This document shows, piece after piece, positions 1 to 27,493 of a stretch of 27,493 bases of DNA. Position numbers and translations under genes: made by a program. The notes under the pieces were generated by a model that worked only from the letters and a program-made list of their open reading frames with translations, ran no database searches and was not told where the DNA came from. Each line of letters opens with the position of its first letter. The stretch's first letter is position 1. The stretch comes from a virus (Duplodnaviria; Caudoviricetes), in the IMG/VR virus record IMGVR_UViG_3300032220_000965, positions 1-27,493 of that record; one strand, given 5' to 3'.

Positions 1-930
1 ACAGACAATATTTAGAGCAGACATACCACCATTACCTCCAATAAATGATTTAACACATATAGTACCTAAAACACCTATATATACACTTTCATATACAACA
101 TCATTACAGTCTATATAACTAACTACTAAAGTACTTCCTGAGTAATTAATATATCCATAACAAACAGCTTCTGGAGGAGTAGGACTTGGTGTAATTGTAG
201 GTGTTAGACTAGGGGTTGTACTAATTGTAGGTGTTAGACTAGGGGTTGTACTAATTGTAGGTGTTACAGATATGCTTGGTGTAATACTAATGGTAGGAAT
301 TATGCTTGTAGTAATACTTGGAGTCACACTAATTGTAGGTGTTGCACTAATTGTAGGTGTAACAGATATAGTTGGAGTCACTGATGGAGTAACTGTTGGA
401 GTAACTGTAGGAGTAACACTTATTGAAGGTGTTGTTGTTGGAGAAGAATATGGTGTTCTTGATGGAGATGGAGTTGGAGTAAAATAAGGTTTTTCAATCC
501 ATTGAGTATCAAACTTCACTAAGAAAGTCATATCTGTATTAGCAGATATTGGTGTTGGAGCAGCCATTTTAGCTACTGCTAATAATTCTTGAGCATCATT
601 ATATAAACCAATAGTACTAACATATGGCGAAAATGATGATGTTCCATCAGATGATATTATAGAACCAGTGACAAAATCCTTTAATATTCCAAAATATTTA
701 GATTCTGTTATTTCATAAAATGTCTCACTACCTGTCACCGCGCTACTTCCTGATCCACTTTTATAAGTAAATGGGTAAAGTGTTGCTTGAGAACCTGATA
801 ATAGAGTTGGATTATAACTTAGATTAAATTCATAGTCCTTTATAGTACACTTAATAAAATTCTCATAAACAACGTGGTTGTTTTTGAATTTTACTTCTGT
901 AAGGTTTATATCTAAGTTTCTTGTGCTCAT
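1..930 (-). CDS. Partial CDS (runs off the left edge; absent from the ORF track): C-terminal half of a tail-collar/baseplate-like protein + Thr/Pro stalk + Cys-containing tip
   Basis: ATG at 930, open to position 1: MSTRNLDINLTEVKFKNNHVVYENFIKCTIKDYEFNLSYNPT...YVSTIGLYNDAQELLAVAKMAAPTP...FLVKFD, then TP repeats, then EAVCYGYINYSG...IDCND...ICVKS. EFNLSYNPT and IGLYNxxxxLLAVAK match the C-terminus of the 2891-3967 protein. Confidence 0.85.
   Translation of the reverse strand, partial: MSTRNLDINLTEVKFKNNHVVYENFIKCTIKDYEFNLSYNPTLLSGSQATLYPFTYKSGSGSSAVTGSETFYEITESKYFGILKDFVTGSIISSDGTSSFSPYVSTIGLYNDAQELLAVAKMAAPTPISANTDMTFLVKFDTQWIEKPYFTPTPSPSRTPYSSPTTTPSISVTPTVTPTVTPSVTPTISVTPTISATPTISVTPSITTSIIPTISITPSISVTPTISTTPSLTPTISTTPSLTPTITPSPTPPEAVCYGYINYSGSTLVVSYIDCNDVVYESVYIGVLGTICVKSFIGGNGGMSALNIVC
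172..480 (-). repeat. Coding Thr/Pro-rich repeat (TPTISV / TPSI / TPTV units), ~103 aa
   Basis: Translation shows 4- and 6-residue units; includes an exact 30-nt tandem repeat (taattgtaggtgttagactaggggttgtac x2.5) at 192-266. Confidence 0.95.
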
Positions 931-939
931 TTTAAATTA

Positions 940-1584
940 TTAACATATTATATTACATAATGAAGTACAATTTTTAGTACCTGAACCACTTATATTAGTT
1001 ATTAATGATACAGTTTGTGATATTTGATTTGCAATAGTGAATATATAACAGTTGTTATAGTCAAAATAATACTTACCTGCTTCAATAGATATTGGTGTTG
1101 CGTTTGCAATATTAATAGTTTCTACAAAAGTACAATATCCACCTATACATTCATATCTATCAGCACTATAGTAATAATAAACAGGTATACTTGCTGGTAT
1201 ACTAGGTGTAATACTTGGAGTTTTACTTATAGTAGGAGTAATACTTGGAGTTTTACTTATAGTAGGAGTAATACTAATTGTAGGTGTTATACTTGGTGTT
1301 AAACTAATAGTTGGTGTTATTGTTGGCGTTACACTTATACTTGGAGTTACACTTATACTAGGTGTTACTGTAGGTGTTACTGTAGGAGTAATACTTGGTG
1401 TTACACTTATTGTTGGTGTGACACTAGGACTAACTGATGGTAAAGGACAATATGTTAGGTCTAAAACAGGAGCAATATAGTCAGGATCACTAACACTATT
1501 TGTTTTAGTGGTACCTGTAGCGACACCACTATCTACATAGTATTGTTCTAGGTCTGTATATGCTTTAAATCCTGTATTACTCAT
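940..1584 (-). CDS. Putative virion appendage protein: 47-aa N-terminal module + Thr/Pro stalk + Cys/Tyr-rich tip
   Basis: 214 aa; N-terminal NTGFKAYTDLEQYY...PDYIAPVLDLTYCP, TP repeats, C-terminal ~80 aa with 6 Cys; sits in the structural block with an upstream ATATTTATA motif. Confidence 0.75.
   Translation of the reverse strand: MSNTGFKAYTDLEQYYVDSGVATGTTKTNSVSDPDYIAPVLDLTYCPLPSVSPSVTPTISVTPSITPTVTPTVTPSISVTPSISVTPTITPTISLTPSITPTISITPTISKTPSITPTISKTPSITPSIPASIPVYYYYSADRYECIGGYCTFVETINIANATPISIEAGKYYFDYNNCYIFTIANQISQTVSLITNISGSGTKNCTSLCNIIC
1183..1440 (-). repeat. Coding Thr/Pro-rich repeat, ~86 aa
   Basis: PSVSPSVTPTISVTPSITPTV...; exact 30-nt tandem repeat (gtaatacttggagttttacttatagtagga x2.3) at 1208-1275. 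Confidence 0.95.
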
Positions 1585-1588
1585 CTAA

Positions 1589-1597
1589 TATAAATAT
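1589..1597 (-). promoter_or_regulatory. ATATTTATA motif, candidate late promoter
   Basis: Identical 9-mer found in six intergenic gaps; here 4 nt upstream of the ATG at 1584. Confidence 0.6.
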
Positions 1598-1602
1598 TTT
1601 TA

Positions 1603-2880
1603 TTAATAGCTTCTTAAATTTATTTCAACACTATCACCTTGTGCTATAGTAAAGCTAGTTGGGAATCCATAAATACCATCTCCAGTAACTGCAACGTAAC
1701 TAATTAAAATATTATTAATATATACATTTAGATATAATCCACTAGCTCCAGATACAGTTATAGATATTGTTCCATTATACACTCCATGAGTACCAATAGC
1801 TGTTTGTCCTCCTGCTAATGGAATACCTCCTGAAGTTAATACAAAGAAAGCAGGATCAATACTGTCTATTGATGCTCCAAAGCCGCCGTAATTATAAATT
1901 GCTATAGGACCATCAGTAGGTGTTGATGTAGAAGGTGTTATAGTTGGTGTTAAACTAATTGTAGGTGTGATACTAGGTGTAATACTGATTGTTGGAGTAA
2001 CACTTATTGTAGGTGTCACAGATATTGTTGGTGTTACACTGATTGTTGGAGTAATACTTATAGTTGGGGTAATACTTGGAGTTACACTAATTGTTGGTGT
2101 GATACTAGGTGTTACACTAATAGTTGGAGTTACTGATGGAGTAACTGTTGGTGTTACTGTTACACTAATTGTTGGTGTTACTGTTATTGATGGTGTTACA
2201 CTAGGAGAAGGAGATGCTTGAACACAATATGGATTTATACCTCTCCATGCCTTAGCTCTTACACTATTAGGAATAACAGTTATTATAGCTACATTTTGTT
2301 CGTAAAATACATTACCAACTTGTGAACCATAAGTTAACGTAGTTCCTATAGATGAAACTACACTACTTCCACTATAAAGTAAATTATAATTTCCATCATC
2401 ATATAATTTAAATGATGTTGAACCTGTTGTGAAATAAGCTTCAAATGTAGTAGGTAATATTTTATCACTAGTTAAATTTCTAGGTATGTTTAAAACATAA
2501 ATAGAAGCATTAGCGCCAGTTGGAAAATATTTTATTGTATCTGCGTTACCTAATTCAACGTGTCCTCTAAAATAAGAAGATGTTGTTAATGTACCATCAT
2601 TAAGTAAAGTATTTTGTCTAGAGGATGTATCAACATATCTAGGTAAAAAATTAGGATAATAAATCATATTGATAGAGTCGTAAACTAATCTATCATATTG
2701 GCCATTAGTAATGTATTCTGAAACTGGATCGAATATTGATCCACTATAATTAGTCCCTATGTTAACATTTATTTTATTAGCGGTAAAAGACCCTGAGGTG
2801 ATATCCCAGCTTTTATTCGCTGTATATGGTACTACAAAAGTATCAGATACATTAAGTCTTTTATACACATTTGCTGACAT
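1603..2880 (-). CDS. N-terminal half of a tail-collar/baseplate-like protein + Thr/Pro stalk + beta-rich tip domain
   Basis: 425 aa; VLNIPRNLTSDKILPTTF...LYDDG...VGNVFYEQNVAIIT parallels VISVARSRFKESFNPGSF...LVDDS...YGIMIPDEGLIILN in the 358-aa neighbour; then WRGINPYCVQ, TP repeats and a ~100-aa Gly/Ile/Tyr-rich tip. Confidence 0.8.
   Translation of the reverse strand: MSANVYKRLNVSDTFVVPYTANKSWDITSGSFTANKINVNIGTNYSGSIFDPVSEYITNGQYDRLVYDSINMIYYPNFLPRYVDTSSRQNTLLNDGTLTTSSYFRGHVELGNADTIKYFPTGANASIYVLNIPRNLTSDKILPTTFEAYFTTGSTSFKLYDDGNYNLLYSGSSVVSSIGTTLTYGSQVGNVFYEQNVAIITVIPNSVRAKAWRGINPYCVQASPSPSVTPSITVTPTISVTVTPTVTPSVTPTISVTPSITPTISVTPSITPTISITPTISVTPTISVTPTISVTPTISITPSITPTISLTPTITPSTSTPTDGPIAIYNYGGFGASIDSIDPAFFVLTSGGIPLAGGQTAIGTHGVYNGTISITVSGASGLYLNVYINNILISYVAVTGDGIYGFPTSFTIAQGDSVEINLRSY
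1915..2217 (-). repeat. Coding Thr/Pro-rich repeat, ~101 aa
   Basis: ASPSPSVTPSITVTPTISV...TPTISVTPTISVTPTISITPSI...; degenerate 12/18-nt units in the DNA. Confidence 0.95.
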
Positions 2881-2890
2881 GGGCGTAACA

Positions 2891-3967
2891 TTAGAAGTCT
2901 AATTTAACTCTTAATAATAATTCTTTAGTAAAGTCTTTCACTAATGGTTTATTTAATTTAGCTACAGCTAATAAATCACCAGTATTATTATATAAACCTA
3001 CAGTTGTAATAAATGTTTGAGGATTATATACTAATTGAGTATAAAGTAAGTTACCGTTTGAATCAATTACTGTTGGGTTAGTTGTATAGTTAAATTCACT
3101 GTTTTTAACACGAGTGAAGAAATAACGTGATGATATTGTTTCGTAGCTTTGTAAACTAAATGTTGGAGCAGTTGGTGTTGTTGCAATCATATTATAAACC
3201 ATTCTGTTATTAAGGTTATAAGATGAAATTGCAGAGAAGAATGTTGCTGCTTGTGATGAACTAAATTCATTAAATACAGCGCCTACTCCACCTAATGCAC
3301 CAGTTGGTAAAGATAATGCTCTTGGGTTTAATATAATTAATCCTTCATCAGGAATCATGATACCATAAGATCCACTAGGTGTGTAGTTAGAGGAAGATGG
3401 GGTAGCTAATCCTGTACCAATACTATAAGAACCACTCAATAATTGATAAACACGAGATGTACCAACATAAGTAGAAGTTGTTGTAACTGTAGAGTCATCT
3501 ACTAAACCAATTTGGTTAGAACCACTCTTCAATGTTAAAAAGAAAGAACCTGGGTTGAATGATTCTTTAAAACGAGATCTAGCTACAGATATAACAACAA
3601 TATCTTTTGATGGATTTGATGTTGTACCAAAAGTAAATGATGAATTTTCATCACCGTATATTAATGATCTAAATTGACCATAAACATCTCTAGTTGGAGT
3701 TTTATCAGGTACTAAAGCATTAAAATAAGCTGAACCTGAACCACTGATATGACCATAAGATATTGAGAATTGATTCTCAGCAGATTGAGTAGCGGCAGCA
3801 TCTACAGCATATACATTAAGGAAAAATTTGCCTTGACTTGTTGCTTGTTCTTGGTTTGACCAACTATAAAAAGTATTTAACTGAGTTAAATTATTACTCC
3901 ACATAGGAGCTACTATAGCATCAGAGCTAAGTACTTGGTCATCGTTTGCGTATGTTCCGAAAGACAT
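2891..3967 (-). CDS. Baseplate/tail-collar-like structural protein
   Basis: 358 aa; C-terminal ITTVGLYNNTGDLLAVAKL...RVKLDF resembles the 'GLYxxxGxLIAV' strand motif of tail-collar fibre and baseplate wedge proteins; structural context. Confidence 0.65.
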   Translation of the reverse strand: MSFGTYANDDQVLSSDAIVAPMWSNNLTQLNTFYSWSNQEQATSQGKFFLNVYAVDAAATQSAENQFSISYGHISGSGSAYFNALVPDKTPTRDVYGQFRSLIYGDENSSFTFGTTSNPSKDIVVISVARSRFKESFNPGSFFLTLKSGSNQIGLVDDSTVTTTSTYVGTSRVYQLLSGSYSIGTGLATPSSSNYTPSGSYGIMIPDEGLIILNPRALSLPTGALGGVGAVFNEFSSSQAATFFSAISSYNLNNRMVYNMIATTPTAPTFSLQSYETISSRYFFTRVKNSEFNYTTNPTVIDSNGNLLYTQLVYNPQTFITTVGLYNNTGDLLAVAKLNKPLVKDFTKELLLRVKLDF

Positions 3968-3974
3968 ATTTTAA

Positions 3975-4643
3975 TTAGGTTTTAATTAATGTTAAAGGTA
4001 TAGTAAATCTAGCTCCACTATCTCTACCCATTGCTGTTATTGTAGTTGAAATTGAAGCACCAGCAACTGCACTTGTTGGAAATAAAGTGTTAATTGTTGT
4101 TGCAATTAAACTAAATGAAGTACCAACTTGAGTAGCTGATAAACTAGCGCCACTTGCATTTGGTGTTGGAGCAGTGATGTTTAATCCTGTTGTGTCAATA
4201 CCAGTACCAGTGAATGTACTTAAGAATCTTGAGTCTCCCACAGTTAATAAATAGCCTGATGGTTCAAATGTTGAAACAGCACCTAAGTAGTTTAATGTTT
4301 GAGGAGTAATATTGATAGATGCAGCTTGACGTAATGATACAGCTGTATACCCTAGATTTAACACAGGTAATTTACTTGTACCACGATTAAGTGTAACTAA
4401 CTTATACTTCATGATTTGTGTCTCATCTACAAATGCTTCTAATAAAGGCATAGCCTCAATTGCTTCTCCGAAGAAAGCAGATCCTGATGGATGGGTTGGG
4501 TTGTAAAGAGTATAATCAATTTCATCATCAGCTAATGCGAATTGAGTTATTTGAAAAGACCCGTCATTACGAGCTAACAATTCACGGCCTTTCTTTGTTA
4601 GGACCGCGTCAATTGTTACATATTGGTTATTTAAATACGCCAT
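3975..4643 (-). CDS. Structural protein with tail-collar-fibre-like N-terminus
   Basis: 222 aa; DAVLTKKGRELLA...FQITQFALADDEIDY resembles the 'LTxxGxxxLA...ITxxAxGD' start of tail-collar fibre proteins; Ser/Thr-rich beta-type C-terminus. Confidence 0.6.
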   Translation of the reverse strand: MAYLNNQYVTIDAVLTKKGRELLARNDGSFQITQFALADDEIDYTLYNPTHPSGSAFFGEAIEAMPLLEAFVDETQIMKYKLVTLNRGTSKLPVLNLGYTAVSLRQAASINITPQTLNYLGAVSTFEPSGYLLTVGDSRFLSTFTGTGIDTTGLNITAPTPNASGASLSATQVGTSFSLIATTINTLFPTSAVAGASISTTITAMGRDSGARFTIPLTLIKT

Positions 4644-4660
4644 TTGTTAATGTTGTTTTA

Positions 4661-4669
4661 TATAAATAT
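4661..4669 (-). promoter_or_regulatory. ATATTTATA motif, candidate late promoter
   Basis: In the 27-nt gap, 17 nt upstream of the ATG at 4643. Confidence 0.6.
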
Positions 4670-4670
4670 A

Positions 4671-7600
4671 TTATTGTTTCAGAACTGTACTAAATATCTT
4701 ACTCTTCAATTCATTTACTATATTTCCTACATTCTTATCAATGTCAGGACGTAAATCAATATTTTTAACAATACCCGCTGAGGTTTGTCCTAATGATTTT
4801 TGATGATTAATAACTATATTTGTCTCATCTGTTATTTTTCTTGAAAATACATATCTATCAATTTTATAAGGAGTGCCGCTAGCTGTTACTTCGTTTTGTA
4901 CTTCTCTATCTAGTTTAAATGCTATAACAGATCCAGTAGTATATGATTCAAGAATTGTATATTCATTTTCAGGTCTAAATTTAGTTGTTGGGGTTGAACC
5001 AAGTTGTTCTTTATCAAAACGAACAAGATCGCCTGGGGTTAACTTGAAAGCATAGTCAAGAGGAGAAAATGAGTTATATAGTTTTAATGTAGGATCTACA
5101 TTAACATTTCCTGTTAAAATACTAGCAGACATATAAAGTCCATCTTTATAGTATGTAGACATCATTGCTGAGCATGACACTATACGTTTATCAGAAGAAT
5201 TTACAGTTAATTGAGGTGCTCCATCTGTATCATAATATACAACTCCTGGATCAATACCTTGAGTTGGTCGTACTCTTATTACTTCTCCATTCAAAACCAC
5301 TGTCCAACCTCTATCATATCTAAAATGTCCTGAATAATTTGGAGTACCATCTGGTTTTTTAGCTGGTATTAATACTGGTAATATTACATGTGAGCCTCCA
5401 AGTCCAAAGTCAAGATAAACTTCAGCAGTAACATCAAAAGGTATATATCCTACTGGAGGAGCGCCTGATGGATAGTAATTAACATCACCTTCAATGCTTA
5501 TATCAACACCACCCCAACCTATAAGAGTACGAATTTTATAATTAATAATTTGATAGTTAGTAGGTTGTAAATAAGCTGCTGTAGAACTACCTGATGGTAA
5601 TGCATATATTTGTCCAAAACTTCCACTATTTACTTTCCACAATGTAGGATAGTATTTAATACCACTAGCGAATATAAATTGATTACCATCTAATGATTTT
5701 TGATGGGATGGAGATTGGTTATCAAATAATGATATATTTGCTGTTTCTCCTGGTTTGAAAATACTTTGAACTTGATATAAGTCATAATATTGACTATCAG
5801 TTACAGTTTCATAATTACGTTGGAATAATTCAGTTAATGAACCACTTTCTTCAATTAAGTATTTTAAATATAAATTAGTACGTTCAGGAGCACCTATTAA
5901 TTGAGAACCTGTAGCTACAGCTTCTGAAAAATAACCAAAGAAAACTGAGTTGTCATTAATAGTGGCGTTTTTACCTAATGGTCCTAATATACCAAAACTA
6001 TAATCAGTAGTAGTATTATAAAAATTATAATTAGCACTTGTTGTTCTAGAACCAAAATATCTTGGTCTATTATGACGAGTGTAATTATATGTGAAATCTT
6101 GAATAGCATATGGTTCAAGTACTTGAACTAATTTACTTCCACTAGTAATATAAGTTATTTTTTGTCTTACAGTTGATATATAAGAAGAAGTACTAACATT
6201 ATTAAATAATGGATTATATGAATAATTCCAAACTGAACTTGAAAATGAACTTGTATTATTTGGATTAAAACTATTATATGGATTATAAGATCCTGATAGG
6301 AAAGGAGCATGGATATCAATAGAGGCACTTGGTAACTCACCAGTGAAGAAATCTCTTGCATCTGATGTTACAGTTACTTCACCGAAATTACCTTTATATG
6401 TTATTGGATATAATGATTGACTATAATTACCACCATTACTAGCACTTATAAATGCTGTGTCAATTGAAGCAGTTATATCAAATGAAGTAAATGTAGGTTC
6501 ACTTCTGTATATAACAGGTCTTTCAAGTAAATGTGGTTTAATAACAATACCTGTAGATAAATTAGTTCTAGCTGGTGTAAAGTCTTTAAGTGTTCTAAAT
6601 AATGAATTGTGGAAAAATTCGATTAAACGAATGTAGTCTTTGTAATTATATTTATTAATAAATTTCTTAAAGAACTCGTTTTGAATTGGTTGTAATTCAT
6701 AATATGATCCGGTAGCAGGATTACCAATAATATCATCTATACTATAAGATGAACCGAATGCTGCTATAATAGCTCTATCTATCTCGTCTTGAGGAGACAA
6801 ACTTGCATCTAATAAATGTATATCTTTAGTTATAGGAATTAGATCTGGTGTTTGGATGCTCTTATTAGGCATTAATTGAGTACCGTATGTACTTCCACTT
6901 ATAATTCTAATTTTATCAGTTACTGGATTTGCATATCCTGAGTTTGCAACATCAGCATAATATGTTTCAGTAAATGAAGTGTAATTATTTTTATTTGGAA
7001 AACTAGCAAATGAAGCAGTAAATGCTTGACTCTTTTGGTCAGGAGCTACTGAAGCAACACTTGAAGTTAAAGTATGATTGTATGTATATAAGTTATTTCC
7101 TAATGGCCATCTAGCAACTAAATCTGAGAATGATGAAGTGTAAGTGTTACCCTCAATTGATTCAGGATTTAATACATGTGAGTTAAATACATCTTCATTT
7201 AATTTATAAGACCATAATCTTACTTCTTGAATTGAACCGCTAAATGGAAAAGAACCACTTCCTAAATTTATAGAACCTGTTGTGTACCATAATGAGTTAG
7301 AAGCAGCTGTTGTAGTTGTTAAACTAGCACTTGCTACGTGTCCTACAGCTCCCCAAACATTATTTTTTACATAAACATCATATGTTTGAGAAGTACTTGT
7401 TTGTCCTAATCTTAAGTTAGGAGTACGTCTTTGAACTAGTACATTATACCAACTAGTATCACCATCTGAACCTGTTGTGAATACAGGTATTGTGGAAGAA
7501 GTAACTACTGTTGTACCTAGTTTAAATTGGAAATAACCAAAATTACCTACAGTATTAGTGTAAATAGAGTTACTAGAACCTGTATTAGTATATAATAAAT

Positions 7601-9569
7601 CTAACTTAAAGTTAGAGCCACTATAAAATAATGATTGAGTAGTAGCATATGATGGAGATGCTTTGAATCTAAATTCAATACCATCTGGTACTATATCTGG
7701 GTGAGTTGTTCTTGTTTTACTTTGTGAAACGTAAGTCCAAGGGATACTTATCTTACTTGAACCTGATACTTGTAAAGCATAGTTAAATCTATCGTATTCA
7801 TATTCAAATGAAGATGTTATTTTATCCACACCACCATATTCTAATGATCCCATTATTGTTGATGGAATACCGAATATAGTATTCAAATATTGATTGAAAC
7901 GGTTGGTACCTTTAGATTTTAATAATAAAGGTAAGTTATGATATAAACGTTTGTAAATTCCTTCTTGTTGATCTTTTCCTGATAGTTGATAGTTAGAAGC
8001 ACTAACTAATGTTTGATATGAAGCAACTTGTGGTTTGAATGTACCATCAGAATTAACACCATATAAATATTGAAATACATCTTTACCATCTTGGTCTGTG
8101 TATACGTTAATACCCATTGATTGTAGAGCAAAATATACTATATCCTTAGATATACCTTGATCTAAAGCATTTTTTGCTTTATATAAATCAGTTATAGTCT
8201 TAATATGAATCCAAATATCATCAAACATTTGTCCAACAGTCGCTACAAATTTAAATACTAATTCATTATCAGTATTTTCATTTATATATCCTGGTAAGGT
8301 ATATAATAAATAGTTTTGGTTATTATCATCATATAATGAAGCTGATGTGTAACTGCTACTATACCAAGTTATGGCTTGAGAAGATGTTACTGAATAGTTT
8401 ATGTATGGTTTAGTAGAATTTTGTTTAGGCCATGTATATGAACCTGAACTATAGTATAAATATTGTTCGTAGCCATCAAAACTTTGAATTACAGAATTTA
8501 TTTTACCCTGAAATGATGCTGCATCAGCGGGAGCTGATGGAGAAGTACTTTGAGCTGCGGATGCACTTGAAGAAGTATAAAGTTCAATATTAGTTAATTT
8601 ATATTGAAATCCATCTAAACGGCGGGTAGCACTTGAATAATGAACAAAATCTTCATAGTCAGTATAATCTACATTAACATGGAAGTTAGAAGCACTTAAA
8701 TGACCAAGTAATTGTTGTAATTGAGGAGCGAATGTACCTTGGAAACTAGTTACTTGAGTAAAATTATAATATGGGGTAGGTCCTACTCTTAATTGATCTA
8801 AATCTAAATCAAAGTTGGGTCCACGTAATGAAGGATAAACTACAGGTATTGGTTCTGGAGATACTTTAACATTGAATGTTTGTGGATTTGAGAGTAAATC
8901 AACAATACTAACTAAAGTATTAACTTTAATACTTAGTGGAAGTGGGTTTAATAATTTAACTAATATTGTAGGTGTACCTGATAAAGTTGATGTAACTTCT
9001 CCTGTAGTAGGATTTACTATTTGTGTAGATGGACCTAAATCAAGAGCAGCATTAATACCTGGTAGTAAGACATTACGTCCTAAATTTATATAAAATTCTT
9101 TAAAATAAGTATTCGCTTGGAAATTTAATTGAAAATCAAAGAAATTGGATTGTAAAGTAGCAGTGTTAATTGTGTTAGTAGATAATCTAATTTCTGTTCT
9201 GTTAGCAGAAATTTCTTTAATAAAGAATGGTTTATTATTACTACGAACAATTTGTGGTTCTAATATATTATACTGAATAATAAATTCTCCATTATTTAAA
9301 CCTAAATTACTTAAATCTGTTACAGGATTAAATGATAATTCTTGTACACTAATATCTCCTGCTTTTTGAGGACCTATAGCAGGAATTGTATATCCTTTAA
9401 AATCCGGAATGTTTAGAAGAAGAGTTCCAATAGGATTTAAAACAGACATTTCTACATAATCAGTAGAAGCGTTAAAGTTTCTAACCATTTCTTTAGACGC
9501 CACTAAGTTAGAAATAGATCCTGATAGGATATTACTTGTTGAAGATATATTAGTAACAGTATTTGGCAT
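4671..9569 (-). CDS. Large baseplate wedge/tail protein with LamG (concanavalin A-like) domain
   Basis: 1632 aa; NLPLLLKSKGT resembles the 'KGT' motif of P2 gpI / T4 gp7-type wedge proteins; SWYNVLVQR...FSGSIQEVRLWS...LVARWPL is a typical LamG signature. Confidence 0.7.
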   Translation of the reverse strand: MPNTVTNISSTSNILSGSISNLVASKEMVRNFNASTDYVEMSVLNPIGTLLLNIPDFKGYTIPAIGPQKAGDISVQELSFNPVTDLSNLGLNNGEFIIQYNILEPQIVRSNNKPFFIKEISANRTEIRLSTNTINTATLQSNFFDFQLNFQANTYFKEFYINLGRNVLLPGINAALDLGPSTQIVNPTTGEVTSTLSGTPTILVKLLNPLPLSIKVNTLVSIVDLLSNPQTFNVKVSPEPIPVVYPSLRGPNFDLDLDQLRVGPTPYYNFTQVTSFQGTFAPQLQQLLGHLSASNFHVNVDYTDYEDFVHYSSATRRLDGFQYKLTNIELYTSSSASAAQSTSPSAPADAASFQGKINSVIQSFDGYEQYLYYSSGSYTWPKQNSTKPYINYSVTSSQAITWYSSSYTSASLYDDNNQNYLLYTLPGYINENTDNELVFKFVATVGQMFDDIWIHIKTITDLYKAKNALDQGISKDIVYFALQSMGINVYTDQDGKDVFQYLYGVNSDGTFKPQVASYQTLVSASNYQLSGKDQQEGIYKRLYHNLPLLLKSKGTNRFNQYLNTIFGIPSTIMGSLEYGGVDKITSSFEYEYDRFNYALQVSGSSKISIPWTYVSQSKTRTTHPDIVPDGIEFRFKASPSYATTQSLFYSGSNFKLDLLYTNTGSSNSIYTNTVGNFGYFQFKLGTTVVTSSTIPVFTTGSDGDTSWYNVLVQRRTPNLRLGQTSTSQTYDVYVKNNVWGAVGHVASASLTTTTAASNSLWYTTGSINLGSGSFPFSGSIQEVRLWSYKLNEDVFNSHVLNPESIEGNTYTSSFSDLVARWPLGNNLYTYNHTLTSSVASVAPDQKSQAFTASFASFPNKNNYTSFTETYYADVANSGYANPVTDKIRIISGSTYGTQLMPNKSIQTPDLIPITKDIHLLDASLSPQDEIDRAIIAAFGSSYSIDDIIGNPATGSYYELQPIQNEFFKKFINKYNYKDYIRLIEFFHNSLFRTLKDFTPARTNLSTGIVIKPHLLERPVIYRSEPTFTSFDITASIDTAFISASNGGNYSQSLYPITYKGNFGEVTVTSDARDFFTGELPSASIDIHAPFLSGSYNPYNSFNPNNTSSFSSSVWNYSYNPLFNNVSTSSYISTVRQKITYITSGSKLVQVLEPYAIQDFTYNYTRHNRPRYFGSRTTSANYNFYNTTTDYSFGILGPLGKNATINDNSVFFGYFSEAVATGSQLIGAPERTNLYLKYLIEESGSLTELFQRNYETVTDSQYYDLYQVQSIFKPGETANISLFDNQSPSHQKSLDGNQFIFASGIKYYPTLWKVNSGSFGQIYALPSGSSTAAYLQPTNYQIINYKIRTLIGWGGVDISIEGDVNYYPSGAPPVGYIPFDVTAEVYLDFGLGGSHVILPVLIPAKKPDGTPNYSGHFRYDRGWTVVLNGEVIRVRPTQGIDPGVVYYDTDGAPQLTVNSSDKRIVSCSAMMSTYYKDGLYMSASILTGNVNVDPTLKLYNSFSPLDYAFKLTPGDLVRFDKEQLGSTPTTKFRPENEYTILESYTTGSVIAFKLDREVQNEVTASGTPYKIDRYVFSRKITDETNIVINHQKSLGQTSAGIVKNIDLRPDIDKNVGNIVNELKSKIFSTVLKQ

Positions 9570-9570
9570 A

Positions 9571-9921
9571 TTATATTAAGTCTAATGTTCCTGGATCAAT
9601 ATTTGTTATTTGAATAATTTGATTTTTTAATTCAATATTTTCTTTTCTTAGGTAGTCAATTTCTATTTGTAAATTTTCTAATGATAAATCTAAATGTTCT
9701 AAACTTCTAGTTGCTAATCCTAAATGTGTTTCATCTGAACCTGATAGAGGTATTTGATAAAATAAAAGACTATATTGATTGAAAAACTCAGCTACTGTAG
9801 TATCTGGTTTCACAGGTTCAGGTTTTGAGTTATTTACTAATTGTGAAAATTGAGTATCAACAGTATTGTTAAACTGATCTAATGAGTAAATAGTTTTTTT
9901 TATTGTTACTTGTTCAGCCAT
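9571..9921 (-). CDS. Hypothetical structural-block protein with C-terminal coiled coil
   Basis: 116 aa, tightly packed between neighbours; LENLQIEIDYLRKENIELKNQI heptads. Confidence 0.75.
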   Translation of the reverse strand: MAEQVTIKKTIYSLDQFNNTVDTQFSQLVNNSKPEPVKPDTTVAEFFNQYSLLFYQIPLSGSDETHLGLATRSLEHLDLSLENLQIEIDYLRKENIELKNQIIQITNIDPGTLDLI

Positions 9922-9923
9922 TA

Positions 9924-11036
9924 TTAAACTGTTTGTAATACTTTGAAATAATAATCATCATCAAAAATATAAGTACCACCATCAATGATAGACTTAATTT
10001 GTATTTTATAATAACGATCAGGTTCTAATCCATTCATATACATTCTGAAATAACTACTTGTCACATCAGCACTTAATTTAGTTGCTGAAGTATCAAAATC
10101 AACTATTTTTAGATTTGTATTTAAATCTATAATTGAATAGTATGAAGCAGTAGGTAATATTTTATTATAAGGATATAATGATGTTTGTGAGTAAATTCTA
10201 GCGGGATATTTCTCTCTAGCATATACTCTAAACTTCACATATTCAGTATCATAAAATGAACTTTTATTATTCGCGATAGCGATATTTATTTCTTCATTAG
10301 GTATAGTTACTGTTGAACCCGTGTTGAATGTACTATCATTCCATTTAAACTCCAAACATGGAGGGTAAATAGTGTTGGTATCTCTAGAAAAGAAATTAAA
10401 TGTATATTTGTAATGAGGATCAAACTCAAATGAACCTGTACCAGTTGCTGAAGCAGATGTACTATTCATTATGATGAACCCGTTATTATTAATAACACTT
10501 CCTGTCCACCATCCAACAAACTTAGTTACATCTAAATTAATATCTTTAATTGAAAAGAAATCAAATGATTGAGTTACAGATGAGGTATAATAGTTACCTC
10601 CACCTGTGATAAATCCAAAGTAAGATGAAGTTACACCTGTTGGTAAACCTACTACTGTCCAAGGATTTGTTAAATCTGCTGTTCTATATTCCCAACTAGC
10701 TCCATCTGTAGTTTCAGGAATATTGTTAAAACGTCCTGTACCCATGTCCCAACTTTGGTACACAGGATGTGCTTCAATTTTAAAATTTAAAGGTATGCCG
10801 TCTACGTTAGCATTATATAATTTGAGAGATGCTGTGAAGTTAGCACCTGATTTTGATACTGCATCAGCAATATCATCATTATCAAATTTAATTAAAATAC
10901 GGCTAGTAGAAGACGAAGGATACAGAAACGGAGCATTTTTAGATAAATCCAATATGGAATCTAATCCTGCGTTTAATTCTGCGTAATCTGTATAGATTGT
11001 TGTATCCTGTGAAGGAAATATTTTGTAAACACCCAT
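9924..11036 (-). CDS. Virion protein with DNRLRE-like beta-sandwich domain
   Basis: 370 aa; pattern DTTIY...SRILIKFD...ASLKLY...QSWDMG...ASW...LDVT...NNGFII...FFSRD...PCLEFKW resembles DNRLRE/CBM96-like domains. Confidence 0.6.
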   Translation of the reverse strand: MGVYKIFPSQDTTIYTDYAELNAGLDSILDLSKNAPFLYPSSSTSRILIKFDNDDIADAVSKSGANFTASLKLYNANVDGIPLNFKIEAHPVYQSWDMGTGRFNNIPETTDGASWEYRTADLTNPWTVVGLPTGVTSSYFGFITGGGNYYTSSVTQSFDFFSIKDINLDVTKFVGWWTGSVINNNGFIIMNSTSASATGTGSFEFDPHYKYTFNFFSRDTNTIYPPCLEFKWNDSTFNTGSTVTIPNEEINIAIANNKSSFYDTEYVKFRVYAREKYPARIYSQTSLYPYNKILPTASYYSIIDLNTNLKIVDFDTSATKLSADVTSSYFRMYMNGLEPDRYYKIQIKSIIDGGTYIFDDDYYFKVLQTV

Positions 11037-11056
11037 TTATATTAGTATTATTCTAG

Positions 11057-11065
11057 TATAAATAT
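11057..11065 (-). promoter_or_regulatory. ATATTTATA motif, candidate late promoter
   Basis: Intergenic, 20 nt upstream of the ATG at 11036. Confidence 0.6.
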
Positions 11066-11081
11066 GGAATGCTTATAGAGA

Positions 11082-11681
11082 TTAAGCTAGTAAATGATGA
11101 TATTCTTTAAAGTGCTTAATACGATCAGCTAATCCAATAGTACCACCATTAACACGTTTTGTAATTTTAGTTACAACTGCGTCAGTAGCACCTTCATCAG
11201 CCATTTTATGTAAACCATTCTTGTTAAAGAACCAAGCAGCTGATAATAAAGCATATTTGTCTGCTACTGATGTTGGATCTTTTGTTAGATCTTCATTAAT
11301 GGATTTACCAAATGCTGTGTAATTATCTTTACCTGTTAATTGAATATAGCCACGACCACAGAACTTAGCGCCTTCACCTGATGTTTCAGGGCCATTACCC
11401 ATTCTATTACCATATACTTTATTGGCAATTTTTTCAGGTTGTCTAGCATATGATGCTGCTGCGGCTTCAGTTGGGAAATATTTTTTAAATGTACCTGTTA
11501 AGCCTTTAGCACTATAGTTTAAATTTTCTTTAGTTAAACGGAATCCACCTGATTCGTGACCACATTGAGCTAAGAAATGAGCTAAACGTAGTGGAGTATT
11601 GATTTGGAATTTATCCATTACTCCTGGGATTTGATCAATTACTTTATCAGGAACGTGTCCTTTTAATTTGTTTAAGTCCAT
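11082..11681 (-). CDS. Glycoside hydrolase family 19 endolysin (chitinase-like lysozyme)
   Basis: RLAHFLAQCGHESGGF, ENLNYS, YGNRMGNG, GRGYIQLTGKDNY, ITKRVNGGTIGLADR are hallmark phage GH19 motifs. Confidence 0.95.
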   Translation of the reverse strand: MDLNKLKGHVPDKVIDQIPGVMDKFQINTPLRLAHFLAQCGHESGGFRLTKENLNYSAKGLTGTFKKYFPTEAAAASYARQPEKIANKVYGNRMGNGPETSGEGAKFCGRGYIQLTGKDNYTAFGKSINEDLTKDPTSVADKYALLSAAWFFNKNGLHKMADEGATDAVVTKITKRVNGGTIGLADRIKHFKEYHHLLA

Positions 11682-11691
11682 AGTTTAATTT

Positions 11692-13575
11692 TTAATATGT
11701 TACAATACGGCCATAAATATCAGAGTCAGGATATCTTACTTCAAAGATCATTGGATCTAGAGATGGATAAACAACACCTTGTTTTGTAGCTGCTTGAATA
11801 TCATAACTGTATGTGGAATACTGTCCACCTGTTAGGTTTATAATATTTACTTTAATTACTGATTGTACACCTTTGACAGTACCTAATAAATTGTAAATAT
11901 CTGAATGTATTATTGGTTGGTTAATTTGCCATTTAGCTATATTGAAATAGTCTTTTAGAGCATTAATACATTTAGTTAATACATCTTGTGAATTATAAGC
12001 GGGTAACACAGTTATATCAAAGCTAATTTTAATATTAGTGTAATAAGCATCCTTAATAATAACAGCATCGCTCATCATTTTATTATATGATAAGTATGTT
12101 TTTAGATTTTGTTTTATAACATCTGATGCTTTTATCATTTTGCTGTTTATATCTGTTGATAAAACATAAATAGAAAGAGATAATGGATTAGTATTTAAGA
12201 AATTTTGTCGGTCAGTATCTTTTGATACTAAAGCATCTTGTGTTACATAAGCTTTACTTATATAACCATATTTAGCAGGTAATGATAAAGCACGAACTAA
12301 ATAGTCAGCTTTAGTAACGTTTCTATTTTGAGTTGGGAAATTAGCTAATGCTTGTAAACGAATTTGTTCAGTTGTTTCGCCAGGTCCACCTCCAGATGAT
12401 GGAAAAGGATTATTAAATCTAAGTGAATCTTGTACTGTTGTTACTAATGATGAATTTAAATTATAAGTATTAATAGAAGTATTAACATTATCATTTAAAC
12501 CAATATCATCTGATGGTAGGTTAGCTTCAGTACCACCGCCTACTAAATAAGTTACTGTTAAAGTAGTATTTGCTGGTGCAGAACCATATTCATTTGTATA
12601 TTGGAAATTGGATGGATCATAAGCCATAGTTAATTTACTAATACCATCCACTAAACCTATACCTACATTGTCAGGATTTGGAATAATTGTTTCATCAGGT
12701 ACTGATATGACACCACTACCAAATTCTAATTTTAAGTTATTATCATCATCAAAACGAGCAGCAAAACGTTTTTGTACTTTTTTTAAACGTAATAAGAAAC
12801 GAGCATTATCATCTTGAGTATAATAATTAGGTTCGTTTACTGGTAGATTTAATGACTCATCAAATATTGTATCTTGAGCTAAATAAGGTACTTCATACCA
12901 TTGATTATTATCACTATCAGTCACACCTAATACTTGAATAATATTAGTATCAGTTATAGTAATGATAGGAAATTGTTCTGGATTACCAAAAGTAAATTCT
13001 GTTGACTTAATTTGTCCTGATATTGCTCCTATTTGTTTTTTAAGCAAATAGTATGAAGGTTGACTATTATAAGGACCACTAGTATAGTATTGATATATTG
13101 TTACTACTGTGGGATCAAATGATGAAGAAAATCCAAAATCAATTATATCTTGAGTTAAAAATGTAATATCCGGTCTTGATGTTGATTTAATAGTTGAGTT
13201 TCTATCAACCTTTAAAACGTATCTATAATCAGGAATAAATCCATTACTTACATTTGAAGGTACAATTTGATACGCATCTAATATAACAGATGATGTTGTA
13301 GTTATTTTAGGTCTGTAACCTAAAGCATATGCTAAAGCAATAATATTCTTTCTTTCTTGAGCGTATAATAATAATGTTTCTTGTAATTGTGTATCAGTAT
13401 AAAATGATAATACATCACCTATATATGCAGCCATTTCGATAAACATGTTACCAGGAGCAGATGGACTAAAGTCCATATAACTGTTTTGGAAATATGTTTT
13501 AGCATAATTAATTAAATTTTGCTTTAGAGTACTAAAGTCTTTATCAAAATATTTTATATCTGGTTGGTTTGCCAT
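11692..13575 (-). CDS. Baseplate wedge subunit (T4 gp6 / baseplate J-like)
   Basis: 627 aa; DKDFSTLKQNLINYAK...DVLSFYTD...LAYALGY, LEFGSG, GGGPGET, QNRNVTKADY; directly follows a gp25-like gene. Confidence 0.9.
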   Translation of the reverse strand: MANQPDIKYFDKDFSTLKQNLINYAKTYFQNSYMDFSPSAPGNMFIEMAAYIGDVLSFYTDTQLQETLLLYAQERKNIIALAYALGYRPKITTTSSVILDAYQIVPSNVSNGFIPDYRYVLKVDRNSTIKSTSRPDITFLTQDIIDFGFSSSFDPTVVTIYQYYTSGPYNSQPSYYLLKKQIGAISGQIKSTEFTFGNPEQFPIITITDTNIIQVLGVTDSDNNQWYEVPYLAQDTIFDESLNLPVNEPNYYTQDDNARFLLRLKKVQKRFAARFDDDNNLKLEFGSGVISVPDETIIPNPDNVGIGLVDGISKLTMAYDPSNFQYTNEYGSAPANTTLTVTYLVGGGTEANLPSDDIGLNDNVNTSINTYNLNSSLVTTVQDSLRFNNPFPSSGGGPGETTEQIRLQALANFPTQNRNVTKADYLVRALSLPAKYGYISKAYVTQDALVSKDTDRQNFLNTNPLSLSIYVLSTDINSKMIKASDVIKQNLKTYLSYNKMMSDAVIIKDAYYTNIKISFDITVLPAYNSQDVLTKCINALKDYFNIAKWQINQPIIHSDIYNLLGTVKGVQSVIKVNIINLTGGQYSTYSYDIQAATKQGVVYPSLDPMIFEVRYPDSDIYGRIVTY

Positions 13576-13997
13576 TATTGTTTAGTTAAGTCGGTGGTTG
13601 AAACATTTATCACTAGATTATCATCTTGGTTATTTATTGAATAATCTATTATTAAGTTTACTAGATTTTCATCTGAATATTTTTTAATTCCTATATTACT
13701 AATAACAATATTAGGTACATAATTATATATTTCTTGTTCTAGTCTAACTGTTATACTATCAAAATTTGAATCAGGATCAAATAATGATGCTCTTAAATCT
13801 CCACCAAATGTTGGATCATAAAAACGTTCACCTTTATTAGTTAAAATATAATTAATTAAGTTAGATTTAACTTGTTCTTTAGTAGTAAATGTTTGATTAA
13901 AAACATTATTACCATTATTAAAAAGGACATTAATTCCAATACCTCGTTTTTGTCCAACGTCTTGTGGGTTTAGTGTATATGTAGGTCTTTTTAGCAT
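13575..13997 (-). CDS. Baseplate wedge / sheath initiator (gp25, GPW-like)
   Basis: QVKSNLINYILTNKGERFYDPTFGGDLRASLFDP is the gp25 family signature. Confidence 0.92.
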   Translation of the reverse strand: MLKRPTYTLNPQDVGQKRGIGINVLFNNGNNVFNQTFTTKEQVKSNLINYILTNKGERFYDPTFGGDLRASLFDPDSNFDSITVRLEQEIYNYVPNIVISNIGIKKYSDENLVNLIIDYSINNQDDNLVINVSTTDLTKQ

Positions 13998-14461
13998 TAG
14001 ATTTGTCCTTCTTGTTTCATTTTAGCCATTATGCCAGTAAAATCAGGCACAACATCAATTCTAACAGACTCAACACTACCTGCAGGTCTTGTATTAGCAA
14101 ACATTTGGTTTACACTTTCTACTACCATAGGTTCATTTCCATATGAGTTTCCGCTGAAACCTGCAGCATTGTCAGCTTTCATATCAGCTACTGTTCTCCA
14201 CTCACCTGAGTTTGCTGTTTCATTTAAGATTTGGTTCAAAACATCATTGTTAGAAAAACTCATTGGTTTTGAAGACTGTGTAGGTTTGGTGGGTCGTATT
14301 GATTCGACCATGGAATTTTTAACAACCGGTTTTTTGGACTCTGCCATTAATGGTTTAGACACTGGCGTCTCTAATAATAACCCCAGCTCTTCCCTTACAA
14401 CAGCTTGTACTTCTTCACGTACAACTTTTCTTAATAATTTTACGAATGTATCCGCTTTCAT
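13997..14461 (-). CDS. Hypothetical protein
   Basis: 154 aa; helical N-terminus (KLLRKVVREEVQAVVREEL); stop overlaps the gp25 start. Confidence 0.8.
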   Translation of the reverse strand: MKADTFVKLLRKVVREEVQAVVREELGLLLETPVSKPLMAESKKPVVKNSMVESIRPTKPTQSSKPMSFSNNDVLNQILNETANSGEWRTVADMKADNAAGFSGNSYGNEPMVVESVNQMFANTRPAGSVESVRIDVVPDFTGIMAKMKQEGQI

Positions 14462-14464
14462 GTT

Positions 14465-14473
14465 TATAAATAT
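14465..14473 (-). promoter_or_regulatory. ATATTTATA motif, candidate late promoter
   Basis: In the 16-nt gap, 3 nt upstream of the ATG at 14461. Confidence 0.6.
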
Positions 14474-14477
14474 TTTA

Positions 14478-15596
14478 TTATCCTAGTATTTGTTTAATTT
14501 CTTCAAGTAATTGTTCAGGTGTTTTAATTAAACTAGGCGCAGTTTGTGTAACTTTCATTTTACTAAATGCGTCTAATGCCTGATATTGTTTAGATCTGTT
14601 AGGGTATGTCACTAGGGCTAGTATGTAGGATTTACCAGTACTATTAGTATATTCATTAGTAGTTGGTGTTGATGTTGTAGCATTAGTTATAGCTCCTGAT
14701 GATTGATCATCTAAGGTGTTAAGTATAAATTTAAGTTTGTCTAATTTAGTTTTTAATTTGTTTAAAGCCATTGTAAATATGTTTACAAACATTAAAATAG
14801 AAGTTATCATTAATTTATATATATCAATATCATCTTTTAATTTTTGCATTTTTAATATCTTATCGCTTAATTGTGCTAATTCAACTCCAGCTGTTGGTTT
14901 GGAAGGAGATGGAGATGATAAATCTGCTATTATTTTTGCTTGAGTTGCTTTTAATTTAGCTATCATAAGAATTAAAATCATTTGATAAGCAGATAATGCT
15001 AAATTTAATATATTTAATATATTATTTAAAAGTGATAATATTTTTTGTAATGATAATATTGTTTGTTTAATATTATTTACTTTAGTATCAAAATTTTTCT
15101 TATATACGTTCCAATCACCTCTTTTACTAGGAGTAAAACTAAAAGAACCATTACTAACTACTAATGAACCTTTATTTTTAAGTTGTTTTTTTGTTTGAAT
15201 TGTTATGCGCTTAATTAATATGTCACCAAAATTTAATGTTCTAACAAATTGTAAAAGTATTGGTACTAATAAAGCTAGTATTTGTTTTTTAACATCTTTA
15301 ATCTTTTCTGCTGTAATAAGACTACTAGGATCTTTAGCTATTTTTTTTAATTTTTCAGCTTCTTTTTTAGCTTTTTCTTTAGCTGCTTCTAATTTTTTTG
15401 CTTCTGCTTCTGCTTTTTTAACTGCTTCTTTTTTAAGAGCTTCTGCTTTTTTTGCTGCTTTTTCTTTAAGAGCTTCTGATTTTTTAGCAAGTCTAGCAGC
15501 TTCTTTTTCAGATGCTTTTTTAGCTATTTCTTCTGAAGATGTTATATTATTTACTATGTTATTAAAATTAGGCATATTATATTGTTGATGAGACAT
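14478..15596 (-). CDS. Helical coiled-coil protein with Ala/Glu/Lys repeats and hydrophobic helices, next to the spike genes
   Basis: 372 aa; EALKEKAAKKA/EALKKEAVKKA 11-aa repeats; hydrophobic stretches ILALLVPILLQFV, LALSAYQMILILMIA, LMITSILMFVNIFTMAL. Confidence 0.75.
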   Translation of the reverse strand: MSHQQYNMPNFNNIVNNITSSEEIAKKASEKEAARLAKKSEALKEKAAKKAEALKKEAVKKAEAEAKKLEAAKEKAKKEAEKLKKIAKDPSSLITAEKIKDVKKQILALLVPILLQFVRTLNFGDILIKRITIQTKKQLKNKGSLVVSNGSFSFTPSKRGDWNVYKKNFDTKVNNIKQTILSLQKILSLLNNILNILNLALSAYQMILILMIAKLKATQAKIIADLSSPSPSKPTAGVELAQLSDKILKMQKLKDDIDIYKLMITSILMFVNIFTMALNKLKTKLDKLKFILNTLDDQSSGAITNATTSTPTTNEYTNSTGKSYILALVTYPNRSKQYQALDAFSKMKVTQTAPSLIKTPEQLLEEIKQILG

Positions 15597-16026
15597 CTGA
15601 TTTAATGTTACCTGGTTCTGCTACATCTAATTTTATATTGCTGAAAGATGATTTTAGTTGAGTAGAAGCTACTTGTAATAATGGTGAAAATGGAGGGACA
15701 GAAGCGGTTACTAAGTCACTATATATAGAAATAGCATCCATTAATTCTGTTAGTACTTCTTCTAGTTTATCTCCTTTAACAACAGGTTCTAATGTTCTAC
15801 CTTTTATAGAAATACCAAGTTGTATTTTAGGAGCATTAACAACAAATTTATTTTCCTCATCTGTACTATCATTTAAACCTACATCTATTTGTACAGTTTT
15901 ATTCGCTGCTAAATGTATAGTTTTACCTGCTAATAATTCAACATTATCTTTTCTAGCATTAAAAAACAATTGATTTGACGCTAATATTATCTGTTCACCT
16001 GTATATTCTCTTATTGGATCTGCCAT
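15577..16026 (-). CDS. Putative gp5-like spike/hub C-terminal fragment
   Basis: 149 aa; run of short beta strands (QIILASNQLFFNARKDNVELLAGKTIHLAANKTVQID...VNAPKIQLG) then EPVVKGDKL, as in C-termini of contractile-tail spike proteins; upstream of gp25/gp6. Confidence 0.6.
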   Translation of the reverse strand: MADPIREYTGEQIILASNQLFFNARKDNVELLAGKTIHLAANKTVQIDVGLNDSTDEENKFVVNAPKIQLGISIKGRTLEPVVKGDKLEEVLTELMDAISIYSDLVTASVPPFSPLLQVASTQLKSSFSNIKLDVAEPGNIKSDVSSTI

Positions 16027-16037
16027 ATATTATTTTT

Positions 16038-18056
16038 TTACCAATGATTTTCGTTTGGTCCAGTAAATGTCACAGCGTTTTTCATAACGCTACTTTTATA
16101 TGTGACTGTGCCTAAAGTAAATTCAGTAAGTATATCTAAAGAGTTTGGACGTCCTTTTTTAGCTTTACCAGGTAATTTACGCCAATCAGCATCACCCGCG
16201 TGAAATGCTTTACCGCTAAGAGCGTCTAAATAGAACTGATATGTACTTGATCTTGTATCAGACGTAAATCTATAAGGAGTAGCTTTAGGTAATGCATTTC
16301 CGGTAGTTGGATCTTTAGTGAACCAGCCTATACCTGTTCTACTTGACCATCCTAATCCCCATCTGTCACCAGGATATCCAACTAAGTTAAATAGATTTTT
16401 TTTACCACATTTTCTTTTCCAACCCCATAATACAATAAATGCTGCTTGAACATCACCTCCTAATTCTATATTCATTTTTTGAGCGTTTTGCCAAGTAGTA
16501 CCTTTACCCATTAAATTTTGTCCACCCCACATATTTTCAAAGGCAATACATTTAAATATATCAGGAGTGGTTTTATCTGATCCTTTACATGCAACATCCC
16601 AAACAACAACTTTAGCTATAGCACCAATAACAGATTTACCTGCTTCAGTATTTAATGATTTTAATTCAGTATCAGTACCAGTATATTGTCCTGGGAATAC
16701 TATTGGGGCATATTTTTTCCAAGTAGCAATTGTGCATCCCCAAGTTGTTAGTCCTCCACTATCTCCTCCTTCAGCAAATCCTCCTGCACCCTCCCATTGT
16801 AAAACATTAACCCACCATTTTAAAAATAATTGTCCGTCAGGAGTAGCAGAGGCGGATGCTTTAATAGCATCAGATAGAGCATCATAAGATCCACCACTTG
16901 ATTTCAATAATTTAGTATAGTCAGCGAGATTAAATTTAACTGTTGTTTCTATTTCAGGATTATCTAATAATTGTCCTTCGTCGTCTATTGCTTTAGCCAT
17001 ATCTTTAACTCTAACAGGATTTTGGTTTTCAACAGAAGGTAAAGTATCTAATATTTCTCCTTCTATTGCTAATTCATCATCATCAGTAGTGGGAGTAGTT
17101 GTTTGAGTTTTAGTAACTAAATTTAAACTATTTAAATCATTCCATTGAAAGAAAACTTCATATACATTATTATTATTAGGATCAGTAGTTTTTTCTGTAA
17201 AACTATATAATGGAAAATTTTGTTTTATAGTATCAAGATAAGCCCATCCGTTTCCATTAGTTGCATTCCATTTTGTAGAAGGAAAATTCCATGTTGTGGG
17301 TGCGCCTGTTGGAGAGTCAAAGGGAGTATTTCCATATATAGCTTTATAAGCATCTTGTTGAGCCATACCTAAAGTTCTTTGAGTAGTACTCCATGATCCT
17401 TTATGTTCAAAATTTACATATGCTTCAGTAGCTATAGGTACTTTCTTAAGAGGTATAGTTATAGTATAAGTGATAGGTGTTGTAGATTTATATTCTAATT
17501 TGATATTAAGTATATCAACTTTATGAAAGTCACCTGAGTTATATAATGATTTTAAATCATTACCTACTATTTTGGCTGCTACATTTGACAGCTGGTGTAA
17601 TGCATCAAAGTTATTAGCTGATTGGATAGCTAAATTAAATCCACTAACTCCTCTACTTTTTTCTTCAAATTTAAATGTCCATATATCTCCAGTTTTACTA
17701 TAAGTAACTTCAGGATCAGCTCCTTGAATAGCAGGTAAAATATTATTAGTTATATTTTCATTACTTGTTTCATAATTAATACATCCTAATTGATCAAGTT
17801 TAAAAAAAGGAGTATTAAATAAATCTTTACCAGCAGCAATCATTGTTCTATTATCTGCTGTTAAACCAACACTAGTACTCCATTTGGCATCCATTAATTG
17901 TTTTTTTAATTCATCATCAGGAGAGGTAAACTGAAATATATTACCATTAGTATCGAATAAAGTACCTTGACCATTAGCCCCCACAGATATTTTATATCCA
18001 GGATCTACTGTTGGGAAGTATTGAGAGGTATCTAATGATTTATTTTCTTCTGCCAT
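16038..18056 (-). CDS. Multi-domain baseplate-associated protein with C-terminal GH108-like lysozyme domain
   Basis: 672 aa; VLQWEGAGGFAEGGDSGGLTTWGCTIATW matches the GH108 EGG...DxGGxTxxGIT motif; downstream ELKSLNTE...WD...AFENMWGG parallels the GH108 'L..LT.....YW....FD..VNxG' segment. Confidence 0.65.
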   Translation of the reverse strand: MAEENKSLDTSQYFPTVDPGYKISVGANGQGTLFDTNGNIFQFTSPDDELKKQLMDAKWSTSVGLTADNRTMIAAGKDLFNTPFFKLDQLGCINYETSNENITNNILPAIQGADPEVTYSKTGDIWTFKFEEKSRGVSGFNLAIQSANNFDALHQLSNVAAKIVGNDLKSLYNSGDFHKVDILNIKLEYKSTTPITYTITIPLKKVPIATEAYVNFEHKGSWSTTQRTLGMAQQDAYKAIYGNTPFDSPTGAPTTWNFPSTKWNATNGNGWAYLDTIKQNFPLYSFTEKTTDPNNNNVYEVFFQWNDLNSLNLVTKTQTTTPTTDDDELAIEGEILDTLPSVENQNPVRVKDMAKAIDDEGQLLDNPEIETTVKFNLADYTKLLKSSGGSYDALSDAIKASASATPDGQLFLKWWVNVLQWEGAGGFAEGGDSGGLTTWGCTIATWKKYAPIVFPGQYTGTDTELKSLNTEAGKSVIGAIAKVVVWDVACKGSDKTTPDIFKCIAFENMWGGQNLMGKGTTWQNAQKMNIELGGDVQAAFIVLWGWKRKCGKKNLFNLVGYPGDRWGLGWSSRTGIGWFTKDPTTGNALPKATPYRFTSDTRSSTYQFYLDALSGKAFHAGDADWRKLPGKAKKGRPNSLDILTEFTLGTVTYKSSVMKNAVTFTGPNENHW

Positions 18057-18057
18057 T

Positions 18058-18582
18058 TTAAAAAGTTATGCCTATATCGTTAGCTAAATAATTTCCTTTA
18101 TCAAGATTTTGAGTTATATCATTTGGATCTTTAGTAGCGTAAGATTCCTGTTGAGGAACTCTATTATCATTAACTGTAGATTGAGCTGTTATAGGCCCTG
18201 TAGCGTAAACAGTTCTTCTATTATATTGTCCATTTCTAATACCTGATGAATAATCAGGTACTGATTTTAATTCTACTAGTTCATTTATAATTGGTAAACG
18301 TGTTTGGGAAGAATCTTCTGGTAGTGCTTTTGGGAATCTTTTATTTAATTCATCTTCATTAAAACTACTACTAACAGCATTAAAATCACTAGGAGCATTA
18401 GAACCACCAAAATTATTTATGATTTGCTCATACCATATCATCCTAGTTTCAGAATTAACAGCTATAACTCTAACAAAACGTTTATCTTCATTTTTCCTAG
18501 GGTTAGCTCTAGGAATTGAATTTGAAGACATTGATCGTTTAGGTATAGATGCTCCGGTTATTATACTATTTTCTCTTCCCAT
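18058..18582 (-). CDS. Putative gp5-like N-terminal (OB-fold-like) fragment
   Basis: 174 aa; VRVIAV...ALP...LPIINELVEL resembles the 'V..v...a.P.....P..ge.V' pattern of gp5/VgrG N-terminal OB domains; 1 nt from the next ATG. Confidence 0.45.
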   Translation of the reverse strand: MGRENSIITGASIPKRSMSSNSIPRANPRKNEDKRFVRVIAVNSETRMIWYEQIINNFGGSNAPSDFNAVSSSFNEDELNKRFPKALPEDSSQTRLPIINELVELKSVPDYSSGIRNGQYNRRTVYATGPITAQSTVNDNRVPQQESYATKDPNDITQNLDKGNYLANDIGITF

Positions 18583-18941
18583 TATTTATTTTCAAGTTGT
18601 TTTACTTCAACATTATGACCAATGTTGCTAATTTCTTGGAACAATAATTCCTTATCACGATCACTTAACATACCATCATCAATAGTTCCGCCATTACTAT
18701 TCATACCACGTTGAACAATACCCGCCATTTTAATTAAGGCGTCATCATTCTTAATTGCTAATTCCATATATTCCTTTAACAAAGGAACAAGCATCATCGC
18801 GTCACCTGGTTCCTGTATCATAGGTTTCAGTTGATCGATTAATGCTTTGATTTCCTTTTCCTTACGGTTGGCGTTTTTATATATATCCTCGAGTAAGCTT
18901 GAAAAGGTTTTATCTTTGAATAAAACTTGATTAAAATCCAT
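18582..18941 (-). CDS. Hypothetical helical phage protein
   Basis: 119 aa, mostly helical; preceded by the ATATTTATA motif; stop overlaps the next start. Confidence 0.8.
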   Translation of the reverse strand: MDFNQVLFKDKTFSSLLEDIYKNANRKEKEIKALIDQLKPMIQEPGDAMMLVPLLKEYMELAIKNDDALIKMAGIVQRGMNSNGGTIDDGMLSDRDKELLFQEISNIGHNVEVKQLENK

Positions 18942-18953
18942 ATTTACGTTTTA

Positions 18954-18962
18954 TATAAATAT
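18954..18962 (-). promoter_or_regulatory. ATATTTATA motif, candidate late promoter at the head of the structural block
   Basis: Intergenic, 12 nt upstream of the ATG at 18941, right after the sigma gene. Confidence 0.6.
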
Positions 18963-18977
18963 GAGAGATGTGAAGAG

Positions 18978-19733
18978 TTAGATCGACATTGTAATATGTC
19001 CATGTTCATAGTATTCGTTATATTTTTTAACATATACTAATTTTAAACGTTTGATAATCTTAGTTATCTGAGGTGTTGATGCCTCTGTCATTTCCTTTAC
19101 GTATATGTATAAGGCTTTTTTATTAAAAATATCTAAATTTTCGTTTTTACGGAATAACTCTAATATAGCGTCAGCTATGCGAGCGTCATTTTGTTTTGGA
19201 AATAGAACAAACAAATTAGCATCTGTATATTTAGTAAACTGTTTTAAATAAGATGGAAGTTGATCTACTTGTGGATCGTTATTGTTATTAACAATATCAA
19301 TTAAAATTGATTTATCTTCATCAATAGCCTCAATAGGTGCCTTATCTTTTAGCTTCTTGTAGTTAGCATTGTTATAAAGAATAAGATAACGTTTAGCAAT
19401 AGTACCGAAATAACTAAATGCTTTACCTTTATTTTGATTATATAAGTGTAATTTTTCTAATAAAAAGGCCACCACTTCATGTTGGAGCTCAGGGATAGTA
19501 TCCACTTCCGTATAGTAAAACTTAAAAGTATGAATAATATTTTCAGCCAGCTTATGAAACGAATAGTTAATTTTTTCATTGAATATTTTATTTCTTATAT
19601 CTTGGTCTGTACATTTTAAATACTCAACAATACCATCCTCAGTTTCTTGAGTAAAATAAACATTGGCCTTTTTAGGTTTACGTTTACGGACAGTCCCTTT
19701 CTTCGTTAATAATACTTCTTGCTCTTCTGCCAT
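18978..19733 (-). CDS. Phage RNA polymerase sigma factor (gp55-like, region 2)
   Basis: KLAENII...ELQHEVVAFLLEKLHLYNQNKGKAFSYFGTIAKRYLI matches sigma region 2.1-2.4 (cf. 'DL.Qe....l.....fd..k..fstY'); located at the start of the virion genes. Confidence 0.75.
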   Translation of the reverse strand: MAEEQEVLLTKKGTVRKRKPKKANVYFTQETEDGIVEYLKCTDQDIRNKIFNEKINYSFHKLAENIIHTFKFYYTEVDTIPELQHEVVAFLLEKLHLYNQNKGKAFSYFGTIAKRYLILYNNANYKKLKDKAPIEAIDEDKSILIDIVNNNNDPQVDQLPSYLKQFTKYTDANLFVLFPKQNDARIADAILELFRKNENLDIFNKKALYIYVKEMTEASTPQITKIIKRLKLVYVKKYNEYYEHGHITMSI

Positions 19734-19735
19734 GT

Positions 19736-20011
19736 TTAAACGTTCTTAAGGTAGTGGTTTAACGAATCTTGAATATTTTTTAAACTGTTAAAGAAAAATC
19801 CTATCTGATCATCTGATTTAAATGCTTCAGTTAATTCAACAGCGTTAAGTTGTCTATTTGATTCATCAACGATAGCGGCTACACTATCAATTATAATTTT
19901 TTGTTTAATAGCAATTTGTTCTAGTCTAACTACTTTACTATTTAAGTTCCAAATGATATAACCAATTACAGTGGCTATCCATAATGCGATTGAAATAATT
20001 CCTATTATCAT
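19736..20011 (-). CDS. Small single-pass membrane protein with coiled coil
   Basis: 91 aa; N-terminal MIIGIISIALWIATVIGYIIW hydrophobic helix. Confidence 0.8.
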   Translation of the reverse strand: MIIGIISIALWIATVIGYIIWNLNSKVVRLEQIAIKQKIIIDSVAAIVDESNRQLNAVELTEAFKSDDQIGFFFNSLKNIQDSLNHYLKNV

Positions 20012-20781
20012 ATATTTTTCATTAGTTCGGCTAAAGCAGGATTAGACATAGATTTCAATGCTTTTTGCTTCACAGCCGAGTTGTTTTTATTTAATTTAAA
20101 GTTACTATCTTTTTTAGATGTTTCTTGTTTAGGTCCTAATAACTTAGGTAACCATTCCTTTTCAAACTCAATTCTAGCTGCCATTAAATCCGCCTGATGT
20201 AAAACATATACAAGTGAAGTACGAGGCTTAGTTTCTGGTGTGAAACCCATTAAATAAGCTTTATTTGATTCATCATATAGTCCATCATGAGTTCTGATAG
20301 CTATCATTTCATTTTTAGTAGGTACAATACCATTACTAAGCAACAAATGTAAACCACGATCAGGAACAGTCATATATTCTAAACGATCGTTAAACATATA
20401 AGTTTCATTTAGTTTATCTCGTCTCCATTGGTCTGTCTGTTCAATATACGCTGCGTTCTGTTCATCTCCAAATTTACCTAAGTCATGATTGATAGCTGAG
20501 AATACTAATTCCTCAGTTGTGTAAGTATCTATCATTCCAAACTCATGCCATACAGTACTGAATGTTAAGGCAGCAGCTACTACTCTATTTACGTGGTCGA
20601 CATAACCACCTGGAAAACAGTTATGATACTGAGATTTATGAGATGCGGGCATCATAATGAAACGTTCCTCGTGTCTAGTATAAAACTCAAGTAACTGTTG
20701 TTTACGCGGTTCTGAGATATATAGTTCTATATTAGATAGAAATAAGTCCCAATTGTCTTTAATTTGTTCTGGTGTTAGCAT
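20008..20781 (-). CDS. HD-domain phosphohydrolase (YhaM-like HD domain)
   Basis: PAS...HNCFPGGYVDH, NHDLGK, THDG, LHQADLMA give the H...HD...H...D set; no YhaM OB domain. Confidence 0.88.
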   Translation of the reverse strand: MLTPEQIKDNWDLFLSNIELYISEPRKQQLLEFYTRHEERFIMMPASHKSQYHNCFPGGYVDHVNRVVAAALTFSTVWHEFGMIDTYTTEELVFSAINHDLGKFGDEQNAAYIEQTDQWRRDKLNETYMFNDRLEYMTVPDRGLHLLLSNGIVPTKNEMIAIRTHDGLYDESNKAYLMGFTPETKPRTSLVYVLHQADLMAARIEFEKEWLPKLLGPKQETSKKDSNFKLNKNNSAVKQKALKSMSNPALAELMKNI

Positions 20782-20799
20782 AACTTTTATTGTTTTAAT

Positions 20800-20976
20800 T
20801 TATTCTTGTTCTGAATTGATTAATGTTCTAATTTCTTCAACTTTATTCTTTAATTCACTAAGCATGTCTTTAGCAAGTACAATAGTGAAGTTTGGATCTG
20901 AGAATTGTGCTCCGAATCCAATTAGCATGTTTTCTAATTGATCTAATTTTCTTTCAACTTGAGGTTTATATCTCAT
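20800..20976 (-). CDS. 58-aa hypothetical helical-hairpin protein (not in ORF track)
   Basis: MRYKPQVERKLDQLENMLIGFGAQFSDPNFTIVLAKDMLSELKNKVEEIRTLINSEQE; ATGA overlap with the upstream gene; fills the gap. Confidence 0.8.
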   Translation of the reverse strand: MRYKPQVERKLDQLENMLIGFGAQFSDPNFTIVLAKDMLSELKNKVEEIRTLINSEQE

Positions 20977-21290
20977 TTTATATAGTTTTTAATTATTGTT
21001 ACCAAATGTGGTATTGTATCGAATGTACGTAATTTATCTGTGGTAGCCAATTCTGTCTCACCCAGTATAACAATTGTGTCCTGTTTAGTCTCAATAAACA
21101 CAATCGGGTATGTGTCCGTTTTATATTCTTTCTCTACACTAGTAGAAAATTCATCAAATTTGTTAGCGTCAATGTCGACATAGGCTATTCCGCAACCGTC
21201 TAATTCACTTTTCAACCAAATGCAATAATCACAGTCACTTAACGTTAATACTCTAACTCCTACTTCTCCATTCATTCCTCTATTCCTCAT
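20973..21290 (-). CDS. Glutaredoxin/thioredoxin-fold protein
   Basis: VRVLTLSDCDYC (CxxC), YVDID, and TYPIVFI cis-Pro motif. Confidence 0.85.
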   Translation of the reverse strand: MRNRGMNGEVGVRVLTLSDCDYCIWLKSELDGCGIAYVDIDANKFDEFSTSVEKEYKTDTYPIVFIETKQDTIVILGETELATTDKLRTFDTIPHLVTIIKNYIK

Positions 21291-21412
21291 TCTAATTAAT
21301 TTAGTGCTATAAAAAAATATGGAAAATATCCTGGGATTCCAAACTCCTAGTTGAGGTCATCCAAATATTTTCATCGGCCTTTACCGGGGATTTAACGGGG
21401 TAAATACTGTTA

Positions 21413-21421
21413 TATAAATAT
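21413..21421 (-). promoter_or_regulatory. ATATTTATA motif, candidate late promoter
   Basis: Same 9-mer, downstream of the terminator; 122 nt from the glutaredoxin ATG. Confidence 0.5.
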
Positions 21422-21469
21422 ATATGAACCATGGGAGATAGCCGTTTAAAGCGGGGTTAAGTCGGTTTT

Positions 21470-21508
21470 AATAACAAACTCCCAACCCATGTTGCAGGGT
21501 CAGGAGTT
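21470..21508 (-). terminator. Intrinsic terminator after the MoxR gene
   Basis: Minus strand AACTCCTGACCC-TGCAACAT-GGGTTGGGAGTT (12-bp stem; two G-U pairs that form only on this strand) followed by TGTTATT; ~25 nt after the stop. Confidence 0.75.
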
Positions 21509-21531
21509 ATAGTAAAAGCAACGGACCTGTA

Positions 21532-22722
21532 TTATTTAGTTATATATTTCACTAATTCTTTATTTAACATCATTAATTTAAATTTATTCGGATTACTATT
21601 ATAAATTGACTTAACCATATTATAACAAATATCTGTTGCGAATATTTTCTCGGTAACAATTTTACTGATACGTTCAATTAATGGTTTCTCAACTGCATTT
21701 TCTTTAGCATAAAATTCTAAATGGTTAGCAACCCTTGTTCCTAATGTAGCGGCAATATCTGCTCTATAGGCTTTATCTTTACCCACTAAACTTTTAAGTG
21801 TGTTCATCACATACTGTTCATCTTGACTCATAATATTTTCAGGCGAAATCATCTTATCCAATTTATTATTAATGAACATTGTGAACAAAGTACTAAACTC
21901 ACTACCAACACTACCTTCTCCAATCATTTGAATTAATGGTAATGAATCCTCAAACGATTTAATTGAACTAATACTATTAAAGAACATACTAACACTTCTA
22001 CTGTTCACTTCTTTAGTAACTAATTCTGGATGCATCAACATAAAGTTAATACAACGACCATCTAGTTTAGCTTGTTCAGCCCACTTACCCCAACATTTAA
22101 GATCAAACTTTAAATTAACACTAATAAATCTTGTTTTCTGAGCATTATCAATACTGTTAACTAAATAGTCTCCATTATCAGGATTAGCAGTTAATATGAT
22201 ATGCCAATCTTTAGGTAACTTCCAACTTATATATTGTTGGCGGTCAATCAACTCCATTACAGCTTGAATGAATCTCATATCAGCTCTATTCCAGTCATCT
22301 AATAATAGAATACCACCACTTTTTTTACCACTAATCCATTCAGGTGGACAATAACTCATACGATTCAAACCTGTAGATTCATAACCTTTCTTACGATAGT
22401 CCTCAACTGAATTTTCATCAACCCATTCACTTAACTTTTTATCCTTCATTTCAAATTGACGAATTGGAAAACCTACTAAGTCACCTATTTCCTCAATTTG
22501 AGCTAAGTTTAACTTAACGAAATTTAAATCTAATTCATCTGCTAATTGAACGATAGCAGATGTTTTACCAATACCACTATCACCTATAACTTCAGTTGAT
22601 ACCATTGGTTTATTATTTTCTTGTAGATAACGGTTGTTATCAATAATGTGTTTCAAAAAGTCCTTTAATTCATGGACATTTAATGATACAGTCGCGTTTT
22701 GTTTTTTACTTGTTTTTGCCAT
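21532..22722 (-). CDS. MoxR-family AAA+ ATPase
   Basis: Walker A GDSGIGKT, DLVGFP, Walker B ILLLDDWNRA, sensor TANP, TRF arginine finger; vWA gene nearby. Confidence 0.9.
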   Translation of the reverse strand: MAKTSKKQNATVSLNVHELKDFLKHIIDNNRYLQENNKPMVSTEVIGDSGIGKTSAIVQLADELDLNFVKLNLAQIEEIGDLVGFPIRQFEMKDKKLSEWVDENSVEDYRKKGYESTGLNRMSYCPPEWISGKKSGGILLLDDWNRADMRFIQAVMELIDRQQYISWKLPKDWHIILTANPDNGDYLVNSIDNAQKTRFISVNLKFDLKCWGKWAEQAKLDGRCINFMLMHPELVTKEVNSRSVSMFFNSISSIKSFEDSLPLIQMIGEGSVGSEFSTLFTMFINNKLDKMISPENIMSQDEQYVMNTLKSLVGKDKAYRADIAATLGTRVANHLEFYAKENAVEKPLIERISKIVTEKIFATDICYNMVKSIYNSNPNKFKLMMLNKELVKYITK

Positions 22723-22754
22723 TTTTTTACTTTTTATTTATACTTAAATTTATA

Positions 22755-23114
22755 TTATTTGTAGGGGTCAGTATATTTCAATTTATCAAGAGGATGTGGA
22801 TATGGACTATAATTCAATGACTCAGAAGTTGACTCATCATCAACATATAATGACTGTTCACGACTCATATTTTGTCTTTTATCTTCAAAATGAAATCGAA
22901 CACGATGTCCACCTTCAATATTACTAAACACAGCAAATCTTAATCCTGGACATTCATTCATTAGGTAATTCACTTGTTTAGTAATATTTGAGTTTTCAAA
23001 ATTAGCATTGTTTAATAATGTTAATGCTATTCGAATATCATCTACATTCCAACTTGTAAGCATATTCTTCAAGTTGTAAAGTTGGTCTTGATCTAAGTCA
23101 TGTATATTTTCCAT
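22755..23114 (-). CDS. Hypothetical protein within the MoxR/vWA cluster
   Basis: 119 aa; N-terminal LKNMLTSWNVDDIRIALTLLNN motif shared with the 24381-25505 protein. Confidence 0.75.
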   Translation of the reverse strand: MENIHDLDQDQLYNLKNMLTSWNVDDIRIALTLLNNANFENSNITKQVNYLMNECPGLRFAVFSNIEGGHRVRFHFEDKRQNMSREQSLYVDDESTSESLNYSPYPHPLDKLKYTDPYK

Positions 23115-23116
23115 TA

Positions 23117-24355
23117 TTATTTAATTTGCACTTTAGCTCCTGGTAAATCTTCATTAATACTTCTTCCTGAACAATGAACCCATAATGTTGGTTTACATGG
23201 TGCATCACTAACTGAACACTCACCATCAGTTAAATAAATTAAGTTTTGATACTTATCTTTATGGTTAAATAAATAATCTAATACTGGTTCATAACTTGTT
23301 CCTCCTCTACCTGATGCTTTATAATCATCTTGAAATTGTCCTTTATACTCATAAACATTTCCTATTTGAGCATCACACTCAATAACAGTCACTTCAGTAC
23401 CTGTTTTCCATATATGATGAATTTCACTTAAAAATTCTCTTAAATCATCATTTGAAACTGAACCTGAAGTATCAATAGCAACTAATGTATTTTTTCTTTG
23501 TTTAATTTTAAGAGCGGGGTTGCCATAGAAACGTTTATTTGGTTTACGTCTTGTTTTCTTAGTAAATACTTTACTAGCCATACCATTAAAACGTCTTAAA
23601 TAAGCTCTCCAATCAATAACAGCTTCTTCACTAACATATAAACTATCAATTAGTTCTTTTAACTCACCAGGTATATGTCCTCTTTGTTTTTGTACTTGAT
23701 TAGCAGTATCTTTTAATTGATGTTCAATTTGTTTCTCCATCAATTTCTTTTCTGCCTCGTCCATATTCTCATATTGTTTCCAAAACTCATGAGACGCTTT
23801 AACAGTTACTTTAGAACCGTCTGCTAAAGTTATTTCTCTAGGTTCACCATCACCATTAGCGCCTTTCATAGCATCTAACATCTTACAAACATCTCCATCT
23901 GGATTGTTTTTGCATTCCTTTAAAAGTAATTCATAATACTTTTTAGTACCTGCTTTTAAAGGCATCCCTAACTCTTTAAATGGAGAGTTAGTTATTTCTA
24001 AACCATCCCATGTTTTATCTTTATATTCGTCTTGAATATATTGATTAATTTCAATATCAGCAGCTACATTCAATAATGTTTTATCTTCATACTCATCATA
24101 CATTTGTAAGTGTTTAAATGCGATATGTAATAATTCATGTTTCAAAACAGCAACCTTACATCCATCACCTATTGTCTCCCAAAACTTAGGACTAATAACT
24201 AACTTAGTGTTAATACCATCTTTAGCAACACAAGCAGTTGCAACAGAATCACTTAATTCTTTATTCAAACCAATTAGGAACAATCCATAAAACGGTTCAC
24301 GAAACATTAATGTCTTGGAGTGTTTAGCTATATCACTGTGTATATTATCTATCAT
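23117..24355 (-). CDS. Zincin-like metallopeptidase + vWA domain protein (DUF2201-type)
   Basis: HELLH (HExxH) and NVAADIEINQ in the N-terminal part; IDWRAYL, MIDAS DTSGS, GRGGT and YLTDG in the vWA domain. Confidence 0.92.
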   Translation of the reverse strand: MIDNIHSDIAKHSKTLMFREPFYGLFLIGLNKELSDSVATACVAKDGINTKLVISPKFWETIGDGCKVAVLKHELLHIAFKHLQMYDEYEDKTLLNVAADIEINQYIQDEYKDKTWDGLEITNSPFKELGMPLKAGTKKYYELLLKECKNNPDGDVCKMLDAMKGANGDGEPREITLADGSKVTVKASHEFWKQYENMDEAEKKLMEKQIEHQLKDTANQVQKQRGHIPGELKELIDSLYVSEEAVIDWRAYLRRFNGMASKVFTKKTRRKPNKRFYGNPALKIKQRKNTLVAIDTSGSVSNDDLREFLSEIHHIWKTGTEVTVIECDAQIGNVYEYKGQFQDDYKASGRGGTSYEPVLDYLFNHKDKYQNLIYLTDGECSVSDAPCKPTLWVHCSGRSINEDLPGAKVQIK

Positions 24356-24380
24356 AATTTATTTTTTTAAAATTTAATTA

Positions 24381-25505
24381 TTAAGCCTCGGTCGTAAAAA
24401 CAATATCAACTAATGACTCAGCAGCTGAATTGCTTATTTTAAACTCACGGTTAATGTTATCTAATAAGAATCTCTTAACAACATCACCTTCAACTCCGGT
24501 TTTAAAGTTATTTCTCAACCCAGTACCAAACGTTTTCCAATCACGTTCCCATGCTATGCCTTTTGTTTTAAGTACCTTTAATAACGCTTTTAAGTTGGTA
24601 TTATTATTTGTATAATAACTTGGTCTGAACTTAGTTGTATGAACTAACTCATTTAATAGAAACGAAGTTGATAATAACATATGACTGTTAACAACTAAAT
24701 TAGACATCATTTCAAATCCTAACTTAACATTAGCATCATCTTTACTAAACAACATATCTCTAAGTGTTTGTAAATATTCATCATCAAGCTCAATTCCTTC
24801 TTTATTTAATGTAACAAATAAATCTTCATCAAATATAACTCTTACTTTTCCATTTATAATATTAGAAACATTATCACAAATGAGAGTTAATAAATCAATC
24901 ATTTTAGCTTCTCTATAAACATCAAATATAGTTCCTTTAGTTAAATGAACATTATCATTAAACATTGCTTCTGAGTTAGTATTTTTTTTAAATGTATCTT
25001 TTAAATCATTAGGTCTATTTTCAACATACATAAATGTATCTTTATCATTATAATTTGCAAATAAAGTAGTTAACATGTTACCATCTCTTCTAGAAGTAGT
25101 TCCTAATATATCTACATAGTTATTTGAAGCATATTTTTCATTTATAAAATAATGCTCATCATACTTAAGTCTCTTTACTAAATCAAAAAAATAACCTTTA
25201 TTCATTATAAACACACTAGCCATTTTCACTCTAGATGTTTTTTTTAATTTATTATCCTTAATAAACTCTTTTAATTTAAAACGAGGTATATCACTTGCTT
25301 TAGTAGCGTAAATAATATCCTTTGGTTCTATTTTAGTTGACTCTGTTTTAGTAATTAATTTAAGAGCTTTTTGTAATTGTAGACTATCTTTTTCATTAAC
25401 AAAATGAACACTGTCTGACCAATAACCAGCTGCTCTAAATCCAACAACCGTTTGCTTTCCATTATAGTTATTTCCGAATCTTAATTTAGTAATACTATTT
25501 AACAT
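24381..25505 (-). CDS. Hypothetical protein, possible BRCT-like N-terminal region
   Basis: 374 aa; IIYAT...IPRFKLKEFIKDNKLKKTSRVKMASVFIM follows a BRCT-like beta-alpha-beta-beta pattern (by eye). Confidence 0.7.
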   Translation of the reverse strand: MLNSITKLRFGNNYNGKQTVVGFRAAGYWSDSVHFVNEKDSLQLQKALKLITKTESTKIEPKDIIYATKASDIPRFKLKEFIKDNKLKKTSRVKMASVFIMNKGYFFDLVKRLKYDEHYFINEKYASNNYVDILGTTSRRDGNMLTTLFANYNDKDTFMYVENRPNDLKDTFKKNTNSEAMFNDNVHLTKGTIFDVYREAKMIDLLTLICDNVSNIINGKVRVIFDEDLFVTLNKEGIELDDEYLQTLRDMLFSKDDANVKLGFEMMSNLVVNSHMLLSTSFLLNELVHTTKFRPSYYTNNNTNLKALLKVLKTKGIAWERDWKTFGTGLRNNFKTGVEGDVVKRFLLDNINREFKISNSAAESLVDIVFTTEA

Positions 25506-25510
25506 AATTT

Positions 25511-25687
25511 TTATTTTTTATATATTAACGCTATAATAACAAGAACCATTACTGATATAAATGGTATCCAAATCGGGGATGTAACCCACCACCAAGACCA
25601 ATTAATAAAACCTGCTAATTTGAGGGTCATGAATATTAGAAATAATATTGTTGTAAACCCTAATCCATTTGATTCTTTATCACTCAT
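25511..25687 (-). CDS. 58-aa two-helix membrane protein with WSWWWV motif (not in ORF track)
   Basis: MSDKESNGLGFTTILFLIFMTLKLAGFINWSWWWVTSPIWIPFISVMVLVIIALIYKK; LKLxGxIxWSWWWVxxPxW is a recognisable small phage membrane-protein pattern. Confidence 0.85.
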   Translation of the reverse strand: MSDKESNGLGFTTILFLIFMTLKLAGFINWSWWWVTSPIWIPFISVMVLVIIALIYKK

Positions 25688-25699
25688 ATTTTTTATTTT

Positions 25700-25885
25700 T
25701 TAATCTGTTATAATTACACTTAATACATAATCAACTATCATTTTACCCAACCATCCTTTAGTACGTTCATCCTCTCTTAAAGCAGCTTTTGCTTTACGTT
25801 CACCTGAAGCTACTACATGATAATCTCCTATTGGATATCCTGCTTTATTGTAACATTTGATAATATATAAATTCATTTTTTTCAT
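25700..25885 (-). CDS. Hypothetical protein
   Basis: 61 aa; A-rich leader; co-oriented and tightly packed. Confidence 0.7.
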   Translation of the reverse strand: MKKMNLYIIKCYNKAGYPIGDYHVVASGERKAKAALREDERTKGWLGKMIVDYVLSVIITD

Positions 25886-25919
25886 ATAGTTTAATTTAAT
25901 TAGTTAGTTGAGGTTAAAA

Positions 25920-26057
25920 TCATTCATCATCCCCTCCATTTTCATAACAACGTTCACACATCCCATTAATGGACATTCCTGAACCTGTAGAACCACAATC
26001 ACGTCCACAATACTTACAACTCACATAACCGTAAAGGTTTTTAATCATTCTAATCAT
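25920..26057 (-). CDS. 45-aa C4 zinc-finger protein (not in ORF track)
   Basis: MIRMIKNLYGYVSCKYCGRDCGSTGSGMSINGMCERCYENGGDDE; CxxC...CxxC; leader AAAAATATAAGTT-ATG. Confidence 0.7.
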   Translation of the reverse strand: MIRMIKNLYGYVSCKYCGRDCGSTGSGMSINGMCERCYENGGDDE

Positions 26058-26077
26058 AACTTATATTTTTAATTTTA

Positions 26078-26893
26078 TTATTCTTCGTCTTCTGACTCTA
26101 CTATTGAACCGTAGTAAATGTAATCGTTTTGTAAATCATAACTGAATTGTTGATCAACATTACCATTTCTATTCTTAATAAAGCTCATATATGTTCCACC
26201 TCCATCGCGGTCACTTCTTCTTCTCATTTCCATCATTGCGTCGGTCATGTGTTTCAATTTATTTGAACCTACAAACTCACCTGATTTAGTAACTTGTTGA
26301 ATTAACAAATATGAAGTGTAAGCGTTAGCATCATTTTCACCTTTATTATTCTTAACACATAAATCTACTAACCAACCTTCAGCTTGTTTACGATCCCATT
26401 TATTATCATCTCTAACACCTTCTATAATTTCAGCAATTGAATCTATTAACACACAATCCCAACCCATAGTCATCACTTGTTCAATAACATCTTTTGTATT
26501 ATGTTCTAAATAATCAGCCATGAACAATGTTTTTACATTTCTAAATTGTGGAAAACGTTGTGTATATTTAAACATTTGTTTTTTACCCATTTCACCAGAT
26601 ATGAATAAACATTTATGACCTTTATTATTCATAGAAGCTAATAAATCTAATAGTACAGTTGTTTTACCAACACCCGGATCTCCAATACACATTATATTTG
26701 TGGCACATGGAACTCCTCCTTCATGTGAAATTAAATTATCAATTGGTAATCCACTTTCCATAGTATTCATCATACGTGGATCGATATTTAAATTACTTAA
26801 CTGTACAATATCTAATTTTAATTCTGTAGGTACTACAGTAAAGTTAGCTACTTGTTTTTTACTTGGTCTACCACGTTTTTTACCTGTATTCAT
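26078..26893 (-). CDS. RadA/Sms-like RecA-fold ATPase (ATPase domain only) with N-terminal AT-hook
   Basis: GDPGVGKTT, FISGE, VLIDS, QVTKSGEFVGSNKLKHMTD (cf. RadA HVTKxGxIAGPxxLEHxVD), KNRNG (cf. KNRFG); KKRGRPSKK at the N-terminus. Confidence 0.85.
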   Translation of the reverse strand: MNTGKKRGRPSKKQVANFTVVPTELKLDIVQLSNLNIDPRMMNTMESGLPIDNLISHEGGVPCATNIMCIGDPGVGKTTVLLDLLASMNNKGHKCLFISGEMGKKQMFKYTQRFPQFRNVKTLFMADYLEHNTKDVIEQVMTMGWDCVLIDSIAEIIEGVRDDNKWDRKQAEGWLVDLCVKNNKGENDANAYTSYLLIQQVTKSGEFVGSNKLKHMTDAMMEMRRRSDRDGGGTYMSFIKNRNGNVDQQFSYDLQNDYIYYGSIVESEDEE

Positions 26894-26907
26894 ATTTTTA
26901 CTTTTTA

Positions 26908-26948
26908 TTTCTTATTATATAATAAATTTAACAAATTAATTGCGGTCA
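26908..26948 (-). promoter_or_regulatory. Repeated 41-nt promoter-like element, copy A
   Basis: TGACCGC-AATTAAT-TTGT-TAAATTTATTATATAATAAGAAA, 14 nt upstream of the ATPase ATG; same spacing as copy B. Confidence 0.65.
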
Positions 26949-26949
26949 G

Positions 26950-27012
26950 TTATTTTTTATCTTTACTTAATAAACCGTACATAACCAAAAACCATAATAT
27001 TAAAATTGTCAT
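26950..27012 (-). CDS. 20-aa hydrophobic peptide
   Basis: MTILILWFLVMYGLLSKDKK; fills the space between promoter-like copies B and A; A-rich leader. Confidence 0.55.
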   Translation of the reverse strand: MTILILWFLVMYGLLSKDKK

Positions 27013-27022
27013 ATTTCTTTAT

Positions 27023-27063
27023 TTTCTTATTATATAATAAAGATAGCAAGGGAGCCGCGGTCA
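27023..27063 (-). promoter_or_regulatory. Repeated 41-nt promoter-like element, copy B
   Basis: TGACCGC-GGCTCCC-TTGC-TATCTTTATTATATAATAAGAAA; 32/41 identical to copy A without gaps. Confidence 0.65.
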
Positions 27064-27086
27064 ATCTAACCGGGCTCCCATTGCTA
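27044..27086 (-). terminator. GC-rich hairpin, probable terminator overlapping element B
   Basis: tagcaa-gggagcc-g-cggt-caatcta-accg-ggctccc-a-ttgcta inverted repeat, followed on the minus strand by TCTTTATT; 25 nt after the stop at 27112. Confidence 0.7.
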
Positions 27087-27111
27087 ATACGTTGGAAGTT
27101 AAGTGTCTAGT

Positions 27112-27318
27112 TTATAATACTATTGAGAAACTATTTAATTCACCATTTTTATCAGTCCATTTATTCATTATTTCTTTAGCCTTAATGAAACCAACTGGAT
27201 CAACATATGACTGAGATATATTCATTTCTGCGAACCATTTTTGGAAGTCTTTATCCATTATAGTTTGGTTACGTTCATTTTCAATTTCAATTAAGCGTTC
27301 AATTGGTATATTTATCAT
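27112..27318 (-). CDS. Hypothetical protein
   Basis: 68 aa; leader AAAATAAGTT-ATG. Confidence 0.75.
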   Translation of the reverse strand: MINIPIERLIEIENERNQTIMDKDFQKWFAEMNISQSYVDPVGFIKAKEIMNKWTDKNGELNSFSIVL

Positions 27319-27328
27319 AACTTATTTT

Positions 27329-27439
27329 TTATTCGTAAACTGTTATTGAACCATCTTTATTCAGTTTCAATCGTGAACGATGATACTTAGACGGTTTACC
27401 TTTTTTCTTTACAATTATTATTTTAGGTTTTTTAGGCAT
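27329..27439 (-). CDS. 36-aa very basic peptide (not in ORF track)
   Basis: MPKKPKIIIVKKKGKPSKYHRSRLKLNKDGSITVYE; start overlaps the upstream gene's end and it fills the gap. Confidence 0.55.
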   Translation of the reverse strand: MPKKPKIIIVKKKGKPSKYHRSRLKLNKDGSITVYE

Positions 27440-27493
27440 TAGGTAGTTGTTGAATCTGCTCTAATAATCCTGTAACTTCATCTTCACTTAAAT
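27432..27493 (-). CDS. 3' end of a CDS entering from the right edge
   Basis: ...LSEDEVTGLLEQIQQLPNA-stop. Confidence 0.5.
   Translation of the reverse strand, partial: LSEDEVTGLLEQIQQLPNA

Follow-up and report, generated by a model that had tools for sequence, protein, structure and literature searches.

In Lactococcus phage Tuc2009, an extension of ∼25 residues on BppU completes a β-sheet of the separately encoded BppA and so attaches an adhesin to the baseplate (as described in PMC4742702). The locus analysed here, in which we distinguish four neighbouring genes termed P, A, B and C (Table 1), resembles this arrangement in principle, with a peptide of a baseplate protein completing a separate adhesin; this has been shown for Tuc2009 and we infer it here. 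Relative to the Tuc2009 system as described, the donor peptide would be shorter (∼8 residues), undivided and tandemly repeated copies of the domain exist as well, each half carries one invariant cysteine, and there is a long T/P stalk.

The NrdA enzyme of Aeromonas phage Aeh1 was split by a homing endonuclease, and new tails help its halves assemble (according to PMC3045599). It resembles the split gene described below, which we call Q: an insertion broke the gene, both parts persist, and the inserted material supplied each of them with a new tail, although in our locus this material would be a display module that recruits a third chain. In cyanophage Pam3, inter-chain disulfides hold fibres on a myophage baseplate that has cysteine-rich wedge loops and trimeric fibres (PMC9942802); the available text describes no split domain for Pam3, and for A and B a disulfide is proposed. 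A short peptide of one chain also completes the fold of another, and thereby attaches an adhesin, in the PilC/PilY1–PilK proteins of type IV pili (as reported in PMC12918778), although these belong to a bacterial pilus and are unrelated to A and B.

Organization of the locus

The window is the whole stretch of viral DNA that was analysed, 27,493 nucleotides in length. P, A, B and C lie at its left end, all on the minus strand, and their coordinates and lengths bore out the original prediction. The gaps of 18 nt (A–B) and 9 nt (B–C), each following TAA TAA, were also as predicted, as was the architecture shared by A, B and C, which consists of an anchor, a T/P/S stalk and a tip (the stalk lengths in Table 1 were set by a window rule). 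C has no stop codon inside the window; at a locus from the same species (L103) it ends one residue further on. Genes for baseplate wedge proteins are found in the same window (phrog_219, E = 2.8e-17; phrog_261, E = 1.6e-14; PF04965 over cut-off), and these gp6-like and gp25-like genes assign the cluster to the baseplate module of a contractile tail. This gene context suggests a virion location for A, B and C.

Flavobacterium phage vB_FspM_immuto_2-6A (Immutovirus) has the same gene order after its baseplate wedge genes, as gp107-gp106-gp105. P matches gp106 at 41%, and gp105 is an intact Q of 357 aa that carries matches to the A core (28%) and the C core (43%) on one chain. Within the baseplate cluster, A and C come directly behind the P orthologue. 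Immuto Q is without a tag, a B gene or a T/P stalk, and annotated tail fibre and spike genes come next instead. Microcystis phage Mel-JY01 has five tandem P/Q-type paralogues; these, like immuto gp107-gp105, are all annotated as hypothetical.

Table 1. Features of the locus and its surroundings within the window.
Feature	Coordinates	Strand	Description
P, 358 aa	2891..3967	-	Intact and conserved; paralogous to the split gene Q and orthologous to immuto gp106
Gene A, 425 aa	1603..2880	-	Q N-terminal half + tag + stalk + tip
A core, aa 1-204	2269..2880	-	Q N-terminal half
Tag WRGINPYC, A aa 212-219	2224..2247	-	Putative first segment of ∼60-aa tag–socket domain
A stalk, ∼106 aa, T/P/S/I/V repeats	1903..2220	-	
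A tip, ∼99 aa, without Cys	1606..1902	-	No family over cut-off
TATTTATA motif upstream of B	1589..1596	-	Candidate promoter element
Gene B, 214 aa	940..1584	-	Socket + stalk + tip; not a Q fragment
B socket, aa 1-47	1444..1584	-	Putative larger part of tag–socket domain; invariant Cys46
B stalk, ∼86 aa	1189..1443	-	
B tip, ∼82 aa, six Cys	943..1188	-	
Gene C, 310 aa within window	1..930	-	Q C-terminal half + stalk + tip
C core, aa 1-146	493..930	-	Q C-terminal half; begins in old linker
C stalk, ∼110 aa	163..492	-	
C tip, 54 aa within window, four Cys	1..162	-	
Conserved upstream neighbour, 222 aa	3975..4643	-	Immuto gp107 orthologue, 62.5%
Baseplate wedge genes: gp6-like 627 aa, gp25-like 140 aa	11692..13997	-	phrog_219, phrog_261, PF04965

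A and C align as colinear halves of Q

The original prediction held that one gene had been cut into three, with P as the intact form. Sequence comparison upholds this for A and C, which align as colinear halves of one gene that is kept whole in relatives (L022 and immuto gp105), but not for B, which is no piece of Q. P is indeed homologous to A and C, but the intact reference is the missing neighbour Q, with P as its paralogue. Residues 1-211 of the intact 336-aa L022 protein match the A core (A 1-215, 56%) and residues 210-335 match the C core (C 9-147, 60%), in agreement with the predicted colinearity without overlap. The C core starts with a stretch that corresponds to the linker in intact proteins of the P0131 type. 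Single-chain homologues of the two halves were found, the N-half and C-half occurring together in 21 of 120 hits. The predicted homology of the halves to P, for which 4774 of 7999 candidates score as homologues at E ≤ 0.001, was seen with BLASTP for C (E = 7e-7) but not for A (E = 0.043), for which it required profile–profile comparison (P vs. A core, 90.7%, E = 1.2e-6; P vs. intact A+C orthologues, 99.6%, E = 1.3e-24).

Both Q halves are retained under purifying selection. Uncorrected pN/pS values were 0.38 for the A core and 0.34 for the C core, with 0.28 for P, 0.50 for the B socket and 0.61 for the tag region. C follows A in all 37 split loci that are sequenced through to a downstream marker gene. 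Split forms are nested inside intact forms on two trees, one of them built without 8 "unknown" P sequences. An intact group (L022 with P0122-P0124) falls inside the split clade, which makes any order of events tentative. With moderate support, the trees suggest that a tag/B cassette entered the Q linker, that one sub-clade may afterwards have lost tag and B jointly, and that the L022 group may have re-fused. A search of the A–C gap for a homing endonuclease found none; B is the sole gene there, without a Pfam, NCBIfam or named PHROG match.

Physical re-assembly of A with C, whose cores would re-form the old Q subunit, is in our judgment probable. If contact between the halves has been lost, each would instead dock by itself in the baseplate, with P or the 222-aa neighbour as conceivable partners, and the locus would be a cassette of separately anchored fibres. 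C cores are also found as short stand-alone ORFs of 138–157 aa, the five paralogues in a row in Mel-JY01 show that other partners are on hand, and the split falls in a variable-length linker that may be a domain boundary. Separate docking nevertheless appears improbable given the presence of both halves in 37/37 complete loci and the intact L022 group, whose linker of ∼10 aa, inside the split clade, fits halves that are adjacent in space.

Irregular copies were observed at three further loci. L069 has an in-frame stop within the C gene. The rows set aside include L070, which resembles an intact gene with a frameshift, and L284, whose stalked, A-like gene belongs to another clade and for which no C was seen.

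B is distinct from Q

B had been predicted to form the middle of the fold. Profile comparison of B with the intact gene gave a probability of 0.04%, and B was rejected as a fragment of Q since no homologue, in sets of 120 and 76, contains N-half, B and C-half in order. A 358-aa-type gene cut into three same-frame fragments would account for the common frame and the order A-B-C in the window, but intact Q has no B-like segment, 12 of 37 complete split loci are without B, and B is placed after C in L060 and L107, which leaves this reading with hardly any probability. In L116, B lies behind other genes, and its variable position at these three loci suggests that B acts apart from gene order.

The shared frame itself, which had been taken as a sign of one cut gene, is chance: all three genes are in frame in 3 of 23 distinct three-gene loci, where 2.6 would be expected at 1/9. 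It could also be read, together with repeats that can mislead assemblers, as pointing to one polypeptide made by stop read-through or by RNA or protein splicing, or to breaks that are assembly errors. The same-frame/read-through reading is ruled out by gaps that are out of frame in the other 20 loci, among them L103, in which the A–B gap is 19 nt. With a further TAG in addition to TAA TAA ahead of B, and a split that recurs in dozens of independent assemblies, we consider all of these possibilities extremely unlikely.

TATTTAT was found ≤30 nt upstream of B in 18/23 loci and upstream of A and C in 0/23; the window holds 8 sense copies and 1 antisense copy of the motif.

A small domain divided between A and B

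Alignment indicates that a domain of ∼60 aa is divided between A, which carries the tag WRGINPYC right after its core, and B, whose first 47 residues constitute the socket. Undivided natural copies exist, and fusions of A core, tag and B in cis were found in L012, P0139 and P0147. The tag cysteine is the only cysteine of A and is invariant in 26/26 aligned tags; Cys46 of the socket is likewise invariant in 26/26 aligned sequences. As tips have an even number of cysteines in 82 of 100 cases, one lone cysteine is left on the tag and one on the socket, and a conserved unpaired cysteine is present on both partners. The sequence pattern suggests that the tag segment forms a β-strand. It lies in the least constrained region measured, and L002 has Cys in place of Trp.

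To obtain a tag HMM, we used 40 in-cis copies that occur in other proteins; these included the L339 protein discussed below, which is orthologous to an MA9V-3 protein. Within the window the HMM matched only A 209-221 (E = 2.7e-6; next best, 2.2). Socket homologues number at least 614 protein clusters at E ≤ 0.001, and scans of Pfam and NCBIfam gave no family across the B socket stretch; prokaryote genomes yielded 5 weak partial matches to B. The tag is directly upstream of internal B domains in 40 of 66 cases, compared with 63 of 6457 background windows. Both cysteines are kept in all 40 tag-bearing copies, in which the tryptophan was fixed by the selection rule. The other 26 internal B domains, 20 of them C-terminal, and all 106 N-terminal ones are without a cis tag; the 26 suggest that a tag may be dispensable for folding or action of the socket.

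Tag and B also occur together across loci. Among 37 complete split loci, 25 have both (24 as a B gene and 1 in cis), 12 have neither and none is discordant, although the loci are related, and perhaps two or three events account for the complete agreement. This count left out 17 of 54 split A genes, for which the interval is incomplete; 6 of these have tag and B, 11 have no tag and no B, and none is discordant. A tag, a stalk or a nearby B gene accompanies intact Q in 0 of 76 distinct proteins.

Tags and sockets in MA9V-3

The same tag and socket were found in Chryseobacterium phage MA9V-3 (XQU63073 to XQU63070), a myovirus by electron microscopy (as reported in PMC13120357). Three tags close its 555-aa tag-bearing protein, for which BLASTP showed no match to either P or Q, and the three following genes each begin with a socket, two of them with Thr stalks and tips. 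The orthologous L339 protein (35% identical) has tag and socket twice in cis, as does its relative in L350. MA9V-3, a cultured phage, is an independent lineage whose three tags and three B-type starts are free, whereas they are fused in its orthologues. All four MA9V-3 proteins are recorded as hypothetical, and the available text of the MA9V-3 paper (PMC13120357) does not discuss them.

These data bear on whether B engages the tag at all. A and C could re-assemble while B acts as an independent stalked protein that binds another virion or host surface, the tag on A being a leftover of the splitting insertion. Such independence would suit the 26/66 internal and 106 N-terminal B domains without a cis tag, the highest pN/pS value (0.61) in the tag region, a co-occurrence that falls largely in one clade, and the upstream motif that B has to itself. 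It is unlikely, however, given the invariance of the tag cysteine, the match of three tags with three sockets in MA9V-3, the joint absence of tag and B in 12/12 complete tag-less loci, and eight A proteins among the 120 hits that stop a few residues past the tag, without a stalk (protein records only).

A proposed three-armed assembly

We favor a reading in which A and C are halves of Q and B is a separate gene whose product plugs onto the A tag, so that three stalked tips are shown; its probability is roughly 0.58. The small domain has its first eight residues on A and would receive the remainder from B, so the three proteins likely clip together. The B socket probably docks on WRGINPYC, which would complete a domain inserted in Q, and we see an even chance that a disulfide between Cys219 of A and Cys46 of B locks the joint. 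Two fissions are shown by the intact and fused natural forms; they would be nested, with the pieces re-assembling, and the assembly would display three stalked tips, which the ancestor lacked. The predicted combination of three chains, complementation and three stalked tips would survive in altered form, with B completing a second, inserted domain begun on A.

More tentatively, and at somewhat less than even odds, the two-cysteine domain of ∼60 residues may be a portable plug and socket. A tag of 8–10 residues (W-x6-8-C) anywhere on a virion protein would capture any chain that starts or ends with the 47-residue socket, locked by a disulfide, and unrelated myophages would rely on the pair to mount stalked adhesins, variable and possibly glycosylated, on their baseplates in fixed numbers, one per tag. 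Here, insertion of the connector would have split the host gene and produced a three-armed hub with tips shuffled via repeat DNA.

If the pairing holds, it would provide an attachment rule for the ≥614 protein clusters without a Pfam or NCBIfam family, and would explain how adhesins are added or swapped in these large myophages while the core baseplate is untouched. SpyTag/SpyCatcher is a peptide–domain connector; the pair described here would be a very small natural one of this type, probably redox-locked. The A/C split by itself is a sound but lesser result than the tag–socket pairing. No description of the module was found in the literature, as searched through titles and abstract starts.

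Family and structure searches

Scans of A, B, C and P against Pfam and NCBIfam gave no match. PF12571 (Phage_tail_fib), a tail-collar fibre anchor domain and a candidate family, was not matched anywhere in the window at E ≤ 1, nor in the Pfam scans. As to a distant resemblance of the C-terminal half to tail-collar fibre proteins, phrog_4618 matched P 291-340 at E = 0.052 (5/71 members); E was 2.6e-4 for this record, but 3/14 controls also match. Profile searches of PDB sequences returned nothing for Q or P and 7 chance rows for B (E 0.7–6.3). An AlphaFold2 model of intact Q (14 sequences) had a pLDDT of 40.8 and was unusable; with this model, neither Foldseek at E ≤ 0.001 nor VIA-align at Z ≥ 5 returned a match (nothing above Z 4.4), results that say nothing about the fold. 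The ESM Atlas contained unnamed clusters only.

Stalks and tips

The sole PHROG match on A, B, C and P was phrog_15511, of unknown function, over the stalks, and family scans of the tips gave nothing over cut-off. As predicted, the tips are unrelated: those of A, B and C belong to three different families, the B tip being counted via an identical copy in L103. The tips may serve adhesion, and their exchange may occur by recombination within repeat DNA. Tips do move between slots. The 88 tips form 41 families, of which 5 span different slots, and the C tip family also occupies the A slot in L001 and L003; within the tip set this match has E = 1.5e-21, with 57% identity across 54 aa.

Gene layout and relatives

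The window covers 27.5 kb of the virus record (completeness 17%), and its minus-strand gene content includes gp25-like and gp6-like baseplate wedge genes and an endolysin. Among cultured phages, the cluster is most closely related to that of the Flavobacterium immuto phages, followed by Microcystis phage Mel-JY01; from this we infer that the host belongs to the Bacteroidota and that the tail is contractile. Among the tail-module genes, a 672-aa protein had no family match in family scans, and its position suggests a hub or a spike-associated protein.

Features of the window
Feature	Position	Strand	Remarks
P	2891-3967	minus	358 aa
A	1603-2880	minus	ORF
B	940-1584	minus	ORF
C	1-930	minus	ORF extends past window edge
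TATTTATA	1589-1596		directly upstream of B
TATTTATA	4661-4668		directly upstream of 222-aa gene
TATTTATA	11057-11064		directly upstream of 370-aa gene
TATTTATA	14465-14472		directly upstream of 154-aa gene
TATTTATA	18954-18961		directly upstream of 119-aa gene
672-aa protein	16038-18056		
Glutaredoxin gene	20973-21290		PF00462 over cut-off
AAA ATPase (396 aa) and DUF2201 vWA/metallopeptidase-like gene (412 aa)	21532-24355		near neighbours

A, B and C, with gaps of 18 and 9 nt and double TAA stops, share the described layout of an anchor, a Thr/Pro stalk and a variable tip; in L103, a locus of the same phage species, C ends one residue further on. Homology of A and C to P, noticed by eye, was borne out with profiles (P vs. 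A core, 90.7%, E 1.2e-6); in pairwise comparison P matched C at E 7e-7 and A only at E 0.043. The common reading frame, to which the original prediction had attached meaning, is instead due to chance: of 23 distinct A-B-C loci, only 3 keep one frame across all three genes, where 2.6 would be expected, and the gap in L103 measures 19 nt. The view that one gene was cut into three pieces holds for A and C, which are halves of Q, a paralogue of P, but not for B, which lies outside Q. The earlier observation is partly confirmed, and its interpretation is partly supported, with this correction.

A and C are halves of a gene intact in relatives

The data demonstrate two gene fissions, one nested within the other, for which fused forms occur in nature, together with co-retention, selection and tip exchange. 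Many relatives have the gene downstream of P in one piece. In two of the compared loci (L022 and L023) the 336-aa protein Q aligns with A 1-215 (56%) and then with C 9-147 (60%), and gp105 of the immuto phage is the same gene. The first residues of C match the linker found in P0131 and other intact proteins, and A and C therefore account for the whole of Q. Among the best 120 of 360 matches to Q, 21 covered both halves, 51 the N-half only and 46 the C-half only; the N-half occurred with B in 2, and N-half, B and C-half together in none. The C-half may bear a weak likeness to tail-collar fibre proteins, which did not hold up against PF12571.

The profiles of P and Q match at 99.6% (E 1.3e-24), and the two genes are paralogues. 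Mel-JY01 carries five P/Q paralogues in tandem (L036 13853-22799), three of them considerably longer through material added internally or at the N-terminus, so that the P/Q fold accepts extra domains in cis in Mel-JY01 and in trans in the window phage. The termini of Q, C or A also bear catalogued domains directly: P0122, P0124, P0125, P0150, P0180 and P0190, which are intact Q, C or tagged A proteins, have C-terminal domains (PF07603 and PF09603, precomputed) without a TP stalk.

A tree of P was built from loci classed as intact (68), with tag and B gene (25), split without tag (13), fused tag-B (1) or truncated (3), with 8 unknown loci excluded. Every split form fell in one clade (FastTree support 0.977) nested within intact forms, with L022 the single intact locus among them. 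An A-core tree of 92 of 122 sequences, near-duplicates removed, agreed; there the L022 group adjoins the tag-less split clade (0.99), within tagged forms. With moderate deep supports (0.75, 0.93, 0.44), this suggests that the split with tag came first, followed by loss of tag and B and by re-fusion in the L022 group. An A-like gene with TP stalk and tip, followed by another stalk protein, lies in a clade otherwise of intact Q (L284 4992-7614) and is possibly an independent split.

C follows A in all 37 split loci sequenced as far as the downstream marker gene. Eight comparisons with the window put uncorrected pN/pS at 0.38 in the A core and 0.34 in the C core, with P at 0.28. A and C are retained genes rather than products of decay. 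In L069 (7265-7638) the C gene core contains an in-frame TAG, either a sequencing error or a recent break.

Tag and socket

The second fission concerns a domain of which A carries the first segment, the tag (WRGINPYC, aa 212-219), and B the remainder, the socket (aa 1-47). The socket family has 614 representatives at E<=0.001, and no family in Pfam or NCBIfam covers this stretch. Socket copies in the best 150 proteins were N-terminal in 106 cases and internal in 66. Directly upstream of 40 of the 66 internal copies we found W-x(4-10)-C; the count for background windows was 63 of 6457. Of the 26 copies that lack it, 20 lie at the end of their protein. The 40 whole tag-socket domains, frequently arranged in tandem, span 58-73 aa, and both Cys are present in every one. 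Searched with an HMM built on the first segment of these domains, the window gave a single site, at A 209-221 (E 2.7e-6, against 2.2 for the next best). L012, P0139 and P0147 each have the A core joined to tag and socket on a single chain; the L012 fusion may be later, as it carries a B-type tip.

Among complete split loci, tag and B are both present in 25 and both absent in 12, with no discordant case; none of 76 intact Q has a tag, stalk or nearby B gene. Because the split loci are related, this co-occurrence stands for few events. One locus (L336) has a free internal tag one gene ahead of a socket gene. Judged by titles and abstract starts, the literature yielded no description of the domain.

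B behaves as a separate gene. It is absent from 12 of 37 complete split loci, comes after C in two of the others (L060, L107), has other genes ahead of it in L116, and was rejected as a part of Q, nothing in which is matched by the B profile. A TATTTAT motif precedes B in 18 of 23 loci, and A and C in none. In the window TATTTATA occurs in 8 sense copies and 1 antisense copy. This sequence is the T4 late promoter in reverse complement and a candidate phage promoter element.

The cultured Chryseobacterium phage MA9V-3, a myovirus (PMC13120357), is the independent case. Its 555-aa protein, for which BLASTP gave no match with P or Q, has three tags at its C-terminal end; a socket starts each of the next three genes (products of 245, 117 and 428 aa), one of which adds a whole tag-socket domain. 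The L339 orthologue of this protein (35% identical) has two whole domains in cis with tips after them, as does the relative of that orthologue in L350. A natural cis copy of the domain in L339 lies at 3944-4144.

A possible connector

In the mechanism proposed here, the A and C cores would re-form Q in the baseplate, fission would give A a free C-terminus, and the tag at that terminus would recruit B, every chain projecting a stalk and variable tip, probably for attachment. We hold the role of tag and socket as a connector to be somewhat short of an even chance (roughly 0.4). The tag Cys, the sole Cys of A, and Cys46 of B are each invariant in 26 of 26 sequences. Cys counts are even in 82 of 100 Cys-bearing tips beyond the anchors, whose sequences are related; this fits internal disulfides, leaving one free Cys each on tag and socket. 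Points against the mechanism are an unusable structure model (pLDDT 40.8), uninformative fold searches, the many sockets without a cis tag, the stop in C of L069 and the weaker constraint on the tag region (uncorrected pN/pS 0.61).

Known systems offer parallels. A baseplate extension completes the sheet of an accessory adhesin in the Tuc2009 BppU-BppA joint (PMC4742702), Aeh1 NrdA is split with tails derived from an insertion (PMC3045599), and disulfides hold fibres on the baseplate in Pam3, a precedent (PMC9942802). The proposed mechanism would work like the first two, but by sequence it belongs to neither, and its tag-socket domain is uncatalogued.

Stalks and tips

The 88 distinct tips form 41 families, 5 of which span different slots; in L001 and L003, for example, the A tips share 57% identity with the tip that C carries in the window. 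Stalk length varies within the species (window vs. L103: B, 214 vs. 200 aa; C, 310+ vs. 301 aa). Such tip and stalk changes likely arise by recombination in repeat DNA.

In L145 (6290-8762) two PF11397 (GT60-type) glycosyltransferase genes directly follow a tag-less stalked A gene, with no C in the 4.4 kb covered; no gene of this type was seen in the window. Similar-looking 301-304-aa genes follow socket and stalk genes in L037 (12396-13301) and L339 (4519-5433); they match no Pfam family over cut-off and by eye appear glycosyltransferase-like. The A protein of L010 (10470-15656) reaches 1728 aa, about 1160 residues of which are stalk, and a 715-aa protein between A and B in L116 (6288-8435) has internally repeated stalk blocks.
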